Assembly (NCBI GenBank): GCA_018333995.1
Contig: JAGXSG010000008.1
Location: 59,290-123,289, forward strand
DNA length: 64,000 bases
Direction of reading: 5' to 3'
Source of the DNA: Clostridiales bacterium
GTDB taxonomy: Bacteria; Actinomycetota; Coriobacteriia; Anaerosomatales; SLCP01
Under the pieces are notes generated by a model. The model made no database searches and was not told the origin of the DNA. It saw nothing but the letters and a program-made list of their open reading frames with translations. This document shows positions 1-64,000 of the stretch, piece after piece. The position numbers and the translations under genes were made by a program. Numbering within the stretch: the stretch's first letter is position 1; every line of letters begins with the position of its first letter.

Positions 1-2
1 GC

Positions 3-1184
3 GTGCCATGCGAGACGTACTTCGCCGCTGACCAGATCATCGGGCACGAGTGTCCTTCGTGCGGTCGCGACGTCGAGTTCATTCGGGAGGACAACTGGTT
101 TTTCAGGTTGTCGGAGTTTGGTGACCGCCTTCTCGAGCTCTACGAGACCCGGGCTGCCGAGGGACGCCCGTTCATCCGGCCGGAAACCCGCGCCAACGAG
201 GTCGTATCTTTCGTCAGAAGCGGCCTGAAGGATCTCTCGATCTCGCGCACCACCTTCTCCTGGGGTGTTCCACTGCCGTTTGGGGAGGGGCACGTCACGT
301 ACGTGTGGATCGACGCGCTCCTCAACTACATCACCGCTATCGGCTACGGCGATCCCGGCAAGGCCGAGGAGTTTGCGCGCCGCTGGCCGGCGCAATATCA
401 CTTTGTCGGGAAAGACATCATCCGGTTTCATTGCGTCATCTGGCCGGCGATGCTCATGGCCGCCGGTCTCGAGGTTCCCGAGTGCGTATACGCGCACGGT
501 TTCTTGCTCACCAAGGGCGAGAAGATGAGCAAGTCCAAAGGTAACGCGCAGACGCCCGCCTCATTAGTCGAGCGGTTTGGTGTCGACGCGTACCGCTACT
601 ACTTCTTGCGTGATGTACGTTTTGGCGAGGATGGTTCGATCTCGATGGAGTCGATGGTTCAGCGCTACAACGGCGACCTCGCTAACGACTGGGGCAATCT
701 GTGCTCCCGCCTGTTCAACATGACTGAGAAGTACTTCGACGGCGTAGTGCCATCCGTCCCTTTCGCCGAGCAGACCTCAGAGGCCGATGCCGCCCTGCGC
801 GAATGCGCTGAGGCGCTGCCTATCGCGTACGGGGAAGCGATGGATAGGCTCGATTACGCGAGCGCTCTCGAGGCCGCGTGGAATCTCATCAAAGACGCAA
901 ACCGCTACATCGAGAACGAGGCGCCGTGGAACCTTGCTAAGTCCGAAGAGACAGCCGGACGCCTTGCGGCCGTCATCTACAACTCGCTTGAAGCGGTGCG
1001 TATCGCCGCGCTGTTCTGCGCGCCCGTCATGCCGGTGACCTCGGCGGAGGTCTGGCGACGCCTCGACCTTGGTGACATCCACGAGGGCGACGGTATCGCG
1101 GCCGCCGCCACGTGGGGCCAGCTGCCCGCAGGCAACCGCGTGTCGAAGGGTGCCCCGCTCTTTCCGCGCATCTACGAGGAGTGA
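3..1184 (+). CDS. metG: methionyl-tRNA synthetase, C-terminal ~393 aa (5' end lies outside the window)
   Basis: ORF runs from the window edge. It has the class I aaRS KMSKS loop (EKMSKSKGN), a Zn-knuckle remnant CPSCGR and a helical anticodon-binding C-terminus. It is followed by tatD as in Bacillus metS-yabD. Confidence 0.93.
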   Translation: MPCETYFAADQIIGHECPSCGRDVEFIREDNWFFRLSEFGDRLLELYETRAAEGRPFIRPETRANEVVSFVRSGLKDLSISRTTFSWGVPLPFGEGHVTYVWIDALLNYITAIGYGDPGKAEEFARRWPAQYHFVGKDIIRFHCVIWPAMLMAAGLEVPECVYAHGFLLTKGEKMSKSKGNAQTPASLVERFGVDAYRYYFLRDVRFGEDGSISMESMVQRYNGDLANDWGNLCSRLFNMTEKYFDGVVPSVPFAEQTSEADAALRECAEALPIAYGEAMDRLDYASALEAAWNLIKDANRYIENEAPWNLAKSEETAGRLAAVIYNSLEAVRIAALFCAPVMPVTSAEVWRRLDLGDIHEGDGIAAAATWGQLPAGNRVSKGAPLFPRIYEE

Positions 1185-1192
1185 GCGCGTCG

Positions 1193-2026
1193 ATGAGTGC
1201 CAGACCCATCGAGACACCAGACCTCGGCGCGCCGGTTCCCGATACCCATGCCCATCTCGACATGCTTGACGACCCGGTCGCGGCGCTGACAGCGGCCGCA
1301 CGCGCGGGCGTGACCTTCGTCGCGACGGTGGTCGACGTCACAGAGGAACCCGGCCGGACATTCGACGGCCTCGCCGGATGGCTCGCGGCCGCTGATCCCG
1401 CACCCGGCGAGGTGAGGATCATCGTGGGCTGTCACCCGCACAACGCCAAGGACTTCTCGGCGGAGGCTCAGGCGCTACTGAGGATGTACGCCGCTGATCC
1501 GCGTGTCGCGGCGATCGGCGAAACGGGCCTTGACTTCCACTACGACAACTCGCCGAGAGACAAGCAGCGCGCAGCGTTTCGCACTCAGCTCGCTATCGCG
1601 AGAGAGTTCGATGTGCCGGTGGTCGTTCACTTGCGTGAGGCTCACGACGAGGGGATCGCCATCCTTGAGGAGATTGGCGTTCCGAAGGCTGGATGTGTCA
1701 TCCACTGCTTCACGGCGGACACGGCGCTCGCCGAGCGCTTCGTGGCCATGGGGTGCCACATCTCATTCGCAGGTCCGGTGACGTTCAAGAAGGCCGCGGC
1801 GTTGCGCGAGACCGCTGCGGCAGTCCCGGCAGATCGGCTCCTTGTCGAGAGCGACTGCCCGTTTCTAGCGCCTGAGCCGTACCGGGGGCGCGCTAACGAG
1901 CCGGCTTTCGTCACCTATACGGCCGCTGCGCTCGCGCGCGCGCGGGGGGAGGACATACTGACGTTTGCGAGCAGTCTTTCGGCCAACGCACGCGCGATCT
2001 TCTCACGTCCGCGAGGGCGACGATGA
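1193..2026 (+). CDS. tatD: TatD/YabD-family metal-dependent hydrolase
   Basis: ATG at 1193 lies 9 nt after the metG stop (TGA 1182-1184). N-terminal DTHAHLD metal-binding motif and conserved GETGLDFHY block. The ORF-track start at 1112 overlaps metG and was discarded. Confidence 0.9.
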   Translation: MSARPIETPDLGAPVPDTHAHLDMLDDPVAALTAAARAGVTFVATVVDVTEEPGRTFDGLAGWLAAADPAPGEVRIIVGCHPHNAKDFSAEAQALLRMYAADPRVAAIGETGLDFHYDNSPRDKQRAAFRTQLAIAREFDVPVVVHLREAHDEGIAILEEIGVPKAGCVIHCFTADTALAERFVAMGCHISFAGPVTFKKAAALRETAAAVPADRLLVESDCPFLAPEPYRGRANEPAFVTYTAAALARARGEDILTFASSLSANARAIFSRPRGRR

Positions 2027-2616
2027 TGGATGACCGCGCGACATTCGTGCTTGGTATCGCAGGGTCGCCGCGTCGCGGGGGCAACAGCGAACGGTTGCTC
2101 GACGCATGTCTCGCCGGGGTGGAGGAACGGGGTGCGTCAACAGGGAAGCTTGCCGTCGCTGACTTCGACATTGTCCCGTGCACGGGGTGTGGCGCGTGTG
2201 CTCGCACTGGCGCGTGCGTGATCGCCGATGATATGCCCGCGTTACTTGAGCGGCTCGACACCGCGAGTGCGATCGTGGTCGCCTCCCCGGTCTACTTCGC
2301 GTCGGTTCCCGCAGGCCTCAAAGCGTTTTACGACCGACTTCAGCCGTATTGGTCACGGCGGTACGTCCTCGGCGAGGCGGTGACGAGGTACCGGCCCGGC
2401 GCGATCCTTCTGGCGGCGGCGGGTGGTGACCCCTATGGCCACGAGTGCGCGGAGACTACCACACGAAGCGCGTTCGCATCCGTCGGCGTCCGTTTTACAG
2501 AAAAGCTCGTGGTCGTGGGTCCCGACGCACGGGGCGACATCGAGGGATACCCGGACTCGTGCGTCGAAGCGCGCGCGATCGGGTCTTCCATCGCCGACGC
2601 CACAGAGGATCCGTAG
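2023..2616 (+). CDS. flavodoxin-like fold / NADPH-dependent FMN reductase (iron-sulfur flavoprotein-like)
   Basis: GIAGSPRRGGNSE phosphate-binding loop typical of FMN reductases, plus a CTGCGAC Cys cluster. The ATG overlaps the tatD stop (ATGATG). Confidence 0.7.
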   Translation: MMDDRATFVLGIAGSPRRGGNSERLLDACLAGVEERGASTGKLAVADFDIVPCTGCGACARTGACVIADDMPALLERLDTASAIVVASPVYFASVPAGLKAFYDRLQPYWSRRYVLGEAVTRYRPGAILLAAAGGDPYGHECAETTTRSAFASVGVRFTEKLVVVGPDARGDIEGYPDSCVEARAIGSSIADATEDP

Positions 2617-2701
2617 CGACCTGGGCATTTGTGGAGGCTCTCCCCCGTGGTTATAATCGAGGCTCGTTCGCTGATCGTGACCGACCGACGAAGAGGGGTT
2701 C

Positions 2702-3724
2702 ATGGGAGCATCGCCGGATGGCCCGGCACGGTTTCTCAAGACCCGCCACATACTTGTAGCCCTCTTTGCAGCAGCGCTCGTCGTAGTGAGTGTAACCGGA
2801 TTCGTATGGGCCGATAAGGGCGTCACCCTGGTCGTTGACGGGGAGACGCGTCATCTCACAACCAATGTCGAACGCGTCTCGGATCTTCTCGCTGAGGTGG
2901 GCGTTGGCGTTGACCCTGCAGACGTAGTGTCCCCGTCTGCTTCAACACCCCTTGTTGACGGGATGACTATCGTCGTCCGGCACGCGACCTCCGTAACCGT
3001 CGACTTATCCGGCGGTGCGATCGAGCTCGATGTGGTAGGAACGAACGTCACGGATGCGCTTATCGCGGCCGGCATCGATCCGACCTCCGGGATATCGGTG
3101 GACCCCTCGCTCGAAACTCCACTCGCTGAGGACATGCGCATCACGGTGACGGATGTCTTTGTACGCGTCGTCGAGGAGTACGTTGACGTCGAGTACGAAG
3201 TCGTCACAGAGAATGACGCCGCCTTGCCGCAGGGCGCCCGCGCCATCAAGAACCACGGTGAGCCCGGGAAGGCCGTCAAAGTCTACCGTGTCGTGGTGAC
3301 AGACGGGGTTGAGGGACCGCGCTCGCTTGTGGCCGAGCGGATCGTGAGCGAGCCCGTCGACGAGGTGGTCCTCCTCGGGACGAAGCGTTCCGCGGGTCGC
3401 ATTGTCGCGGCGCGCGCCGGAGCGAGTGTTACGCCTCCGCGTGGCGGGACTAAGCTGACGGTTGTCGCCACCGGCTATACGCCGGGCGATCCCGGCGTGG
3501 ACGATTGGACGGCCACCGGCGCTCGTGCTATTCGAGGCGTCATCGCTGTCGACCCGTCGGTCATCCCGCTTGGAACCCGAGTCTACGTCCCCGGCTACGG
3601 CTATGCGGTCGCGGCGGACACAGGTGGCGCCATCAAGGGCAACAAGATCGACCTGTGCTTCGACACGCGCACGGAGGCCCTCAACTGGGGCCGGCGCACC
3701 GTGACGATCATCATTCTCCCCTAG
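2702..3724 (+). CDS. YabE-like cell-wall protein (N-terminal TM anchor, DUF348 repeats, G5 domain, C-terminal 3D domain)
   Basis: TM helix ILVALFAAALVVVSVTGFVW. Repeated V..DG....L.T....V.D.L modules. C-terminal 3D-domain signature TGYTPGD...VIAVDPSVIPLGTRVYVPGYGYAVAADTGGAIKGNKIDL. Same position as B. subtilis yabE. Confidence 0.85.
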   Translation: MGASPDGPARFLKTRHILVALFAAALVVVSVTGFVWADKGVTLVVDGETRHLTTNVERVSDLLAEVGVGVDPADVVSPSASTPLVDGMTIVVRHATSVTVDLSGGAIELDVVGTNVTDALIAAGIDPTSGISVDPSLETPLAEDMRITVTDVFVRVVEEYVDVEYEVVTENDAALPQGARAIKNHGEPGKAVKVYRVVVTDGVEGPRSLVAERIVSEPVDEVVLLGTKRSAGRIVAARAGASVTPPRGGTKLTVVATGYTPGDPGVDDWTATGARAIRGVIAVDPSVIPLGTRVYVPGYGYAVAADTGGAIKGNKIDLCFDTRTEALNWGRRTVTIIILP

Positions 3725-3737
3725 AGCGGTCTGTCCG

Positions 3738-4649
3738 ATGCCCTATTCGGCACTCGCCAACCCTGGGGCGACGGCCAAGGTGCTCGCCGAGCATGGCTTG
3801 TTCACTCGCAAGTCGCTCGGTCAGCACTTTCTCGTGGATGACAACGTTGTCGGCAAGATTCTCGCTCTCGCGGCGCTCTCTGGCGACGAGCCCGTTTTAG
3901 AGGTCGGTCCGGGGATCGGTACTCTCACGGTCGCGTTGTGCCGGTCTGTGGGGACGCTCGTCGCTGTGGAGCGCGACGAACGGCTGTTGCCTGTCCTCGC
4001 GGAAGCGATGGCTGGTTGCGAGCGAGTGCGGATCGTCAGGGGAGATGCGGTCCGCGTGCCCATTGACATGCTGGAGACACCGCTCGGACCCCCGGTCGCG
4101 CTGGTTGCCAATCTTCCGTACGCGGTCGCAGCGACCGTCGTGCTCCGGTTCTTCGAGGAGCTGCCTTCACTTCGGACTGCGGTGGTGATGGTGCAGTCCG
4201 AAGTCGCCGATCGCATGTTTGCGATACCTGGCACCAAGCAGTACGGGGCCTACACGGTCAAGCTCCGGCTACACGCCGAGCCGACTGGACGGTTCTCGGT
4301 CTCGCGGACGTGTTTTCTGCCCCCGCCGAGAGTGGACTCTGCTGTAGTGCGACTCGATCGCGTTGGCTCCGGATACCCGGACGAACTCAAGGTAACAGCC
4401 GCCCACCTTGCTGACGCCGCGTTCGCACAGCGCCGCAAGACGCTGCGAAACTCGCTGACGTCCGCGCTTGGCGCAGACCCGGAGAGTGTTGACCGTACGC
4501 TCTCGGCGGCACGGATCGATGGCGGGAGGCGAGCTGAAACGCTTTCGGTCGAGGAGTTCGTCCAACTAGCTCTTCAGGCAACACGTTGCCGTCTGTTGGC
4601 CAATGGCACCACTGCGGAGCTGAACGCCTCGCCGCCGCCCGATCCATAG
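3738..4649 (+). CDS. rsmA: 16S rRNA (adenine1518/1519-N6)-dimethyltransferase
   Basis: LGQHFLVD motif, SAM-binding VLEVGPGIGTLT, NLPY catalytic motif (ANLPYAV). Confidence 0.92.
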   Translation: MPYSALANPGATAKVLAEHGLFTRKSLGQHFLVDDNVVGKILALAALSGDEPVLEVGPGIGTLTVALCRSVGTLVAVERDERLLPVLAEAMAGCERVRIVRGDAVRVPIDMLETPLGPPVALVANLPYAVAATVVLRFFEELPSLRTAVVMVQSEVADRMFAIPGTKQYGAYTVKLRLHAEPTGRFSVSRTCFLPPPRVDSAVVRLDRVGSGYPDELKVTAAHLADAAFAQRRKTLRNSLTSALGADPESVDRTLSAARIDGGRRAETLSVEEFVQLALQATRCRLLANGTTAELNASPPPDP

Positions 4650-4681
4650 CCTTGAGATGCTTCCCGAAACCGTTTCGGTCG

Positions 4682-4710
4682 TTGAGTTTCCAGCCGCTTT
4701 GCGCTACACT
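4682..4710 (+). promoter_or_regulatory. candidate sigma-70-type promoter for veg (TTGAGT-17 nt-TACACT)
   Basis: -35 TTGAGT at 4682-4687, 17-nt spacer, -10 TACACT at 4705-4710. Sits ~27 nt upstream of the veg ATG, whose RBS is AAAGGAGG. Confidence 0.35.
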
Positions 4711-4736
4711 ACTCTTTCGTACAAAGGAGGCGGTGT

Positions 4737-5018
4737 ATGGATGTAGCGCAGCAGACTGAGGTCGTCGGCCGTATCCGAGACGACCTCAAGGGGCTTATGG
4801 GTACGAGGATGCGCCTGAAGGCGAACATGGGTCGCTCGAAGATCGTCGAGCGCGAGGGGGTTCTCGAACAGACACACCCAAGTTTGTTCGTCGTCAAAGT
4901 CGACGAGAAGCGGGAGCGCACCGCGCGGGTATCCTACAGTTACGTCGACGTCCTTACTGGCACGGTCGAGTTGAGCTGCGTCGAGAGCGGGGAGAGCCTG
5001 CTCCCGTGGCTGAACTAG
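4737..5018 (+). CDS. veg: Veg family protein (DUF1021)
   Basis: 93-aa protein with the Veg-like core IRDDLKGLMGTRMRLKANMGRSKIVEREGVLEQTHPSLFVV. Strong RBS. Between ksgA and ispE as in Bacillus. Confidence 0.85.
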   Translation: MDVAQQTEVVGRIRDDLKGLMGTRMRLKANMGRSKIVEREGVLEQTHPSLFVVKVDEKRERTARVSYSYVDVLTGTVELSCVESGESLLPWLN

Positions 5019-5095
5019 CGGGCCACATCACGCATGGCATCGTCCGGCGCGGAGCATTCGCGGCTCCGCGTCTCGTGTAGTGGAAGGTTTCGATC

Positions 5096-5992
5096 GTGCC
5101 GGGTGACGTCGGCATCGTAGTGGAGGCGCCTGCCAAGGTGAACCTCCATCTGAGCGTGGGGGATGTCAGGCCGGATGGATTCCATGACGTCGAGACGGTG
5201 CTCCATGCGCTCGATCTCTGTGACACCGTCACGCTCGAGCGCTCGCGTGGCCTCTCGCTTGTGTGTGATGTTGATCTAGGAATTCCCGCCGAGGCGAATC
5301 TCGCTATGCGCGCGGCCGTGGCGCTCGCAACTGTGCTGAACAGGGTGCCCGATGTGCGCATCACGCTAGAGAAGCGAATTCCCGCTGGTGCCGGTCTCGG
5401 CGGGGCAAGCACGGACGCCGCGGCGGTGCTAGCCGGCCTTCCCTCACTTTGGGAGGTCGAGGTCTCCGGCGATACGCTCCGTCAGATCGCCGTCGGACTC
5501 GGTGCTGACGTGCCGTTCTTTCTGCGTGGAGGTAGTGGGCTGTACTCGGGGCGCGGCGATGTCTTCGTGGAGGAGATCGACGTCCCGGTGCTCGACGTTG
5601 CGCTGGTCAAACCGCGGTCGCACGTGTCGACCGCGCGCGCGTACGCAATGTTCGACCGTATCGGCGTGTCGTCCCGCACCGGCGCGGCAACGATCATCGC
5701 GGCGTGCCGATCGGGGGACCCGCGAGCGGTTGCGGGCGCGTTGCACAACAACTTGACGGAGGCGGCTGTCGCGCTCGTACCTGAGATAGCCGATGTCATG
5801 GCGGTGTGCGATGCTCACCCTGGAGTTCTCGGCTGCCTGCTTTCAGGTAGCGGCTCGGCGGTGTTTGCCGTCTGTGACTCAAGCGAATCAGCTAGTGGCT
5901 TGGCAGAGCGCGGTCAGGCTCAAGGTCTTTGGGCGCGTGCGACGCGTTCCCGCGCGGATGTCGTCCGGCGGATAGCGGAAGGGCGTGCGTGA
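5096..5992 (+). CDS. ispE: 4-diphosphocytidyl-2-C-methyl-D-erythritol kinase
   Basis: GHMP-kinase motif IPAGAGLGGASTDAAAVL. N-terminal APAKVNLHLSV typical of IspE. Confidence 0.9.
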   Translation: MPGDVGIVVEAPAKVNLHLSVGDVRPDGFHDVETVLHALDLCDTVTLERSRGLSLVCDVDLGIPAEANLAMRAAVALATVLNRVPDVRITLEKRIPAGAGLGGASTDAAAVLAGLPSLWEVEVSGDTLRQIAVGLGADVPFFLRGGSGLYSGRGDVFVEEIDVPVLDVALVKPRSHVSTARAYAMFDRIGVSSRTGAATIIAACRSGDPRAVAGALHNNLTEAAVALVPEIADVMAVCDAHPGVLGCLLSGSGSAVFAVCDSSESASGLAERGQAQGLWARATRSRADVVRRIAEGRA

Positions 5993-5995
5993 CAT

Positions 5996-6772
5996 ATGGT
6001 CGATGCGGTAGTGCTTGCCGGCGGCGATGGCGCGGTCATCGACCCTGCGTGCCGCTTTAAGGGGCTGCTTCCGATAGCCGGTCGACCGATGGTCGAGTGG
6101 GTCGCGGACGCGCTTCTCGCCGCCGAGACTATTCGTGAGGTCGCCGTGGTGGTGCCATCCGCAGAAAACCTTGGCAAGTGGGTCGATGACGTAGGCAAGA
6201 TCGTCGTGTCTGACGGGTCGTTCGTCGACAACGTGGTCGCTGGACTTGGTGCGTTTAGGGGGGAGCGGCCGGTGTTGCTGGTCACCGGCGACATCCCCGC
6301 TATCACTCCGGAAGCGATCGACGATTTTGTGCGATCGAGCCTGGCAACGGGCGCGGATGTGACGTACCCGCTGGTGCGGAAGGAAGACGTCCTCACCCAG
6401 TTTCCAGGATCGAAGCGCACCTACATCAGACTTATTGACGGTCCGGTGACCGGGGGGAACATGATGCTCGTCAATCCCGTCTTGTTACTTGCGAACCGTG
6501 AGATCGGTGGACGGATCTTCGCGACGCGCAAGAGTCCGGTAGCGATGGCCCACATCATCGGTATACGTTTCGTTGTGAAACTCGTTTTTGGTAGACTGAC
6601 CGTATCGGAGGTCGAACAGAAGCTCGGGAAGCTCATCGGAGGTACCGGGGCGGCCGTCTACACGGCGTACGCGTCGGTCGGGGCGGACGTCGACAAACGA
6701 GAAGACGTGGTGGTCGCCGAGAAGGCTCTTTACGAGCGAACGAGGGACAGGGCGGTCTCCAAAGTGGAATAG
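5996..6772 (+). CDS. MobA-like NTP-transferase domain protein (nucleotidyltransferase family)
   Basis: N-terminal VVLAGGDG...LLPIAGRPMVEWV nucleotide-binding loop. Substrate not assignable. Confidence 0.65.
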   Translation: MVDAVVLAGGDGAVIDPACRFKGLLPIAGRPMVEWVADALLAAETIREVAVVVPSAENLGKWVDDVGKIVVSDGSFVDNVVAGLGAFRGERPVLLVTGDIPAITPEAIDDFVRSSLATGADVTYPLVRKEDVLTQFPGSKRTYIRLIDGPVTGGNMMLVNPVLLLANREIGGRIFATRKSPVAMAHIIGIRFVVKLVFGRLTVSEVEQKLGKLIGGTGAAVYTAYASVGADVDKREDVVVAEKALYERTRDRAVSKVE

Positions 6773-6856
6773 GTTGAGTAGCGTCGCTCTTCGCCCCACC
6801 GGGGGGAACGATAGGGTGTGAGCGCGCAGAACCCGCACGCGAACGAGGGGGTCACG

Positions 6857-7153
6857 ATGAACATAACAAAGGTCACACTCAGACCTGTCACGATGAACAA
6901 GGTATGCGCTATCGCCAGCATCGTCATTGATGATGCGTTTGCGGTTCATGACCTGCGGGTAGTCAACGGCGATAAAGGCGTGTTCGTCGCAATGCCGTCG
7001 CGTCGACTTCCCAACGGGGACTTCCGCGATATCTGTCATCCGATCAACGCTGAAGCCAGGGAGCGCATCCAGCAGTCTGTCCTCAGCCAGCTCGAAGCTG
7101 AGGGGGGCGTCGAGGCGTTCGCCTCACGGATCGGCCTCCCCGTGGAGGCGTAG
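6857..7153 (+). CDS. spoVG: SpoVG family protein
   Basis: MNITKVTLRPV...ASIVIDDAFAVHDLRVVNGDKGVFVAMPSRR is the canonical SpoVG core. ATG 6857 is preceded by GAGGGGG. The GTG at 6818 in the ORF track is a less likely start. Confidence 0.9.
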   Translation: MNITKVTLRPVTMNKVCAIASIVIDDAFAVHDLRVVNGDKGVFVAMPSRRLPNGDFRDICHPINAEARERIQQSVLSQLEAEGGVEAFASRIGLPVEA

Positions 7154-7178
7154 CAGGATCGCGTCAACGAACACAGAT

Positions 7179-7207
7179 TTGACCTGAGCCGAAGAGCTAC
7201 CTACTAT
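7179..7207 (+). promoter_or_regulatory. candidate promoter for tRNA-Gln (TTGACC-17 nt-TACTAT)
   Basis: -35 TTGACC at 7179-7184, 17-nt spacer, -10 TACTAT at 7202-7207. The tRNA 5' end is at 7218. Confidence 0.4.
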
Positions 7208-7217
7208 CGGTGTGCTC

Positions 7218-7292
7218 TGGGGCGTAGCCAAGCGGTAAGGCAGAGGACTTTGGATCCTCGACTCGTAGGTTCGAATCCTACCGCCCCAGCCA
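7218..7292 (+). tRNA. tRNA-Gln (anticodon TTG), CCA encoded
   Basis: Hand-folded cloverleaf. Acceptor TGGGGCG/CGCCCCA. Anticodon arm GAGGA-CTTTGGA-TCCTC. T arm GTAGG-TTCGAAT-CCTAC. Discriminator G followed by CCA. Confidence 0.9.
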
Positions 7293-7348
7293 CATCGATT
7301 ACCTCATCCGGGATAGTGAAGTCCGCGGATAGACAAGGAGCGCACGCG

Positions 7349-8734
7349 ATGGGCGCGACCGCACTCGTCCTCGCAGCCGGCGAGGGCACGAGAATGAAGT
7401 CGGACCTCCCCAAGGTGGCCCACAGCATCCTCGGCATTCCGATGGTGGGCTTCGTCGTAGACGCAGCTCGCGACGCAGGTTGCGAGCGAGTCGTGGTGAT
7501 CACCGGACACGGTGCGGACCTCGTGGAGTCCCTGTTGAGCGGCGTCGAGTTCGCTCGGCAGGACCGGCGGCTCGGTACCGGCCACGCGGTGATGTGCGCC
7601 CAGGAAACGCTCATCCCGGTGCGTGGCTCGCTAGTCGTCCTGTCAGGGGACACTCCGCTTGTGAGGCCGCAGACTATCGCGGCGCTCATCGCACAGCGAG
7701 AGCGTCATGGAGCGGGCGCTGCGGTTCTCACCGCGCTCATGCCAGACCCGGCAGGGTACGGCAGGATCGTGCGCGATGAAGCCGGGGAAGTCACGGCGAT
7801 CATCGAGCAGAAGGAGTGCACGCCTGAGCAGGCTAAGATAACCGAGGTCAACACGGGGACGTACTGTTTCGATGCGGAAGATCTCTTTGGGCGCATCGAT
7901 CGGCTGACCGCCGACAACGCACAAGCCGAGTTCTACCTGACCGACATGATCGCGCTGATGCACGCCGAAGGTCTCGGGGTGGTGCCGCTCGTCGCAGACG
8001 ACGCACGAGAGACACTCGGTGTGAACTCGCGGATACAACTTGCCGAGGCTTCTTCTGTCCTTCAGGAGCGCATCAACGCGCGCCACATGTTGGCCGGGGT
8101 GACAATGATCGATCCCCGGCTCGTGTGGATTGGTCCGCACGTCGAGATGGGACGCGACGTGGTGATCGAGCCGATGACGTTTGTGCTCGGCTCATCGACA
8201 GTTGGCGACAGAACCGTTCTTGGTCCCAACACGAGGATCACCGACTCGAAGATTGGCGCTGACGCCGTGGTCGACTCATCGGTCGTACTGGAAGCGGCGG
8301 TGGGACCGCACGCCCGTGTGGGCCCGGTCGCGTACTTACGGCCTGGGACCGTGCTCGCGGATGGCGCGAAGGCGGGTACGTGTGTCGAGATAAAGAACTC
8401 GACGATAGGGGAAGGTTCCAAAGTGCCGCACCTCTCGTATATCGGCGATGCCGAGATCGGTCGTAAGGTCAACGTGGGAGCGGGAACCATCACGTGCAAC
8501 TACGATGGTGCGAGAAAGCATCGGACCACAATTAAGGACGGGGCGTTCATCGGCTCTGATACCATGCTGGTGGCGCCAGTGACGATCGGTGAGGGTGCGG
8601 TCACCGCTGCGGCGAGTGCGATATCGCACGACGTCCCGCCCGGATCGCTCGCGATTGAGCGGTGCGAGCAGCGAGTTGTGGAGGGATGGGTGGCACGGCG
8701 CACTGTCGGAGATCATCGGACGAAGGGCGAGTGA
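7349..8734 (+). CDS. glmU: bifunctional UDP-N-acetylglucosamine pyrophosphorylase / glucosamine-1-phosphate N-acetyltransferase
   Basis: LAAGEGTRMKS nucleotidyltransferase loop, C-terminal hexapeptide-repeat beta-helix. ATG 7349 follows AAGGAG. The ORF-track start at 7250 would overlap the tRNA. Confidence 0.93.
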   Translation: MGATALVLAAGEGTRMKSDLPKVAHSILGIPMVGFVVDAARDAGCERVVVITGHGADLVESLLSGVEFARQDRRLGTGHAVMCAQETLIPVRGSLVVLSGDTPLVRPQTIAALIAQRERHGAGAAVLTALMPDPAGYGRIVRDEAGEVTAIIEQKECTPEQAKITEVNTGTYCFDAEDLFGRIDRLTADNAQAEFYLTDMIALMHAEGLGVVPLVADDARETLGVNSRIQLAEASSVLQERINARHMLAGVTMIDPRLVWIGPHVEMGRDVVIEPMTFVLGSSTVGDRTVLGPNTRITDSKIGADAVVDSSVVLEAAVGPHARVGPVAYLRPGTVLADGAKAGTCVEIKNSTIGEGSKVPHLSYIGDAEIGRKVNVGAGTITCNYDGARKHRTTIKDGAFIGSDTMLVAPVTIGEGAVTAAASAISHDVPPGSLAIERCEQRVVEGWVARRTVGDHRTKGE

Positions 8735-9696
8735 TGTCGGATTCCGGCAAGCGCATGATGGTGTTTAGCGGCACGTCGAATCGTGGCCTGTCCGAGGGGG
8801 TCGCTCGGCATCTTGGTGTAGAGCTTGGCAACGTCAAGATATCGAAGTTCGCCAATGGTGAGATTTACGTAAGGTTTCTTGAGAGCGTGCGCGGCGCCGA
8901 TGTGTTCCTTTTGCACTCAGCGTGCGAGCCGGTAAACGACGCCATCATGGAGTTGCTTATCATGGCGGATGCCGCGAAACGCGCGAGCTCCCGCAGTATC
9001 ACCGCGGTGATCAGCCACTATGGATACGCCCGCCAGGACAAGAAGTCGGCCGCGCGTGAGCCGATCACGGCAAAGCTGATAGCGGACCTCATGACGGTTT
9101 CCGGAGTCGACAAGGTCATCGCGATGGACTTGCATCAAGGGCAGATCCAAGGATTTTTTGACCAGCCTGTCAACCACCTCACGGCTCTGCCAATCCTTGC
9201 GGATTACTTCGAGAGTCTGCCGCTTGAGGAGGTGTGTGTCGTCTCCCCGGATGTCGGGCGGGTCAAGGTGGCCAAGAAGTTCGCCGACATGCTTGGGGCG
9301 AGTCTGGCGATCATGCACAAGGGCCGCCCAGATCACAACGTCGCGGAAATCACCCACGTCATCGGCGAGGTGGACGGCCGGACCTGCATCATCATCGACG
9401 ACATGGTCGACACGGGCGGCTCGGTGACCGAGGGGGCCAGGAGCCTCATCAACAAGGGCGCGAAGATGGTCTACGTCACAGCGACTCACGGAGTGTTTTC
9501 CCCGCCAGCGTACGAGCGCATCAAGTCGTCTCCGATTACCGAGGTCGTGGTGACAAACACGCTTGCCGTCCCCGATGCGCAGCTCGGTGGCAAGATACGG
9601 GTGTTGAGCGTCGCGCCTCTTATCGCGCACGCGATCCAAAACGTGTACAACGACGAATCGGTGTCCGAGCTGTTCGACCCCGATTTCCAGCTCTGA
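8734..9696 (+). CDS. prs: ribose-phosphate pyrophosphokinase
   Basis: PRPP-binding loop CIIIDDMVDTGGS. N-terminal MMVFSGTSN...LG. Start overlaps the glmU stop (TGATG). Confidence 0.93.
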   Translation: MSDSGKRMMVFSGTSNRGLSEGVARHLGVELGNVKISKFANGEIYVRFLESVRGADVFLLHSACEPVNDAIMELLIMADAAKRASSRSITAVISHYGYARQDKKSAAREPITAKLIADLMTVSGVDKVIAMDLHQGQIQGFFDQPVNHLTALPILADYFESLPLEEVCVVSPDVGRVKVAKKFADMLGASLAIMHKGRPDHNVAEITHVIGEVDGRTCIIIDDMVDTGGSVTEGARSLINKGAKMVYVTATHGVFSPPAYERIKSSPITEVVVTNTLAVPDAQLGGKIRVLSVAPLIAHAIQNVYNDESVSELFDPDFQL

Positions 9697-9742
9697 CGCG
9701 ACACATCACAACCGCCCATCTTACCGAAGGAGCGATGTCAAC

Positions 9743-10387
9743 ATGACCGAGACGACCGCGATCACGGCACACCGGCGAGAGGTGATCGGAAAAGCGAACC
9801 GCCGCATGGTTTCTGTCGGCCAGATTCCCGCGGTGCTGTACGGAGCCGGGCGAGAGACGCTTTCCATCGCGCTCGACCGGCACGCCTTCGAACTCATGAT
9901 GGCGCACCACGGCGCGGGCGCGACCCTCGTGTCCATAGCGATCGAGGGCGAGGCGAAACGGATCAACGCGATGATCCGTGAAGTGCAGACGAGCCCGGTC
10001 AAGGGCACGATCCTGCACGTCGATTTCCAGGTGATCCGGATGGATCAGGTTCTCAACGTTGCCGTGCCACTGCGCTTCGTAGGCGACGCTGAGGGAGTGA
10101 AGGCGGGCGGAATCTTCATGCAGAGCGTACGTGAAGTCACAGTAGAAGCTCTCCCGGCCGATCTGCCCGACTCGCTTGACGTCGACATCTCGGCGTTGGA
10201 GATAGGCCACACGTTGACCGTGGCCGACGTAGTCGCTATTGCCCACGTTACGATCCTAGACGATCCGGAGACGGTCGTATGCTCGATCACGACTCCGGTC
10301 GCGGAGCCAACTCTGGAAGAGCTCTCAGCAGTTGGCGAGGCCGCCGAGCCGACCCTTGTCGGCAAGGAGCGGTCGGGCGAGGAGTAG
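9743..10387 (+). CDS. rplY: 50S ribosomal protein L25 / general stress protein Ctc (long form)
   Basis: N-terminal RREVIGKANRRMVSVGQIPAVLYG is the L25 signature. The acidic C-terminal extension is typical of Ctc. Confidence 0.9.
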   Translation: MTETTAITAHRREVIGKANRRMVSVGQIPAVLYGAGRETLSIALDRHAFELMMAHHGAGATLVSIAIEGEAKRINAMIREVQTSPVKGTILHVDFQVIRMDQVLNVAVPLRFVGDAEGVKAGGIFMQSVREVTVEALPADLPDSLDVDISALEIGHTLTVADVVAIAHVTILDDPETVVCSITTPVAEPTLEELSAVGEAAEPTLVGKERSGEE

Positions 10388-10393
10388 GGTCGC

Positions 10394-10975
10394 ATGACGT
10401 GGCTTGTCGCGGGACTCGGCAATCCGGGGCCGCGTTACGAGGCGACCCGGCACAACGCCGGATTTATGGTCATCGACCACCTCGCCGAGGAGTTGGGTGG
10501 CGCGTACTGGAAGGACCTTGGCGGCGCGAAGATCGTGGAGACGCGGCTCGGCGGCGATACGGTCGTTCTCGCGCTTCCTCAGACGTTCATGAATGTCTCG
10601 GGCGCTTCAGTTGCGCGTCTCGCCGCACACTACGACGTTCCAGTTGAGCGGATCATCGCGGTTCACGACGACATCGACCTGCCGCCCGCGACGGTCCGGG
10701 CCAAGCGGGGTGGCGGTCACGGCGGACACAATGGTCTGCGCTCGCTGCACGCGAAGCTCGGCAGTGGCGATTACCTGCGGGTGCGTGTGGGAGTGGGACG
10801 TCCGCCGGGCAGGCAGGATCCCGCTGACTACGTGCTCGAACCGCTCGGGCGTCAGGCGGCAGAAGACCTCGGAGCGGCGGTTCTGCGCGGGCAGGCCATG
10901 GTCGTCCACATCATCGAGCACGGCGTCGATTCTGCGATGAACGAGTTCAACGTACGCGAGATGGGGGCGGAGTGA
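10394..10975 (+). CDS. pth: peptidyl-tRNA hydrolase
   Basis: LVAGLGNPGPRYEATRHNAGF and GGHGGHNGLRS motifs. Confidence 0.92.
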   Translation: MTWLVAGLGNPGPRYEATRHNAGFMVIDHLAEELGGAYWKDLGGAKIVETRLGGDTVVLALPQTFMNVSGASVARLAAHYDVPVERIIAVHDDIDLPPATVRAKRGGGHGGHNGLRSLHAKLGSGDYLRVRVGVGRPPGRQDPADYVLEPLGRQAAEDLGAAVLRGQAMVVHIIEHGVDSAMNEFNVREMGAE

Positions 10976-10988
10976 TTCGCGGAGTAGG

Positions 10989-11014
10989 GCCGCGCGCATC
11001 ATTCCGCGCGTGGC
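10989..11014. terminator. GC-rich hairpin between convergent pth and the M23 peptidase gene
   Basis: 9-bp stem GCCGCGCGC / GCGCGTGGC (one G-U pair) with an 8-nt loop. No clear U-tract on either strand. Confidence 0.35.
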
Positions 11015-11033
11015 GAGCCGTCACCACGTGTCG

Positions 11034-12245
11034 CTAACGGAGGAAGGGCATCGGGTCCGTCGATGCGCCGTTGATGCGAACCTCGAAGTGCAGGTGCGGT
11101 CCGGTCGAGTAGCCGGTTGAGCCGACGAGCGCGATGCGCTGGCCTTTCGTGACCCTCTCTCCGCTGGACACCACGAAGCTCCCGTCGAGGATATGCGTGT
11201 AGACCGTCGTGACACCGTCGCCATGGTCGATAACGATCATGTTCCCGTATCCGCCGTTCCATCCGTACTGAGCCCGCACCACTGTTCCGTCTCCCGCAGC
11301 CACGATTGTGCTGTCGCCTCGGCTAATGTCGATCCCATGGTGGAAACGTCGCGTGCCAAAAATCGGGTGCGTGCGCCAGCCGTAGGGGGATGTGAGCGAG
11401 CCGCCGGGTACCGGCCACGCCATCACGCCCTGGTACTGCCCGCTTCCTGAAGAGGCCTGGGCGCGCAACTCCGCCTCAAGCCGACGGGCGGTAGCTTCTT
11501 CCTCTTCGGCTTGGGCGCGGAGCCGCTCGGCATCGTCCTCGCTCGCCTCCATGAGGGCGGTCTTCTCGTTTTGCGCGGTCTGTTGACGCTTGAGGGCGGA
11601 CTGGTGCTGGGAGCGAAGGTCTTTGAGGCTCTTTTCGACCGCCGCAGCCTCCGCGCGCTTCAAAGTAACGGTTTCGCGGGCACGGTCGAGCTCCGCTCGC
11701 TGCATCGTGAGCCGTTCATTGGTGTCGGCAAGCTGCACGGTAATGTCGTGATTCGCCGAGATGACCCGTTGGACGAGCGTCGTCCGTGTGATGAGGTCGC
11801 TGATCGTATCGGAGTCGAGCAGCAGATCGAGAAAGAACCATGTGCCCTGTTTGTACGATGCCGTTATTCGGGCGTTGAGCAGCTCTTGTTGACGTTCAAG
11901 CTCGGCGACCGTCTTTTCAATTTCTTCTTCCTTTTTCGAGATCTGTGTGCGGAGCGTCTCGAGCTCGGCTTGCAGACGCGCAGTGCGTCCCGTGGCTTCG
12001 GTGATCCTGGGCTCGATATCCGCGACCTCGCCTTGCAGATCCCGAATGACCTCATCGAGTGCACGCGCCTCCGTGCGGTACTGCTCGGCGGAGTCCGCGG
12101 CCTGGCGGGCAGCTTCGCGCGCCTCGGCAGCACGGCGCAGTGAAGCGTCGATGTCGGCGCGTGATGTTGCTACGGAAGGGGGTGCGCCTGTGAAGGTGAA
12201 GGCGATGATCAGAAAAGATGCGACATATGCGCGGATGAGATGCAT
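11034..12245 (-). CDS. secreted coiled-coil M23 family metallopeptidase (EnvC-like architecture)
   Basis: Signal peptide, ~250 aa of heptad-rich coiled coil, C-terminal M23 motifs FHHGIDIS and GPHLHFEVR. Confidence 0.88.
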   Translation of the reverse strand: MHLIRAYVASFLIIAFTFTGAPPSVATSRADIDASLRRAAEAREAARQAADSAEQYRTEARALDEVIRDLQGEVADIEPRITEATGRTARLQAELETLRTQISKKEEEIEKTVAELERQQELLNARITASYKQGTWFFLDLLLDSDTISDLITRTTLVQRVISANHDITVQLADTNERLTMQRAELDRARETVTLKRAEAAAVEKSLKDLRSQHQSALKRQQTAQNEKTALMEASEDDAERLRAQAEEEEATARRLEAELRAQASSGSGQYQGVMAWPVPGGSLTSPYGWRTHPIFGTRRFHHGIDISRGDSTIVAAGDGTVVRAQYGWNGGYGNMIVIDHGDGVTTVYTHILDGSFVVSSGERVTKGQRIALVGSTGYSTGPHLHFEVRINGASTDPMPFLR

Positions 12246-12439
12246 ATCGTGGTACCTCCGGTGGGCGGTGCTATATCGAGTCGACGGGTCGCCCCGGAAG
12301 GCGCAGTTCTCATACAGATGATATCAGGCGTGGCGGGTATACACCAAACGTGGGGCTACCAGCCCCGCGCACATGTGGTCACCGGCTTTCCGCCACGTGG
12401 TGGCCGCGTTGTGATGGGAGCACGGCTTGAGACGAAGGG

Positions 12440-12838
12440 ATGATCCGTATGTCTGACCAGATCCCTGTGGCACCTCCCGCGCCTCCACCACCTCCTCCGC
12501 CGATCTCGGCGGTCTCAGGTGATCAGGACAGCACAACAAGGATCCTTGCCGCGCTCAGTTACATTTTCGGGATCGTGGCGATCATCGTGTTGCTGATCGA
12601 GCCCTACAAAAACCAGCGATTCTCGAAGTTCCACGCGATACAGGCGCTCGGACTGTGGGTGGCGGGATTCGCGCTGAATCTCATGAGCATCGTGCCCCTG
12701 ATCGGCTGGATTATCGCGGTAGTCGGTGGCTTGACGGTGTTCGTGCTCGCCGTCATCTCTGCCATCAACGCGTTTCAGGGCAAGTGGTACGAGGTGCCGA
12801 TCGTGCACGGTGTGGTGAAAGGGTACATCGATCGCTAA
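12440..12838 (+). CDS. small membrane protein, DUF4870-like, with a poly-Pro N-terminus
   Basis: PPAPPPPPPP tract followed by three TM helices and an ALSYIFGIVA...HAIQAL pattern resembling DUF4870. Start could be ATG 12440 or 12449. Confidence 0.55.
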   Translation: MIRMSDQIPVAPPAPPPPPPPISAVSGDQDSTTRILAALSYIFGIVAIIVLLIEPYKNQRFSKFHAIQALGLWVAGFALNLMSIVPLIGWIIAVVGGLTVFVLAVISAINAFQGKWYEVPIVHGVVKGYIDR

Positions 12839-13851
12839 GGAGGCGGCGGGAGCGTGTTCCCGGCGTCTTGTGCAACCGGCACGATCTGATAGGTGCGGTC
12901 ATCCGGGCCGGGCACAATATGTGTCCGGCCCCCCGCATCCACCACCACGAGTCCGAGACCGTGCTCCTCGGCGTAGCGCAGGGCGAAGGCCGGGCCCGCC
13001 ACGAACAGCGCGGTCGAGAGGATGTCAGAGTCGAGGCCATCGATGTCGCCAACCACCGTCAGCGAACGGAACCCAAACGTCGGCTTGCCGGTAGCCGGGT
13101 CGAGGATGTGGTGGTAGCGCACTCCGCTTCGCTCGAAGAAGCGCTGGTAGTCACCGGATGTCGAGACCGTGATGTCGCCGGTCGCTTCGACGGTGGCGAT
13201 AAACTTCTCCGGTTCGCGCGGATCCTCAATGCCGATGCGCCAAGGTTCGCCGTCCGGTTTCGAGCCGATGGCGAGAGTCGTCGATCCGGACGCGATGAGC
13301 GCCGCGCTCACGCCGCCTGAGTCGCGAAGCGCGCCAGCGGCCTCGTCAAGCGCGACTCCCTTCGCCGCGCCTCCGAAGTCGTAGCGCGCGTCGGCGAGGG
13401 CGGCGGCGAGCTGCGCTTCGTGTGGCACGTGGCCCCCGTCCTCAAACCGCCACAGCTGCGTGGCCGCCCACAATTGCGGAGAGAACCACTCGCGCATCTC
13501 AAGGGCGCATATGGCGTCAAGTATCCTTTGCGCCCGGGCAGGAAGCGGTTCGGTCTGTGGCTGCGGCGATGCGTTAATGCGTGCGATCGCGGACTCCGGG
13601 TCATGGGCGTCGAGTTCCGCTTCGGCCGCCGACATCGCGGCAAACGCATTGTCTATCGCCCGCGTGACCGCGCCTTCCGGGTCCGTTTCAGAGCCGTACG
13701 CGGTGACCGAGACTACCGTGCCGAGGGCTTCTCGGCTTGAGACGACGGAGTTCGCCGGGCGATCGGCGCATCCCGTAAGTGTGGCAGGTGCGGAGACGGC
13801 CACCACAAGTGCGAGCGCTGTAGCGAGAGGCTTGTGGGTGAGCCGGTACAC
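12835..13851 (-). CDS. apbE: FAD:protein FMN transferase (ApbE family lipoprotein)
   Basis: Lipobox LTGC, ApbE motifs GGAAKGVALD and TSGDYQRFF. GTG at 13851 is preceded by GAGGGAGG. The ORF-track start at 13935 is probably too long. Confidence 0.85.
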   Translation of the reverse strand: MYRLTHKPLATALALVVAVSAPATLTGCADRPANSVVSSREALGTVVSVTAYGSETDPEGAVTRAIDNAFAAMSAAEAELDAHDPESAIARINASPQPQTEPLPARAQRILDAICALEMREWFSPQLWAATQLWRFEDGGHVPHEAQLAAALADARYDFGGAAKGVALDEAAGALRDSGGVSAALIASGSTTLAIGSKPDGEPWRIGIEDPREPEKFIATVEATGDITVSTSGDYQRFFERSGVRYHHILDPATGKPTFGFRSLTVVGDIDGLDSDILSTALFVAGPAFALRYAEEHGLGLVVVDAGGRTHIVPGPDDRTYQIVPVAQDAGNTLPPPP

Positions 13852-13917
13852 ACTACCTCCCTCGGCGGCGCGGTAAATGAGTATACTGTGTCGCACCGTC
13901 AACAGCCCGGAGGACAG

Positions 13918-14754
13918 ATGTTTCCGATTGTACACACCCGTCAGCTCTCCGACGCCGTCTTCGAGATGGGTGTCGAGGCGCCGCGCATTGCGGCGAAGGC
14001 CCGCGCGGGACAGTTCCTCATCCTGCGAGTCGACGAGTCCGGCGAGCGTATCCCTCTGACGTTCTCGGACTGGTCAGCTAGGGAGGGCTGGATACGCTTC
14101 ATCTTTATGCAGGTTGGCAAGACCACGCACAAGCTCTCGCACCTCGGTGTTGGCGATGTGCTCGCTGACGTGGTCGGGCCGCTCGGCGTGCCGACGCACA
14201 CCGAAGGGCTCGGGCGCGTGGCCGTGGTTGGCGGCGGTGTTGGAGCGGCGGTCGCCTACCCCGTCGCGCGCGCGATGGCTGACGCCGGCGCCGATGTCAC
14301 GGTGATCCTTGGCGCGCGGACCGAAAGACTGCTTATTTTGCGCGAGGAGTTCGAGGCGCTGCCCGTCCGGTTGATTGTCTGTACGGACGATGGCTCGGTG
14401 GGAGCAAGAGAGCTTGTGACCGCTCCGCTCAAGCGCCTCTGCGAGGCGGGCGCGATCGACAGCGCGATGGCCATCGGCCCCGCGGTCATGATGAAGTTCT
14501 GCGCCGAGACCACGCGCGAGTATGGCATTCCAACGGTCGTGTCGCTCAACCCGATCATGGTCGACGGCACGGGCATGTGCGGAGCGTGCCGCGTGACGGT
14601 GGACGGCGAGACGAGGTTTGGATGTGTCGATGGCCCGGACTTCGACGGGCACGCCGTAGATTTCGAGGAACTCATGAGCCGCCAGCGCGTCTACGCCGAA
14701 GAGGAGCGCGAGGCGGACGCCGAGTATGCGCGGGGGTGCTCATGCCACACATAG
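13918..14754 (+). CDS. PyrK-like FAD/NAD(P)-binding 2Fe-2S subunit (NfnA / sulfide-dehydrogenase alpha-like)
   Basis: ATG 13918 follows GGAGGA. FNR-like fold. C-terminal Cys cluster GMCGACRV...FGCVDGP. Overlaps the GltD-like gene that follows. Confidence 0.85.
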   Translation: MFPIVHTRQLSDAVFEMGVEAPRIAAKARAGQFLILRVDESGERIPLTFSDWSAREGWIRFIFMQVGKTTHKLSHLGVGDVLADVVGPLGVPTHTEGLGRVAVVGGGVGAAVAYPVARAMADAGADVTVILGARTERLLILREEFEALPVRLIVCTDDGSVGARELVTAPLKRLCEAGAIDSAMAIGPAVMMKFCAETTREYGIPTVVSLNPIMVDGTGMCGACRVTVDGETRFGCVDGPDFDGHAVDFEELMSRQRVYAEEEREADAEYARGCSCHT

Positions 14755-16178
14755 AGCCCGGGGCCGAGAAACCCCGCCACCGCCCTTCCCGCGCACCGCG
14801 AACCCCCATGCCGGAGCGCGACGCGACCGTACGTGGCCGCGATTTCGACGAGGTGGCGCTCGGGTACACCGAGCGGATGGCTATTGCGGAGGCTGAGCGG
14901 TGCATTCAGTGCAAGAACGCCACGTGTATCCTCGGCTGCCCGGTCAACATCGACATCAAGTCGTTCATCGGACATATGATCGACCGGGACTACCCAGCGG
15001 CCGTTGCTGTCCTGAAGGAGCGAAACGCGCTTCCGGCCATCTGCGGTCGCGTTTGCCCGCAGGAGGAGCAGTGTGAGGTACAGTGCGTGCTCGCGCGCAG
15101 GGGAGAGCCGGTGGCGATCGGCCGTCTCGAGCGCTGGCTTGGCGACTACGATCTCGCGTGCGAGCTCGAGCACCGGTGCGTGCCCGAGGTAGCGCCTGCG
15201 ACCGGGATGCGCGCTGCGATCGTCGGCTCGGGTCCGGCAGGCCTCGCGTGCGCCGGCGAGCTAGTCCGCCTCGGCCATTCAGTCACGATCTTCGAGTCGC
15301 TACACGCGACCGGCGGCGTGCTCACCTACGGAATACCTGAGTTTCGGCTTCCCAAGTCGATCGTCGAGGTGGAGATCGAGATGCTCACCCGGATGGGGGT
15401 CGAGATCGTGACCGACGCTGTTATCGGGGCGACGTACACGCTCGATGAGCTCCTCGGCGAGGAAGGCTTTGACACCGTGTTCATCGGCGCGGGGGCCGGC
15501 TTGCCGGTGTTCCTTGGCATCCCTGGAGAGAACTTGAACGGGGTGTACTCGGCCAATGAATATCTCACGAGGGTGAACCTCATGCGCGCCTACGAGTTCC
15601 CACACGCCGACACGCCTGTCGCACGCGGGCGCAAGGTCGCGGTGGTGGGCGGCGGGAACGTCGCGATGGATGCGGCACGCACCGCGCTGCGTCTCGGGGC
15701 CGAGGAGGTCTTCCTCGTTTACCGGCGCACCGAAGACGAGATGCCGGCGCGCCGCGAAGAGGTCCATCACGCTGCCGAGGAAGGCGTTGCGTTCAAGATG
15801 TTGTGCTCCCCGGTAGAGATTCTGGGACGTGACGGGTTTGTGACCGGGCTAGTGGCGAATCGGATGGAACTCGGTGAGCCGGATGCGAGCGGCCGTCGCG
15901 CGCCTCTGTGCGTGCTCGATAGCGAGTTCGAGATCGAGTGCGACACGGTCATCATCGCCGTGGGAACGAGGGCTAATCCGCTCCTCAAGCAGGCTGCGCC
16001 GACCCTTGAGCTCTCTAAGTGGGGCTACATCGTGACCGATGACGATGGCGCGACCAACCTGCCGGGTGTGTACGCGGGCGGCGACATCGTTACGGGAGCG
16101 GCGACGGTCATCGAGGCGATGGGCGCGGGCAAGCGCGCGGCGGGGGCGATGGACAGGTGGCTTGAGGGGCGCGTGTGA
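14742..16178 (+). CDS. NADPH-dependent glutamate synthase small-subunit-like oxidoreductase (NfnB/GltD family)
   Basis: Fe-S motifs CIQCKNATC...GCPV and CGRVCPQEEQCE. Rossmann loops IVGSGPAGLACA and VVGGGNVAMDAAR. ATG 14742 overlaps the preceding gene by 13 nt. Confidence 0.9.
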   Translation: MPHIEPGAEKPRHRPSRAPRTPMPERDATVRGRDFDEVALGYTERMAIAEAERCIQCKNATCILGCPVNIDIKSFIGHMIDRDYPAAVAVLKERNALPAICGRVCPQEEQCEVQCVLARRGEPVAIGRLERWLGDYDLACELEHRCVPEVAPATGMRAAIVGSGPAGLACAGELVRLGHSVTIFESLHATGGVLTYGIPEFRLPKSIVEVEIEMLTRMGVEIVTDAVIGATYTLDELLGEEGFDTVFIGAGAGLPVFLGIPGENLNGVYSANEYLTRVNLMRAYEFPHADTPVARGRKVAVVGGGNVAMDAARTALRLGAEEVFLVYRRTEDEMPARREEVHHAAEEGVAFKMLCSPVEILGRDGFVTGLVANRMELGEPDASGRRAPLCVLDSEFEIECDTVIIAVGTRANPLLKQAAPTLELSKWGYIVTDDDGATNLPGVYAGGDIVTGAATVIEAMGAGKRAAGAMDRWLEGRV

Positions 16179-16182
16179 GTGT

Positions 16183-16389
16183 TCAGCGGGCCGCGTGAGC
16201 GGTGCGCGTCCTCGAAGCTGCTACGGTGCGCGTGGTTTGTGGGGTGATGAGGACGATGGTGGTGCGCTCGCTTGCGCCATGAGAATCCCGTGAGACGTAC
16301 GCGGCCGCACTGCGCTCGGTGAGAATGAGCATGAGGACATATCCGAGAGCGAACGTGCCGTAGACCACGATGCCTATGAGCGTCTCCAT
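16183..16389 (-). CDS. hypothetical 68-aa protein with one N-terminal TM helix (doubtful)
   Basis: ATG 16389 is preceded by GAGGGAG. The N-terminus METLIGIVVYGTFALGYVLMLIL is hydrophobic, but the rest is compositionally odd (T/R/A-rich). One exact GACGAACGG box lies ~100 bp upstream (16490-16498). Confidence 0.2.
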   Translation of the reverse strand: METLIGIVVYGTFALGYVLMLILTERSAAAYVSRDSHGASERTTIVLITPQTTRTVAASRTRTAHAAR

Positions 16390-16597
16390 GGTGCTCCCTC
16401 GTTCGGAAGTATTCACCTTTCATCCGTGCTATCGGACCGCTAGGCGGTAATGATGAGCCGTTTGCGACAGAAGGTAACCGTTTAGCAGGGACGAACGGTC
16501 TGAACCGATACTTGCTGTGCTCCTAGCCCCCGCGTTCGAGCACATGCGATGCGACCTTCTCAGGCCTACTTGCAGCGTACCGGTCGGCTGGTAGGAG

Positions 16598-16645
16598 TGG
16601 GTATCCATCGCGGGTATGAGTTCGGGTATGAGTGCGGGTTGAGTG
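16598..16645. repeat. short tandem repeat, ~12-bp unit CGGGTATGAGTK, 3-4 copies
   Basis: Copies read TGGGTATCCATCG / CGGGTATGAGTT / CGGGTATGAGTG / CGGGTTGAGTG. Lies in the 590-bp non-coding gap upstream of the GT2 gene. Confidence 0.6.
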
Positions 16646-16765
16646 TCGTGCTGACTACAAGGAGGCCAGGGCGGTGGCGAGGGTAGTGGAGCGCTATACT
16701 GTCGCACAGTAAGAAGGAGCGGTTGCCGCGGTGCCGGGGCAGCCCATGTGTGACGGGAGGACTCA

Positions 16766-17728
16766 GTGGAGCCGCTCATCTCGGTCGTCATCCCCATGCA
16801 CGATGAAGCGGAAAATGCGATCGAGACGCTTACGGCGGTCGGGACAGCTCTGGTCGAGCGCGGGTGGACCTACGAACTCATCCCCGTCGATGACGGCAGT
16901 AACGACGACACAGGCGCGATTCTGAAGGTCGCGGGAGCGGCTGACCACTGCATCCGCCCGATCTCGTATCGTGTGAATCGCGGGCGAGGGTATGCGTTGC
17001 GGCAGGGGTTCGAACGAGCGCGCGGGGAGATCGTCGCGTCGATCGACGCGGACCTGAGCTACACCGTCGATCACCTCGTCCGCATGGTCGACACGCTCCT
17101 CGGCGATCCCGAGGCCGACATCGTGCTGGCGTCGCCGTATATGCCAGGCGGTGCGGTCGAGGGGGTTCCCTTCGCTCGGCTCGCGTTCTCCCGCGTTGGA
17201 AACGCCGTGCTGCGTCAGGCGCTTCCCGAGCGGGTCTATACGAGTACCGGGATTGTGCGCGCGTACCGCAGGGATGCCGTTCGCGCGTTGAATCTTGCTT
17301 CTGACGGCAAAGAGATACACCTTGAGATCCTCTCCGAGGCGATGGCGCTCGGTTACCGGATCGTCGAGATGCCCGCGACCCTCAGGGCTCGCAAGAAGGG
17401 GCGATCAAAGTTTCGTCCCAAGGCGACAGTCGCGAGCCATCTGTTCTTTAGCGTGCTTGCTCGGCCAGCTACTCTCTTTGGCGTCTTCGGGATACTGCTC
17501 CTCTTGGCAGCTGTGGCGGTCGGGTCGTTCCTCCTCGGCGTGTTTCTGTCCGGGGACCTGAACCCGGAGCGTCCGCTCATGACCTTGATGGTGCTTCTCC
17601 TTCTGGGTGGTGCGGGAGCACTCGGGTTTGCGATACTTGCCTCCCAGCTGCTCGAGTTGCGGCGCTCCATCACTCGTCTTCAGGCGGAGGTTCTTCGATT
17701 GCGGGGATCGAACGAAGGGATTCCGTAG
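16766..17728 (+). CDS. GT2 polyprenyl-phosphate glycosyltransferase (DPM1/GtrB/ArnC-like) with two C-terminal TM helices
   Basis: VVIPMHDEAENA, VDDGSNDDT and DAD motifs. C-terminal double TM segment. GTG start. Confidence 0.85.
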   Translation: MEPLISVVIPMHDEAENAIETLTAVGTALVERGWTYELIPVDDGSNDDTGAILKVAGAADHCIRPISYRVNRGRGYALRQGFERARGEIVASIDADLSYTVDHLVRMVDTLLGDPEADIVLASPYMPGGAVEGVPFARLAFSRVGNAVLRQALPERVYTSTGIVRAYRRDAVRALNLASDGKEIHLEILSEAMALGYRIVEMPATLRARKKGRSKFRPKATVASHLFFSVLARPATLFGVFGILLLLAAVAVGSFLLGVFLSGDLNPERPLMTLMVLLLLGGAGALGFAILASQLLELRRSITRLQAEVLRLRGSNEGIP

Positions 17729-17767
17729 CATGGCTCAGCGCGAAGGAAGCCGAGGATAGCGTGCGTG

Positions 17768-19894
17768 TTAGCGATGATCGCAGTCGTGCGCGTACGCAGA
17801 GATGAGCGGTTCTAGAGTGTTTTCCCATGTGAACCTCGCCGCTTGTCGAATCCCGTAGGCAGAGACTTCCTTCGCGAGTTTGGGATCTGACAGCAGGGAT
17901 TCTACGCGCATGGCGAGGGCGTCGATATCTCCCGGCGCGAAGAGGGCTTCGGGATGTACGAACTCGGGAATGGCTCCGACGGCGGCTCCGATGACGGGTG
18001 ATCCAACCGCCGAGGCTTCGAGGGCCACAAGCGAGAATCCTTCAGCGTGCGATGGCACAACGACGATGTCGCTTGTTCTCATGAGGGCCAGCACGTCACT
18101 GTGGGGTAGACGTCCGGTGAAAACCGTGCGCCGAGCGAGTCCGAGTGCGGCAGCTTGCTGGGCGCGTTCCTCTATGCCGCAATCGCCCACCATCGTCAGC
18201 GATACAGGACGAACCCTGGGATCGGCAAGTGCGACGAGCAGATCGGATGCACCCTTCTCGACCGTCATTCGGCCGACGAAAAGGACATGCGGAAGTAGCC
18301 GTGGCTCAGGTGATGGGCGTTTTAGGGAATCAAACACGGCAGCGTCGATTCCGTCGTGCACCACATGGATGCACATAGGCGGTGCTCCCGGAAGTGAGCG
18401 CACATCGTGAGCGATCGCTTCCGAAACACAGATGAGAGGCTCGCACCTGCGCAAAGCGGCGAGGGTTACCATCCGCCAGAAGACGGACTTGTGGGCAAGA
18501 GAGATATCGCTTCCACGCATCGTGAGCGCAGTGCGGATTCGAGGAGCGGCCACTGAGCACACGAGTCCTGTCGGTGCCCACTGCGCATGCAGGATGTCGC
18601 TGTCGCGAGCGGCACGGCGAGCGGCACGAGCCAAACCCGCGACAAAGAATGGCGCCGTCAGCCAGAGGGCGGGAGCTCGGCGGAGAGCGCCCGGAATCCC
18701 GGTTTCTGAGTAGGCGAGACGCTCCCACCGTTGTGGCAGGTAGCGAAAACGGTTGACCTCAACGCCATCCATCTCCTCGACAACCGGCAAGCCCGGTGCG
18801 TGCGGGGCATGCACGCTGACGTTCACGGATTTCCTGACCAGGTGTATGGCCAGCTGGTGAACGATCCTTCCGGTAAAGTCCCCTGAATTGCGTGGGAACA
18901 CTGTTGTGACCAGTGCGACACTCAGCGGTTCCCCGTTGTATGCACGATTCATTCTTCCGTCGGCGACCGGTGATGCTCTTGTTAGAATCAGTGCGGCTCC
19001 CACCAATGCTGGCGTGAGCACCATCCCCAAGTGAACGATGGCTATCTGGGTCGCGGCTTGATCGTCCACTCCCAGACCGACAAGCACGGCGACTAGCGTG
19101 AATTGACTGAGGCCCAATCCGGCAAGTGAAATTGGGAGGAGATTCGCAAGCGTCATGATCGCGCCGCTCATGATCGTGTGCGCGATCGGGATATCTGAGC
19201 CCAGTGAGTGCGCGACCGTGTGGATAGCGGCAAACGACACCAGCCATCCCAGTACGGAGATCGCGACAACCCCCACAAGGCGACTCGGGCGCACGTGCGT
19301 AGCCTCCGCGATCATGCGCGGCGTCACATCAGCCTGCATGCTTCCCACGGCTCTGATGGCGAGGCGCCACGGCACCACAGAGGGCTTGATAATCGGGATC
19401 AACGCCACTATACCTAGCAGGATCGCCAGCGCTCCGACGAGATGAAGACCGCTAGCGAACGCCGAAGGAGCCGCTACGACAGCGAGGGCAGGAAGCGAAG
19501 TAAGCTTGTCGATCATCGTCGCCGGAACCAGGTACTCGGGCTTGCCATGCGTTCGGCACGCGAAGTGAGCTTTGACAAGCTCACCGGTACCACTTGGCAT
19601 CACGAGGGAAGCGGCACTGCCTATGAGGGTGAGGGCAAGTGAATCTGAGCTCGATATGAGTCTCCTGGAACGATTCACGACAAGCGCATAACTCACCGAC
19701 CGCAACATCACCGCCAGCCAGAATACGGCCAGAGCTAACAGTAGCTCGATGAGACTCGTTTGTCTGATCGCGTGACTAAAAGAGCCCCAGTCGACGCGCG
19801 AGACGAGGACCGAGACCAAGAGCATCGAGACTGCGGCTCGCGTCATAAACACGGCGATGTCGCGCGTCCTCGACGGGTTCTCGATGTCCGTCAT
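17768..19894 (-). CDS. fusion protein: N-terminal flippase-like (lysyl-PG synthase TM region/UPF0104-type) multi-TM domain plus C-terminal GT4/GT1 glycosyltransferase
   Basis: About 330 aa with ~8 TM helices, then a GT-B domain with FVGRMTVEKG and SHAEGFSLVALEASAVGSPVIG (EX7E-type). ATG overlaps the upstream stop (ATGA at 19891-19894). Confidence 0.8.
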   Translation of the reverse strand: MTDIENPSRTRDIAVFMTRAAVSMLLVSVLVSRVDWGSFSHAIRQTSLIELLLALAVFWLAVMLRSVSYALVVNRSRRLISSSDSLALTLIGSAASLVMPSGTGELVKAHFACRTHGKPEYLVPATMIDKLTSLPALAVVAAPSAFASGLHLVGALAILLGIVALIPIIKPSVVPWRLAIRAVGSMQADVTPRMIAEATHVRPSRLVGVVAISVLGWLVSFAAIHTVAHSLGSDIPIAHTIMSGAIMTLANLLPISLAGLGLSQFTLVAVLVGLGVDDQAATQIAIVHLGMVLTPALVGAALILTRASPVADGRMNRAYNGEPLSVALVTTVFPRNSGDFTGRIVHQLAIHLVRKSVNVSVHAPHAPGLPVVEEMDGVEVNRFRYLPQRWERLAYSETGIPGALRRAPALWLTAPFFVAGLARAARRAARDSDILHAQWAPTGLVCSVAAPRIRTALTMRGSDISLAHKSVFWRMVTLAALRRCEPLICVSEAIAHDVRSLPGAPPMCIHVVHDGIDAAVFDSLKRPSPEPRLLPHVLFVGRMTVEKGASDLLVALADPRVRPVSLTMVGDCGIEERAQQAAALGLARRTVFTGRLPHSDVLALMRTSDIVVVPSHAEGFSLVALEASAVGSPVIGAAVGAIPEFVHPEALFAPGDIDALAMRVESLLSDPKLAKEVSAYGIRQAARFTWENTLEPLISAYAHDCDHR

Positions 19895-22218
19895 CTCGAC
19901 TCCAGCGCGTGAGAGAACACCGCTTGTACCAGCTCTTGTTGAAATGGATCCTGGTTCACCGCGGCATGCCAGACCAGGTTGTAGCCTATGAAGTAGACGC
20001 GTCCTTCGCCCACGGTCAACATGCTTACAAGTGGTTTGCCGTCAGCGGTCGCCAACACCTCGGGGGAGTATGAGCTAGGAAGTGGCTCATAGGCCGCTCC
20101 ATACCAAGCACCTCCGGCCTCATCGACGAATTGAATCGAGGCACCCAACGTCGCAGAGTCTTCAACGGCTAGCGAAGGCAAAATCCGCACTCTCGCCTCT
20201 CTCGCCAGAGCTTCGCGTCTGACGGTCATGCCAAAGATGGCTGTGTCCCTGATCTGATACGACAGATCGCCCAGGTTGCCGGAAGCGTCGAGGATGAGCG
20301 TCCCGCCGTCCTCCACGTATTCGCGGAGGATTTGCTCACCACGTGCGCGGTCACGCCACTTCACTCCGAAGAGAGCTACGACATCGTATTCCTGCAGCTC
20401 GGTGAGGGTCGGGTCGTCTATAAACGCCGTGCCTTCCCATCCGTAGCGCCCCATGTCGAAATCGAGGTAGTACCGGTATTCCGTGAGTTCTTCAAGATAG
20501 CGCTCCCATCCCACGCCAAGGTAGAGGATCCTTGGTCGTGACGGCGCGGAATCTTGTGTGCGTTTTAGCACGCGAACCGTGTCGACCCCTTCGACCTCGA
20601 CTCTTCGTATCTCAGAGAATCCAGCGAAGTCTTGGCCCTTAAGGGTTACGTAGTAGTCCGCTGCGGATTTGTCGAGCTGATGCCGGAAAGCGTCCGGATC
20701 TCTGAAAAAGGGCATCGCACGCGCTGGGAGCCTTCCATCCCATGCTGTCATCGGCCACAGATCGGAGTAGATGACACTCCCCTCATTCGCCCCCGAAGCG
20801 AGCAACGACTCCGCAGTGGAGCGTGATGCCGCTACATATGGGTTCGGGGATTCGGGGATCCGCTGCATGACGACGGCAAGCGAGATGCATGACACGCTCA
20901 CAAGCAAGACGGTGGTTGCGGTACCGAGCGCTCGAGATGAACGTTCGCCCAACGACCCTAAGATCCGTCCTGACTCCCCGGTGAGATTATGTATACCGCG
21001 GTGCCAGCCGAGGATGGTCAGGAAGATGATCGTGGGTGCCATCATTATAAAGTATCGAGAAACCTGGATGTTCTGATGGCCATGGAAATCCAGATAGCAC
21101 AGTAGCCATGTAAGCAGAGTAGCGTCGAGTGCACCAGCACTGGAAACGCGCCCGTCTTCGGCGCGCGGTCCCAGCTGACTCCAGACCGCAATGACGGCTA
21201 TGACGATACTCACCTGCCGTGGAATCAGACCCGCATCGAGAACCTGCGCCAAGACTGCCGACGTGACGCCGAGGACGGCGATCATCAAGGGGGCGATTCT
21301 TAGCGGACTTCTCCGGAAGTACGTTGAGACCGAGGTCAACAGCCCCACCGCCCCTCCGAGGAGGACCAGGACCGGTATCAGGGTGACGGAATCATGGCCG
21401 AGGAACCGAGTCACGTTCTCCGCGTACCAGACGGCGTTTGCCGCCGCGGGCTCGCCGACGCCTGGGGCGCTCACGGACTCAGCCACCTGAAACGCGATCG
21501 CGAACGGGAAGAGGCTGTCACCGAAGCGTGATGCGTAAAACAGTCCCGCAGGCAGATACGTCACCACGGCGACACCGATAGCATGGGTCAGCATGCGCGC
21601 CTGAACGAAAGGACGCCACCTTAGCATCAGCCATGCGAAGGCGGGAATGGCAACAAGTATGGCCGTGTACCGAGTCATCACAGCGATCACGTATAACGCC
21701 GCCGCAATAAGGTAGTAACGTGGATCGTCGTCGGCCGCACGAATGAGAGCCAGTAGCATCCACAGCCCGATGGCCACAGAGGGAAAATCCGTATAGCCGC
21801 TGCCTAGATACTCCCAGAGAGGGGTCACGGACAGGACCATCGGGACCACCGCGATGGCGATTTTGCTATCTGTGCGGCGTCTCACGAGGAGATACAGCGC
21901 TACCACTCCCGATATCGAGAGCGCGCCATCGATCCACTGGATGACCGATTCATGCATTGGTGCACCGAGGCTAAACGCGAGCGCGGTAAGCAGCGACAAG
22001 AAGGGGGGTCGATGAAGTTCAGAGTACCCAAAGCCCGACTGTGCGAACTCCGCCGCGTTACAGAGGAACGCATACGTGTCCCACCCTGGCCCAGACAAGA
22101 TCGCATGAGGGAGCCTGTAGGCTACGACCATCGTCGTGATCGCAAAGACCAGTCCTACCTGGAACAACGCCGCGCGTCGGTGCTGCTTGGGGACGACGGC
22201 AGTTCCTCCCACCCTCAT
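19891..22218 (-). CDS. large polytopic membrane protein, GT-C/ArnT-PMT-like N-terminus plus ~320-aa extracytoplasmic C-terminal domain
   Basis: About 12 predicted TM helices followed by a soluble domain. ATG 22218 sits 1 nt after the GT2 stop (TAA 22220-22222). The ORF-track start at 22248 is TTG. Position and size match the membrane protein I recall accompanying XrtG-type exosortases. Confidence 0.6.
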   Translation of the reverse strand: MRVGGTAVVPKQHRRAALFQVGLVFAITTMVVAYRLPHAILSGPGWDTYAFLCNAAEFAQSGFGYSELHRPPFLSLLTALAFSLGAPMHESVIQWIDGALSISGVVALYLLVRRRTDSKIAIAVVPMVLSVTPLWEYLGSGYTDFPSVAIGLWMLLALIRAADDDPRYYLIAAALYVIAVMTRYTAILVAIPAFAWLMLRWRPFVQARMLTHAIGVAVVTYLPAGLFYASRFGDSLFPFAIAFQVAESVSAPGVGEPAAANAVWYAENVTRFLGHDSVTLIPVLVLLGGAVGLLTSVSTYFRRSPLRIAPLMIAVLGVTSAVLAQVLDAGLIPRQVSIVIAVIAVWSQLGPRAEDGRVSSAGALDATLLTWLLCYLDFHGHQNIQVSRYFIMMAPTIIFLTILGWHRGIHNLTGESGRILGSLGERSSRALGTATTVLLVSVSCISLAVVMQRIPESPNPYVAASRSTAESLLASGANEGSVIYSDLWPMTAWDGRLPARAMPFFRDPDAFRHQLDKSAADYYVTLKGQDFAGFSEIRRVEVEGVDTVRVLKRTQDSAPSRPRILYLGVGWERYLEELTEYRYYLDFDMGRYGWEGTAFIDDPTLTELQEYDVVALFGVKWRDRARGEQILREYVEDGGTLILDASGNLGDLSYQIRDTAIFGMTVRREALAREARVRILPSLAVEDSATLGASIQFVDEAGGAWYGAAYEPLPSSYSPEVLATADGKPLVSMLTVGEGRVYFIGYNLVWHAAVNQDPFQQELVQAVFSHALESR

Positions 22219-22219
22219 C

Positions 22220-23788
22220 TTATGCCGATCGCTTCCACAGTGCCTCAAGACGCCCAGCCAGTACGATGACGGTGACCAGAAGCGGACCCAGCACGGAGAG
22301 CGTCACTCTGCCCATGCGCAGTACCGCGGTGGTAAGCGAGCTGGCCACCATCGTGACGAACTCGATCGAGCGCACACGCATGAGACGAAGTCCGTCCTGC
22401 ATTCCGCCAACCGGTCCTTGGATGGTCCATTGTGGCTCCTCCATGAGAGTGACGAGGAAGCCCGAAAAACGGAAGTGAAACACGATGAATCTGAAGAGAG
22501 GCAAGAACAGCAGCGTCCACCCGCACTGTTCGATGCGTCCGCGCGTATGCTCGTCGGACATTGCGAACACGGTTGTGGTGTTGACGGCCTCGATCGCAAC
22601 GTAGAACGCGTACATCCCTGCGAGCGCCATGCCGATGACACTCCAGGAGTACCCAAACATCGGAAAGAAGAGGATGAGTGGTGCCCAGATGAGTCGCGGG
22701 AACGCGAGCGTGTGGTCGAGCAAGAGCGTCTTCGGGAGAGAGCGTCGCGAGAAGGCACCATGCTTGTGCGTGCCAATGATCTCCTCGTGCAAACCGCAGA
22801 CCTCGAGTTGGCCGCGCGTCCAACGGGCGCGTTGCGCGTACAGTTCGTCCCAGGTCACCACTGGTTCCAGGTAGATCTTCGCGTCCTCGGCAAAGCCAAT
22901 GGTGACGTTGTTTCGATGAAGTGCGAACGTCAGGCACGTGTCCTCTGAGACTGTGGTGTTCGAGTAGCATGGTCCGCAGGGGAGAATGTCGCGCCGGAAC
23001 GCCGAGCACGCGCCCGCGAGTGTGAACATGGTTCCGGTGAGCGCTTGTGCCCGGCGGCCGAGGTCAAAAGAAGATAGAAACTCCAGGAACTGCGCCTTTG
23101 CGAGGAATCGTTCCATCGCCGTCAGAGTGCGGGGCACTATGTGGCCCTCTTCGTCGAGCACCAGACGGCCGTGTTCATCACGAGACTCGAGAACGTCCCA
23201 GTCTATTTCGATGCTTCCTGTCAGTGCGCCGAGCTTCGGATCGCGCACGAACGCCGCCGCGATATTGCGTATCGCCATCGGATGGAGCACGACGTCGCTA
23301 TCGATGTTGATGACTATCTCTCCCGAGCTCGCGTCGATGCCCGCGTTGAGCGCTTCGGACTTGCCGCCGCGCTGGCGCCGGATAAGGGTGATGGTGCCGC
23401 GGAATGGGCCCACTCGGATAGCTCGCCCGCGCAGGCGGAACGCGTCACCGTTCTCGGTGCTTCCGCCGTTGGCGTGGTGCTCTACCCGTTCCGGCGTGCC
23501 GTCGTCACTTCCATCATCAACGACGATGACCTCGAACTTCTCGTGCGGGTAGGCCTGTGCTTTGATCGAGGTTAGGCAACGGTCAATGACAGCGGCTTCG
23601 TTGTACGCCGGGACGATCAGCGAGACTGTCGGCAACTCGTCGTCGGGCACTTCTCGGCGGCGGGCAAGACCTCGTTCACGTGTCTTGACCACCACCAAGC
23701 GGCTAACGGCGTCCACCCCGTCGATGAGCACCGGCGTTATCAGCCACACGCCCCAGACGAGCATGAACACTAGGAGGCTGTCCATCAT
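22220..23788 (-). CDS. processive GT2 glycosyltransferase (PgaC/cellulose-synthase-like)
   Basis: LIVPAYNEA, VVDDGSDDGT, DSD and QRARWTRGQ (Q-x-x-RW) motifs flanked by TM helices. ATG 23788 follows GGAGG and overlaps the upstream TGA. The ORF-track start at 24385 is an artefactual extension. Confidence 0.87.
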   Translation of the reverse strand: MMDSLLVFMLVWGVWLITPVLIDGVDAVSRLVVVKTRERGLARRREVPDDELPTVSLIVPAYNEAAVIDRCLTSIKAQAYPHEKFEVIVVDDGSDDGTPERVEHHANGGSTENGDAFRLRGRAIRVGPFRGTITLIRRQRGGKSEALNAGIDASSGEIVINIDSDVVLHPMAIRNIAAAFVRDPKLGALTGSIEIDWDVLESRDEHGRLVLDEEGHIVPRTLTAMERFLAKAQFLEFLSSFDLGRRAQALTGTMFTLAGACSAFRRDILPCGPCYSNTTVSEDTCLTFALHRNNVTIGFAEDAKIYLEPVVTWDELYAQRARWTRGQLEVCGLHEEIIGTHKHGAFSRRSLPKTLLLDHTLAFPRLIWAPLILFFPMFGYSWSVIGMALAGMYAFYVAIEAVNTTTVFAMSDEHTRGRIEQCGWTLLFLPLFRFIVFHFRFSGFLVTLMEEPQWTIQGPVGGMQDGLRLMRVRSIEFVTMVASSLTTAVLRMGRVTLSVLGPLLVTVIVLAGRLEALWKRSA

Positions 23789-24378
23789 GCCTCCTTGAGG
23801 TTGCCTGAGACGATCGTGATCGTCGGCCGCGTCACAAGGAACCAGTAGATCGCCACGGTGGCGGCGAAGAAGAACAACCGTCCAAACACGGCGTGCGCCG
23901 GATACACCCACGAGGTGCCGAGTGCGTTGATGATGCCCACGATTAGCAGGATGCGCAGGAGATTGACCACCCACGTCGCGGCCACGCCCGCGAGCACCAT
24001 CCAGAGCTTGTTCCCCGGCCGGAACGCTGGGTAGAACGCCACAAGCGCGGTGAACGCGAGCGTCTCGAGCAGAGCCGAGCACTCGATGCCGATGTCGAAG
24101 ATCGCCCAACCCGTGTGGTTTGGGATGGCGAGTCCCGAGGTGCCGAGATGGGAGAGTTCGATTCCGAGCAGTCCCGCAAGGGCGATCACCTGCTGTGCCT
24201 GTGCGTACTCCACAGCGGTGTCGAGTCCGAAGGTTCGAAGTGCAGAGATGCCGAGTAGCACGAAGCCGAGTGCGCCCGTGATGTAGAAGACCAGCCAGTG
24301 ACGAGTGCTCCAGAGCCGCCAGGTGAGCAGCGCCCACACGGCGGTCGCGAACAGGAGCATGTAGGGCGACATGATCAT
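23785..24378 (-). CDS. exosortase/archaeosortase-family transpeptidase-like membrane protein (XrtG-like by size and neighbourhood)
   Basis: 197 aa, ~6 TM helices. Carries the family's Cys/Arg/His triad in its usual contexts: DIGIECSALLE, NLLRILLIV, YPAHAVFGRLFF. ATG 24378 overlaps the TGA of the surface-protein gene. Confidence 0.72.
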   Translation of the reverse strand: MIMSPYMLLFATAVWALLTWRLWSTRHWLVFYITGALGFVLLGISALRTFGLDTAVEYAQAQQVIALAGLLGIELSHLGTSGLAIPNHTGWAIFDIGIECSALLETLAFTALVAFYPAFRPGNKLWMVLAGVAATWVVNLLRILLIVGIINALGTSWVYPAHAVFGRLFFFAATVAIYWFLVTRPTITIVSGNLKEA

Positions 24379-26939
24379 GGCGCACTTGCCTTCGCGAGCG
24401 CCGGTGTCATCCGGTGCCGGGAGTGCCACATGAAGACGACTCCGATGAGCAACGTGAGAGCGAAAAGGGGCCAGCCCAGTGCGGGAATCGAGTAGAACTC
24501 TGTCGTCCGGGTGTCGATCAGCATGCCCGACGTGGTCCTCCACGTGGCTGTGACCCGGTAGGTTCCTTGGTTGGGAAATCCAGTGTTGGAGATAGCCCAG
24601 GGCTGCGGCTCGGTCCACGTGGCACCGGCAGGCACCGTGATGCCGGTTGTCGTGCGCGTGCTCACTGGCGCCGAGCCGTCGTAGACACGACTCGCGCCAG
24701 AGGAGTCGATGAAGAGGTCTCCAGCTCCGAACACGCCGTTTCCGTCGGTGTCCCACCAGATGACGTACGTCATCGTCGAACCTGAGATCGACTGGGCACC
24801 GTTGTTGGCGGCTGTCGATGAGACGTGCACCATGTCTCCCAAACCCGGCGCATTGCTAGCGCTCAGGGACGTGATACGGGCTGCTGGCGACACGTTAAAG
24901 GTGACCCGCGTGATCTCGGCGTTGTTTGAGGAGTTGAGGAGCACAAGGTTCCATGTGCCATGCGTGGCATCCGCTGGCAGCGTGTAAAAGCTGTGCGCTG
25001 TCTGCAAGGTGTTGACGCCCACGGGGAGCGAGGTGTGGACGACTGTGCCGCTCGCGTTGATCCAGCGGAAGCGTACCTGTGAAAAGCCGGTGAGTCCCAT
25101 GCCACGCGCGTACACGGTGTCGCCTGGGTTGAAATTCGTGGCCACACTGCCGAAGCCGGGGCCATCGTACGTAGCAAGCCTGCGCACCCGTGTGGTGTCG
25201 GTCACGGACGCCGAGAATGATCCGTGTGAGGCGGTCACCGTCATGATGTCGGTCGCGGCTTCACTCGCTCCCGCAGGTATCTGCACTCGGGCCACGATGT
25301 CGACGCTCGCGCCGTACGGTCCGAGCGTCACCGAGCTGATCGGAGTCACTCCGTCAGCCGCAAAAAGGCTCACCGGCCAGCCCGAGGAAGACCGTACGGA
25401 GAGGTTGATTGAGCGGGCGGCCGCGGCGTTGTTCGTGACGCGGTGCGTGTAGGAAACGGCTGTGCCAGGACCGCCGACGGACTCGAGATTAGGCGTGATC
25501 TCCAACTCGGGGCGTACGGTTGTGGCGTCCTGGGCCGCACCGAGGATCGTCGGGTCTGTGGCCAGGACAGCCCGTACCGCGGTGACATCCTGAGTACCAT
25601 GAGCCGTCCCAGCCGGGACGCGCACCCGTGCGACCACGTCGACCGAGGCGCCCGCGGCAAGGGTGAGTGAGTTGACTGGGGTGATAGCGTCTGAGAGGTA
25701 GAGCTCGACCGGCCAGCCGAGTGACGAGGTTGCGGAGAGGTTCACGACCGCCGAAGCACCGGTGTTGTTCGCGACGGTGTGCCTGTAGTCGATCGCCGCT
25801 CCGGAGTGGATCGAAGCGGAGTGGTTCGGCGTGAGGGTAAGTGCGCCCGCGACAGTGTGGGCTGTGGCGCGCGCGACGACGCTGGCGTGCGTGGTCGATG
25901 TCACAGCGAGTGCCGTCGTTGCGGCGACACCTTGTGCGGTGCCCAACGGGATCGCGACGCGCAAATTGACGGGTACCGAACTTCCCGGGGCAAGTGTCAC
26001 GGAAGTCGCGGGTGCCCCAGCCACCCACGTGCTCGCGTTCCATCCAGCCAGAGAGGATGTTCCAAGCGTATACGTCTGCGGAAGGTTGCCGCTGTTGGTG
26101 ATGGTGTACGAGTGAGTGACGACCGTGCCAGGCACCCCGCCTGCGGTCGTGAGCGCTGGTGAGAGCGACACAGCGGGTCGTGCGAAGGAAAGCCCTCCGC
26201 TCGGACCGGCGTTGTCCTCGATGTGTGTGGGTGATTGCGATCCATTGCCCACCGCGAACTGGATCGAGATCGGGCTGCCAGCGGGCACTCCCAGCGCGGC
26301 CCACGAGACAGACGCCTCGAATCGCAGGCCCGAGCTGTCCATAGCGCCACTGTATACGGCACCGGGCACACGGTTCTGGCCTGGACGGGCTTGGCCCGGC
26401 ATCGTGTGGCCGTCACCGCGCATCACGTCGCTAGATGAAGAGTTGTGGGCACTGTAGTAGACGACGTTACTCGAATTAGGATTCGGCTGGTAACCAGAGT
26501 TGGAGAATCCCATGATGGCGACGACATCACCGCTGCGCATGACGCCGTCGCCGTCGCGGTCGATGTAGGCGAACATCGTGACAGCACGGGTCCCTGAGGT
26601 GGTGCGGCGCCAGAACAAGTACAGATTCTGCTCGTCCCACGTGGCAGCCGTGAGATCCAAGTCGCGGTCAGGTTGGTCCGGAGTGTCCGGATCCCCAGGT
26701 CCGGTGGTGTCGAGGACGGCGTTGTCCGCGTCGAGGAACACGCCGTCCCAATCGGTCATGGTGCCGTCGATGGTGATACGCGCTGAAGTGAGGGCTTGGG
26801 ATCCGGTGGGTGCGAGCAGGAAGGATATCAACAGCAACGCTGTGAGCGCGCACGTTGTGATAGAGCGAGGGCGTGTGCGACGTATCGCGGACTCTGTTCG
26901 CCCCAAGTGCTCGCGAGCATGCGTGGATGAGCCGTTCAT
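24375..26939 (-). CDS. 854-aa secreted repeat-rich surface protein with a C-terminal hydrophobic/basic anchor
   Basis: Signal peptide ALTALLLISFLLAPTGSQA. At least three ~105-aa repeats of a DUF11/NEW3/CARDB-like module (Y.H.V.N....[ST].L...S..GW...L......I..V.L....S..V..RV..P.G). C-terminus IPALGWPLFALTLLIGVVFMWHSRHR. Confidence 0.8.
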   Translation of the reverse strand: MNGSSTHAREHLGRTESAIRRTRPRSITTCALTALLLISFLLAPTGSQALTSARITIDGTMTDWDGVFLDADNAVLDTTGPGDPDTPDQPDRDLDLTAATWDEQNLYLFWRRTTSGTRAVTMFAYIDRDGDGVMRSGDVVAIMGFSNSGYQPNPNSSNVVYYSAHNSSSSDVMRGDGHTMPGQARPGQNRVPGAVYSGAMDSSGLRFEASVSWAALGVPAGSPISIQFAVGNGSQSPTHIEDNAGPSGGLSFARPAVSLSPALTTAGGVPGTVVTHSYTITNSGNLPQTYTLGTSSLAGWNASTWVAGAPATSVTLAPGSSVPVNLRVAIPLGTAQGVAATTALAVTSTTHASVVARATAHTVAGALTLTPNHSASIHSGAAIDYRHTVANNTGASAVVNLSATSSLGWPVELYLSDAITPVNSLTLAAGASVDVVARVRVPAGTAHGTQDVTAVRAVLATDPTILGAAQDATTVRPELEITPNLESVGGPGTAVSYTHRVTNNAAAARSINLSVRSSSGWPVSLFAADGVTPISSVTLGPYGASVDIVARVQIPAGASEAATDIMTVTASHGSFSASVTDTTRVRRLATYDGPGFGSVATNFNPGDTVYARGMGLTGFSQVRFRWINASGTVVHTSLPVGVNTLQTAHSFYTLPADATHGTWNLVLLNSSNNAEITRVTFNVSPAARITSLSASNAPGLGDMVHVSSTAANNGAQSISGSTMTYVIWWDTDGNGVFGAGDLFIDSSGASRVYDGSAPVSTRTTTGITVPAGATWTEPQPWAISNTGFPNQGTYRVTATWRTTSGMLIDTRTTEFYSIPALGWPLFALTLLIGVVFMWHSRHRMTPALAKASAP

Positions 26940-27118
26940 CGTGCGGTCAGTCCCTTGTCTGGGTGACGGTGCCGGTCACAATCCCACGGCGCGGTTCATC
27001 GGCGGATGTGGAGATGTGTCCTTGCTCACACTATCGGCATCCTCTAGGGGCCGGTGTACGGTCAAGCGCGCGAGTGGTCACATTCGGTGTTTACCGGCGT
27101 GAATTCTAGTACCTATCT

Positions 27119-27147
27119 GACGAACGGTATCTTCATCCGCCGAACGG
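27119..27147 (+). promoter_or_regulatory. pair of direct 9-bp boxes GACGAACGG / GCCGAACGG (candidate LytTR operator)
   Basis: Boxes at 27119-27127 and 27139-27147 (20 bp start-to-start). They lie in the divergent region between the surface-protein operon and the LytTR regulator gene. A TATACT -10-like hexamer sits at 27191-27196. Confidence 0.45.
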
Positions 27148-27246
27148 TGATTTTGCTCTGACGGATGTGCGTGTGAGGAGTTTCATGCGGTATACTGACG
27201 GTTCAGACAGGTTGACGAGCGGCACGCGTTCCGCTCGGCGAGTGAC

Positions 27247-28005
27247 GTGGCGGTGGCAATGACTGATCAAGTCGGTGTACTCGTCATCGACGACGACGAG
27301 TCGATCGTCGAGATGATCCGGATGGGCCTTGAAGCCGATGGCATGCGTGTCTTTTCGGCAGGTGACGGCGCGGAAGGCATCGAGGTCCTCAACCGGGAGC
27401 TCATCGACGTTGTCGTGCTCGATATCATGATGCCGCGGGTCGATGGCTGGATGGCGCTCATGGAGATCCGCAACAACCCCGCAACTGCCGACACGCCTGT
27501 GATCATGCTTACGGCCAAGACTCAGGACCTCGCGAAGATCCTCGCGTTCAAGCAGGGCGTGCAGCAGTACGTCACCAAACCGTTCAACATTCTCGAGCTG
27601 TCCGCGCGCGTAGAGTCGCTGGCGAAGGGCCGCCGTAGACAGGTCCGCGACGCAGGGCGGGGCGGTGAGGGCGATTTTCGCAAACTCGCTGTGCGCAAGG
27701 GTGGACGGACGGTGCTGCTTTCGATCGACGATGTCGTCTTCCTTTCGGCTCGCAATAAGTCCACGTACGCGCACACGTTCGAAAACCAGTACCTCGTGGA
27801 CATGACGCTTGGCGAGCTTGAAGCGCGGATTGGCCCAGACGCGTTTGTACGGGTGCATCGCAGCTACATGGTGAACCTCAACAAGATCAAAGAGATCGTG
27901 CGGGCCGAGGGTGCGTACGTGGTAATCGCGACAGATCGTGATGAGACGCAGATTCCGGTGGCGAGGCGGCAGGTGCGCCAGTTCCGTGAGGCGGTAGGGA
28001 TTTGA
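27247..28005 (+). CDS. LytTR-family DNA-binding response regulator (no adjacent histidine kinase)
   Basis: Receiver domain (VLVIDDDES, VVVLDIMMPRVDG, MLTAK) plus C-terminal LytTR domain (LLSIDDVVFLSA...FVRVHRSYMVNLNKIKEI). Start may be ATG 27259. Confidence 0.88.
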   Translation: MAVAMTDQVGVLVIDDDESIVEMIRMGLEADGMRVFSAGDGAEGIEVLNRELIDVVVLDIMMPRVDGWMALMEIRNNPATADTPVIMLTAKTQDLAKILAFKQGVQQYVTKPFNILELSARVESLAKGRRRQVRDAGRGGEGDFRKLAVRKGGRTVLLSIDDVVFLSARNKSTYAHTFENQYLVDMTLGELEARIGPDAFVRVHRSYMVNLNKIKEIVRAEGAYVVIATDRDETQIPVARRQVRQFREAVGI

Positions 28006-29057
28006 TGGGTGCTCATGGTTCGCGTCGATTGGTGGTCGCGTGTGTCGCCGCGGTCCTGTGTGCGGCAGCGCTCGTCCCGGGCTCCGCGTACGCCGAGCGG
28101 ACGATCGCGCTCAGCACCGGTACGGTGGAGCTCTCACTTGCGCCAGGAGGTTCAGCGTCCGAGACGATCAGCGTCGCGAACACGGGCACTGAGCCGCTCA
28201 AGGCGTTGCTCTACACGAGCGACGTCACTTACGACGCACAAGGGCAGCCAACGTACGTGCGGCCGACCGGCGAAGCGGGAGAGTTCTTGCGCAGTCCGGC
28301 GTCGTGGATGGTGGTGCGTGCGCCGGACATGACGAAGATCATCGCCAACACTCCGTACATCGAGCTTGAGCCCGGACAGGAGATCGAGGTCGATTTCGAC
28401 CTCACCGTTCCTGCCAACGCCGCCCCGGGCGACTACAACGCGATCATCTTCTTTGAAATGTTTGAAACGGCAGGCACCGAGGGCACGGCGTCTCGCATCT
28501 CCGGGCGGATCGGTGCTCGTGTGGTACTGCGCGTGATAGGCGACATCGTCGACCGGATCGATGTGGCGCCGTTCTCGGCGCGCTCGTTTGTGATCGGTGA
28601 CGTGATTCCGTACTCGTTCCGCGTGGTCAACGAGGGAAACATAGACAAGCGCTACGTCCCGGAACTCGTCGTGCTCGATGGTAGCGAGGCCGAGCGCATG
28701 CGCTCGGTTGTGGAGACGGAGGCGATCGTCTACGCGCAAGGCCAGCGTGAGTACGTGGGCGGGCTCGCGCTGGAAAATGCGGGCTTTGGCAGGTTTACGC
28801 TCCGGGTCGAGATCGCGCATGAGCGGGATACCGGAGACGCGGGGGCGGTGGTGTCAGAACGCCTGCACAAGGACCGGACATTCTTTGTCATTCCGCTGTG
28901 GTTTGCGATCGCAGTCATCCTTGGAGTCGGATTTCCGCTCCTGTGGCTGTCGTGGCGCGCGAGTGTGAACAGCGCCGCACGCAAGCAGGTGGCACGGGAG
29001 CAAGTACGCTCCGAGAAGCGTCAACGCTTGGCCGAGGAGCGCGAGCAGTCGTTGTAG
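28005..29057 (+). CDS. secreted, C-terminally TM-anchored surface protein, DUF916/DUF3324-like
   Basis: ATG overlaps the regulator stop (TGATG). Signal peptide ...VPGSAYA. PGDYNAIIFFE-type motif. C-terminal FFVIPLWFAIAVILGVGFPLLWLSWR TM segment followed by a charged tail. Confidence 0.5.
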   Translation: MGAHGSRRLVVACVAAVLCAAALVPGSAYAERTIALSTGTVELSLAPGGSASETISVANTGTEPLKALLYTSDVTYDAQGQPTYVRPTGEAGEFLRSPASWMVVRAPDMTKIIANTPYIELEPGQEIEVDFDLTVPANAAPGDYNAIIFFEMFETAGTEGTASRISGRIGARVVLRVIGDIVDRIDVAPFSARSFVIGDVIPYSFRVVNEGNIDKRYVPELVVLDGSEAERMRSVVETEAIVYAQGQREYVGGLALENAGFGRFTLRVEIAHERDTGDAGAVVSERLHKDRTFFVIPLWFAIAVILGVGFPLLWLSWRASVNSAARKQVAREQVRSEKRQRLAEEREQSL

Positions 29058-29079
29058 AGCGACGCGGGCGAGTGCCTCG

Positions 29080-29394
29080 CTACCTCGGAGTGACCGGCAC
29101 GAGGGTGTACTCGGTGAGGTCTCCGGTTTCCACGAGCGCGCCCGCAGCGCCTGTACTCCCTCCGCTCGCGTAGACGATCTCTGTTGAGCCGCACGCCGCT
29201 CGTGCGATGCCGGTAAGTTCCCACTGGGTGTTGGAGCGGATCACGAGTCCGTTATCGACGGAAGTGGCGCTCACGATCGGTGCCATTTCGAACGATACCG
29301 AGACGCCGGTGCCGACCGCGAACCGAGGAAGCGCGAGCGCGCTAATGACGAGGGCCGTGGCCGCCGTCACTCCAATCACACGTCCCGCTCTCAC
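29080..29394 (-). CDS. small secreted protein, WxL-like (RSNTQWEL motif)
   Basis: GTG 29394 is 6 nt after AGGAGG. Signal-like N-terminus VIGVTAATALVISALALP. Shares the L.(V/I)RSN..W.(L/F) motif with the 143-aa neighbour. Confidence 0.45.
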   Translation of the reverse strand: MRAGRVIGVTAATALVISALALPRFAVGTGVSVSFEMAPIVSATSVDNGLVIRSNTQWELTGIARAACGSTEIVYASGGSTGAAGALVETGDLTEYTLVPVTPR

Positions 29395-29455
29395 CGGTGC
29401 ACCTCCTGTCAGCGGTTCTGACAGGTAGATCGGAGACGAAAGGCTACAATAGTGT

Positions 29456-29514
29456 GACGAACGGCCTCTATGGAGGGACAAACGGACGAACGGTTGCAGA
29501 AGGGCGACGAATGG
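29456..29514 (+). promoter_or_regulatory. four 9-bp boxes forming two 21-bp-phased pairs (candidate LytTR operator)
   Basis: GACGAACGG 29456-29464, GACAAACGG 29477-29485, GACGAACGG 29485-29493, GACGAATGG 29506-29514. They lie 62-120 bp upstream of the minus-strand gene starting at 29394 and read CCGTTCGTC in the gene direction. Confidence 0.5.
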
Positions 29515-29587
29515 GTGGAACCTGCGGTTCGAAGATCAGCAGGGTGTGATCAATTGGCCGCCGGTGATTCAGTTGTGCTGAAAGCGC

Positions 29588-29616
29588 GAAACCCGGGGCG
29601 ATACGCCCCGGGTTTC
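29588..29616 (-). terminator. hairpin downstream of the 143-aa secreted-protein gene
   Basis: GAAACCCGGGGCG-ATA-CGCCCCGGGTTTC, a 13-bp perfect stem 24 nt after the stop. Weak U-tract. Confidence 0.45.
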
Positions 29617-29639
29617 GGGTCAGACGTTATACGCGGGTT

Positions 29640-30071
29640 CTAGTTCTGGACGGCGGTGTAGACGTAGGTCGCCGTGTAGGCACCGACAGGCAGTGAGTAC
29701 GCGGCGTCGCTACCCAGGTTGAGCGTGTAGCTCGTGGTGATCGGAGTCACTCCGCGGGTCTGCAAGCCGTTTGCGACGCTGACAGTGTCGCTCATGAAGG
29801 TACCGAACAGCGCATTCGAATAGACCGGGGTCTGCTGGGTGAAGGTCCACGGCATGTTAGAACGTACACGCAGGGACGAGCCCACAGTGGCGACGGGGGT
29901 TGTGAGCGGATCTGCTGTGAGGGTGAGAGCGGCCGGTCCTTGAAGCGTGAATTCGAACGCGGGGGTGACGTTAGCGGTTACCACGACGGTACGGTCGGTA
30001 GCGAGAGCGAATCCCACGACGCCGAACGTCAGGGCCGCGATCACGATTGCGATCATGGCGGTCCTCTTCAT
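29640..30071 (-). CDS. small secreted protein, WxL-like (RSNMPWTF motif)
   Basis: ATG preceded by GAGGAGG. Signal peptide MKRTAMIAIVIAALTFGVVGFALA. All-beta-looking, T/V/A-rich. C-terminus YTATYVYTAVQN. Confidence 0.55.
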   Translation of the reverse strand: MKRTAMIAIVIAALTFGVVGFALATDRTVVVTANVTPAFEFTLQGPAALTLTADPLTTPVATVGSSLRVRSNMPWTFTQQTPVYSNALFGTFMSDTVSVANGLQTRGVTPITTSYTLNLGSDAAYSLPVGAYTATYVYTAVQN

Positions 30072-30171
30072 TGCGTTTCCTCCTCGGTCTGGTGCGGCTC
30101 GGCACCGCGGTTGGTTGTGCTGTACGCGAGATTCATCGGATCGGGCGGTGCACTGAATGAAGGTAGTTTAG

Positions 30172-30239
30172 CCGTTCGGCAGGATAACGTGATGAACGGC
30201 ACTACATGTGCATCAAATGACCGTTCATCCGGGCCGGAA
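30172..30239. promoter_or_regulatory. three degenerate CCGTTC boxes upstream of the 143-aa gene
   Basis: CCGTTCGGC 30172-30180, GATGAACGG 30191-30199 (together they form GCCGTTC-N16-GAACGGC), and CCGTTCATC 30231-30239. Confidence 0.3.
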
Positions 30240-30284
30240 TGACTAAAGGCGGTGAGCCCGGCTTTGCGCAGCGCCTTGTTGGCG

Positions 30285-31652
30285 CTAATTCCTTAAGCTT
30301 CCGAGAGGAGCGGGGAAGCGTCCGCCGCGACGCATGAGGCGCGTTCCGGCCCACCCGTTCACGGCCATCACCGGTGCCGATCCGAAGAGCCCACCGTACT
30401 CCACGACGTCGCCTACGCGCTTCCCGGCAGCTGGGATGAGCCGCGTGGCGGTCGTCTTGTGGTTGATGACGCCTATGGCAAACGCATCGGCCATGATCGC
30501 GGCGAGTGTCTCGGCGGAGGTGTCGCCCGGCACCACGATCATGTCGAGTCCCACCGAGCACACCGCCGTCATCGCCTCGAGCTTCTCAAGCGTGAGAGCG
30601 CCGTCGTTGACCGCGCGCACCATGCCCGTGTCTTCGGAGACGGGGATGAACGCGCCGGACAGGCCGCCGATGCTCGACGTCCCCATCGCCCCGCCCTTCT
30701 TGACCGCATCGTTGAGGAGCGCGAGCGCGGTTGTGGTGCCGGGTCCGCCGCATCGCTCGACTCCTATCGCCTCAATGATCGCCGCGACACTGTCGCCCGC
30801 GGCGGGTGTGGGTGCGAGCGAGAGATCGACGATCCCCATCTGGACGCCCATTCTGCGCGCCGCTTCACGCGCGATGAGCTCGCCGGCACGGGTGATCTTG
30901 AACGCGGTCGCTTTGATTGCCTCGGCCACGGCGGTGAGGTCCGCGTCTTCCGGGAGCGAGGAGACGACCGCGCGCACTACGCCGGGCCCCGAGATTCCCA
31001 CGTTGATGACCGTATCGGGCTCGCCCGCTCCATGCATGGCGCCGGCCATGAAGGGGTTGTCCTCGACCATGTTCGCAAAGACCACCAGCTTGCCGCAGCC
31101 AAAACTGTCGCGCTCGGCGGTCGCTTTCGATGTCTCGACGATGACCTCGGCCATGCGCATGACCGCATCCATGTTGATTCCCGCCCGCGTTGACGCGACG
31201 TTGACCGACGCGCAGACTCGCTCGGTTGTTGCCAGCGCGGAGGGGATGGAGTCGATAAGGCGCGCGTCAGCGTCGCCGGTTCCCTTGTGTACGAGCGCCG
31301 AGAAGCCCCCGATGAAGTCTACCCCGATCTCCGCGGCGGCCCGGTCGAGCGCGGTGGCGATTGGGGTCAGGTCGCTCTCGCGGCACGCTCCGACGATGTG
31401 CGCGATCGGGGTCACCGCGATGCGGCGATTGATGATGGGGATGCCGTACTCGATGCTGATGGCCTCGCAGACGGGGACGAGGCGCTCGGCGTGCGCAGTC
31501 ACGTGGTCGTACACGCGGGCCGCTATCACGTCGATCTCATCGTGCGCGCATGCGTCGAGCGCGAGCCCGAGGGTGACGGTCCTGATGTCGAGGTTTTGCT
31601 GCGTGACCATCAGCAGCGTCTCGACGATCTCCTCTGGTGAGATGCTGAGCAT
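30285..31652 (-). CDS. UPF0210 family protein (DUF711, PFL-like fold)
   Basis: N-terminus [30 protein letters not shown] is characteristic of UPF0210. ATG 31652 follows AGGAG. Paired with an upstream ACT-domain gene, as is usual for this family. Confidence 0.88.
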
Positions 31653-31710
31653 GAAATCTCCTGGCGTGTGCGCGGCTGGTCGGCAGGCCGCTTGCGGTGG
31701 CGGGGCGATC

Positions 31711-31986
31711 TTAGATGCGGTGCATGAATCGGAAGACGTCTTCGCGCTGCAGTGTGACCTGGACGCCGAGCTCACTGCCAACGCCGGAAAGCCGCTCCTG
31801 GAGCACGTCGAAGGGCGTGCTCTCCTCGTCAACGGTCACAAGCATCGTCATCGAGAATATCCCGCTGATGATCGTCTGCCGGATGTCTTCGATGTTCGCG
31901 CCTGCGTCAGCGAGTGCGCGCGATATCGCGGCGACGATGCCGACACGGTCTTCGCCAAGCACCGAGAGGATGGCGGGCGTCCGCAT
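31711..31986 (-). CDS. ACT domain protein (UPF0237 family)
   Basis: [32 protein letters not shown] 91-aa ACT fold upstream of the UPF0210 gene. Confidence 0.85.
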
Positions 31987-32111
31987 GCCTGGCCCCTTCC
32001 TGTAGCGGTCATGTTGGGGGCTATACTCCCATATACCGTGTGGAGATGTCTTGTGCGCGGCGGACGATCTTTCCCCGTGTGAGGGAGACAAGATCGCGTG
32101 AGGAGACGAGA

Positions 32112-32372
32112 GTGGCCCTTCCGATAACCCCTGTGCGAGCGGGTGACACCGTGCGGCTCAAGAAACCCCATCCCTGCGGGGCGAATGAGTGGGGGGTTGT
32201 CCGCGTGGGAATGGACATCCTGCTCGAGTGCCGAGGGTGCGGCCGCAAGGTGCGCCTCGTCCGCTACGAGTTCGACCGCAGGTTTCGCGGGTTCATCGGC
32301 GAGCCAGCGGCGGACACGCCTGGGTTGCCGCTACGCGCAGACGCGGCGCAGGAGCCCACCGAGGAGAAGTAG
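32112..32372 (+). CDS. DUF951 family protein
   Basis: GDTVRLKKPHPCGANEWGVVRVGMDILLECRGCGRKVRL matches the DUF951 core. GTG 32112 is 5 nt after AGGAGA. Confidence 0.7.
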   Translation: MALPITPVRAGDTVRLKKPHPCGANEWGVVRVGMDILLECRGCGRKVRLVRYEFDRRFRGFIGEPAADTPGLPLRADAAQEPTEEK

Positions 32373-32391
32373 CCCACGGGTTCCTAGGCGC

Positions 32392-33315
32392 CTACGACCC
32401 TTCGGTGGGTATCGTCTGCCCAGGTGTTTCAACGCGGTTGAGCTGTATGTGCACATGGTCGCCCGGGCTGGTGCAGTACTGTCCGAGCTGATGGTCGATT
32501 CGATCCGAAAGCAGCCGTACTCTCGCGATCGGCGTGACTCCGGCAAGCACCTGATCTCCGACACTCACGGAGATGTTTTCCACGTGAATCATGACGAGGT
32601 CGAGGTCGGCTCTGCCGGTTGGTTGTATGTGGATCTCGATGTCGTCGTGTTCCCCGTATAGCGAATACGGGGTGATCGCGGTGATCGTTCCTGATATCGG
32701 AGCGAAGACGACCGAACCGGGCGCGGCTCCGATGTCGACCGCGGTGTTAGGGGGGCCGGGGCGGCTCGAGCGCCACATCCTGAGTACCGTGCCCCCGAGA
32801 ATCCGCGGCTCCGTCGCGCCGGTATCCACCCTAGCGGGAACTCGACCGGTACCGCGATTCTCGTCGGCTGCTTTCATGTCCGCATCAGGGAGGTATGACT
32901 CGATGACGAACGCGTTGTCGCGTGCGGCGCGATGGAAGCCGATCTCGGTCAAGTCCTCCTCGGCGACCGCGAGATGCAGTTCGATGCCCTCGCCGTGCCC
33001 GAAGATCGGGGTGGGTGGCGCGGGTGTTGTGAACATTTCTGCGACGCTTTCGGTCGCCGTGTGGGAGCTGCCAGACGCGTCTCCCGATGACGCCGCCCCG
33101 CCGGTCGGCCACGTCCACCAGAGAGCGGCGATCGCGGAGAAGGTCGCGACGGTGGCAAGCGCGATCTGGCGCGCCCGCCGGGTGCGGATCGCCGAGGCCC
33201 GGCAGCGGCTCCTCCTAGCGGCGCGCGCGGCATCGGCGGCTGCGGTGTGCTCTGCATTGGGGGTCGGTGTCATGGGATGCCCAGGCGATCCTTTCGTGCG
33301 CGATGGAGACGTCAT
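32392..33315 (-). CDS. membrane-anchored M23/LytM-domain protein with an apparently degenerate active site
   Basis: N-terminal TM. C-terminal NTAVDIGAAPGSVVFAPISGTI has N where M23 enzymes have the first His of HxxxD. GDHVHIQL corresponds to the HxH motif. Confidence 0.45.
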   Translation of the reverse strand: MTSPSRTKGSPGHPMTPTPNAEHTAAADAARAARRSRCRASAIRTRRARQIALATVATFSAIAALWWTWPTGGAASSGDASGSSHTATESVAEMFTTPAPPTPIFGHGEGIELHLAVAEEDLTEIGFHRAARDNAFVIESYLPDADMKAADENRGTGRVPARVDTGATEPRILGGTVLRMWRSSRPGPPNTAVDIGAAPGSVVFAPISGTITAITPYSLYGEHDDIEIHIQPTGRADLDLVMIHVENISVSVGDQVLAGVTPIARVRLLSDRIDHQLGQYCTSPGDHVHIQLNRVETPGQTIPTEGS

Positions 33316-34547
33316 GGTACCAGCCGCGCCGTGTCGCCCTCGATGATGACCGAGGTGCCGTGGGGTCCCGATATCGCCTTCAGGCGCTCGAGGATCGAAG
33401 TCGCTTCGGTGCCGTGAACGAACTTCGGCTGGCCAAATCCTTGCAGGTAGACTGGCGTGGCGCGAACGTTGGCGACACCGTGCGGACCGAGCTCGGCGTC
33501 GAGGATGAACGCCTCGCCGGTCCTGCGCGAGTAGTGGTCGAACACGAAATCGCCGAGGGAATAGGCGATGAGCCCGCCGTTGTAGAACTCGACCCCCTGG
33601 ATGACGTGCGGATGATGTGAGAGCACCATGTTGGCGCCCGCGTCGATGGCGACGCGCCCGTCGCGGATCTGGCCGGCGTTCGCGTTGTCCTTATACTCGA
33701 CACCCCAGTGGAACGACACGATGACGTAGTCGTGCTCCTCCTTGGCCGCCGAGATCGCCCGTGCGACCGCCTCCATGTCCGTGCGGCCCGGTGCGAGTCC
33801 GGCCCTCGAATCCGTTGCGATGAATCCGGCGGGCAGGATATGGCTAAACGAGAGGAAAGCGACGGTGGTTTCGCCGTACGCCGCGACGGCGGGCTTCCAT
33901 GCGGCCGAGCGGTTCGCGCCCGCTCCGGCGTACCTCACACCAGCGGTGTCGAGCGCAAGGACGGTGTCCCTGAGCGCTTCGGCGCCGTAGTCGAGGATGT
34001 GGTTGTTTGCGAGCGAGAGGAATGTGAACCCGCTCGCTTTGATGCCCTCGATCGCGCGAGGGTCGCCTCGGAAGCGGACGTCCTTGTCAGGCCAGGGGGT
34101 GCCACCGTTCGAAAGGGGGCTTTCGAGGTTGCCCACGGTGACATCCGCCGCCGAGAGGTGCGCAGCGACGTGTACGAGCGGCGCCAGTCCTCCCTCCCGT
34201 TCGATGAGCTGTTTCACCTGACGGTCGAAGTGCATGTCGCCCACGGCGGCGACGGTGAGGGTGGCGGGAAGCGCGGGGGCGGGCTTGACGGAGGCCGGCC
34301 GCGTCGCCGGTGCTGACGGCTCGACCGCGGTGCCGAGCGTTCCGGATGTGTCCGTCGCCTTGACGGGCGCTCCTGCCGTGCGAGGGCTGCTCTGGCTGCC
34401 AGCGTTCGAGAGCGCGGCGACGGCGAGTGCCGCGACGGCGAAAGCGGTCAGCGCGACAGCGATACGCGAGCGACGGCGGCTGGCGCGCCTGCGTCGCGCG
34501 GCGTCGCGTGATGACTCGGAAATGGAGGAGGTTGAGCGTAGAGGCAT
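33312..34547 (-). CDS. CapA-family metallophosphoesterase-like protein (poly-gamma-glutamate capsule synthesis family)
   Basis: Motifs AVGDMHFDR, GNLESPLS, LSLANNHILDYG, SFHWGVEY, SHHPHVIQG. N-terminal TM/signal. Confidence 0.85.
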   Translation of the reverse strand: MPLRSTSSISESSRDAARRRRASRRRSRIAVALTAFAVAALAVAALSNAGSQSSPRTAGAPVKATDTSGTLGTAVEPSAPATRPASVKPAPALPATLTVAAVGDMHFDRQVKQLIEREGGLAPLVHVAAHLSAADVTVGNLESPLSNGGTPWPDKDVRFRGDPRAIEGIKASGFTFLSLANNHILDYGAEALRDTVLALDTAGVRYAGAGANRSAAWKPAVAAYGETTVAFLSFSHILPAGFIATDSRAGLAPGRTDMEAVARAISAAKEEHDYVIVSFHWGVEYKDNANAGQIRDGRVAIDAGANMVLSHHPHVIQGVEFYNGGLIAYSLGDFVFDHYSRRTGEAFILDAELGPHGVANVRATPVYLQGFGQPKFVHGTEATSILERLKAISGPHGTSVIIEGDTARLVP

Positions 34548-34636
34548 GTCGAATCATGGCCAGTAAGGGATACGCGACGCGACGAGTATAGCACCTCGCG
34601 TGATTCGATTTGGTGCGCGTCTTACGCCTGCGAGAG

Positions 34637-34645
34637 TGCTACAAT
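34637..34645 (+). promoter_or_regulatory. extended -10 element TGcTACAAT upstream of the V-ATPase operon
   Basis: TG at 34637-34638 and TACAAT at 34640-34645. Weak -35. About 40 nt upstream of the first operon gene. Confidence 0.35.
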
Positions 34646-34686
34646 CGCACTCGTCCACCACTCGGGACCGGGGGTTTGAGCCGTCC

Positions 34687-34992
34687 GTGGAGAGACTCGA
34701 TGAGATTCTGCGGACCGAGGAAGCGGCGCGCAGCGCGATCACAGAGGCGCGCGAGCGGGCGGCGGAGATCGGCAACACCGCGATCGCAGAGGCGGAACGG
34801 ATTGCCGCCGAGTCCGCGAGGGACGCCGCGCAGGAGGCCGATAGGGTGGCCGACGCGATTCTGCGAGAAGCCGACGCTGAGGCCAAGAAGGTCCTCGCGC
34901 ACGGTGAATCGGCTCGGGCGTCAGAAGTCAGCATCGCCGAGTCACGCTTCGAGCGCGCCGTTTTGGCGGCCGTGCGTTCGGTGATGGAGTGA
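34687..34992 (+). CDS. V/A-type ATPase peripheral-stalk subunit (G/H-like; position of E. hirae NtpF)
   Basis: 101-aa, all-helical, Ala/Glu/Arg-rich coiled coil (ILRTEEAARSAITEARERAAEI...). First gene of the operon. Start GTG 34687 is uncertain. Confidence 0.55.
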   Translation: MERLDEILRTEEAARSAITEARERAAEIGNTAIAEAERIAAESARDAAQEADRVADAILREADAEAKKVLAHGESARASEVSIAESRFERAVLAAVRSVME

Positions 34993-34999
34993 ACCGGTA

Positions 35000-36997
35000 G
35001 TGGCTGTTGACCGCATGCTCAAAGTGACGGTGATCGGTCATGAGAGCGTTCGGCGAACAGCGATCGATCTGCTCCAGTCCGCGGGAGTCGTGGAGATCGA
35101 GACGGCAATCGTTCCCGATGAGAGGCTCTCTTCAGCCGCACTCGACCGCGTGCGTATAAGTGAACTCGATGAGAAGGTCGCGGACGCCACGTTCGTGCGC
35201 GATCTTCTCGGCAGGTTTTATAAACGCTCCGCACCCTTCTCGACGTTTATCGCCGAGAAGGTGCACATGACGCGCGGTGAATTTGACGCGCTCGCCCCCG
35301 ATGAGGAGTTCGAGCGCGTCTATCGTGAGTGTGAGCACATTGCCGAGCGGGTAGCGACGATCGATCGCGAGCGGATACGGTTGCGCGCGCTCGCTCACGA
35401 GCTTGCGCCGTGGGAGCTGCTTTCGCTACCTATCGAGCAGTGGCGCGGAACGGTGCACACGGCCCTGTTCTGCGGCACGGTTCCGGAGTCCTCGGCCGAG
35501 GAGATCCGCCAGATGCTGCGTGACGCAAGCGAGTTCGTGAGTGTCGTTGAGGCCGGCCGGGCCGATGGGCGCGAGGCGTGGGTGGTCATCGCGCACCGGG
35601 AGGCGCTCGACGACGTGCGCGCGACCCTCGCGCACACGGAGTTCGCGGCGGTATCGTTCGCCGGCATAGCCGGGACGCCCGCGGCCGAGCGGGAGCGCGC
35701 GCTCTCGGAGGCCTCGGCACTGGACGTTGAGCTCGTCGAGGTTGAGGCGTCCGCGACGCGGCTCGCGGCGAAGTACTACACGCACGCGATGGCCCTCGTG
35801 CAGGCCCTCCTTACGCGCCGGGACGCAGAGCAGGTCATCGAGCACGTCTGCACTTCCGAGTGCGTGTTCGTCGCGAGCGGCTGGATGCCTGCGCGCGAGC
35901 GCTCGGCGCTCATCGAAGCGCTTGCGCCGGTCAGCGGTGCCGTGGATCTGGAGTTCGCCGACCCCGCACCCGATGATCGCGTACCGGTGCGGCTCCACAA
36001 CGCCGCTCTTATCCGTCCGTTTGAGGTGCTCACTGACCTCTACGGGCGTCCGCGCTACGGAGACATCGATCCCACGCCGCTGCTCGCCGGCTTTTTCTTC
36101 ATCTTCTTTGGCATGTGTATAGGCGACGTCGGATACGGAGTGATACTCGCGGTAGCCGCCTGGCTCATCAAGACGCGGCTCGATGTAGCGCCCGGTGTGC
36201 GCAAATTCATGGACCTCCTCATGCTTGGCGGCGTCGCTTCAGTGATGGTTGGTGTGGCCACACGCTCGTACTTTGCGCTCGCCGAGGAGGCCTTGCCGAC
36301 GTTTCTGCGCTACGAGCCGTTGCTGGACCCGCTGCGCGACGTCATGGTGATGCTCGTGGTGTCGGTCGCGCTGGGCGTTGTGCACATCTCGTTTGGGGTC
36401 GCCGTCAACGCGTATCGGAAAGTGAAGGCCGGAGACGTGCTCGGCGCACTCTGCGAGGACGTGACCACGCTCGCTCTCTTTGTGGCTGTCGGCGTGGTGG
36501 TGGCGTTTCCGTCTACCGCCGGGTGGCTGCTGCCGTGGTCGCTGGTAGCGGCGGTTGTGCTCAAGGGCAGGGTGATCGAGCGGGCAGTTTTTGACCGGTC
36601 TGTGGGCGGCGTCCTTCTCGGCGTGGGAAAAGGGTTGCTCGGATTGTATGGTCTCGTGGGGTACGCGTCGGACTTCCTGTCCTATACGCGTCTTGCCGCA
36701 CTCGGGCTTGCAAGCCTGCTTGTTGGCGACACGATGAACCGGCTCGCGGGCCTTGTGGTCGACGTGCCATTTGGGATCGGGATCCTTGCCGCTGTGCTGA
36801 TCCTCGTGGTGGGCCACACCTTCAACGTGGTCATCGGTCTGCTCGGCGCGTTCGTGCACCCCACCCGGTTGCAGTTCGTCGAGTTCTTCAGCAAGTTCTA
36901 CGAAGGCGGAGGACGGCCGTTTGCGCCGTTTGCTCCGCGCACCAAACAAGTGGTCTTGCACCCGGCGACGGGTGAGGCGAAAGGAGGCGTACGGTAG
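35000..36997 (+). CDS. ntpI: V/A-type ATPase subunit I (a-subunit, membrane stator)
   Basis: 665 aa: a soluble N-terminal half then ~7 TM helices, with the conserved Arg context SYTRLAALGLAS. Confidence 0.9.
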   Translation: MAVDRMLKVTVIGHESVRRTAIDLLQSAGVVEIETAIVPDERLSSAALDRVRISELDEKVADATFVRDLLGRFYKRSAPFSTFIAEKVHMTRGEFDALAPDEEFERVYRECEHIAERVATIDRERIRLRALAHELAPWELLSLPIEQWRGTVHTALFCGTVPESSAEEIRQMLRDASEFVSVVEAGRADGREAWVVIAHREALDDVRATLAHTEFAAVSFAGIAGTPAAERERALSEASALDVELVEVEASATRLAAKYYTHAMALVQALLTRRDAEQVIEHVCTSECVFVASGWMPARERSALIEALAPVSGAVDLEFADPAPDDRVPVRLHNAALIRPFEVLTDLYGRPRYGDIDPTPLLAGFFFIFFGMCIGDVGYGVILAVAAWLIKTRLDVAPGVRKFMDLLMLGGVASVMVGVATRSYFALAEEALPTFLRYEPLLDPLRDVMVMLVVSVALGVVHISFGVAVNAYRKVKAGDVLGALCEDVTTLALFVAVGVVVAFPSTAGWLLPWSLVAAVVLKGRVIERAVFDRSVGGVLLGVGKGLLGLYGLVGYASDFLSYTRLAALGLASLLVGDTMNRLAGLVVDVPFGIGILAAVLILVVGHTFNVVIGLLGAFVHPTRLQFVEFFSKFYEGGGRPFAPFAPRTKQVVLHPATGEAKGGVR

Positions 36998-37488
36998 TGG
37001 ATGAGACCATCATGGGGTTGTCCGGAATCGACTGGGCGTACTTTGGGGCGGCGCTCGCCGCGAGCGGGGGCGGTATAGGTTCCGCCATCGGCATCACCAT
37101 CGTGAGCCACGCGGCGACGGGGGTCGTTTCCGAGGATTCCGAGAAGTTCGGCCGCATCTTGCCGCTGGCGGCGATGCCGGGGACGCAGGGCATCTACGGG
37201 TTCATCACCGCGCTACTCGTCTTCATTTTCTTTGGCGTCTTCGACGGCTCGGTCGACCTCAGTGCTCACGAAGGGTTGCGCGTGTTCTTCTCGTGCCTCC
37301 CGGTTGCGCTTGTCTGTCTCGTGTCCGGCATCTACCAGGGATCGACGGCGGTTGGTTCCGCTGGGATGGTGGCGCGCCGCGACGAAGACGCCGGCAAGGC
37401 GCTCATCTTTCCCGCGCTCGTTGAGACGTACGCGGTCTTCTCGCTCATCGTCACCATCATCATGATGCTCTACGTGACCGCCGGGTAG
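36997..37488 (+). CDS. ntpK: V/A-type ATPase proteolipid subunit K (c-ring)
   Basis: 163 aa, four TM helices (duplicated hairpin). Gly-rich helices and the essential Glu in PALVETYAVF. Confidence 0.9.
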   Translation: MDETIMGLSGIDWAYFGAALAASGGGIGSAIGITIVSHAATGVVSEDSEKFGRILPLAAMPGTQGIYGFITALLVFIFFGVFDGSVDLSAHEGLRVFFSCLPVALVCLVSGIYQGSTAVGSAGMVARRDEDAGKALIFPALVETYAVFSLIVTIIMMLYVTAG

Positions 37489-37494
37489 GTTGCT

Positions 37495-38079
37495 GTGGCG
37501 CTTGCAGATATAGTGCGCCGTATCGCCGAGGACGCATCTCACGAGGCGGACACCATCGTCCGTAGCGCCGAGGAGGCCGCCGAGCGCACACGCGCGGACG
37601 CGTACGCGAAGGCGGCCGCGCAACACGAGCGCACGGTCGAGTCCGCGCGGCGAGCGGCAACAGAAGGCGCTCAGGCGCGGCTTGCGCGCGCCCGGATCAC
37701 GGCCCGGGACCGAGCGCTAGCGTCTCGTCGCGAGATGGTGGACCGGACGCTCGCGGAAACGGTCACCCGGCTCGAGTCGCTTCCCGCAGATGAGTACGCC
37801 GACTTCATCGTGCGCAAGGTCGCGGGTGTGGCGCGCGGAGGGGAGCGGTTGCTTGTGGCGGAAGCGGACGCTCATCGCCTCGTGAACGTTCTCGCCGTCG
37901 CGCTCGCTAACGCCGGCATCGAAATCGAAGAGGCTGGTACGACCGCGGCGCTTTCGAGGGGGGTCGTGCTCGAGGGTGATCGTGTGCGCGTCGAGGTCTC
38001 GCCCGCCGCGGTGGTAGCGGGTCATGCCGAGGATATGGTGTCCGTAATCGCCGCCGAGCTCTTCGATCGAGGTGAGTGA
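37495..38079 (+). CDS. ntpE: V/A-type ATPase subunit E
   Basis: Long N-terminal helix (IVRSAEEAAERTRADAYAKAAAQHE) plus a globular C-terminus. Operon position. Confidence 0.8.
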   Translation: MALADIVRRIAEDASHEADTIVRSAEEAAERTRADAYAKAAAQHERTVESARRAATEGAQARLARARITARDRALASRREMVDRTLAETVTRLESLPADEYADFIVRKVAGVARGGERLLVAEADAHRLVNVLAVALANAGIEIEEAGTTAALSRGVVLEGDRVRVEVSPAAVVAGHAEDMVSVIAAELFDRGE

Positions 38080-39136
38080 GGTGCTTTCCGGGGCCGGGAC
38101 CGGGACCGGGACCAGGACCAGTGCGGGCGCTGGCGCTGGCGTCGTCCGGATGGTGCGCGACCCAGTCAGGTACGGTTTTGCCGTGGGCCGAGTGCGCGTA
38201 CTTGAGACGCGAATGCTCTCGTCGGCAACGTACGAGCGCCTCATCGACGCGCGCGACATCACGAGCCAGCGTCGAATCTTGAGCGAGACGGTCTACGGCG
38301 GCTTTCTCGAGCGTGCGAACAACGCCGAGGGCGTCGAGCGAGGGCTCGAGGCGGCCGTCACTGAACTGTACGAGAGCTTCCTGTGCCGCTCGCATCTACC
38401 CGAGGAGGTCGTGGCCTACTTCCGTATCCGCCACGATTTCGACAATCTCAAGGGCCGCCTCAAGGCGGAATCCTTGGGCGTGGATGTGTCCGGCATGCTC
38501 ACTCGGCTTGGCTCCAAACCGCCCGATGTCTTCACCGGATCCGCCGAGCTGCTCTCCGGCCCGCTCAGGTTGGCTGAGTCCCGCATCCGTGCCGCAGCCA
38601 CCGGCGAAGACGGCGCACTCGCACCAGGGCGCATCGATGACATGATCGACGCCGAACTATTCTCAGAGCTAGGGAGGATCGCGAAGCGCGTGAGGAATCC
38701 GTTTCTCAACGACCTTCTCGCCCTCGAAGCCGATCTCGCCAACGTGCGGGTCATCCTGCGTGCGCGGGTACGCGCGGCGCCAGCGGCGTATGCCGAGGAG
38801 CGCTTGGTGCCTGGGGGCCGGATCCCGGTTTCCGCGCTTGTGGCCGCGCATCGCTTGCCGCTTGAGGACGTCGCGCGGCGCCTGACTTCCGCTGGGCCGC
38901 TTAGAGGAATGGACCCTGAGGCCGTCATCGACATCGAGCGATTCGATGTCGCCGCGAGCGCCCTGCTTGCGCGCAAGGTGCGCACAAGCCGCATGTTCGC
39001 GATCGGCCCTGAGCCGGTGCTTGGCTACGTGATGTCCCGGCTTGCCGAGGTGACCGCGGTACGCACGTTACTCCTAGGCTCCCTCGCCGGTGTTGACCGG
39101 AACGCGCTGAGAGCGCGACTTCAGGATGTGATGTGA
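38072..39136 (+). CDS. ntpC: V/A-type ATPase subunit C (eukaryotic d homologue)
   Basis: About 330-aa helical protein at the C position. YGFAVGRVRVLETRML is typical of the N-terminus, so the true start may be ATG 38150. That would leave the GGGACC repeat untranslated. Confidence 0.82.
   Translation: MSEVLSGAGTGTGTRTSAGAGAGVVRMVRDPVRYGFAVGRVRVLETRMLSSATYERLIDARDITSQRRILSETVYGGFLERANNAEGVERGLEAAVTELYESFLCRSHLPEEVVAYFRIRHDFDNLKGRLKAESLGVDVSGMLTRLGSKPPDVFTGSAELLSGPLRLAESRIRAAATGEDGALAPGRIDDMIDAELFSELGRIAKRVRNPFLNDLLALEADLANVRVILRARVRAAPAAYAEERLVPGGRIPVSALVAAHRLPLEDVARRLTSAGPLRGMDPEAVIDIERFDVAASALLARKVRTSRMFAIGPEPVLGYVMSRLAEVTAVRTLLLGSLAGVDRNALRARLQDVM
38090..38119 (+). repeat. hexanucleotide microsatellite (GGGACC)n, 3 perfect plus 2 variant units
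   Basis: GGGGCC GGGACC GGGACC GGGACC AGGACC, followed by GCTGGC x2. Lies at the ntpE/ntpC junction. Confidence 0.7.
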
Positions 39137-39137
39137 G

Positions 39138-39470
39138 ATGAGCGCGCGCACCATTGCCATCGTGGGTGACGAGGCGACCGTAACTGGTTTTCGGCCCTTG
39201 GGGTTTGCGGTCTTCCCGCTTGCCGTCCCCGCGGCGGCTCGGCAGCTGTGGCCTGAGCTCACCAGCGGCCACTACGCTGTCGTGCTCATCACCGAGGCGG
39301 TCTACGAACAGATTGCCGAACTCGTCTCGGCGCGCTCCGAGCAGCCGCTACCGGCGATCACGATCATACCGGGTGCAGGGAGCGCGGGCGGTGCCGGAGA
39401 AGCGAGGATCAGTGCCGCGATCGAGCGTGCGCTCGGTGCCGCCGTCACCATCGGAGCAGAGGACAGGTAG
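39138..39470 (+). CDS. V/A-type ATPase subunit F
   Basis: 110 aa. IAIVGDEATVTGFRPLGF is the canonical subunit-F N-terminus. Confidence 0.85.
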   Translation: MSARTIAIVGDEATVTGFRPLGFAVFPLAVPAAARQLWPELTSGHYAVVLITEAVYEQIAELVSARSEQPLPAITIIPGAGSAGGAGEARISAAIERALGAAVTIGAEDR

Positions 39471-41282
39471 ATGACACAGATCGAACAGGGACGCATCGTC
39501 AAAGTCGCGGGTCCGCTTGTGGTGGCGGAGGGGCTCGCGAGGTCCCGGATGTACGGCCTCGTTCGCGTCGGGGCCGAGGGGCTCATGGGCGAGATCATCG
39601 AGATGCGCGGAGAGTTGTGTTCGGTGCAGGTGTACGAGGAGACCGAGGGTCTTGGACCGGGGGATCCGGTGATCTCGACAGGCGCGCCGCTCTCCGTCGA
39701 GCTTGGGCCCGGCATGATGGGCGCGGTCTACGACGGCGTGCAGCGCCCTCTCGATGTGCTCGAACGGATGGCAGGCGCGTTCTTGGCTCGTGGAATTAGC
39801 GCGCCGGGGCTTGATCGAGATAGGCGCTGGACGTTTCACGCACTGGCGCGAGCTGGTGAGCACCTTGAGGCTGGCGACATCATCGGAGTCGTTCAGGAAA
39901 ACAACGTCATCTCGCAACGCATCATGGTGCCGCCGACCGTCAACGGACGACTCGAGCACCTCGAGAGCGGAACTTACACCGTCACTGACCCGGTGGGCCG
40001 CCTGATCGCCGATGACGGCACCCCCCACGAACTTCTGCTGATGCAGACGTGGCCCGTGCGCGTGCCCCGTCCGTACCGTCGCAAGATCTCGCTCAGCGAG
40101 CCGCTCGTGACCGGGACGCGCATCATAGACACGTTTTTCCCGCTGCTCAAAGGAGGTGTCGCCTGCATTCCGGGCCCCTTCGGCGCGGGCAAGACCGTCA
40201 CCCAGCACCAGATCGCCAAGTGGTCGAACGCTGATATCGTCATCTTCATCGGGTGCGGGGAGCGCGGTAACGAGATGACCGACGTCCTCAAAGAGTTCCC
40301 GGAACTCAACGACCCTTACTCTGGCGAGCCGCTGATGCGCCGTACCGTGCTCATCGCCAACACGTCGAACATGCCGGTCGCGGCGCGTGAAGCGAGCGTC
40401 TACACCGGCATCACGATGGCCGAGTACTTCCGTGACATGGGCTACAGCGTCGTGCTTCAGGCGGACTCCACCTCGCGCTGGGCCGAGGCGATGCGCGAGA
40501 TCTCCGGCCGCCTCGAGGAGATGCCCGGTGAAGAAGGGTTCCCTGCGTACCTCGGCACCAGATTGGCGGCGTTTTACGAACGAGCGGGCAACGTCGTGGC
40601 ACTCGGACGGCCGATCGAAGACGACGGCGCGAACGGCGCCGGTCACGGCGAACGCGCCGGATCGGTGTCGATTGTAGGGTCGGTGTCACCGCCAGGAGGC
40701 GATCTCTCCGAGCCGGTCGTGCAGAACACCTTGCGCGTGGTGAAAGTCTTCTGGGCGCTGGAGGACAGGCTCGCCTATGAGCGGCACTTCCCGTCGATTA
40801 ACTGGCTCGTGAGTTACTCGCTGTACCTCGACAAGATTGAGGGCTACTGGCGCGAATACGTGAGCGAGGCGTACCGCCGACGGCGCGATCGGTGCATGGA
40901 GCTATTGCAGCGCGAGAGCGAACTTGCTGAGATCGCTCGGCTCGTGGGCGTCGAGGCGCTCTCGGCCGAAGAGCAGATCATCATCGAGAGCGCGAAGTCG
41001 ATCCGGGAGGATTTTCTCCAGCAAAACGCGTTTCGCGACGACGATCAGTTCACATCGCTTGCCAAGCAAGACCGCTTGCTCAAGCTGATCTTGCACTTCC
41101 ACGATACCGCGCTGGAGTCGTGGCGGTGCGGCGCGGGACTCAAGGAACTGTTCTCGGTGCCCGTGCGGGAACGCATTGGCCGTGCAAAGTATCTGGCCGA
41201 GGAACAAACCGGTGAGTTTGCCCTGATCGAGGACGAGATCAAGACGCAGCTTCTGGCGTTATGCCGTAAGGAGAGGGATTAG
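39471..41282 (+). CDS. ntpA: V/A-type ATPase catalytic subunit A
   Basis: Walker A GPFGAGKT(V), the non-homologous insert typical of A subunits, PSINW motif. Confidence 0.96.
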
Positions 41283-41283
41283 G

Positions 41284-42696
41284 GTGGAGCGGGAGTATAG
41301 GACCACGCGCGACATCGTCGGGCCGCTGCTCTTAGTCGAGGGCGTCACGGGCGTTACCTACGGTGAGCTTGTTGAACTTGAGTTTCCCGATGGCACACGC
41401 ACTCTCGGCAATGTGCTCGAGGTGAATCGGGATGTAGCGCTCGTACAGTCGTTCCAGGGAACGCGCGGATCGAACCCTCTGGAGACGATTGTGCGATTCC
41501 TGGGCAGGGGCATGACCCTCGGCGTGTCGCGCGACATGCTCGGACGCGTCTTCGATGGCCTTGGGCGTCCGCGCGACGGCGGTCCGGAGATACTTCCTGA
41601 GGCGCGCCTCTCGATCCATGGCTCGCCGATCAACCCCACCGCTCGCGACTTTCCCGACGATTTCATCCAGACAGGTATCTCATCGGTAGACGGCTTGAAC
41701 CCGCTCGTGCGCGGGCAGAAGCTGCCGATCTTTTCGGGCGCCGGACTTCCGCACAACCAGCTTGCCGCGCAGATCGCGCGCCAGGCCGCTGTTGCTGGCG
41801 AGGAGGCGGGAGCGTTTGCTGTGGTGTTCGCAGCGATGGGAGTTACATTTGAGGACGCGGACTTCTTCATGAGCGAGCTGCGGCAGACCGCAGCAATCGA
41901 ACGAGCGGTTCTCTTTCTCAACCTTGCCGATGATCCCGCAGTTGAACGAATCGCCACCCCGCGCATGGCGCTGACTGCCGCCGAGTACCTTGCGTTCGAG
42001 TGTGACATGCACGTGCTCGTGATCTACACCGACATGACGTACTACTGCGAAGCGTTGCGAGAGGTCTCGGCGGCACGCAAAGAGGTTCCGGGCCGTCGAG
42101 GGTACCCGGGCTACCTCTACACAGACCTCGCAACACTCTACGAGCGGGCGGGGCGCATCAAGGGCAAGGCGGGCTCGATCACTCAGATACCCATCTTGAC
42201 CATGCCCGAGGACGACAAGACCCATCCCATTCCTGACCTGACCGGTTACATCACCGAGGGCCAGATCATTCTCGACCGCAACCTGCACCGACGTGGCGTG
42301 TATCCGCCGGTCGCTGTCTTGCCTTCGCTCTCGCGCTTGAAGCAGAAGGGCATTGGGGCGGGCAAGACACGCGATGATCACGCCGACCTTTCTAATCAGC
42401 TCTTTGGAGCCTATGCTCGCGGAATCCAGGCGAAGGAGCTCGCGGTCATCCTCGGTGAGGCCTCTCTGTCCGAGTCCGACAAGGCGTTCTCGGCGTTCGC
42501 GAACGCGTTTGAGGACCGCTTCATCCGTCAGGGTGGACACGAGAACCGCACTATCGAGCGCACGCTCGAGATAGGCTGGCAGCTTGCGACGCTGCTGCCT
42601 CGCGGTGAGCTTAAGCGCATCAAGGACGAGTACATCGATCAGTATCTGCCGGCGATGGAGGCCGTAGCGGTTGAGGCGGCGATGGACGCGTCGTGA
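41284..42696 (+). CDS. ntpB: V/A-type ATPase subunit B
   Basis: Conserved blocks [15 protein letters not shown] and [22 protein letters not shown]. Confidence 0.96.
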
Positions 42697-42878
42697 CGGT
42701 GATGTGGACAGCGGTGCTGGTGCTGGTGGCGGTGTTCATTGTGCTGCAGGTCGCGGGCGCCCGCGCTCTGCGGTCATGGGGAGTTTCGCCCTCGCCGGCC
42801 GTACAGGTTTTGCGGGTCTTGAACGTCGTCGCTCTCGTTGCGGTCGTCGTGTTCGCGTACTGGAAGCAGGCGAGCTGA
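42693..42878 (+). CDS. 61-codon ORF encoding a predicted two-TM micro-protein between ntpB and ntpD
   Basis: GTG 42693 overlaps the ntpB stop. Its TGA (42876-42878) is 1 nt before the ntpD ATG at 42880. Two hydrophobic helices: [16 protein letters not shown] and [16 protein letters not shown]. No homology is recognisable by eye. Confidence 0.4.
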
Positions 42879-42879
42879 A

Positions 42880-43551
42880 ATGGCCCAGCTCCGGGTGAAT
42901 CCTAATCGGATGGAGCTCATGAGGCTCCGCCGCCGCCGCCAAGTGGCCCAGCGCGGTCACAAGTTGCTCAAAGACAAACTCGATGAGCTCATGAAGGAGT
43001 TCCTCTCCCGTATCGGTGAGGTGCGGACATTGCGCGCTCTCGTGGAGCGTGAGCTTTCGGCAGCGTACGGAATCCTCGCGCTCGCCCGAGGTGGCGCGGG
43101 GCGGACGACATTCGCTGGCGCGCTCGCGAGTGGTAGCCCAACAGGCCTCATCAACGTCACCGAGCGTGCCGTCATGGGTGTAAGGATTCCGCTGTTCAAC
43201 ATGGGTGCGTTGCCGAGGCCTGGCGGCTACTCCCTGGCGACCACTCCGGTGCTCATGGATACGGCGCTCAGCGCGCTTGCGGGCGTGGCGCCTCGGCTGG
43301 TGGAGTTGGCCGAGAAGGAGAAGGCGATAGAGCTGCTCGCCGCCGAGATCGAGCGCACCCGGCGCCGCGTCAACGCGATCGAACACGTGCTCATTCCTCG
43401 GCTGGACGAGGACATCCGAGGCATCGGCATGAGACTTGATGAGGTCGAGCGCGCTAATCTCGTTAGGCTCATGAAAGTCAAGGAGATCATTGAGGCGCAG
43501 GGCCGACGTGATTCCGCCACACAGCGGCCGCCATCGGCGGGCGGGGTATAA
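42880..43551 (+). CDS. ntpD: V/A-type ATPase central-stalk subunit D
   Basis: MAQLRVNPNRMELMRLRRR...GHKLLKDK is the canonical subunit-D N-terminus. Confidence 0.9.
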   Translation: MAQLRVNPNRMELMRLRRRRQVAQRGHKLLKDKLDELMKEFLSRIGEVRTLRALVERELSAAYGILALARGGAGRTTFAGALASGSPTGLINVTERAVMGVRIPLFNMGALPRPGGYSLATTPVLMDTALSALAGVAPRLVELAEKEKAIELLAAEIERTRRRVNAIEHVLIPRLDEDIRGIGMRLDEVERANLVRLMKVKEIIEAQGRRDSATQRPPSAGGV

Positions 43552-43670
43552 AGCTCGACGGGCGTGGGGCCGATAAATGGGATGTCAGGGATACTACGAG
43601 CCTCCTGACGACAAGAAGACGGCCCCGACTCGTCGGCGCCCCTCCAACGTGAGGGACCGTCTTCACCACC

Positions 43671-43701
43671 GGGTCCCGGCGTGAGACGATCGCCGGGACC
43701 C
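43671..43701. terminator. 11-bp GC hairpin between convergent ntpD and pmbA
   Basis: GGGTCCCGGCG-TGAGACGAT-CGCCGGGACCC. No U-tract. Confidence 0.4.
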
Positions 43702-43725
43702 GCGTGCATCAGCCAAGCATCCCCT

Positions 43726-45066
43726 TCATCCGGTTTGGCCGGTGAATGTCCATCCGTCGATGAGCAGTCCGGGTACGCATGCGCATCCAAGCATAATCTT
43801 GTACCGGTGGAGGCCCGAAGCCACTCCCTTTACCTGGCCGAGCGCCTCGATCGCGCTTTGGGTGAAACGAAGGTTCTTCAGAGGCGCGGTCAGCGCTCCG
43901 TTCTCGATGAGGAACGTGCCATCACGCGTCATCCCGGTGAGTGTCACCGGGACGGGGTCTTCGATGTTCACATAGTGGAACCGTGTCACATAGACACCGC
44001 GCTCCACGCGCGCGATGAGCGCGTCAAGTGACACGTCTCCGGGACGCATCCTCATGTCGAGCGGCAACGGTCCAAGGGAGTTGGGGGCGGGAAGGGCGTG
44101 ACCGGTGTTGTGCGACCCCATGCGCGCAGCCCAGTAGGAGTCTGTGACAGGAGTCATGGCGACGCCATCGCCGATCAACGTCACTCGATGACGGGGCTGC
44201 CCTTCGAAGTCGAAGGGTATGCCGCATGATCCGGGGGCGTGCGCGTCGTCTTCGATCGTGATCGCGCGGCTCACGATCGTCTCCCCGAGCCGCCCGCTCA
44301 TAAACGACCGGCCTTCACTGTACGATCTTGCAGAGAAGCCAGCGTAACCCAGGAAGTCGACGATATCGGCGACCGCCTCTGGCGCCAGCACGACGGTGTA
44401 CGCGCCGGGCTCAAGGTCGATCGGGTTCGCGCCGCGTAGTGCAAGCGTGGCCGCTTCGTCACCGATCGCAACAGCGTCGAAACCTTCGATGTCCGCGCCG
44501 TAGTAGGACGCCCATCCGGTGCCGGCGGCCGGGCCAGATGAGAGCACGGTCGCACGCAATGTCGCGACCGTAGCACACGCCATGACTCCGAGAGAGTTGG
44601 CGACAGCCACGGTGTCGATCGACGTCTCTATCCCGTCGGCGGCTTCGAGACCACGCGCGCGCGACTGCTCGACGATCGACAGGATCGCATCCGCACGCTC
44701 ATCCGGGTCGAGCATGAGCCCGGGCTCGCGTACGTCCGCCGCGCCTGATTCGCCCGGACCGGGCAAGTTGGTGAAGTCCGGATCTGGCGGAGAGACTCGC
44801 GCGGCCGCGACCGCGGAGGCGGCGCACTCGCGCAAGGACCGCTCATCGAGCAGGTTGGTGGATGCGCTCCCTGTGCGCGATCCCACGATCGCACGGATTG
44901 AGACCTTCGTGTCGAATTCAGCGACGTTTTGATGGATACGGTTGCCCGCGAAACGAGTGAGAGCCGAATCCTTGGATACGACTACGGCCTCGGCCGCGTC
45001 GGCATCAACATACTGTGTGCTCTTCAACGCCAGTTCCTGAGCGGCGACGCAGGGCTTTGCTCTCAT
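43726..45066 (-). CDS. pmbA: PmbA/TldE-family protein (non-catalytic partner of TldD)
   Basis: TldD/PmbA fold without the HExxxH motif. ATG 45066 overlaps the tldD stop (ATGA). The ORF-track start at 45195 is rejected. Confidence 0.87.
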   Translation of the reverse strand: MRAKPCVAAQELALKSTQYVDADAAEAVVVSKDSALTRFAGNRIHQNVAEFDTKVSIRAIVGSRTGSASTNLLDERSLRECAASAVAAARVSPPDPDFTNLPGPGESGAADVREPGLMLDPDERADAILSIVEQSRARGLEAADGIETSIDTVAVANSLGVMACATVATLRATVLSSGPAAGTGWASYYGADIEGFDAVAIGDEAATLALRGANPIDLEPGAYTVVLAPEAVADIVDFLGYAGFSARSYSEGRSFMSGRLGETIVSRAITIEDDAHAPGSCGIPFDFEGQPRHRVTLIGDGVAMTPVTDSYWAARMGSHNTGHALPAPNSLGPLPLDMRMRPGDVSLDALIARVERGVYVTRFHYVNIEDPVPVTLTGMTRDGTFLIENGALTAPLKNLRFTQSAIEALGQVKGVASGLHRYKIMLGCACVPGLLIDGWTFTGQTG

Positions 45067-46505
45067 CGGCCCACTCCTACCTCTACGTCGCGGAACCTGG
45101 CGGGAGCGGCACCGTGAGCGACGTGCGCAACCTGTATCGGTTCTCCCTTTCCGCAGTTGGGTAGTCCCCATACGTCCCAGTGTTCCGCCGAGCACACGGC
45201 GTCACACGAGTTCCAAAAGCGCGGGGTGATCCCGGTGTAATTTGGATTCTTGACCATGCGGGTCTTCCGGCCGTTCTCGATCTCCCATCCGATCTCGCAT
45301 GCGAACTGGAAGTTCAGTCGCTTGTCGTCGATCGACCATGAGCTGTTGGTCTCGACGTAAAGGCCGCGTTCCGTGTCTGCGATGAGGTCGTCCAGCGACC
45401 ATTCGCCTGGTTCCAGGGACACCGTGTTCATGCGTATGAGGGGGATGCGGCTCCATCCATCAGCGCGCATGCAGGCGTTGCTCGTCCGTCCGATGGCGAG
45501 AGCGGACTCTCGCGAGGTGAGGAAGCCGGTCAGAATGCCATCGGTCACAAGTAGATCACGTTGGCCGGGAACGCCCTCATCATCGTATCCAAACGAGCCG
45601 AGCGCGCCGGGGATTGTCGCGTCGGCGGAGATCGAGACGTGCTCTGATCCGTACCGGAGTCTGCCGAGGTCCTCGAGTTGCAGGAACGACGTTCCGGCGA
45701 ACGCAGCCTCGTCACCGAGCACTCGGTCGAGTTCGGTGGGGTGCCCCACGGATTCGTGCACCTGCAAGCCGAGCTGGCTACCATCGATGATGAGGTCCGT
45801 CGTCCGCGGTGCGCACGAAGCGGCCGAGAGGAGTGCGGCAGCCTCGTCTCCTACGCGCGGGGCGTGAGCGATGAGGTCGAAGCCGTCGACTACCTCGTAG
45901 CCTCCCTGACGCCAGTTCCCCCCGTGTGAATTGGGATACGAGCGCGTCAGTACCTCGCCGTCTGAGATTGCGTAGGCCGCGATACCGCCACCGCTCTCGG
46001 TGCGGTTCTGCTCGATGCGGCTACCCTCGGTCGAACCAAAATACGTGTGGACCGCGAAAAACCCCATCGATGCGCGGGTCAGCTTAACCAAGTCATGATT
46101 GCGAAGCGCCGCATCTGCTTCCATGAGGAGCGCGATCTTGTCTTCGAGAGGAACGGAGAACGGGTCACGTTCGCATGGGCCTTGCCACGTGTCGCGGTAC
46201 GCGGCCACGGGCGCGAGACGTATTGGACCGCGCGTCACGCGGGCGCTCGCGCGAGCCAGCATCACTGCGTCGCGCGCGACACGAGTAGCTGCCGCTACGC
46301 TTAGGTCGCGCGTGGAGGCAAACCCCCACGAACCATCCGCGATGACCCGGACGCCGATGCCTGCGGATTCGTTGGCTTCGGCGGCGTCGAGCCGCCCGTC
46401 AGCTATCGCGACACTCTGGGTGCGCGTCGTTACCACCCGTGCGTCAGCGTATGTCGCGCCCGCGAATCGGGCCGCGTCGAGTGCGGCATCGATCAGGTCC
46501 CACAT
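45063..46505 (-). CDS. tldD: TldD metalloprotease
   Basis: HESVGHPTELD (HExxxH plus downstream E). 480 aa. Confidence 0.92.
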   Translation of the reverse strand: MWDLIDAALDAARFAGATYADARVVTTRTQSVAIADGRLDAAEANESAGIGVRVIADGSWGFASTRDLSVAAATRVARDAVMLARASARVTRGPIRLAPVAAYRDTWQGPCERDPFSVPLEDKIALLMEADAALRNHDLVKLTRASMGFFAVHTYFGSTEGSRIEQNRTESGGGIAAYAISDGEVLTRSYPNSHGGNWRQGGYEVVDGFDLIAHAPRVGDEAAALLSAASCAPRTTDLIIDGSQLGLQVHESVGHPTELDRVLGDEAAFAGTSFLQLEDLGRLRYGSEHVSISADATIPGALGSFGYDDEGVPGQRDLLVTDGILTGFLTSRESALAIGRTSNACMRADGWSRIPLIRMNTVSLEPGEWSLDDLIADTERGLYVETNSSWSIDDKRLNFQFACEIGWEIENGRKTRMVKNPNYTGITPRFWNSCDAVCSAEHWDVWGLPNCGKGEPIQVAHVAHGAAPARFRDVEVGVGR

Positions 46506-46546
46506 GCTACCCCCCTTTAGAGCTGGTCGCTACCGAAAGCGCCGTG

Positions 46547-47773
46547 CTAGAAGTTCGGAGCCGTACGGGGTGTCGCGGCACCGAGAGGCGGCGCTGTTCT
46601 CGGCGTCCAGTCATATCTGCGGGCACCCGCGTAATCGCGTCGCGTTGAGAGCCGAGCAATCTTGACGAAGTCGCCAGTTCTCGGCGCGTGGATGAAGTAG
46701 TCGGCACCGATGTAGATGCCCACGTGGTAGATCGGCGAACCGAAGAAGACCGCGTCTCCAGGTTGTAGTGCCGCAGGGACTATCTTCTCGCCCACCAGGA
46801 ATTGGCTTCCGGAGTAGTGAGGCAGATTGACGCCGTGCTGCTTGAACACCCAGTACAACAGCCCCGAGCAGTCGAAACCAGCTGGCGTCTTGCCTCCCCA
46901 CAGGTACGGGATCCCGTGGTACGCGAGGGCGGTCTCAACTGGGGAGCCCGGCCCCACGACGATGCCCGAGGAAGCCGCGCCGCTCAAAATCTGCCGCAGA
47001 AGTTCGCTTTCCTCGCGCTGTCTCCGCGCTGCCTCCGCGTCGAGGAGTTCGAGGAGCTCGCCCTGAGCCTCGGCCAGCATCTGTTGACGGTCTTGTATGC
47101 GCAGCATGATCTCGATCTGGCGGGCGCGCAGTTCGAACTCAAGAGCTTCGGCTTCGGTTGACGCGGTCTTCAGGCGTTCAGCCGTCTTCTCGAGGAGTTC
47201 CTGCTGCGCGCGCAGGCCGTGAGCGATATCCGCGTCGGCCGTGCCGAGGGTGTTGAGGAACTTGACGCGGGACACAAGATCCGAAAACGACTCCGCCTCT
47301 AACAAGAGCTCCACCGCGCCAAAAGAGCCGTGCTTGTAGAGACTTGTCGCGCGCTTTCCGACCAGTTCGTGTTGGAGTTCGTAGGCTTCGCGCGCCTCGT
47401 CGAGGTCCGATTCGGCTACTGAGACGCGCTCATGGGTGGCGTCAAGGCGGTAGACCGCGGCGTTGTACTGTTCCGTTGCGAGCGCGAGCTCGCGGTCGAG
47501 ATCATCAAGCTGGGCCAGGAACTCATCGAGCAGAGCCTGACGACGGGCCAATTCTTGCCGGAAGCGCAGTGTCTCGGAATTGACCGCGACATCTACGGGG
47601 GTGGTGGCGTCAGCGGACGGCGGGGTGCGGAGTTCCGATGCCGGATTCGCCGACTCGCTTGTGGAAGATTCTCCAGTGATCGGGGCCGCGTAGGCGGTGA
47701 CCGCGCCAACGAATAGAACCGCCGCCAGTGTGATAGTCATCACTTGGGACGAGAGGGAGGTTCGAACCCTCAT
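46547..47773 (-). CDS. secreted coiled-coil NlpC/P60 cell-wall hydrolase
   Basis: Signal peptide, ~230-aa coiled coil. C-terminal NlpC/P60 catalytic residues: YLWGGKTPAGFDCSGLLYWVF and HVGIYIG. Start ATG 47773 or the Met 11 codons downstream. Confidence 0.85.
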   Translation of the reverse strand: MRVRTSLSSQVMTITLAAVLFVGAVTAYAAPITGESSTSESANPASELRTPPSADATTPVDVAVNSETLRFRQELARRQALLDEFLAQLDDLDRELALATEQYNAAVYRLDATHERVSVAESDLDEAREAYELQHELVGKRATSLYKHGSFGAVELLLEAESFSDLVSRVKFLNTLGTADADIAHGLRAQQELLEKTAERLKTASTEAEALEFELRARQIEIMLRIQDRQQMLAEAQGELLELLDAEAARRQREESELLRQILSGAASSGIVVGPGSPVETALAYHGIPYLWGGKTPAGFDCSGLLYWVFKQHGVNLPHYSGSQFLVGEKIVPAALQPGDAVFFGSPIYHVGIYIGADYFIHAPRTGDFVKIARLSTRRDYAGARRYDWTPRTAPPLGAATPRTAPNF

Positions 47774-47856
47774 CCGTTCCGTCACGCGTTGCCCTTCTGT
47801 TTCCCGGGACGTAGCCGAGGTACTCCGTACGCATCGGCTGTCACACCGCGCCCCCA

Positions 47857-47942
47857 ATCATCAATTCTATCACGAAACACACGCAAACCGCGGGCCAAAT
47901 CGCCTGGGTGGGAGCGGTGTGGTACGCCTATCATCAATTCTA
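47857..47942. repeat. two copies of the AT-rich 13-mer ATCATCAATTCTA, 73 bp apart
   Basis: Copies at 47857-47869 and 47930-47942. On the minus strand each reads TAGAATTGATGAT, a TAGAAT -10-like hexamer. The proximal copy is in a TGaTAGAAT context. Confidence 0.6.
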
Positions 47943-48066
47943 ACGATGCGCATGGCGAGACTTAGGACGATGCATGGAGATTCGCGGGAGATTAGGCGCT
48001 GTCAGGCGGGTACATCCGTATATGCGCGCGGTGAACGGATCGGCGTCTGGGCTCGTCTGAACCCAC

Positions 48067-49083
48067 ATGGAAACCATACGCAAAGATACGGGCACGCACG
48101 GTCCGCGTAAGGCGCCATCGCGCGGCCCGGCGCACGTGTCTCCAACCGCTGTCATGGCCGTTGTGGCACTTGGTGTCATTGCGGTTCTGATGTCGTGCGC
48201 TACCCCTGGTTCGCGCCACTCAGGAGGGCCGCCGTCTCTTTCCGGGCTTGCCGGAAGTGATCCGGTAACGGTGACGCCACGCGGCGACGACCCCGTCGAC
48301 AAAGTGCCGACGCCTGGTGCCCGAGCTCAGTTGCCCGCACCCCCTCCAGCTGAAACGCCGCCTTTAGCGGAGTGTACCGACGACAACGTGTCACGGAGCT
48401 GGTATTACACGCCCTCGCCTTCGTCCGGAGGCCGTCCGGCCGTGCCGCGGGATGCGGCGGCCCTCCTCGGCCGGTACGGAGGGGTGTGGCGCGCTGATAC
48501 CTCGGCTAAGGTCGTGTACCTGACTTTCGATCAGGGGTACGAGGCAGGCCACACGGGGCGGATTCTCGACGTGCTCAAACGCGAGGGGGTTGCGGCGTCA
48601 TTTTTTGTGACGCGTGGCTACATCGAAAACAACCCGGATCTCGTCGAGCGCATGACCTCCGAGGGTCACGTCGTGGCGAATCACAGCGCCACGCATCCGT
48701 CGATGCCCGAGATCGCGCACGACCCAGCGGCGTTCGAAGCGGAGCTTACGCGTTGCGCGGATGCATATCGCGCACTCACTGGCGTGAGCATGGCGCCCTT
48801 CTTCCGGCCGCCGATGGGCGAGTACAGCGCCCGTAGCTTGTGTATGACCGAGCGGCTCGGTTATACGACCGTAATGTGGAGTTTTGCTCACAGGGACTGG
48901 CTTACCGATGAGCAGCCGCCGGTTGCGACGACGCTTGCGCGTGTCGTGAATGGAGCGCACCCCGGGGCGATCCTCCTTCTGCACGCGGTCTCGTCGAGCA
49001 ACACCGAGGCGCTGCCAGGAATCATCACGCGCCTGCGCGCGGAGGGCTATCGTTTCGCCTCACTAAACGAGCTGTCGCGCTGA
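48067..49083 (+). CDS. NodB-type polysaccharide deacetylase (PdaA-like)
   Basis: YLTFDQGYEAGHTGRILDVLK...FFVTRGYIENNPDLVERM..EGHVVANHSATHP. N-terminal TM/signal plus a Pro-rich linker. Confidence 0.85.
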   Translation: METIRKDTGTHGPRKAPSRGPAHVSPTAVMAVVALGVIAVLMSCATPGSRHSGGPPSLSGLAGSDPVTVTPRGDDPVDKVPTPGARAQLPAPPPAETPPLAECTDDNVSRSWYYTPSPSSGGRPAVPRDAAALLGRYGGVWRADTSAKVVYLTFDQGYEAGHTGRILDVLKREGVAASFFVTRGYIENNPDLVERMTSEGHVVANHSATHPSMPEIAHDPAAFEAELTRCADAYRALTGVSMAPFFRPPMGEYSARSLCMTERLGYTTVMWSFAHRDWLTDEQPPVATTLARVVNGAHPGAILLLHAVSSSNTEALPGIITRLRAEGYRFASLNELSR

Positions 49084-49175
49084 GCCGGTCTTGGCATGTG
49101 AACGAATCGCTGTAGTCCATCGGTGTAGCTGCCGATATTCGCATACGTCATGACCAAGTCACCGCCCGCGCCGAA

Positions 49176-49823
49176 GTGGTGCGCGCGGGCTTCGCACACG
49201 CAGGGGTGATCATTTCCGTGTCCGTGTCTGAGGAGTCCGGGACCACACGACCTCGAAACCGCAGGCTCATGCTTGTCGCCGCGATAGCCCTCGCCGTTGT
49301 CGCCTTGGTCGGGGTGGCTGGTGTGTCGACGACGCCACTATTGTGCGGATCCTGTCACACGGTCGCACCGTCGTACGAGGGCTGGCAGGCGTCAGCGCAC
49401 TCGGACGTGTGGTGTATCCAGTGTCACGCGGACTTTGGCCCGGCCGGTTGGGCGGGTGCGATCCTGAACGGCGCGGACGAACTCGTGAGGTACGCGGTCG
49501 ATGCTCCTGCGAATCACGAGCTTGCCGCCACGGTTCCTTCCGAGCGGTGCGTCCGATGCCATGCCGATGCGTGGGCTGACGAGGCGTTTGCGGCGTCGCA
49601 TCCGACCGTCGATGCCCGCTGCGGGGCGTGTCACCGCGAGGCGTACCACACTAACGAGCGAAACGTCTATCCCGAGATGGGGATTGCGGCCCGAGACGTC
49701 GTGTACGGTGACTCGGTCACGTGCGCAGAGTGCCACACCACCCGTCAGATGCTCCGCGCCGACATCATGGCGCATCCTTGCGAAATCGTAGAGACATCCG
49801 TGCAGGGAAGCGGTGAGGGTTGA
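49176..49823 (+). CDS. membrane-anchored NapC/NirT-family pentaheme cytochrome c; ends at an in-frame TGA
   Basis: N-terminal TM LMLVAAIALAVVALVGVAGV, then five CXXCH motifs (CGSCH, CIQCH, CVRCH, CGACH, CAECH). True start is probably internal to the ORF-track start. Confidence 0.8.
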   Translation: MVRAGFAHAGVIISVSVSEESGTTRPRNRRLMLVAAIALAVVALVGVAGVSTTPLLCGSCHTVAPSYEGWQASAHSDVWCIQCHADFGPAGWAGAILNGADELVRYAVDAPANHELAATVPSERCVRCHADAWADEAFAASHPTVDARCGACHREAYHTNERNVYPEMGIAARDVVYGDSVTCAECHTTRQMLRADIMAHPCEIVETSVQGSGEG

Positions 49824-49841
49824 GGCGGACAACTGCCCCAG

Positions 49842-50963
49842 TTGGGGCCCGACATCGCGGTGCTCGTGAGCGATGAGTTCTTCGACACGCAGCACGCGAG
49901 GTTCAGGTGCGTGGAGTGCCACGGCGGTGTCGAACCCGCGACAAGCCGTCGGGAGGCGCACTCAGACATGGATCCGGTCCCCTCGGCGGGATACGAGGAC
50001 TCAGTCTGCTATGCGTGCCATGCGGCCACCGTATCGCGGTTCGCCCGCACGCTGCACGCTGAAACTCGCGGGCTCTCGGGCGACACCGAGGCGATCGTGC
50101 TGGGACGCGCCGGGGCCGAGAACCGCTCGGCGCTCGTGCCGGTTCTCGACAGGCAGTGCGGCCAGTGTCATGTGAGCGGGTGCGGCGACTGCCACGTCTC
50201 TCGACCACGTCAGGCGGAAGGCGGGCTTATCGACGGGCACGTTTTCCAGCGTTCGCCGAGCACGACGCTCAACTGCGTGGGCTGTCATGGCAGCAGGGTT
50301 GAGCGAGAGTTCATCGGCAGAGGTGAGGACGTCGATCGGGGCGAGCGGAAACCTGACGTGCATCGTCTCCAGGCCGAGAAGGAGTGCGTGGATTGTCACA
50401 CCCGCGAGTGGATACACGGGGACGGCCCGCCGTACGACGCGCGCTACGACAACCCCGAGCCGCCGCGATGCGTCAACTGTCACGAGGCCTCAGATCAGTT
50501 CATGGCCGTGGAGTACCACCGCGAACACGCCCACCCGCTCGCTGAGGTCTGGCTCCAGTGCCAGGTGTGCCACGCGCAACCCTACAACAACTGCGCGAAC
50601 TGTCACGTGGCAGATGACGACGGAGGCTTGCCGTACTATGTTAACGAGCGGTCGTACTTTGGTTTCAACATCGGTCGCAACGCAGCAAGGTCTGCCGAGA
50701 GGCCCTGGGATTACGTGGTTGTGCGGCGAGTGCCGGTCTTCTCGGAGACATTTGAGTACTACGTCGAAGATGCGCTCGACCGCTTTGAGGTGTTGCCCAC
50801 ATACAAGTACGCGACCCCGCATTCGATAGCGAGGCGGACCGGGCAGAACGCCTCGTGTGAGGCGTGTCACGAGGACGACACGGTGTTCCTTACACGCGAG
50901 GACCTAAACGAACTTCCGATTGAAGAGCAACGAGCGAACGAGGCAGTCGTGGTCGACAGGTGA
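49842..50963 (+). CDS. decaheme cytochrome c ORF lacking its own signal peptide (same frame as the preceding ORF)
   Basis: Ten CXXCH motifs: CVECH, CYACH, CGQCH, CGDCH, CVGCH, CVDCH, CVNCH, CQVCH, CANCH, CEACH. The only start is TTG 49842, 6 codons after the TGA, and there is no hydrophobic N-terminus. Confidence 0.75.
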   Translation: MGPDIAVLVSDEFFDTQHARFRCVECHGGVEPATSRREAHSDMDPVPSAGYEDSVCYACHAATVSRFARTLHAETRGLSGDTEAIVLGRAGAENRSALVPVLDRQCGQCHVSGCGDCHVSRPRQAEGGLIDGHVFQRSPSTTLNCVGCHGSRVEREFIGRGEDVDRGERKPDVHRLQAEKECVDCHTREWIHGDGPPYDARYDNPEPPRCVNCHEASDQFMAVEYHREHAHPLAEVWLQCQVCHAQPYNNCANCHVADDDGGLPYYVNERSYFGFNIGRNAARSAERPWDYVVVRRVPVFSETFEYYVEDALDRFEVLPTYKYATPHSIARRTGQNASCEACHEDDTVFLTREDLNELPIEEQRANEAVVVDR

Positions 50964-51020
50964 GTGGTAGTAAGCTGGTACACATCGCCTCGGGCACGAC
51001 TAAGAGTGAGGGAGACTACG

Positions 51021-51893
51021 TTGCTTTCGATCACCATTCCCAAAGGATCGCTCGAAGAGCAGACACTGTTCCTATTCGCGCAAGCTGACATTGAGATCAA
51101 GAAATCGAGCCGCGCGTACAATCCCACCTGCTCTGATCCCAGAGTTGAACGCGTGAAGATTCTTCGTCCACAGGAGATTCCGGTGTTTGTGCAGGATGGC
51201 TACTTCGACCTGGGGATCAGTGGGCACGATTGGATTCGCGAGTCCGGTGCGGACGTGGTTGAGATCGCTGAGCTCCCGTACGCGAAGACGGGTGCCGGCG
51301 TTGTACAGATGGTACTCGCTGTGCCGCAGGATTCGCCGGTGACCTCGGCACGAGACATCGCCCCAGGTAGCCGCATCACTACCGAGTTCCCCCGAACTAC
51401 CAAGGCATTCTTTGACGACCTCGGCATACCGGTCGAGGTCTACTTCAGCTACGGCGCAACCGAGGCGAAGGTGCCTGAGATGATGGACGCGCTCGTCGAC
51501 CTCACGGAGACGGGCTCCACGCTTCGCCGGAACGGTCTGAAGGTCATTGACGTCATCCTCACTTCGACCACGCGCCTTGTGGCAAACAGGGAGTCGTGGG
51601 CCGACCCGGTCAAGCGCCGCGAGATCGAAGAAGTGCGCACTTTGTTGCTCGGTGTCATCGAGGCGAGGGGACGTGTGCTGCTCTCGATGAACGTTCCGGC
51701 CTCAAAGATCGACACCGTGGTCGCGGTGCTCCCCGCCATGAAGCGCCCCACCGTGAATATGCTGTACGGGTCGGAGGACTTTGAGGTCACGACGGTCGCC
51801 GAGAAGTGCTTGGTCAACACGCTCATCCCGGCCCTCAAGGCGGCCGGCGCCGAAGACATCCTCGAGATCCCCATCACGAAGATCGTGCGATAG
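51021..51893 (+). CDS. hisG: ATP phosphoribosyltransferase, long form
   Basis: LSITIPKGSLEE N-terminus, PRPP loop LVDLTETGSTLRRNGL, C-terminal regulatory domain. TTG 51021 is 6 nt after GAGGGAG. Confidence 0.88.
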   Translation: MLSITIPKGSLEEQTLFLFAQADIEIKKSSRAYNPTCSDPRVERVKILRPQEIPVFVQDGYFDLGISGHDWIRESGADVVEIAELPYAKTGAGVVQMVLAVPQDSPVTSARDIAPGSRITTEFPRTTKAFFDDLGIPVEVYFSYGATEAKVPEMMDALVDLTETGSTLRRNGLKVIDVILTSTTRLVANRESWADPVKRREIEEVRTLLLGVIEARGRVLLSMNVPASKIDTVVAVLPAMKRPTVNMLYGSEDFEVTTVAEKCLVNTLIPALKAAGAEDILEIPITKIVR

Positions 51894-52050
51894 GCGCGCT
51901 TGCGAGCGCTCGGCGGGAGAGTGCGGTGCGAAGGCGATCGTGGTGGTAGAGGGCGCGGACGGGGGTTTGCGGACAGGGCGTGGACAGGCGTTTGCGCCAC
52001 GCTCGGGCGGTGTGGTATACATACGTTCCGCCGCACGGCGAATCGGATAT

Positions 52051-52127
<77 letters not shown>

Positions 52128-52136
52128 AGAAATTTG

Positions 52137-52171
52137 CAGGTCAGCACCGGAAACGGGAGCTGGCCTGTTTT
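52137..52171 (+). terminator. rho-independent terminator after tRNA-fMet
   Basis: Stem CAGGTCAGC/GCTGGCCTG (one G-U). Inner CCG-GAAA-CGG tetraloop. TTTT tail at 52168-52171. Confidence 0.6.
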
Positions 52172-52311
52172 GTCATGTCAGACCCCTGTCTAACCCCTGC
52201 CTAACACGCCGCTTTGATCTCGGACCGCCGCCGGTCGTGTCGCGCGGCAAACCACTTCATGTCAGACTGAGAGACTAGGATTGGCGACCCGAGGTCGAGG
52301 AGGTGTGAAGG

Positions 52312-53955
52312 GTGAATCCGCAGGCGGCGAGCAAGTTGAGGGGAGCGTTCTTCACCCCCCCGGAGATGGCCGAGTTCATTGCACACTGGGCGCTCCGAAC
52401 ACCGGAAGATTGGGTCTTGGAGCCATCTTGCGGCGAAGCCGCGTTCTTGTTGCCCGCTATCGAACGGCTGCGCGCACTCGGCCAGAACGATCTGGGCATC
52501 TCGCAGCAGGTGTGGGGTGCCGAACTTCATGCCCCTTCTGCCAAGATCGCCTGCAAGGCAATTCTTTCATCCACCGGCGTTAGCATCTCTGATCGGGTCC
52601 GCGTGGGTGACTTTTTCGAGGCGCGTGCAGGGCGCGACTTGCCCTTGATGGATGCGTGCATCGGCAATCCGCCGTACATCCGCTACCAGTCCTTTGTCGG
52701 CGATGCCCGCAAACGGGGTCGAGAGGCAGCCTTTGCGGCTGGCGTCCCAATAGATGGGCTCGCTAGCTCATGGGCGCCGTTCACAGTGCATGCGGCGTCA
52801 TTCCTCAAGCCTGGCGGTCGGTTAGGACTTGTATTGCCCGCAGAGCTGCTATCGGTCAACTACGCAGCCCCCGTTCGTCGGCACTTTCTCGATCATTTTG
52901 GGTGTGTTCGAGTCATTCTCTTCGAAGAACGGGTGTTCCCGGGTGTACTCGAGGAAGTGGTTCTCCTGCTCGCCGAGGGTGAAGGACCGTGTGACAGGTT
53001 CGACATAGTACAAGTCGCCGGCCTGTCCGATCTTGTGACCCTCGAGAAGCGGGAGTGGTCAACGTCGCCCGATGCCGGGAAGTGGACAAGGCTGTTGCTT
53101 CCGGAGTCAACGCGTGAAGCGGTTGTTGCGATCGACGCTCTCGGAGGGTTCACTTCACTCAGTGACGCAGGCACGCTCTCAATTGGAATGGTCACGGGAC
53201 GCAACGACTACTTCTGCATCAGCGAAGCTGAAAGGATCGCTCACAACTTAAGTCATGCTCAGCTGCGCAGGATGCTGCCGCCAGGGTCCAAGCATGCACG
53301 CGGCATCGAGTACACATCCGCGCACTGGGAGCACGCAAGGGACGAAGGCTCGAGAGTCTGGCTGTTCTCTCCGTCGGGTTATCCAAGCAATGCGGCGCGA
53401 GCATATATCCGAAAAGGTGAAGAACTTGAGTTAGACCAAGCGTACAAGTGTCGTGTGCGAACACCTTGGTTCCGTGTCCCGACAGTGGAGGCACCGGATC
53501 TTTTCATGGTCTATATGGCCGATGCGGGTCCTCGGTTCATTGAGAATCCGTTGAGGGTACTCAACGTTAACTCGGTTCACGGCCTGTACCTTAATACAGC
53601 ATGTCGGGGCTTGGCCTCAGTGTTACCGACGGCGTCGCTCTCGACGTTCACCCTACTCGGGGCAGAACTCGTGGGCAGGTCGTACGGCGGCGGTCTGTTG
53701 AAACTCGAGCCGCGTGAGGCGCTGAACCTCCCAATTCCATCGGCCGCTTTGATCAAGAGCTGCAAGAAGAAGCTTATGAATGCCAAGCCCGCAGTGGACC
53801 TGTACTTGAGACAGGGCCGCTTCGAGGACGCGGTGCAGGTCGTTGACGACATCATCCTCGTGCAGGGGATGTCGCTCCACCCCTGTGTCGTTGAGGGGCT
53901 GCGGCACGGTAGAGAGCATTTGTTCGGTCGGCGCAAGAAGCGCAGCCAAGGATAG
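52312..53955 (+). CDS. N6-adenine DNA methyltransferase, gamma class (TaqI/Eco57I-like) with a C-terminal target-recognition domain
   Basis: FFTPPEMAEFI, motif I VLEPSCGEAAFLL, motif IV CIGNPPYIRY. GTG 52312 is 8 nt after GAGGAGG. Confidence 0.88.
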   Translation: MNPQAASKLRGAFFTPPEMAEFIAHWALRTPEDWVLEPSCGEAAFLLPAIERLRALGQNDLGISQQVWGAELHAPSAKIACKAILSSTGVSISDRVRVGDFFEARAGRDLPLMDACIGNPPYIRYQSFVGDARKRGREAAFAAGVPIDGLASSWAPFTVHAASFLKPGGRLGLVLPAELLSVNYAAPVRRHFLDHFGCVRVILFEERVFPGVLEEVVLLLAEGEGPCDRFDIVQVAGLSDLVTLEKREWSTSPDAGKWTRLLLPESTREAVVAIDALGGFTSLSDAGTLSIGMVTGRNDYFCISEAERIAHNLSHAQLRRMLPPGSKHARGIEYTSAHWEHARDEGSRVWLFSPSGYPSNAARAYIRKGEELELDQAYKCRVRTPWFRVPTVEAPDLFMVYMADAGPRFIENPLRVLNVNSVHGLYLNTACRGLASVLPTASLSTFTLLGAELVGRSYGGGLLKLEPREALNLPIPSAALIKSCKKKLMNAKPAVDLYLRQGRFEDAVQVVDDIILVQGMSLHPCVVEGLRHGREHLFGRRKKRSQG

Positions 53956-53962
53956 GAGAGCG

Positions 53963-54700
53963 ATGGGGGTACACGAGGCGCTCATAGGGGCAATCAGAGC
54001 GGCCGCTCCGAAGCCGGATGCGTCGGCGAAGCAGTCTGAGAAGAAGAACTACTCCGAGCGGCTCTCGAACACGATCGCGAGAGCCTTCGCCGGGGAGCTG
54101 CGTATGGCTGGCGTGATGGATTGTGCACCGCTCGTGAAGGAAGACGGAGCCGCGTACGGCTCAGAGCGTCGAATCGCAGGCGGTATAGGTGCGAAGAAGG
54201 TGGACGTGTCATGGTCGACGGACACCAGTGGGTTGCTGCTGGGTATCTCGATCAAGACGATCAGCTTCCCCGATGCTCGCTCCGGCAACTATCAGAAGAA
54301 CCTCTCAAATCGGCGCGGTGACATGCTCTTTGAGGCGGTCACCTTGCACCGGCGGTTTCCGTTTGCTGTGCTCGGCGGACTCTTCTTTTTGGATGTTGGT
54401 GCCACTTCGGACCACACGGATCGGCGCTCCTCAACCGTACAGAACGCGCATGACCTGTTGCGCCTCTTCAGCGGCAGGCCGGATCCAGCGGGAAGAGAAG
54501 AGCAGCTGGAGCGCCTCTACGTCGTCACCTACGACGCGACGCCAGGAAGCGAAAGCATTGAGATTCGTGAAGCTGGCCGTTTCGATGAACCCGCCCTTGA
54601 CGCGAGTCACGTACTCGCAGAGTTGTTGAGCATCGTGGCAGACCGCAACTCGGACTTCTACGACTTCGTGGACGGAGTACTTGTTCCCCGTCGTAGTTAG
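53963..54700 (+). CDS. putative PD-(D/E)XK restriction endonuclease partner of the methyltransferase
   Basis: ATG 53963 is 7 nt after the MTase stop, with RBS AGGAGAG. Candidate catalytic pattern GSERR...KKVDVSW-x12-GISIKT (E...D...SxK). No other recognisable domain. Confidence 0.5.
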   Translation: MGVHEALIGAIRAAAPKPDASAKQSEKKNYSERLSNTIARAFAGELRMAGVMDCAPLVKEDGAAYGSERRIAGGIGAKKVDVSWSTDTSGLLLGISIKTISFPDARSGNYQKNLSNRRGDMLFEAVTLHRRFPFAVLGGLFFLDVGATSDHTDRRSSTVQNAHDLLRLFSGRPDPAGREEQLERLYVVTYDATPGSESIEIREAGRFDEPALDASHVLAELLSIVADRNSDFYDFVDGVLVPRRS

Positions 54701-54717
54701 ACAGAGTTTAGAGAGAG

Positions 54718-54747
54718 TTGACATAATAGAGTAGAGCGCAATATACT
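54718..54747 (+). promoter_or_regulatory. near-consensus promoter TTGACA-18 nt-TATACT bracketed by a perfect 9-bp inverted repeat
   Basis: -35 at 54718-54723 and -10 at 54742-54747, in the most AT-rich stretch of the window. Inverted repeat arms GTTAGACAG 54696-54704 and CTGTCTAAC 54752-54760. Confidence 0.45.
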
Positions 54748-54764
54748 CCTACTGTCTAACCGAC

Positions 54765-55391
54765 ATGCAGGAGGTATTCGCCGTGTTGACCGAAGAGGAA
54801 CTTGTTAGAAGCGCCCGACAGCTGGAGACCGCGATCCAAGAGCACGCGTTCGAACTGCTGCGAGTCCAGGGGTCGTACGACCGAGCCCAAAGTCTGATTG
54901 TGGTGGCGAGCGATGTGAGCAGGATTGCCTCGCGATTGGATGAGCTTCTCCAAGAGGTGACTACTACCACGGCCACCAGCGGGACCTCATCTGAACCGAA
55001 GCGTCGAGCGAATGGTCGGAAGCCCGCCCTCGCCAAGTACCCTCGGTTCTTCGTCAGCTCTGACCGCGTTGTCAAGATTGGCAAAGGCAAGCAGAAGTCG
55101 GCCAAGGAGTACCGGCACGAGGCGACGAAGAGATCATTTGATCAGCTAGCTCGGTGGATCGAATCTCAATCGGTTGCCGGTCGTCGAGAATGGCTGGCTA
55201 AGGATGCAGACCTAGAGCTGAGTGAGCACGTTCCCGCCTATCAGACGTACCTGCTGATCGCGGCGCTGTCTTCCGCGGGAGTCCTTCGTCAAGTCAAGCG
55301 AGGCATGTACTCACTTGGTCCGAACACCGGAGGTCCCAAAGAGTGGTGGGACGTACTTGACTCACTGCCTCCGTTCGAGATGGAGGCGTAG
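54765..55391 (+). CDS. hypothetical protein: N-terminal coiled coil, Thr/Ser/basic linker, C-terminal wHTH-like region
   Basis: Start is ATG 54765, or GTG 54783 which lies 8 nt after AGGAGG. The C-terminus YLLIAALSSAGVLRQVKRGMYSL resembles a winged-helix recognition segment. No family recognised. Confidence 0.55.
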   Translation: MQEVFAVLTEEELVRSARQLETAIQEHAFELLRVQGSYDRAQSLIVVASDVSRIASRLDELLQEVTTTTATSGTSSEPKRRANGRKPALAKYPRFFVSSDRVVKIGKGKQKSAKEYRHEATKRSFDQLARWIESQSVAGRREWLAKDADLELSEHVPAYQTYLLIAALSSAGVLRQVKRGMYSLGPNTGGPKEWWDVLDSLPPFEMEA

Positions 55392-55397
55392 TCGCAG

Positions 55398-56021
55398 ATG
55401 GTCGCTCAGTCCTCGCTCTCCAACGTCGACGTGATCGTGTACGCGCTTGCTGACCTGGGCGGAACAGTGACTCAGGTGGCGCACGAGGCACTCGCGTACA
55501 GGGCGTTCGAACTTGCGCCAGATCGCTTCTCGTGGACCTTGCCCGAATACCGGCACCTGCCGGACAAAGACATTGCCCGCGTGGCGCTTGTAGACGCTTC
55601 GAGAGATAAGTGTGGCAGCTTGGTCATCGGCTCGGTAAAGGCTGGCTACTGGCGGCTCACGCCGGCTGGCGTGAAGTGGTTCGCAGTGCATGGCGACAAA
55701 GTGGCAGCCCGGTTAGGCCGTTCTGCACCATCGTCCAGTGGTCGTCCGAACGATGTGAAGCGGATCGTGTCGAGGACGAAAAAGCATTACGTGTTCAAGG
55801 AGTTTCAAGCAGGGCGGCTGGAAGAACTGCCCGCGGCGGCTTTCGCGGACATGCTTGGCTGCAGCCCGGATGCGTCTTCGAAGGTGATGAGAAGCAGACT
55901 TGACGCACTTGAGAGCGCGGCTGAAGCGTCGAACGAAATAGAACTCAAGGACATGGTTACGGCGCTTGTGGAGCGCTTCGCATCACTTCTGCATGGAGGA
56001 GGCTCTGATGAGGCCCGGTAA
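55398..56021 (+). CDS. hypothetical protein with an N-terminal Mrr_N-like winged-helix domain
   Basis: VDVIVYALADLGG...EALAYRAFELAPDRFSW...GYWRLTPAGVKW resembles the wHTH found at the N-terminus of restriction-system proteins. The C-terminal half is helical and unknown. Confidence 0.55.
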   Translation: MVAQSSLSNVDVIVYALADLGGTVTQVAHEALAYRAFELAPDRFSWTLPEYRHLPDKDIARVALVDASRDKCGSLVIGSVKAGYWRLTPAGVKWFAVHGDKVAARLGRSAPSSSGRPNDVKRIVSRTKKHYVFKEFQAGRLEELPAAAFADMLGCSPDASSKVMRSRLDALESAAEASNEIELKDMVTALVERFASLLHGGGSDEAR

Positions 56022-58317
56022 GGCGATGCCCGTTGAGTTAACGAAACGTCATGGACAGATTGTCGCTTCTGAGTCCATTCGCGATGTATTCGATGCGCTG
56101 CGTGAACTCGTAACGAACTCAGATGATAGCTACCACCGGATGGGTCACAAGGGCGGCCGGATAATCGTCGAGGTTAAGCGTCATCGAGGTAGCGTTCCCT
56201 CGGTCATCAGAATCCGTGACCGCGCTCAGGGTATGACGTTGGAAGAAATGAAAGCGAAGATCCGGCGCGTCGGCGACCGGACCAGCAGTTCAGGGGACCG
56301 GGGGTTCTTCGCCCGTGGAGCGCGTGACTGTGCAGCGTTGGGGGACATGACGTTTGAGTCGATTAAGGACGGGCGCTACCATAAAGCGCAGTTCACCAGG
56401 AACTGGGACTTCATTCCCTGGGAAGCCGATGGGCGCAAAGGTGGGTCTCCGCTTGCCACCAAAGAGGATCACGACCGCCTTGGCATAAAGGGACACGGCA
56501 CTGTGGTGACGATTGAAACCCAAATGAGGGTTCCCAGGTTTCGCACGTTCGAGGAGCGTCTCCCGCTCTTCTGGCCGCTCCGCGACATTCTCGATGAGAA
56601 CGGCCCGTCTGAGGTGCTCATTGCAGACGGGACCCAGCAAACACTCGCCCCGATTAAAGTGTGCTACCGGATGCCAGAGGCAGAGTTGGTGCTTGATGAG
56701 TCATACGCCGTTCCCGGATACGAGGGCGCGTCTGCACACCTCCGCATCTACAGGGCGCCTGATCCCCTCGTTGACGACGCGGACCGATTTCGCCGGTCAG
56801 GCATCATCGTCAAGGCGACTCGAGCAATCCATGAATGTTCCTTCCTGCTGGCCCGAGAGTTGGAGAGCGAACCGCTTGCGCGCCGGTACTTCGGGCGTCT
56901 TGAGTGCGAGTTCATTGACACCATATGCGAGGAATGGGATGCAGCACGTGAAGCCGGGGAATCACACACCGCGAAAAATCCCGAGTTCCTAGTCGATCCG
57001 CAGAGGCAGCGTGGGCTCTCCAGAACTCATCCGTTCACGGCGGCGTTGTATGAGTATCCGACGAGCAAGGTGCGAGAACTCGTGGCCGAAGACCGGCGTT
57101 CGGTGACCCAGGATGCGGGCAGCATCGGCAGCGAGGCACTTCAGAAGAGGCTGAGGGATCTTGCCAAGCTCGCCGAGCGATTCCTGCAAGATGAGGGTGA
57201 GGCCGAGGACCTAATCACAGACGATGAAGAAGTGCAGGACGATCTGTTCCAGTCCGGCGTTCTCCTCGTTCCGACCTATGCCAAGATCCGAGAGGGGAGA
57301 GAGCGAAACCTGACCCTCTACGTGTCGACCAAGCTAGCGGTCACGAGTGAGACTGAGTTTGCTGTGACCGCGGATAGCGGCTCCGTAACCGTTGTCGATT
57401 CGGTTGTTTATCTCCGGCCTCACAAGAAGCGCCGGGACGTCATGCTCGGCACCATTGTTTTGCGAGGGGAGTCTACCGAGGAAGGCATTCTGGTCAGCGC
57501 GTCCGCGGTGGGATTGCCCAGTGCCGAAGCTCTGGTTAGCATCGTCCCTGATGCTATAGAGGATCGGAACTTCATCGAGAAGCTTGAGTTCGAACACAAA
57601 AACTACAAGGTGCGAGAGGGCCGTAAGAAGACGCTGAGGATATTCGCTCAATACCCGGATCTTGTCACTGGGGAAACACCAATCCGTGTAATCTCAAGCT
57701 CGCCGCAGGATGTCGTCGTTCGCGGTCACGCCACCCTTGTGCCAGTTGATGGAACAAACTTCGCGGCAGCGGAGATTGTCATTGAGGCTCGCCGTCAGCT
57801 CGCTGCGCCGGTGACCATCACGGCCTCCGCGAACGACGCGTCATGCGTCGCGCAAGTGAGGGTGGTCCAGGACGAGCGACAAGGTGTGCCGCTGAGGATT
57901 GACATAGTCGACAAACCACTGTGGGGCTTCAGGGCTCAGTGGTCCGATGCCGAGGGCAGACCCAATGTGCTGCAGGTGTCCGCACAGCATCCTTCGGTGA
58001 GGCGCTATCTCGGCGCAGCCCCGGAATACGCCGGTCAAGATTCGTCCCTTTGTCGACTGCTGCTTGCCGAAATCGTCAGCGAAGCAATCTGCAGACGGAC
58101 TCTTACCTATCAGGCTAGGAATCGCTCCTGGGAGTTCGACTGGGCGCGGATGCAAGACAATGAGGAAATTGTCGACAACGTAATGGTTCATTTCAACCGA
58201 CTCACTCAGTCATTCCTGCCAATGGCCCACAAGGCGATGCTTGGCGACAGTGAGGTTCGCAAATTCGTCGAGTCAACAGAGGCTACTCACAGGCAAGAGG
58301 ACGGACAGCTCTTCTGA
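56008..58317 (+). CDS. GHKL-superfamily ATPase (HATPase_c_3 / MORC-paraMORC-like), 769 aa with a large uncharacterised C-terminal region
   Basis: Bergerat-fold motifs: N-box LRELVTNSDDS, G1 IRDRAQGMT, G2-like GDRGFFARGARD. ATG 56008 is 5 nt after GGAGGAGG and overlaps the previous gene by 14 nt. The C-terminal ~500 aa has beta-rich repeat-like segments. Confidence 0.72.
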   Translation: MRPGKAMPVELTKRHGQIVASESIRDVFDALRELVTNSDDSYHRMGHKGGRIIVEVKRHRGSVPSVIRIRDRAQGMTLEEMKAKIRRVGDRTSSSGDRGFFARGARDCAALGDMTFESIKDGRYHKAQFTRNWDFIPWEADGRKGGSPLATKEDHDRLGIKGHGTVVTIETQMRVPRFRTFEERLPLFWPLRDILDENGPSEVLIADGTQQTLAPIKVCYRMPEAELVLDESYAVPGYEGASAHLRIYRAPDPLVDDADRFRRSGIIVKATRAIHECSFLLARELESEPLARRYFGRLECEFIDTICEEWDAAREAGESHTAKNPEFLVDPQRQRGLSRTHPFTAALYEYPTSKVRELVAEDRRSVTQDAGSIGSEALQKRLRDLAKLAERFLQDEGEAEDLITDDEEVQDDLFQSGVLLVPTYAKIREGRERNLTLYVSTKLAVTSETEFAVTADSGSVTVVDSVVYLRPHKKRRDVMLGTIVLRGESTEEGILVSASAVGLPSAEALVSIVPDAIEDRNFIEKLEFEHKNYKVREGRKKTLRIFAQYPDLVTGETPIRVISSSPQDVVVRGHATLVPVDGTNFAAAEIVIEARRQLAAPVTITASANDASCVAQVRVVQDERQGVPLRIDIVDKPLWGFRAQWSDAEGRPNVLQVSAQHPSVRRYLGAAPEYAGQDSSLCRLLLAEIVSEAICRRTLTYQARNRSWEFDWARMQDNEEIVDNVMVHFNRLTQSFLPMAHKAMLGDSEVRKFVESTEATHRQEDGQLF

Positions 58318-58504
58318 GACGTGATATATCGGGCTCGTATCGGCTTCATTCGAGTGTTGTGTTTAACCCGAACGTCGAAGTCCTCTTAGCGGTCATAGGG
58401 CTGGTCAACATCCTCAACACCTTGACGGTGCATCCGAGATTGACTGAGCAGGAGCGGTCAAGATGAGGCAAAAGTCCGTCGCGATGCGCCCTATGTGTCG
58501 CTGG

Positions 58505-59284
58505 TTATCCGTTCAGCCAGATCTCGTAGTCTGCGGCATCGCTAGGCAGGTACAGCTTCCATGTTGCGACCCACCGCCCAGTCTCGCTCTTGCCCGTGAA
58601 GTAGTACGGGCCGGGACCAAGCATGTCACGCATCACTACAAGGTCGTCTTCTGCGACGTACCAGTCTCTTGCCCGCTGCTCCAGCACCAACCCGACTCGG
58701 GCGACTGCGGTTGACGTTCCCAGTGCTCTGAGATACTCGATGACGTTCGATGAGTCCACGAATGGCAGCGATGCGAGACTGCGGAAGACTTCTTCCGGGC
58801 CGCCGCACAAGTCGGAGCGATTGACCGCGTCGACTAGCGTTCGTTCTCGGGACGACACCCGCACTACTCCTCCGGGCCGCCGAAGCAGTGTCGTGAAGCG
58901 GACGTCACCCTCGGGCTTCAACGGGCTTGGCAGGTCGTAGCGTTCGTAGGAGAAGCCGCGGTAGGCGAATCGCCTGACCCTTCTGGTGGTAGTGAACTGA
59001 ACCCTACGCCATGGGGAGTGGGCGAGACCGTGTGCCTCTAAGGCAGAGTGATAGACGAGTGTGGTGTCGGGAGCCAATTTCGTCGCAACCACGAATGGGT
59101 CCGGTTCGACCGAAGCGTACTGACCTGCCCGAGAGACGTACACGCCTCGCACGACACGGTCGACGAGTCCTCTCCGAGTGGCTCGCATCAGGAGGTTGTA
59201 GTGTGTCTGACTCTCGCCTAGCTCGCTGCGGAACTCGTCGAGTGAGAACACGGGATGCACTTCTAAGTAGGACTGAACACCCAT
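58505..59284 (-). CDS. AbiEi-like antitoxin/transcriptional regulator (orphan; no AbiEii gene downstream)
   Basis: N-terminal wHTH pattern FSLDEFRSELGESQTHYNLLMRATRRGLVDRVVRGVYVS, typical of AbiEi_4-type proteins. ATG 59284 follows AAGGAGA. Only 187 bp of non-coding DNA follows the stop. Confidence 0.42.
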   Translation of the reverse strand: MGVQSYLEVHPVFSLDEFRSELGESQTHYNLLMRATRRGLVDRVVRGVYVSRAGQYASVEPDPFVVATKLAPDTTLVYHSALEAHGLAHSPWRRVQFTTTRRVRRFAYRGFSYERYDLPSPLKPEGDVRFTTLLRRPGGVVRVSSRERTLVDAVNRSDLCGGPEEVFRSLASLPFVDSSNVIEYLRALGTSTAVARVGLVLEQRARDWYVAEDDLVVMRDMLGPGPYYFTGKSETGRWVATWKLYLPSDAADYEIWLNG

Positions 59285-59441
59285 AATTGGTCTCCTTGAC
59301 GAGATACTATCACTGAAAGTGACACTTTTGAGTCGAAATTCCCAATACAGACGACCTAGACCCTGCAAGAACTCCCAAGTTAGCGCAAAATCAGCGTATC
59401 AATCACCAACGCCGCCGATTCCACAAGGAGCCTGACGCAGG

Positions 59442-61559
59442 TCAGAACCGGCTCCCCGGCGGCAGCGTGAGAATGAACGTCGTGCCGACTCCGACTTCGC
59501 TCTCAACCCGCACCTCGCCGCCGATCAGCGTCGCGAATTGTCGGCACAGCGGAAGTCCGAGCCCGGTCCCTCTCGACTTCGCGACACCAGGCTGCTGCAA
59601 CTGGACGAAAGGCTCGAAGATACGCTCGAGCTCCTCGGAGGGAATTCCTGGTCCCGTATCAGCGACCGAGTACGTCACTGAGCCGTCACCGGAGTCTTCA
59701 AGCGTGAGTGTCACTGCGCCGCTATCGGTGAAACTGATCGCGTTGCCGGTCAGGTTGAAAAGGATCTGCCGGACCTTCATCGCGTCTGAGATGATTTCAC
59801 TCCCGGAGTACGTGCACGCCACATTGAGTGCCAAGTGCTTCGTTTCGGCGAGCGGCCGCATGTTCTCAGCGATCTCGTACAGGAGTGCCGCGGGGTCGAA
59901 CGGTGCGCGCGTGATCTCGGTCGCTCCGATCTCCACCTTGGCCACGTCGAGGATGTCGTTGATGAGCGTCAAGAGTTGCTTGCCTGAGCGGTTGATCATC
60001 GCCGCCTGGCGGTGTTGCTCCTCGTTGAGGTTCCCGGCGAGCCCTTGAACCAGGATGCCGGAGAATCCGATGATCGAGTTCATCGGCGTGCGGAGCTCGT
60101 GACTCATGTTCGCCAGAAAGCGGGTCTTGGCGGTGTTTGCTTCCTCTAGGAGCCGGTTTGTCTCACGTAGCTCGCGCGTGCGCTCCTCCACGATCTCTTC
60201 AAGGCGGTCTCGATGGCGAGCCAGCTCGATTTCTGCGGTTTTTCGTGCCGTGATGTCGATAAGGACGCCCTGGAGCGAGTTGACCGTACCGTCGGTACCA
60301 CGGACAGGCCAACTCTGATCTGCGACCCAGCGGGTCTCACCTTCCGGCGTAAGGATGCGGTACTCGAGTTCGATGTTGATGGCATCCGCATCAAGGTACG
60401 CCGCGATCTCCCGAGTGACACGTTCGACGTCGTCAGGATGGATGAGCCGACTGTGAAGGAATTTCTCTCGCATGAGCGTCGCCGCGTCGTAGCCAAACCG
60501 GGTGACACCGCGGGACACGAACTCGAGCGGCCAACCCTCGCTGTTTCCCCACGTGAACGCTACCGCTGGGCTGCGGGCGAGGATCTCGTCGAGGTCGACG
60601 ATCCGCCGTTCGGCCAGGCGCCGCTCAGTGACATCGGTCATGATAGAGAGGGCCCACGTTTCGCCGCTCAGGACGACCGGTTTCGTCGCGAACCCGACCA
60701 CGCGTTCGGTACCGTCCTTGCGGACTATGGGAAACTCGACGTAGGGCAGATCGCCGTTGAGCGCCTCGGTTGTGAGGCGCACCGCCTCCGCTCGGCGCAC
60801 CGCATCAGGGTAGACGAGGTTGAACCATCCGTGCTCACGCACTTCGGCAAGCGTGTAGCCGCTGATTGCCTCCATCGCATCGTTATAGACGGCTACGGTG
60901 CCATCTTGCTTGGCGAGCGATATGCCTTGTTCGGTCTGCTCGATGATCGCACGGAACCTGGCTTCGCTGTCTCTAAGCGTCCGGTCGCGCTCGATACGCT
61001 CCTCTTGGTCAAGCATCAATCTCGCGATCAGGACGAAGCCGATGGGATAAAGAATGAGCACAGGTGCGGCGATGGCTGCGCGGATATCAGGTCCAATATC
61101 GCGCGGCAGGGTGACCGTCAACGCGAGCATGACAAGGTGCACCAACATGCCGAAGAGCCACAACGGGAGCGGACGATTGAGCCACGGGTATCGCCGCCGT
61201 AGATAGTACAGCGCTACGCCGAGCGCGGCTGACGTCACGATGACAAGAACGCCCATCGTCACGCCAGCGCTACCGAGCCACACACGGTACGCAATCGCCA
61301 TTGCGGCGGCGAGGATGCCGGTGACGGGGCCTCCAAAAAATCCCGCGACCGCTAGCACGATCGAGCGACCGTCGAAGACGACACCCGGAGCCACCGTGAC
61401 AGCGGTCATCATGCCGGCGATCGCTACTGAGCCGTAGAGAAGTCCCGAAAACACGTGGTGTCCGATGGTGTGCCGTTCCCACTGCCGCAGGATTAGCTGG
61501 TGCACCACGCTTAAGGTTATGAGCAACGCGATATTGTGGATCAAGCCGAGAACGACCAC
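59442..61559 (-). CDS. sensor histidine kinase: 5TMR-LYT-type membrane sensor, two PAS domains, HisKA, HATPase_c
   Basis: N-terminal ~190 aa with 5-6 TM helices and the FDGRSIVLAVAGFFGGPVTG motif of LytS/YhcK-type sensors. H-box SHELRTPMNSI, G1 DTGPGIP, G2 GTGLGL. No response regulator adjacent. Confidence 0.88.
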   Translation of the reverse strand: MVVLGLIHNIALLITLSVVHQLILRQWERHTIGHHVFSGLLYGSVAIAGMMTAVTVAPGVVFDGRSIVLAVAGFFGGPVTGILAAAMAIAYRVWLGSAGVTMGVLVIVTSAALGVALYYLRRRYPWLNRPLPLWLFGMLVHLVMLALTVTLPRDIGPDIRAAIAAPVLILYPIGFVLIARLMLDQEERIERDRTLRDSEARFRAIIEQTEQGISLAKQDGTVAVYNDAMEAISGYTLAEVREHGWFNLVYPDAVRRAEAVRLTTEALNGDLPYVEFPIVRKDGTERVVGFATKPVVLSGETWALSIMTDVTERRLAERRIVDLDEILARSPAVAFTWGNSEGWPLEFVSRGVTRFGYDAATLMREKFLHSRLIHPDDVERVTREIAAYLDADAINIELEYRILTPEGETRWVADQSWPVRGTDGTVNSLQGVLIDITARKTAEIELARHRDRLEEIVEERTRELRETNRLLEEANTAKTRFLANMSHELRTPMNSIIGFSGILVQGLAGNLNEEQHRQAAMINRSGKQLLTLINDILDVAKVEIGATEITRAPFDPAALLYEIAENMRPLAETKHLALNVACTYSGSEIISDAMKVRQILFNLTGNAISFTDSGAVTLTLEDSGDGSVTYSVADTGPGIPSEELERIFEPFVQLQQPGVAKSRGTGLGLPLCRQFATLIGGEVRVESEVGVGTTFILTLPPGSRF

Positions 61560-61634
61560 GTCACGCCCCCTTACCTTCGATCAAGGATAGGTGAACGCTG
61601 CGTGAATGTCAGTACGTGCCAGAGTGCTTGGAAG

Positions 61635-63080
61635 CTACGCGCGCGAATGCAGCGCGCGATAGATCTCGACCATCGCGAGTGTATCGTGGCGGCAGTAGTC
61701 GAGCAGGTCACGCCGGATCTGCTCGGCGCGTTGCGGTGGCGTGCCCGCCGCGAGCATCTCGGCCGTCGCGGCCATCGCTTGCTCGCCGTCGCTCACCACG
61801 AGCGCGTCGTACGGCGGAAGGTCGGGGGCGAGCACCTGGATTGCTCGCTTGATCGACCATCCGCGCGGACCGAGAATCGGGTGTGAGCAACCGTCTCGGA
61901 CTACGCGCGTGCCGAGGTCGAAGGCCACTAAGCCCCCGCCGCGCGGAGACCTGAGGCTGGCGTACGAGACGCCCGCATCGGCGAGCTTTCGGGTCAGTGC
62001 GTCGAAAAACCCGGGAATCCGTTCGATCAGCGGTTGGCGCCACTCCGGATACCGTAGCGCGATGTCGACAAGCGCGGTGCGCTCGAACGTCGAGTAGTGC
62101 ACGAACGTGCCCGAGGCGCCGAGGGTCTCGAAGAGGGAGTGCATGAACTCGAGCGCCGGGTCGTGCCGCGCGTGGTCGACGAGGTACTGGGCGTGGGTGA
62201 GCGTGCCGTCCTGATCGAGTGAGTGCACCGACCACTGCACCTTCACCGTCTGGAACGGGCTCGTTCCTGGGAACAGCGGAAGCGCGGGATTGACAGTCTC
62301 GAAGTCGACGAAGTACAGCGGGAATGGAAGCTCTGAGAGGCGGCTGAGGACGGTCGGCTCCGTGACGAGCTTTCCGTCGACAGCGACTGGGACCTCGCCG
62401 CGTGCACACCACTCGGCGAACTCGCACGGGTACGGACGGTCGCACGAGACCCCAGCAGGACGGTCGGGGACATCGGGCAGCGCGAGCACCGCCATCATCC
62501 GTGCGAGGTTGAGCGGTACCTCGCGCACGTACTCGAACGCATCCTGGGTGACATCCGTCGCGGCAAGGACGGAGTAGGGGTCGTACGCGCCACCTGGATA
62601 CACGTAGGCGCGATCAAGGTGCATGAGTGAGACACGCCGCACATCGATCCCGCTGCCGAGCAAGACGTGCAGCTGCACCCCTACGTCGGGCAGGTGTTTT
62701 TCACGCCGGTAGCCGACGGTCGACTTGACCTCGATGAGCTCCCACCCGCCCTCGGGCAGCCGCCGCAGGACGTCAACGCGAACCTTCACGTTGTCGTGAG
62801 TGAATGCGGCCTCGAAGAGTGTCGCGGCCCCTTGGCCGATCAGGCCGCGAGTCCGAGTGACGGCGTCGCTGTGCTCGAGAGGCCCTTCTTCGATCAGAAT
62901 GCCGTCAGGGTAGCGGGCTTGCGCGAGATCCCCCACACGGTGTCCCACGTCGAATCGCATCTGCTGTGCCGTGTCTGGCGGAGTGGCAAGCTCGTAGCGG
63001 TGGACCGACAGGTAGAGTGCGCGTGGACAGCGCAACCCCTTCACGTATCGCGATTTTGAGAGGCGGTCGGTCAGATTCAT
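61635..63080 (-). CDS. DUF2779-like protein (Cas4/RecB-type PD-(D/E)XK nuclease-like N-terminus with a Cys cluster)
   Basis: N-terminus LSKSRYVKGLRCPRALYL plus CDRPYPCEFAEWC, a pattern like the iron-sulfur 'staple' of Cas4/AddB nucleases. IEVKS candidate ExK motif. Confidence 0.6.
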   Translation of the reverse strand: MNLTDRLSKSRYVKGLRCPRALYLSVHRYELATPPDTAQQMRFDVGHRVGDLAQARYPDGILIEEGPLEHSDAVTRTRGLIGQGAATLFEAAFTHDNVKVRVDVLRRLPEGGWELIEVKSTVGYRREKHLPDVGVQLHVLLGSGIDVRRVSLMHLDRAYVYPGGAYDPYSVLAATDVTQDAFEYVREVPLNLARMMAVLALPDVPDRPAGVSCDRPYPCEFAEWCARGEVPVAVDGKLVTEPTVLSRLSELPFPLYFVDFETVNPALPLFPGTSPFQTVKVQWSVHSLDQDGTLTHAQYLVDHARHDPALEFMHSLFETLGASGTFVHYSTFERTALVDIALRYPEWRQPLIERIPGFFDALTRKLADAGVSYASLRSPRGGGLVAFDLGTRVVRDGCSHPILGPRGWSIKRAIQVLAPDLPPYDALVVSDGEQAMAATAEMLAAGTPPQRAEQIRRDLLDYCRHDTLAMVEIYRALHSRA

Positions 63081-63164
63081 GGGTGCACCTTCGCTCGCCC
63101 GACTTCGTCAGTTCAATGTATCTGAAGGTTAGCGCACCGCTCTGACACGCGTCTGTCCGCGCTC

Positions 63165-63839
63165 TTACCTCACCTCCCGGTACCACGCGCCGTGCCGTTC
63201 CTTCGCGTACTCGGCGTCTATGTATCCTGAGAACATCGCTGGCAGCAGCGCCCGATTCGCCTTGAACACGAACGCAAATAGGTGTCCCGCGATGCCGAGC
63301 ACCAGCAACACCGCCGCGACATTGTGTGTGGCCGTCGAGAGGAACACGAGCATGTAGGGCAGGTCGACACCGGGCAGGTTCTTGACGACCTTGACTAGGC
63401 CAGACACCGTGACCACGATGAGGTTCACTCCGATGAACGCATACGCCAGACGCTGCTCCGCCAGGTACTTGTGCGAGACCGGCTCCTCGCCGCGCCCAAG
63501 CATCGCCGAGATGATCTGAACTGACTCGCGAGCATCGCCCCGCCTCGGCAGAATTGTGAAGCGGCCGCGGGCCACCGAGAACACGACGTGAAAGGCCATC
63601 CCCGCGATCAGGATCATGGCAGCGACGTAGTGGATGATGAGCGTGATGCCGTAATCGGCCGCCCAGGCCATCCCAGGCAGGCTCGCGATGCCGAACCGTT
63701 CGTACATCGGCATCTGGCCGAAGCCCGAGAATACGAGGGCGAGCGTCGCGAGGGAGACCGTCCAGTGCGCGATGCGGTTACCGAGAACCTGCCGAAGAAT
63801 GCGGGGCGCGCGATTCGATGGTGCGACAGGGCGGCTCAC
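63165..63839 (-). CDS. b-type cytochrome membrane subunit (FdnI / hydrogenase cytochrome b family)
   Basis: Four to five TM helices with His residues placed for haem ligation (RIAHWT, IIHYVAAM, ATHNVAAV, AGHLFAF). GTG start overlaps the stop of the upstream Fe-S subunit tail. Confidence 0.72.
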   Translation of the reverse strand: MSRPVAPSNRAPRILRQVLGNRIAHWTVSLATLALVFSGFGQMPMYERFGIASLPGMAWAADYGITLIIHYVAAMILIAGMAFHVVFSVARGRFTILPRRGDARESVQIISAMLGRGEEPVSHKYLAEQRLAYAFIGVNLIVVTVSGLVKVVKNLPGVDLPYMLVFLSTATHNVAAVLLVLGIAGHLFAFVFKANRALLPAMFSGYIDAEYAKERHGAWYREVR

Positions 63840-64000
63840 TCGGCGTCTCCCTTCATCGCCTTTACGGCTGCAAACGCGGCAGCGGCCACCCCGGCTACTG
63901 GTGCGATGGCGTATCCGAGGGCCATGCCGTTGACGGTGTCGAGGTAGTTCTCAGCGCTTGGTTTCATGCCGGGTACACCGGAGCGGACTTTCTCGGGAAG
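63836..64000 (-). CDS. 3' end (last 54 codons) of a gene ending in a TM tail, consistent with an FdnH-like Fe-S subunit
   Basis: My own translation: LPEKVRSGVPGMKPSAENYLDTVNGMALGYAIAPVAGVAAAAFAAVKAMKGDAE*. A C-terminal TM anchor followed by a cytochrome b gene matches FdnH-FdnI order. Not in the ORF track because it is under 60 aa within the window. Confidence 0.35.
   Translation of the reverse strand, partial: LPEKVRSGVPGMKPSAENYLDTVNGMALGYAIAPVAGVAAAAFAAVKAMKGDAE

What the first reader, a model, noticed from the sequence alone, without database searches (positions are those of the whole stretch)
16766..26939. Exosortase-family (XrtG-like) operon expanded with a giant surface protein and a flippase-GT1 fusion
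Seen: five minus-strand genes are translationally coupled.
- ATGA overlaps at 24375-24378 and 19891-19894.
- TGA/ATG overlap at 23785-23788.
- A 1-nt gap at 22218-22220.

Operon order:
- 854-aa repeat surface protein.
- 197-aa polytopic protein with the Cys/Arg/His exosortase triad (IECSALLE, NLLRIL, PAHAVFGR).
- Processive GT2 (QRARW).
- ~775-aa GT-C-like membrane protein.
- Flippase-like/GT4 fusion.

A convergent polyprenyl-phosphate GT2 sits at 16766-17728.

Established, from memory of TIGRFAMs (TIGR03110-03112): the Gram-positive exosortase XrtG occurs with a GT2 and a large membrane protein described as 6-pyruvoyl-tetrahydropterin-synthase-related. No sorting-signal substrate has been assigned to it.

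Inference: this locus has that core plus a co-transcribed secreted protein with a C-terminal hydrophobic/basic tail. That protein would be the first obvious candidate substrate. The glycosyltransferases could build the glycan acceptor.
Basis: partly seen in the sequence, partly recalled or inferred. Interest (0 to 1): 0.72.

Follow-up and report, generated by a model that had tools for sequence, protein, structure and literature searches.

The report
Actinobacterial XrtG-type exosortase with dedicated cargo
This is a Coriobacteriia version of the already catalogued Gram-positive "XrtG" surface-protein sorting operon; its substrate carries a previously uncatalogued C-terminal signal (FYSIPxLGWP + membrane helix + Arg cluster), and in a sister lineage the substrate is fused to the sorting enzyme.

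Summary
Five minus-strand genes (26939 to 17768) are joined by three ATGA overlaps and one 1-nt gap, and every domain call was confirmed by HMMs.

The 197-aa protein is an exosortase-family member:
- It passes the TIGR04178 signature.
- Cys100, Arg142 and His162 are invariant.
- Its best subfamily is XrtG, but below NCBI's cutoff.

Canonical Firmicutes XrtG operons already have an assigned substrate. It is the Firmicu-CTERM protein (TIGR04145), encoded directly upstream of xrtG in the same gene order. So the surface protein is not an "expansion" and not the "first candidate substrate".

What appears new:
- A Coriobacteriia/Actinomycetota clade (window plus 18 species-level genomes) conserves the core: cargo, Xrt, processive GT2, GT-C membrane protein.
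- Each locus has exactly one tail motif, F-[YF]-S-[IV]-P-x-[LMVF]-G, always at the Xrt gene. No curated sorting-domain model matches it at threshold.
- In 5 of 18 genomes, and in 4 further metagenome proteins, the cargo is fused in frame to Xrt. The cargo's own helix and basic cluster are replaced by Xrt TM1 and its RxRR loop.

This strongly links cargo and enzyme. Cleavage and the acceptor remain inferred. Verdict: a new variant of a known kind.

The parts
24375..26939 (-). Cargo: 854-aa secreted protein made of beta-sandwich repeats. It has an N-terminal signal peptide, an N-terminal 'ITIDGxxxDW' domain, Ig-like repeats and a conserved last domain of about 130 aa.
   Evidence: ORF. Pfam hits FixG_C, NPCBM_assoc, DUF7507 and MG2. 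Hydrophobic segments at residues 27-45 and 818-836. The C-terminal module is conserved in 18 of 18 loci.
26793..26939 (-). Predicted Sec signal peptide, roughly residues 1-49: RRTRPR, then a hydrophobic core, then SQA|LT.
   Evidence: Read from the translation and hydropathy. No dedicated signal-peptide predictor was available.
24378..24497 (-). C-terminal tripartite sorting-signal candidate. Motif FYSIPALGWP (residues 815-824, nt 24468-24497), hydrophobic helix LFALTLLIGVVFMW, then the basic cluster HSRHR.
   Evidence: The motif occurs once per locus in 19 of 19 loci, always at Xrt. Conservation profile. Five of five genuine metagenome matches are followed by Xrt. No curated CTERM model reaches its cutoff.
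23785..24378 (-). XrtG-like exosortase of 197 aa with 5 hydrophobic segments. Catalytic candidates are Cys100 (nt 24079-24081), Arg142 (nt 23953-23955) and His162 (nt 23893-23895).
   Evidence: TIGR04178 at 53.1 bits against a cutoff of 23; best subfamily TIGR03110 at 76.2 bits. E99, C100, E105, N139, R142, H162, G166 and R167 are invariant across 28 clade members plus 3 annotated XrtG proteins.
22220..23788 (-). Processive-type membrane GT2 of 522 aa with the motifs DDGS, DSD, SED and QRARW.
   Evidence: PF00535 at 106 bits. Best NCBIfam hit is TIGR03111, the XrtG-associated GT, at 259.8 bits (below its cutoff); next is PgaC/IcaA. Present in 18 of 18 loci at 50-88% identity.
19891..22218 (-). 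GT-C-like polytopic membrane protein of 775 aa with a large C-terminal soluble domain, of the PTPS-related type.
   Evidence: PMT_2 at 52.5 bits over residues 70-223. PF10131 PTPS_related at 29.8 bits over residues 598-751. Present in 18 of 18 loci.
17768..19894 (-). Accessory gene: a flippase-like (LPG_synthase_TM) domain fused to a GT4 glycosyltransferase, 708 aa.
   Evidence: PF03706 at 103.7 bits (residues 19-298), plus PF13439 and PF00534. The same fusion is a single ORF in L015 and L022. Elsewhere the TM domain stands alone or is absent.
16766..17728 (+). Accessory gene: a GT2 of the polyprenyl-phosphate type, 320 aa with two C-terminal TM segments, convergent with the operon.
   Evidence: PF00535. 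Best NCBIfam hits are ArnC (72.5 bits) and AglJ (69.5 bits), all below cutoff. TM segments at residues 243-261 and 274-292. Found at 59-87% identity in 7 loci, next to an LPG_synthase_TM match in each.
27247..28005 (+). Divergent LytTR-family response regulator, a possible regulator of the operon.
   Evidence: Response_reg plus LytTR. Found next to the cargo gene at 75-76% identity in L009, L011 and L013.

Best explanation
The locus is a chromosomal, Coriobacteriia-lineage version of the XrtG-type exosortase system, with a dedicated one-to-one cargo.

Shown by tool results:
- A conserved four-gene core: cargo, Xrt, processive GT2, GT-C/PTPS-related membrane protein.
- An intact Cys100/Arg142/His162 triad.
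- A cargo tail made of an invariant motif, F-[YF]-S-[IV]-P-x-[LMVF]-G (here FYSIPALGWP), then a hydrophobic helix, then an Arg-rich cluster.
- Strict co-location of that tail with Xrt.
- A sister clade in which the cargo ectodomain and motif are fused in frame to Xrt.

Inferred mechanism:
1. The 854-aa protein is exported by Sec and held in the membrane by its C-terminal helix, with the basic cluster in the cytoplasm.
2. Xrt is a five-helix protein with its N-terminus outside. Its three catalytic residues lie near the outer membrane face. It recognises the motif just outside the membrane.
3. Cys100 attacks the motif and releases the helix and basic stub.
4. The acyl-enzyme is resolved onto an acceptor. 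The acceptor is unknown; the always-co-inherited GT2 and GT-C suggest a glycan or glycolipid that they make.

The accessory genes plausibly supply a lipid-linked sugar that the GT-C uses outside the cell. These are the polyprenyl-phosphate GT2, the flippase-like domain and the GT4. The logic is that of three-component systems such as GtrB/GtrA/GtrV or CsbB/GtcA/YfhO. The target could be the cargo or the polymer.
For: - HMM identities.
- Triad invariant across 31 sequences, including 3 RefSeq-annotated XrtG proteins.
- Same gene order as annotated XrtG/Firmicu-CTERM operons; PMC12854382.
- Core conserved in 18 of 18 species-level genomes.
- Motif present exactly once per locus in 19 of 19 loci. 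It ends 0 to about 130 nt before Xrt in the 14 unfused loci, and is absent elsewhere in the 64-kb window and in the flanks of up to 10 kb.
- Five of five genuine motif hits in a metagenome-wide DNA scan are followed immediately by Xrt. The other 14 hits are chance matches outside real ORFs.
- In-frame cargo-Xrt fusions in L018, L020, L021, L023 and L024, and independently in P0124, P0125, P0126 and P0128. All keep ECS, NxxR and AHAV and form one clade.
- In the fusions the motif is followed by a short linker and Xrt TM1 plus an R-rich loop. This reproduces the motif, helix, basic-cluster layout and fits an N-out topology.
- Conservation drops from above 90% in the motif to composition-only conservation in the helix.
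Against: - No experiment exists for any XrtG-type system. Even the Firmicu-CTERM/XrtG pairing is a computational assignment.
- The roughly 130-aa domain before the motif is also well conserved. Motif conservation could therefore partly reflect fold: 'FF' extends the last beta-strand in the AlphaFold model.
- The tail was seen only on orthologous cargo, never on unrelated proteins, so it is not shown to be a portable signal.
- The fusion proves a functional link, not cleavage. A fused cargo could simply use Xrt as its anchor.
- Only up to 10 kb per genome was inspected, so distant additional substrates are not excluded.
- AlphaFold gave low confidence (pLDDT about 58-62) for the motif and linker, so there is no docking support.
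- Scores fall below NCBI's XrtG and TIGR03111 cutoffs.
Confidence: 0.7

Rival explanations
1. The tail is only a membrane anchor. The surface protein stays tethered by its C-terminal helix. Xrt and the two glycosyltransferases act on something else, for example exopolysaccharide export or modification. Adjacency and fusion then reflect a structural complex or co-assembly, not an enzyme-substrate pair.
For: - The fusion clade shows that the cargo can be permanently joined to a membrane protein.
- The motif continues the last beta-strand of a conserved domain.
- No cleavage data exist.
- The GT2 is PgaC/BcsA-like, consistent with a polysaccharide role of its own.
Against: - The catalytic triad is invariant in both unfused and fused forms, which implies a peptide substrate.
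- The motif, helix, basic-cluster layout is that of known exosortase, archaeosortase and sortase signals.
- The tail gives sub-threshold hits only to CTERM sorting-domain models.
- The canonical XrtG cassette has a curated sorting-domain protein in the same position.
Confidence: 0.15
2. Xrt's main substrates lie elsewhere in the genome, as a many-to-one system like PEP-CTERM/XrtA. The adjacent protein is just one of several, or a co-regulated neighbour.
For: Only up to 10 kb around each Xrt and 64 kb of this genome were examined. Many exosortases serve dozens of targets; this last point is from my own knowledge of PEP-CTERM systems.
Against: - A metagenome-wide scan for the motif DNA found genuine instances only directly upstream of Xrt, five of five.
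- There is no second motif in the window or in any locus.
- Translational coupling and fusion point to a dedicated pair.
Confidence: 0.08
3. The operon is mainly a protein O-glycosylation or S-layer-like glycoprotein system. The GT-C (PMT_2) glycosylates the cargo using lipid-linked sugar from the accessory GT2 and flippase. Xrt acts only as a maturation protease with no transfer to an acceptor.
For: - PMT_2 hit.
- A polyprenyl-phosphate-type GT2 and a flippase-like domain recur with the core.
- The cargo is Ser/Thr-rich.
Against: The accessory module is absent from about half of the loci, whereas the GT2 synthase and GT-C are universal. This reading does not conflict with cleavage by Xrt; it differs from the best explanation only in the fate of the acyl-enzyme.
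Confidence: 0.07

Closest known systems
XrtG / Firmicu-CTERM system of Bacillota (NCBIfam TIGR03110, TIGR04145, TIGR03111, TIGR03766; Pfam PF10131)
   Same: - Gene order is the same: cargo, xrt, GT2, large membrane GT-like protein.
- The best-scoring HMMs for Xrt and the GT2 are the XrtG ones.
- Invariant ECS...NxxR...H..GR.
- Xrt is small, about 200 aa.
- There is one adjacent cargo.
- The cargo N-domain starts with the same short 'I-T/V-I-D-G-x-x-x-D-W' motif that opens the TIGR04145 model.
   Different: - Only 21-26% identity to annotated XrtG, and scores fall below the curated cutoffs.
- The host is Coriobacteriia/Actinomycetota, with about 63% GC.
- The tail motif is FYSIPxLGWP, whereas the four tails read from canonical-type loci (L005, L006, L007, L026) are Gly/Ser/Thr-rich.
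- TIGR04145 does not match the window cargo.
- The cargo is large (about 850-1700 aa) with Ig-like repeats.
- There is no QueD-like 6-carboxytetrahydropterin synthase gene, which is present in all 3 canonical loci.
- A cargo-enzyme fusion clade exists.
ArtA / PGF-CTERM (archaeosortase A processing of the Haloferax S-layer glycoprotein)
   Same: - Same enzyme superfamily (TIGR04178).
- Tripartite C-terminal signal with a Pro/Gly-containing motif next to the helix.
- The cargo is a large surface glycoprotein-like protein, and glycosylation genes lie nearby. This comparison rests on my own knowledge of the ArtA literature.
   Different: ArtA serves many PGF-CTERM proteins and is not operon-linked to its cargo. 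It attaches a lipid. ArtC and ArtF models score only about 20 bits here.
IPTL-CTERM (TIGR04174) and other curated exosortase-type sorting domains
   Same: The fused-clade motif SVPTLGEWG resembles IPTLxxWG. L021 gives a weak hit to model positions 1-8 (10.3 bits, E 0.66). The helix and basic parts give sub-threshold hits to JDVT-, MYXO-, PGAP-, PFE-CTERM and LPXTG models.
   Different: None reaches its cutoff. The window tail itself matches none of them.
Sortase A / LPXTG
   Same: Functional analogy only: a Cys transpeptidase that cleaves a motif preceding a helix and a basic tail, then transfers the cargo to a cell-envelope acceptor.
   Different: Unrelated fold and topology. The LPXTG_anchor model gives only sub-threshold hits through the helix.

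Membership tests
Exosortase/archaeosortase superfamily | Matches the family signature HMM (TIGR04178) above its curated cutoff | tested here: met
   53.1 bits against a cutoff of 23, residues 95-182. Pfam PF09721 scores only 20.4 bits against 25.7.
Exosortase/archaeosortase superfamily | Conserved Cys, Arg and His catalytic candidates in a polytopic membrane protein | tested here: met
   C100, R142 and H162 are invariant in 31 sequences. Five hydrophobic segments.
XrtG (TIGR03110) | Scores at or above the curated cutoff of the XrtG model | tested here: not met
   76.2 bits against 102.75. XrtG is nevertheless the top subfamily; the next, XrtX, scores 24.6 bits. JGI annotates many clade members as XrtG. 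NCBI calls this exact protein 'hypothetical'.
XrtG system | Adjacent TIGR03111-family GT2 downstream | tested here: inconclusive
   TIGR03111 is the best hit at 259.8 bits but falls below its cutoff of 363.95. tblastn of this GT2 picks up annotated TIGR03111 genes next to xrtG at about 28% identity.
XrtG system | Large PTPS-related (PF10131) or TIGR03766 membrane protein in the operon | tested here: met
   PF10131 at 29.8 bits against 26.4, covering only the C-terminal 143 of 621 model positions. The N-terminus is PMT_2. Pairwise BLAST to the L. eligens protein is not significant.
XrtG system | Cargo carries the Firmicu-CTERM domain (TIGR04145) | tested here: not met
   No hit for the window cargo or its tail. 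Positive controls score 94 and 154 bits. Relatives' N-domains give only E 0.026-2.7 over model positions 1-16.
XrtG system | Gene order cargo, xrt, GT2, membrane GT | tested here: met
   Window compared with L006 and L007.
C-terminal tripartite sorting signal (PEP-CTERM/PGF-CTERM type) | Signature motif, then a TM helix, then a basic cluster at the extreme C-terminus | tested here: met
   The motif lies 34-44 residues from the stop in the 14 unfused loci. A hydrophobic stretch and R/K/H cluster follow.
C-terminal tripartite sorting signal (PEP-CTERM/PGF-CTERM type) | Co-occurrence of the signal with its sorting enzyme | tested here: met
   19 of 19 genome loci and 5 of 5 genuine metagenome hits. 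Whole-genome counts could not be made.
C-terminal tripartite sorting signal (PEP-CTERM/PGF-CTERM type) | Signal found on otherwise unrelated proteins (portability) | tested here: inconclusive
   N-terminal regions vary: an ITIDG domain, SdrD_B/CLIPPER repeats in L001, and a different N-domain in the fusion clade. The last roughly 130-aa domain always accompanies the tail.
C-terminal tripartite sorting signal (PEP-CTERM/PGF-CTERM type) | Proteolytic removal of the tail by the enzyme | not testable with these tools
   Needs mass spectrometry or genetics.
Processive membrane GT2 synthases (BcsA/PgaC/NodC type) | D, DxD, (S/T)ED and Q(R/Q)xRW motifs plus C-terminal TM segments | tested here: met
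   DDGS, DSD, SED and QRARW are read in the translation. TM segments at residues 371-402 and 492-510. PgaC_IcaA scores 129 bits, far below its equivalog cutoff.

The most novel reading that the evidence does not exclude
The Coriobacteriia clade defines a new exosortase sorting signal, an 'FYSIPxLGWP-CTERM'. Its sister fusion clade would be a naturally self-contained, cis-acting (autoprocessing, possibly single-turnover) cargo-exosortase polypeptide. If the fused enzyme cleaves its own motif and hands the ectodomain to a product of the co-inherited GT2 and GT-C, it would be a minimal system for finding what exosortases attach their cargo to. To my knowledge that question is still open for the bacterial family.
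Probability: 0.3. Interest if true: 0.8.

Novelty: new variant of a known kind. Interest (0 to 1): 0.58.

Why it matters
To my knowledge, exosortases are widespread but biochemically almost uncharacterised. Neither the cleavage site nor the acceptor is established for the bacterial enzymes.

A strictly one-cargo, operon-encoded system gives an unusually clean enzyme-substrate pair to test. This one has a sharply defined motif. It also has a natural cargo-enzyme fusion, so one polypeptide would carry both substrate and enzyme.

It also extends the XrtG-type system from Bacillota to Actinomycetota. In addition, it flags proteins that NCBI currently labels 'hypothetical' or only 'archaeosortase/exosortase family protein', and a sorting tail that no curated model recognises.

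Tried and rejected
- A homologue search with the cargo's last 261 aa returned only 3 fragments, not even the window protein itself. It could not be used to count cargo proteins.
- tblastn of a Firmicu-CTERM protein against plasmids found only itself. No Firmicu-CTERM alignment could be built for a profile-profile test.
- An HMM of the Coriobacteriia N-domain run against 3 canonical-locus upstream proteins (two annotated Firmicu-CTERM, L006 and L007, and the hypothetical protein of L005) matched only the 12-residue ITIDGxxxDW start, at 6.5 bits. TIGR04145 gave E 0.026-2.7 on the same stretch. Homology of the cargo domains is left open.
- AlphaFold2 of the fused protein P0124 was meant to show whether the motif docks on the active site. 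The Xrt domain was confident (pLDDT above 90) but the motif and linker were not (58-62). The tool gives no contacts.
- PDB searches by sequence and by fold found no solved exosortase relative. Only generic Ig-like hits appeared.
- The promoter scan found 0 sigma-70-like sites, and terminator-like sites were no more frequent than in shuffles. This was uninformative for this high-GC organism.
- Pairwise BLAST of the GT-C against the L. eligens PTPS-related protein was not significant.
- I considered and rejected a mobile-element or plasmid origin. The flanks are housekeeping genes (glutamate-synthase-like oxidoreductase, DUF711, PGA_cap, V-ATPase) and are syntenic with other MAGs.
- I considered an assembly artefact for the fusions and rejected it. 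There are nine independent sequences from ENA, Logan, JGI and GenBank, 55-75% identical, forming one clade.

Full report
**1. Observation**

Reading the junctions directly shows three things:
- ATGA overlaps at 24375-24378, 23785-23788 and 19891-19894.
- A TAA-g-ATG junction with a 1-nt gap at 22219.
- The strings IECSALLE, NLLRIL, PAHAVFGR and QRARW in the translations.

The 197-aa start at 24378 is supported because about 200-aa homologues align from 'MI.SP'. The locus sits between housekeeping genes: a glutamate-synthase-like oxidoreductase on one side, and DUF711, PGA_cap and V-ATPase on the other. These flanks are syntenic with related MAGs. The locus is therefore chromosomal and not on a mobile element.

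**2. Gene identities**

| Gene | Coordinates | Main HMM results |
|---|---|---|
| Xrt, 197 aa | 23785-24378(-) | TIGR04178 signature 53.1 bits (cutoff 23); best subfamily TIGR03110 XrtG 76.2 bits (cutoff 102.75); next subfamily about 25 bits |
| GT2, 522 aa | 22220-23788(-) | PF00535; best NCBIfam hit TIGR03111 (XrtG-associated GT) 259.8 bits (cutoff 363.95); then PgaC/IcaA |
| GT-C-like, 775 aa | 19891-22218(-) | PMT_2; C-terminal part of PF10131 'PTPS_related' 29.8 bits (cutoff 26.4) |
| Fusion, 708 aa | 17768-19894(-) | LPG_synthase_TM (flippase-like) plus GT4 |
| GT2, 320 aa | 16766-17728(+) | ArnC/AglJ-like, with two C-terminal TM segments |
| Cargo, 854 aa | 24375-26939(-) | Ig-like beta-sandwich hits (FixG_C, NPCBM_assoc, DUF7507, MG2) |

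The GT2 carries the motifs DDGS, DSD, SED and QRARW. The cargo has a signal-peptide-like N-terminus and one C-terminal helix followed by HSRHR.

**3. Source organism and public annotation**

The exact Xrt protein is in GenBank as 'hypothetical protein KGZ40_02645 [Clostridiales bacterium]', on a 384-kb MAG contig. About 135 homologues come almost entirely from Coriobacteriia/Actinomycetota MAGs. JGI labels many of them 'exosortase family protein XrtG'. NCBI labels them 'hypothetical' or 'archaeosortase/exosortase family protein'.

In an alignment of 28 clade members plus three RefSeq-annotated XrtG proteins, E99, C100, E105, N139, R142, H162, G166 and R167 are invariant. Identity to canonical XrtG is 21-26%.

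**4. What is already known**

That premise is out of date.

- tblastn of the GT2 against plasmids found annotated XrtG operons in Aneurinibacillus, Lachnospira eligens and Lactococcus lactis.
[quoted passage not shown] A 6-carboxytetrahydropterin synthase comes next. The last gene is a PTPS-related protein or the TIGR03766 XrtG-associated GT. The Aneurinibacillus locus has a hypothetical protein upstream of xrtG and the 6-carboxytetrahydropterin synthase gene further upstream.
- TIGR04145 hits those upstream proteins at 94 and 154 bits.
- A 2026 paper describes the same 'complete Exosortase G system' in L. plantarum (PMC12854382).

So the position and role of the window's first gene are standard for the cassette.

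**5. What differs**

TIGR04145 does not hit the window cargo or its tail. The four tails read from canonical-type loci (L005, L006, L007, L026) are Gly/Ser/Thr-rich before the helix and end in Lys/Arg runs. The window's tail reads TTEFYSIPALGWP-LFALTLLIGVVFMW-HSRHR.

The cargo N-domain begins 'ITIDGTMTDW', the same short motif that opens the Firmicu-CTERM model. The similarity does not extend further:
- BLAST E 0.033.
- HMM score 6.5 bits.
- TIGR04145 E 0.026-2.7 over model positions 1-16 for relatives.

Cargo homology is therefore unresolved.

**6. Comparative evidence for the enzyme-substrate pair**

*Context look-ups.* Four of four loci showed a large protein (863-1673 aa), then Xrt, GT2 and PMT_2.

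*Scan of one genome per GTDB species.* It gave 18 Coriobacteriia-type loci plus one canonical-type Oscillospiraceae locus.
- tblastn finds the cargo C-module, Xrt, GT2 and GT-C in 18 of 18.
- The regex [FLY][FY]S[IV]Px[LIVMF]G occurs exactly once per locus in 19 of 19 (window included). It is always at Xrt and never elsewhere in the window or the flanks.
- In the 14 unfused loci the motif lies 34-44 residues from the stop, and the stop lies 0 to about 130 nt from the Xrt start. Most junctions are 4-nt overlaps.

*Alignment of the C-module.* The motif is above 90% conserved. After it, only hydrophobicity and an Arg-rich cluster are conserved.

*Metagenome-wide DNA scan for the motif.* It gave 19 hits. 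Five are genuine, with the Ig domain upstream and helix plus Arg cluster downstream, and all five are followed at once by Xrt. The other 14 are chance matches outside real ORFs.

*Curated CTERM models.* None reaches its cutoff. The tails give only sub-threshold hits to JDVT-, MYXO-, GVDTG-, PGAP- and PFE-CTERM, LPXTG and IPTL-CTERM.

**7. Cargo-enzyme fusions**

In L018, L020, L021, L023 and L024 there is no stop between the cargo and Xrt. A single frame of 890-1209 codons runs from a signal peptide through the Ig-like repeats. It continues into '...TTQFFSVPT[LVF]GE[WI]', a linker of about 10-15 residues, and then Xrt TM1 followed by 'R(S/R)RRW'.

- The cargo's own helix and basic cluster are gone. 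Xrt TM1 and its conserved cytoplasmic RxRR loop occupy that place.
- This fits a simple hydropathy and positive-inside reading of Xrt: five helices, N-terminus outside, and Cys, Arg and His near the outer face.
- Fused proteins also occur in independent ENA, Logan and JGI data: P0124, P0125, P0126 and P0128.
- All fused forms keep the triad. In a neighbour-joining tree they form one clade, sister to the unfused clade.
- This suggests a single old fusion that has been maintained, not an assembly error.
- In L027 the upstream part of the cargo gene is split into three ORFs, probably by long-read indels. The Ig domain, motif and Xrt part is still one ORF there.

**8. Accessory genes**

- The GT2-320 occurs at 59-87% identity in seven loci, next to an LPG_synthase_TM match in each. 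An eighth locus, L014, has the TM match at its contig end.
- The LPG_synthase_TM-GT4 fusion seen in the window recurs as one ORF in L015 and L022.
- About half of the loci lack these genes within the stretch seen, so they are accessory.
- By analogy with established three-component extracytoplasmic glycosylation systems, they probably feed the GT-C. Those systems use a polyprenyl-phosphate GT2, a small flippase and a GT-C transferase. This is inference.
- A LytTR response regulator and a 351-aa beta-sandwich protein with a C-terminal helix lie divergently upstream. They recur in L009 and L013, and the regulator alone recurs in L011.

**9. Structure**

No PDB relative was found by sequence or by fold. 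AlphaFold2 of fused P0124 models the Xrt domain confidently (pLDDT above 90). The motif and linker reach only 58-62, so the model says nothing about docking.

**10. Verdict**

- The XrtG-like identity is right.
- The candidate-substrate idea is right, and is now much better supported.
- The novelty claim is wrong, because the cassette architecture with an upstream sorting-signal protein is already curated for XrtG.

The following were not found in NCBIfam 20.0 or in the searchable literature:
- An Actinomycetota clade that falls below the XrtG cutoffs.
- Its distinct tail motif.
- The natural cargo-exosortase fusion.

Cleavage, the cleavage site and the acceptor remain inferred.

Noticed in passing
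L018:6956-10585, L020:716-4270, L021:7037-10558, L023:6977-10600, L024:7868-10543; proteins P0124, P0125, P0126, P0128: In a sister clade the surface protein and the exosortase form one reading frame. The motif FFSVPT[LVF]GE is joined by a short linker to Xrt TM1, and the cargo's own helix and basic tail are lost.
   Followed up: yes
window 27247-29057 (+), 29080-29481 (-), 29640-30071 (-): A LytTR response regulator is translationally coupled to a 351-aa beta-sandwich protein with a signal peptide and a C-terminal helix. Two small ORFs without family hits lie beyond; the 143-aa one has a hydrophobic, signal-like N-terminus. The regulator and the 351-aa protein recur next to the cargo gene in L009 and L013. 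They may be a regulatory or second surface module.
   Followed up: partly
L007:3953-5638 (Lactococcus lactis pBV60): The canonical XrtG operon on this conjugative plasmid is directly preceded by a diguanylate cyclase gene and an EAL-domain gene. This suggests c-di-GMP control of the XrtG/GT2 system in Bacillota. No such genes flank the window operon.
   Followed up: no
L005:4952-5614, L006:9514-9978, L007:8302-8679: All three canonical XrtG loci carry a small 6-carboxytetrahydropterin synthase (QueD-like) gene. No such domain appears in the six window proteins or among the Pfam calls for L001-L004.
   Followed up: partly
window as a whole; protein P0001: The identical Xrt protein is deposited under a MAG labelled 'Clostridiales bacterium'. 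All close relatives are Coriobacteriia/Actinomycetota MAGs and the window has about 63% GC, so the taxonomic label looks wrong. Two GTDB representatives labelled 'Eubacteriales' (L009, L020) look similarly mislabelled.
   Followed up: partly
L027:6140-9086: The cargo gene is called as three consecutive ORFs of 355, 240 and 361 aa on an ENA long-read-style contig. These are probably indel frameshifts. The last ORF still spans the Ig domain, the motif and Xrt.
   Followed up: partly
window 18001-22000: GC content dips to 0.59-0.60 over the GT-C and flippase-GT4 genes, against 0.61-0.66 in the flanking windows. GC skew is near zero there.
   Followed up: no
L001:4983-10004 (= L011): In one species the cargo is 1673 aa with SdrD_B and CLIPPER/DUF11-type repeats in place of the ITIDG N-domain, yet it ends in the same last domain and FYSIPALGWP tail. 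The N-terminal part of the cargo is therefore modular.
   Followed up: partly

What the first reader, a model, noticed from the sequence alone, without database searches (positions are those of the whole stretch)
24378..24500. Shared C-terminal signature F-[FY]-x-I-P...18 hydrophobic residues...W/S-W/H-S/R-R in two neighbouring surface proteins: possible new sorting signal
Seen:
- The 854-aa protein ends ...TEFYSIPALGWPLFALTLLIGVVFMWHSRHRMTPALAKASAP.
- The DUF916-like protein (coding 28875-28967) has ...RTFFVIPLWFAIAVILGVGFPLLWLSWRASV...
- Both have an aromatic pair, x-I-P, exactly 18 mostly hydrophobic residues, then a Trp/basic cluster.

Established: this tripartite form (short motif, TM helix, basic patch) is the form of PEP-CTERM and PGF-CTERM signals recognised by exosortases and archaeosortases.

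Inference: [FY]xIP may be the recognition motif of the adjacent exosortase-like enzyme. Two examples are few, and the DUF916-like protein continues for 29 charged residues past the TM, unlike classic signals.
Basis: inference. Interest (0 to 1): 0.6.

Follow-up and report, generated by a model that had tools for sequence, protein, structure and literature searches.

The report
Sorting tail of an XrtG-like exosortase substrate
The tail of the 854-residue surface protein is very likely the cleavage and sorting signal for the exosortase gene that follows it, as a diverged, uncatalogued version of the Gram-positive XrtG system, while the look-alike tail of the neighbouring protein belongs to an unrelated family and is not part of that system.

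Summary
Both peptide strings are present exactly as described. They turn out to be two different things.

**The 854-aa protein.** Its tail (24378-24500, minus strand) has a motif (EFYSIPALGWPLF), a transmembrane (TM) helix and a basic cluster. The gene overlaps by ATGA a 197-aa XrtG-like exosortase, followed by a TIGR03111-like glycosyltransferase. This is the gene order of the annotated Firmicu-CTERM/XrtG system.
- In 54 related genome loci, 45 encode such a tail just upstream of the exosortase.
- In 6 more loci the surface protein is fused in frame to the exosortase.
- A tail profile built without the window scores the window tail at 36-40 bits. The best non-adjacent ORF tail scores 10.
- The conserved core is [IV]-P-[AT]-[LM]-G-W. 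F[FY]xIP is conserved only within the Coriobacteriia clade.
- No curated model reaches its cut-off on the exosortase, the glycosyltransferase or the tail.

**The DUF916-like protein.** It is a WxLIP-like two-domain protein.
- Its FFVIP is the family-wide [VFI]-W-[VIL]-[VIL]-P junction between the last strand and the helix.
- It scores below zero against the tail profile.
- It lies near the exosortase in only 2 of the related loci.

**Verdict.** This is a new variant of a known kind of system. No processing has been shown experimentally.

The parts
24375..26939 (-). Gene for the 854-aa secreted surface protein, the putative dedicated substrate of the XrtG-like exosortase.
   Evidence: ORF. It carries Ig-like domain hits (FixG_C, NPCBM_assoc, DUF7507, MG2). 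Orthologues lie upstream of the XrtG-like gene in 20 loci.
26793..26939 (-). N-terminal signal-peptide-like region (residues 1-49): basic stretch, hydrophobic core LTALLLISFLLAP, then GSQA.
   Evidence: Read directly from the translation. No signal-peptide predictor was run.
26259..26783 (-). N-terminal globular domain (residues about 53-227; ITIDGxxxDW ... YIDRDGDG ... WAALG), homologous to the domain of Firmicu-CTERM-type XrtG substrates.
   Evidence: hhalign of Coriobacteriia N-terminal domains against canonical and Chloroflexota substrate domains gives probability 96%, E 4.7e-9. It does not reach TIGR04145 at E<=0.01.
24378..24500 (-). C-terminal tripartite tail, which is the region of the finding: motif, transmembrane helix, basic cluster, and 11 further residues.
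   Evidence: Translation. A profile of 45 cognate tails, built without the window, scores it at 35.9-39.9 bits.
24462..24500 (-). Signature motif EFYSIPALGWPLF (residues 814-826). The core IPALGW is at 24471-24488.
   Evidence: Mean majority-residue frequency among 13 Coriobacteriia orthologues is 0.91. The preceding domain scores 0.72, the rest of the transmembrane helix 0.46, and the residues after it 0.36. Coordinates.
24426..24473 (-). Hydrophobic transmembrane segment WPLFALTLLIGVVFMW (residues 823-838).
   Evidence: It aligns without gaps to the hydrophobic segment of all cognate tails.
24411..24425 (-). Basic cluster HSRHR (residues 839-843). Most orthologues have RRR here.
23785..24378 (-). 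Gene for the 197-aa XrtG-like exosortase. Its ATG overlaps the TGA of the 854-aa gene (ATGA at 24375-24378).
   Evidence: TIGR04178 exosortase/archaeosortase signature scores 53.1 bits (cut-off 23). TIGR03110 XrtG is the best full-length hit at 76.2 bits, below its cut-off of 102.75. The protein is 100% identical to P0001, also 197 aa. The AlphaFold2 model has pLDDT 90.7.
24079..24081 (-). Codon for Cys100 in the invariant ECS motif, the putative catalytic nucleophile. Arg142 is at 23953-23955 and His162 at 23893-23895.
   Evidence: These residues are invariant in 27 homologues. They are also invariant in an alignment that includes three RefSeq-annotated XrtG proteins. Coordinates.
22220..23788 (-). 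Gene for a 522-aa GT2 glycosyltransferase related to the XrtG-associated glycosyltransferase and to PgaC/IcaA-type synthases.
   Evidence: TIGR03111 scores 259.8 bits (cut-off 363.95) and PgaC_IcaA scores 129 bits. The gene lies directly downstream of the XrtG-like gene in 56 of 57 loci.
19891..22248 (-). Gene for a 785-aa polytopic membrane protein with PMT_2 and PTPS_related domains. It sits in the position of the second XrtG-associated glycosyltransferase or PTPS-related protein.
   Evidence: Pfam PF13231 scores 52.5 bits and PF10131 scores 29.7 bits. It is conserved in the Coriobacteriia-type loci. The canonical loci have a TIGR03766 or PTPS-related protein in this position.
17768..19894 (-). 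Gene for a 708-aa fusion of LPG_synthase_TM and GT4 domains, the last gene of the same-strand cluster. Its association with the system is looser.
   Evidence: Pfam hits. A full-length match occurs in the same orientation only in L008 and L015, and partial matches occur in 10 other loci.
28002..29057 (+). The second protein of the finding, a 351-aa WxLIP-like (DUF916-like) membrane-anchored protein. It was examined and judged not to be part of the exosortase system.
   Evidence: 1,229 representative homologues at E<=1e-3. The family motif is [VFI]-W-[VIL]-[VIL]-P followed by a transmembrane helix. The AlphaFold2 model has pLDDT 94.1, with strand 283-297 and helix 299-350. Foldseek matches Enterococcus faecium WxLIP 9i1y and 9i25 at E about 2e-10. 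The tail scores -3.5 and -1.5 bits against the tail profiles.

Best explanation
**What it is.** The segment encodes the C-terminal sorting signal of a dedicated substrate of the XrtG-like exosortase encoded by the next gene. The system is a diverged relative of the Gram-positive Firmicu-CTERM/XrtG system.

**Proposed sequence of events (all inferred; nothing here has been shown experimentally for any XrtG).**
1. The 854-aa protein is exported through its N-terminal signal peptide.
2. It is held in the membrane by the tail helix, with the basic cluster on the cytoplasmic side.
3. The motif ...F-Y-S-I-P-A-L-G-W-P-L-F sits at the outer face of the membrane.
4. There the polytopic exosortase recognises it. 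The exosortase carries the conserved residues Cys100, Arg142 and His162.
5. By analogy with archaeosortase A and sortase A, the Cys cleaves at or near the motif and forms a thioester with the passenger.
6. The enzyme then passes the passenger to a nucleophile in the envelope. The helix and basic tail are discarded.

**The acceptor.** It is unknown. A GT2 synthase is conserved directly downstream throughout the family, and in the Coriobacteriia-type loci a GT-C-like membrane protein follows it. Their conservation suggests that the product is linked to, or works together with, a locally made polysaccharide.

**The neighbouring protein.** The tail of the WxLIP-like protein is a permanent membrane anchor. 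Its FFVIP is the end of the last beta-strand plus a junction proline.
For: **Gene order.** The RefSeq-annotated XrtG loci read Firmicu-CTERM protein, xrtG, TIGR03111 glycosyltransferase, then a PTPS-type or TIGR03766 protein (PMC12854382). The window has the same order.

**From sortase to tail.**
- Of 54 genome loci holding an XrtG-like gene, 45 have an alignable tail on the ORF immediately upstream.
- 6 loci have an in-frame fusion of substrate and exosortase. The fused ORFs are 1154-1232 aa in five of the loci (889 aa in L018, where the upstream reading frame is uncertain). Their exosortase parts are only 53-85% identical to each other, so the fusion has been kept through divergence.
- The other 3 loci have a nearby or frameshifted candidate.

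**From tail to sortase.** A DNA-pattern scan of metagenome contigs gave 5 true tails, and all 5 are followed by an XrtG-like gene.

**Specificity of the tail.** The profile separates cognate tails (at least 16.7 bits) from all 11,247 other ORF tails (at most 10.3 bits). The window tail scores 35.9 bits.

**Conservation.**
- Among Coriobacteriia orthologues the motif is the conservation peak, at 0.91.
- The motif persists on passengers that BLAST cannot link to the window protein, for example the Tepidiforma type ...CSGAPTMGW.
- The motif persists in the fusions, where the substrate's own helix is replaced by the first helix of the exosortase.

**Enzyme and substrate relationships.**
- ECS (Cys100), Asn139, Arg142 and His162 are shared with annotated XrtG proteins.
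- The N-terminal domain of the substrate is homologous to Firmicu-CTERM-type domains at 96% probability.
- One Chloroflexota substrate (L044) matches TIGR04145 end to end at 23.7 bits, which bridges the two tail classes.

**Other points.**
- The ATGA overlap of the two genes suggests translational coupling.
- The criteria for a dedicated sorting system in Haft's 2023 preprint (10.1101/2023.06.07.544157) are met.
- The thioester and amine-acceptor model for the homologous ArtA is described in PMC7157517.
Against: - No cleavage, modification or acceptor has been shown for this or any XrtG system.
- None of the curated models that define the XrtG system reaches its cut-off: TIGR03110 at 76.2 against 102.75, TIGR03111 at 259.8 against 363.95, and TIGR04145 with no hit.
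- A profile of canonical Firmicu-CTERM tails gives the window tail 0.0 bits.
- Only one tail per locus was seen, and no whole genome could be scanned, so the count of one substrate per genome is inferred.
- Adjacency and conservation would also be expected if the tail only docked onto the membrane complex without being cleaved.
Confidence: 0.8

Rival explanations
1. The tail is an ordinary, uncleaved C-terminal membrane anchor. Its conserved motif serves to dock the surface protein onto the complex of exosortase-like protein and glycosyltransferase, or onto the membrane interface, without any proteolysis or transfer.
For: No processing has been demonstrated. The fusions show that a permanent covalent link between the passenger and the membrane protein is tolerated. 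Interfacial Trp residues and a positive cluster are generic features of transmembrane helices.
Against: The partner retains the exosortase signature and its invariant Cys, Arg and His, which a pure docking role would not require. The conservation peak is a short motif at the start of the helix, not the helix itself. The tail meets the criteria for a dedicated sorting signal.
Confidence: 0.1
2. One reading: F[FY]xIP followed by a helix and a basic patch is one shared signal. On this view both the 854-aa protein and the DUF916-like protein are substrates of the adjacent exosortase.
For: F[FY].IP occurs only in these two ORFs of the window, against 0.14 expected. Both occurrences lie directly in front of a C-terminal helix. 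A profile-profile alignment puts FYSIP over the family's fWviP, with probability 79.7% when the helices are included.
Against: - That probability falls to 3.7% once the helices are trimmed.
- The DUF916-like tails score between -3.5 and +1.3 bits against the tail profiles.
- They lack the [AT]-L-G-W core.
- In the family, a median of 48 residues (up to 248) follow the helix.
- FFVI lies inside a confidently predicted beta-strand.
- The family is large (1,229 representatives), and its gene accompanies the exosortase in only 2 of the related loci.
Confidence: 0.04
3. The tail is a variant LPXTG-type signal ([IV]-P-x-[LM]-G resembles L-P-x-T-G) that is processed by a classical sortase, not by the exosortase.
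For: It has the same tripartite form and a loosely similar motif. Canonical Firmicu-CTERM tails give weak LPXTG_anchor hits of 11.9-14 bits, below the cut-off of 15.9.
Against: The window tail gives no LPXTG_anchor hit even at E<=10. The position of the scissile Thr is occupied by Leu or Met. The conserved partner is the exosortase, by adjacency and by fusion. The window was not searched for a sortase gene.
Confidence: 0.03

Closest known systems
XrtG / Firmicu-CTERM system of Bacillota (NCBIfam TIGR03110, TIGR04145, TIGR03111, TIGR03766)
   Same: - The gene order is the same: substrate, then a roughly 200-aa exosortase, then a GT2 glycosyltransferase, then a PTPS-type membrane protein (against 6, 7).
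- There is one adjacent substrate per locus.
- ECS, Asn, Arg and His are shared.
- TIGR03110 and TIGR03111 are the best full-length hits.
- The N-terminal domain of the substrate is homologous.
- Every host named in a locus title is, from general knowledge, a lineage without an outer membrane.
   Different: - All curated cut-offs are missed. Eight tested members of this clade score 72-92.5 bits on TIGR03110, against 194-201 bits for annotated XrtG proteins.
- The tail motif is [IV]-P-[AT]-[LM]-G-W, whereas canonical tails read T-A-G-A-S-S-G-A-W or T-G-G-S-T-G-G. Neither tail profile detects the other class: 0.0 bits in one direction and at most 7.8 bits in the other.
- The locus titles name Coriobacteriia, Chloroflexota, some Bacillota and one Saccharibacteria MAG.
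- In the window protein about 550 residues of Ig-like repeats separate the domain from the tail.
- Natural substrate-enzyme fusions exist.
- No QueD-like gene is present in the window.
PEP-CTERM / exosortase A (XrtA, EpsH)
   Same: The enzymes belong to the same superfamily (TIGR04178 signature met). The signal is tripartite. The system is linked to glycosyltransferase and exopolysaccharide genes (PMC1569441, listed).
   Different: There is no PEP motif and no PEP-CTERM hit. There is one substrate per locus instead of many per genome. The enzyme is much smaller (197 aa). The hosts are monoderm.
PGF-CTERM / archaeosortase A (ArtA) of Haloferax volcanii
   Same: The enzyme family is homologous. 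The signal is tripartite. It provides the working model of a Cys thioester intermediate resolved by an amine acceptor (PMC7157517).
   Different: It is archaeal, has many substrates and uses a lipid acceptor. Nothing comparable has been shown for this system.
IPTL-CTERM sorting domain (TIGR04174)
   Same: The motif looks similar ([IV]-P-T-L before the helix). One Chloroflexota tail (L044) gives a weak hit of 12.3 bits.
   Different: That hit is below the cut-off of 20.5 bits. The window tail gives no hit at all. From memory, and not checked here, this domain occurs in Proteobacteria and has no assigned enzyme.
WxL-interacting protein (WxLIP; Pfam WxLIP_PGBD PF06030 = DUF916, and WxLIP_HBD PF11797), for the second protein only
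   Same: Both have two Ig-like domains followed by a C-terminal helix. Foldseek matches Enterococcus faecium WxLIP 9i1y and 9i25 at E about 2e-10 with TM-score 0.49-0.54. Distant homologues give weak to significant PF06030 hits.
   Different: The window protein itself has no PF06030 hit at E<=0.01. No recognisable WxL partner was identified next to it.

Membership tests
Exosortase/archaeosortase superfamily (197-aa protein) | Match to the TIGR04178 signature model above its cut-off. | tested here: met
   53.1 bits against a cut-off of 23.
Exosortase/archaeosortase superfamily (197-aa protein) | Conserved Cys, Arg and His in a polytopic membrane protein. | tested here: met
   C100, R142 and H162 are invariant in 27 homologues. 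They are shared with three annotated XrtG proteins. The AlphaFold2 model is largely helical, with pLDDT 90.7.
XrtG proper (TIGR03110) | Score at or above the curated cut-off of 102.75 bits. | tested here: not met
   The window protein scores 76.2 bits. Eight other clade members score 72.3-92.5 bits. Annotated XrtG proteins score 193.6-200.9 bits.
XrtG system | Adjacent TIGR03111-family glycosyltransferase. | tested here: inconclusive
   TIGR03111 is the best hit at 259.8 bits, below its cut-off of 363.95. The adjacency is conserved in 56 of 57 loci.
XrtG system | A single substrate gene directly upstream of the exosortase, with a C-terminal tripartite tail. | tested here: met
   Of the 54 genome loci, 45 are adjacent and 6 are fused.
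Firmicu-CTERM domain (TIGR04145), for the 854-aa protein | Score at or above the curated cut-off of 50 bits. | tested here: not met
   No hit at E<=0.01 on the full protein, at E<=0.1 on its first 280 residues, or at E<=10 on the tail. Canonical proteins score 94-154 bits.
Firmicu-CTERM domain (TIGR04145), for the 854-aa protein | Homology of the globular domain that precedes the tail. | tested here: met
   hhalign gives probability 96%, E 4.7e-9. In the window protein the domain is separated from the tail by Ig-like repeats.
Firmicu-CTERM domain (TIGR04145), for the 854-aa protein | Canonical tail motif (TAG-A/T-S-S/T-G-A-W or TGGSTGG). | tested here: not met
   A canonical-tail profile scores the window tail at 0.0 bits, against 58-77 bits for canonical tails.
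Tripartite C-terminal sorting signal, dedicated type (criteria in 10.1101/2023.06.07.544157) | Located close to the C-terminus, with a motif of at least 3 near-invariant residues, then a hydrophobic helix, then a basic cluster of 2-5 residues. | tested here: met
   The motif starts 41 residues from the end. Gly is conserved in at least 90% of the 39 aligned tails, and Pro and Trp are the majority (consensus) residues. Within the Coriobacteriia clade S-I-P-x-L-G-W-P is near-invariant. The helix is 16 residues and the basic cluster is HSRHR. Criteria taken.
Tripartite C-terminal sorting signal, dedicated type | [quoted passage not shown] | tested here: met
Tripartite C-terminal sorting signal, dedicated type | N-terminal signal peptide on the target. 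| tested here: inconclusive
   A signal-peptide-like N-terminus can be read by eye in the window protein and in several others. No predictor was run.
Tripartite C-terminal sorting signal, many-target type | Multiple occurrences in one genome on unrelated proteins. | not testable with these tools
   There is one instance in the 64-kb window and one per locus. Whole genomes could not be scanned. The tail-only database search returned nothing.
Same sorting signal, tested on the DUF916-like protein | Match to the tail profile, location at the C-terminus, and co-occurrence with the enzyme. | tested here: not met
   The tail scores -3.5 and -1.5 bits. 28 residues follow the helix in the window protein, and a median of 48 in the family. 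The gene lies near the exosortase in only 2 loci.
WxLIP (DUF916/DUF3324), for the 351-aa protein | Pfam PF06030 or PF11797 above the gathering score. | tested here: not met
   No hit at E<=0.01 for the window protein. Its homologue P0266 reaches 29.4 bits, above the 27.3 gathering score, and others are weaker.
WxLIP (DUF916/DUF3324), for the 351-aa protein | Two-domain WxLIP fold with a C-terminal membrane helix. | tested here: met
   The AlphaFold2 model has pLDDT 94.1. Foldseek matches 9i1y and 9i25 at E about 2e-10. RbmA and pilus chaperones score similarly, so the fold match is not exclusive to WxLIP.

The most novel reading that the evidence does not exclude
**Proposal.** This clade of small XrtG-like exosortases, found in Coriobacteriia, Chloroflexota and some Bacillota, is a one-enzyme, one-substrate conjugation machine. 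It would cut its substrate at the P-[AT]-[LM]-G-W motif and attach the passenger covalently to the polysaccharide made by the co-encoded GT2 synthase.

**What the fusions would add.** The six natural substrate-enzyme fusions would show that an exosortase can act in cis on its own N-terminal extension, with a single turnover per molecule. That would give a self-contained construct for determining, for the first time, the cleavage site and the acceptor of a bacterial exosortase.
Probability: 0.2. Interest if true: 0.7.

Novelty: new variant of a known kind. Interest (0 to 1): 0.45.

Why it matters
**An untested system.** In the literature searched here XrtG appears only as a genome annotation. 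One paper mentions it, as an expression change, and no cleavage site or acceptor is reported there.

**What these results add.**
- The system is wider than its curated models. A sister clade in Coriobacteriia, Chloroflexota and some Bacillota is mostly labelled 'hypothetical protein' by NCBI.
- That clade uses a distinct tail motif which no curated CTERM model detects.
- The in-frame fusions of substrate and enzyme give independent gene-fusion evidence for the pairing of enzyme and substrate.
- The fusions also offer a simple experiment: express one polypeptide and look for Cys-dependent self-cleavage.
- A cultured organism with a complete genome, Tepidiforma flava YIM 72310, carries the system (L023).

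**For annotation.** A new tail model and a relaxed or separate exosortase model would name several hundred proteins.

**A caution for motif spotting.** The resemblance between the two tails in the window shows that a strand-Pro-helix junction can mimic a sorting motif.

Tried and rejected
1. **Tail-only database search.** The second, with a 43-column alignment of 39 tails, returned no protein at E<=10 against 5.8 billion sequences. It probably failed because the profile is short and hydrophobic. That used one of the three capped searches and left the question of other tails elsewhere in the genome open.
2. **Curated CTERM models on eight tails at E<=10.** Only sub-threshold, mutually inconsistent hits appeared (PGAP-CTERM, GlyGly-CTERM, IPTL-CTERM, Loki-CTERM, MYXO-CTERM), so none was adopted.
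3. **Shared ancestry as an explanation for F[FY]xIP.** I tested whether the last Ig-like domains of the two proteins are homologous. hhalign gave 79.7% probability with the helices included and 3.7% without them. This was rejected as unproven.
4. **BLASTP of the 854-aa protein against two canonical Firmicu-CTERM proteins.** Only the ITIDGxxxDW stretch aligned weakly, at E 0.03-0.1. Profile-profile comparison was needed.
5. **Longer XrtG-like database hits (231-260 aa).** I checked them for partial fusions. They are C-terminal extensions, not fusions.
6. **Solved structures.** There is no PDB sequence relative and no fold relative of the exosortase. The AlphaFold database library was not available.
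7. **Structure prediction as a docking test.** The tool returns no coordinates, so it could not show whether the motif docks at Cys100. That test was not attempted.
8. **Haft et al. 2012 (PMC3256604).** The paper is not held. Statements about the original XrtG description rest on RefSeq annotation and on memory.
9. **The 785-aa protein against canonical PTPS-related and TIGR03766 proteins.** BLAST found no match. Only Pfam links them.

Full report
**1. The observation**

The finding's coordinates are exact. Window 24378-24500 on the minus strand encodes EFYSIPALGWPLFALTLLIGVVFMWHSRHRMTPALAKASAP, followed by a stop codon. This is the end of an 854-aa ORF at 24375-26939. Window 28875-28967 on the plus strand encodes RTFFVIPLWFAIAVILGVGFPLLWLSWRASV inside a 351-aa ORF at 28002-29057, and 28 mostly charged residues follow it.

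The pattern F[FY].IP occurs only in these two places among all six-frame ORFs of the window (79,209 residues). Composition predicts 0.14 occurrences. The literal observation therefore holds and is not trivial, although the pattern was chosen after the fact.

**2. The neighbourhood**

Five genes lie on the minus strand in this order:
- the 854-aa protein;
- a 197-aa protein at 23785-24378;
- a 522-aa GT2 glycosyltransferase at 22220-23788;
- a 785-aa membrane protein with PMT_2 and PTPS_related domains at 19891-22248;
- a 708-aa fusion of LPG_synthase_TM and GT4 domains at 17768-19894.

The 197-aa protein passes the exosortase/archaeosortase signature model (TIGR04178, 53.1 bits, cut-off 23). 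Its best full-length family is XrtG (TIGR03110) at 76.2 bits, below the cut-off of 102.75. The GT2 protein is closest to the XrtG-associated glycosyltransferase (TIGR03111) at 259.8 bits, below its cut-off of 363.95.

The stop codon of the 854-aa gene overlaps the start codon of the exosortase gene (ATGA at 24375-24378).

**3. What is already known**

XrtG systems are annotated in Bacillota. A 2026 paper on Lactiplantibacillus plantarum lists 'a complete Exosortase G system' made of a Firmicu-CTERM protein, XrtG and two associated glycosyltransferases (PMC12854382).

A tblastn search of plasmid records with the window exosortase found four records carrying an annotated xrtG gene. I read the annotation of three of them, in Aneurinibacillus, Lactococcus lactis pBV60 and [Eubacterium] eligens. 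The order there is Firmicu-CTERM protein, xrtG, TIGR03111 glycosyltransferase, a QueD-like gene, then a TIGR03766 or PTPS-related protein.

The window has the same order. The 854-aa protein sits where the Firmicu-CTERM substrate sits.

**4. From the sortase to the tail**

An alignment of 27 homologues of the window exosortase retrieved 54 loci from species-representative genomes. Their titles name MAGs of Coriobacteriia and other Actinomycetota, Chloroflexota (including the cultured Tepidiforma flava), a few Bacillota and one Saccharibacteria.

In 45 loci the ORF ending just upstream of the exosortase gene carries a tail that aligns without gaps from the motif through the helix to the basic cluster. 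The main forms are:
- Coriobacteriia: T-[EQ]-F-[YF]-S-I-P-[AT]-L-G-W-P-L-F ... W-R-R-R;
- Dehalococcoidia and Tepidiforma: C-S-G-A-[PS]-T-M-G-W-x-L-F ... R-K;
- Anaerolineales: [YF]-[FI]-V-P-T-L-G-W;
- other lineages: W-x-P-[IV]-P-A-M-G.

The shared core is [IV]-P-[AT]-[LM]-G-W. Gly is conserved in at least 90% of tails.

A profile built from these 45 tails, without the window, scored every ORF tail of the window and of all loci (11,247 tails). All cognate tails score at least 16.7 bits and the window tail scores 35.9 bits. The best other tail scores 10.3 bits. That one, in L019, reads KIPTLDSYLF before a helix and lies 430 bp from the exosortase gene, so it is probably a substrate too.

**5. 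Natural fusions**

In six loci (L011, L013, L014, L016, L017, L018) no separate tail was found. There the surface protein runs in frame into the exosortase:

...TTQFFSVPTLGE-IVAKLTAPS-LPLLVLMGIVWVGALAAL-RRRRRWLSFYALGALG...

- The motif is kept.
- The substrate's own helix and basic cluster are replaced by the first helix of the enzyme and its RRRW loop.
- The fused ORFs are 1154-1232 aa, except in L018, where the upstream frame is uncertain.
- The exosortase parts are only 53-85% identical to each other, so the fusion has survived considerable divergence.

This is gene-fusion evidence that the two proteins work together. It is also topologically sensible: the N-terminus of the enzyme must face outward, as the passenger does.

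**6. From the tail to the sortase**

A degenerate DNA pattern for F-[YF]-S-I-P-[AT]-L-G-W-P found six places in metagenome contigs. Five are orthologous tails, and each is followed by an XrtG-like gene. The sixth is a chance match with no helix.

**7. Is the motif more than conservation between orthologues?**

- Among 13 Coriobacteriia orthologues the mean majority-residue frequency is 0.91 for EFYSIPALGWPLF. It is 0.72 for the preceding domain, 0.46 for the rest of the helix and 0.36 after the helix.
- Passengers differ. tblastn links the window protein only to the Coriobacteriia-type loci and L020.
- Tepidiforma-type substrates have an unrelated N-terminus.
- The fused clade lacks the ITIDG domain.
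- In L044 and L049 a PTPS_related membrane protein carries the substrate domain and tail.

**8. Relation to the canonical substrate**

TIGR04145 is a 191-position model that covers a whole domain plus the tail. It scores 154.5 and 94.4 bits on the two annotated proteins. It gives no hit on the window protein.

Three results nevertheless link the two:
- The window protein begins, after its signal-peptide-like region, with ITIDGTMTDWDG. Canonical substrates have ITIDGNFDDWTD or IVIDGEFADWDA, and several Chloroflexota and Bacillota substrates have the same opening.
- A profile-profile comparison of the Coriobacteriia N-terminal domains with these domains gives 96% probability, E 4.7e-9.
- L044 matches TIGR04145 end to end at 23.7 bits.

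The tails themselves are distinct. Twenty-eight further canonical proteins show G-Q-[QE]-W-[IV]-x-T-A-G-[AT]-S-[ST]-G-A-W or T-G-[GA]-S-T-G-G before the helix. A profile of these gives the window tail 0.0 bits, against 58-77 bits for canonical tails. The window-type profile gives canonical tails at most 7.8 bits. No curated CTERM model reaches its cut-off on any of the eight tails tested.

**9. The enzyme**

- Cys100 (in ECS), Asn139, Arg142 and His162 are invariant in the clade. They are shared with annotated XrtG proteins.
- Eight further members of the clade, from five lineages, all have TIGR03110 as their best family at 72-92.5 bits. None reaches the cut-off. This is a sister group to curated XrtG.
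- AlphaFold2 gives a confident model (pLDDT 90.7) that is mostly helical, with a small three-strand sheet before the Cys.
- No solved structure resembles it by sequence or by fold.

**10. The second protein**

An exhaustive search found 1,229 representative homologues of the 351-aa protein at E<=1e-3. The evidence that its tail is a different thing is as follows.
- Among the best 150 homologues, 92 have [FVI]-[WYF]-[VIL]-[IVL]-P directly before a hydrophobic segment. A median of 48 residues, and up to 248, follow the helix.
The window's FFVIP is a minority spelling of a family motif.
- AlphaFold2 (pLDDT 94.1) shows two beta-sandwich domains. The last strand covers residues 283-297 and ends in ...TFFVI. 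Pro298 forms the junction, and one long helix runs from 299 to 350.
- Foldseek's top PDB matches include Enterococcus faecium WxLIP (9i1y, 9i25; E about 2e-10). RbmA and pilus chaperones score similarly.
- Distant homologues give weak to significant Pfam WxLIP_PGBD hits.
- The tails of this protein and its two nearby orthologues score between -3.5 and +1.3 bits against the tail profiles.
- The gene was found in only 2 loci (L002, L006), although about a dozen other Coriobacteriia-type loci hold roughly 10 kb upstream of the exosortase gene. In both cases it sits beside the LytTR regulator.

A profile-profile alignment does place FYSIP over fWviP at 79.7% probability. This falls to 3.7% when the helices are removed. 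A common origin for the two junctions is therefore not shown.

**11. Mechanism**

*Shown here:*
- the anatomy of the tail;
- its specific and reciprocal association with the exosortase gene;
- the fusions;
- the conserved Cys, Arg and His;
- the shared gene order and domain homology with annotated XrtG systems.

*Inferred by analogy* with ArtA (PMC7157517) and with the criteria for dedicated sorting systems (10.1101/2023.06.07.544157):
- export of the substrate and its retention by the tail helix;
- recognition of the motif at the outer leaflet;
- attack by Cys100, release of the helix and basic tail, and transfer of the passenger to an acceptor.

The acceptor is unknown. The constant GT2 synthase, which is PgaC/IcaA-like (129 bits), makes a link to a locally made polysaccharide plausible. 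In the Coriobacteriia-type loci a GT-C-like protein follows the synthase as well. This link remains speculative. The canonical locus on pBV60 sits behind GGDEF and EAL genes, which suggests a role in a biofilm matrix.

**12. Verdict**

The system is a diverged and so far uncurated variant of the known XrtG/Firmicu-CTERM kind. It has its own tail class and natural substrate-enzyme fusions. Searches of the held literature found no description of an exosortase in Coriobacteriia and nothing relevant for Chloroflexota. Nothing about processing has been tested experimentally.

Noticed in passing
L011 7121-10585, L013 797-4270, L014 7076-10558, L016 6857-10555, L017 7016-10600, L018 7874-10543: Single ORFs in which the surface protein is fused in frame to the XrtG-like exosortase. 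The motif FFSVPTLGE is kept, and the substrate's own helix is replaced by the first helix of the enzyme. The fused clade also has a different N-terminal domain (APVYSYFPSAS...) in place of ITIDGxxxDW.
   Followed up: partly
L044 6792-9950 and L049 6723-9962: In two Chloroflexota MAGs the gene upstream of the exosortase encodes a protein of more than 1,050 aa. In L044 a PTPS_related membrane protein (PF10131, 388 bits) is fused to a Firmicu-CTERM-like domain and tail. L049 carries the same C-terminal domain and tail, but its N-terminal part was not scanned against Pfam. This joins two components of the system in one polypeptide.
   Followed up: partly
window 28002-29057 (+) and homologues P0121-P0270: The WxLIP-like family has a deeply conserved [VFI]-W-[VIL]-[VIL]-P-L-W junction before its membrane helix. 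Several distant members (for example P0199, P0215, P0222, P0226, P0238, P0245, P0247, P0248) end with a second hydrophobic helix at the extreme C-terminus. The role of the junction motif is unknown.
   Followed up: partly
window 27247-28005 (+) and 28002-29057 (+): A gene for a REC+LytTR response regulator overlaps the start of the WxLIP-like gene by 4 nt. The pair is conserved in L002 and L006. No histidine kinase was seen beside it in the region examined. The regulator gene is transcribed divergently from the 854-aa gene.
   Followed up: partly
window 27115-27148: The direct repeat ATCTGACGAACGGT / ATCCGCCGAACGGT, spaced 20 nt start to start, lies in the intergenic region between the 854-aa gene and the LytTR regulator gene. 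It could be a LytTR-type binding site. Two-copy repeats of this length are often chance.
   Followed up: no
window 29080-29481 (-) and 29640-30071 (-): Two small ORFs (133 and 143 aa) lie next to the WxLIP-like gene and have no Pfam or NCBIfam hit. The 143-aa product has a signal-peptide-like N-terminus. They could be partners of the WxLIP-like protein, as WxL proteins are in enterococci. This was not tested.
   Followed up: no
L056 4413-6098 (Lactococcus lactis plasmid pBV60): The canonical XrtG operon on this conjugative plasmid is directly preceded by a diguanylate cyclase gene and an EAL-domain gene. This suggests control by c-di-GMP and a role in a biofilm matrix.
   Followed up: no
L055 7331-7981 (Aneurinibacillus plasmid): The gene directly upstream of an annotated xrtG is labelled 'hypothetical protein' and misses TIGR04145. 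Yet it ends in ...NTVPSFTVYGIGVATIGAGFILAKRRKKGGVC, a tripartite tail. Even within Bacillota the curated substrate model is therefore incomplete.
   Followed up: partly
window 23785-24378 (protein P0001): The identical database protein is labelled as coming from a 'Clostridiales bacterium' MAG and named 'hypothetical protein'. All close relatives of this gene cluster come from MAGs labelled Coriobacteriia or Actinomycetota, and the window has about 63% G+C. The taxonomic label may be wrong.
   Followed up: no
L050 6352-8913: In one Bacillota MAG a second ORF of 853 aa, upstream of the cognate substrate gene, also ends in a tail with a hydrophobic helix and a basic cluster (GPAPTAGISAIVSALTGLLVLGYAVTRRGS). 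It scores only 4.3 bits against the tail profile. It may be a second, diverged substrate.
   Followed up: no
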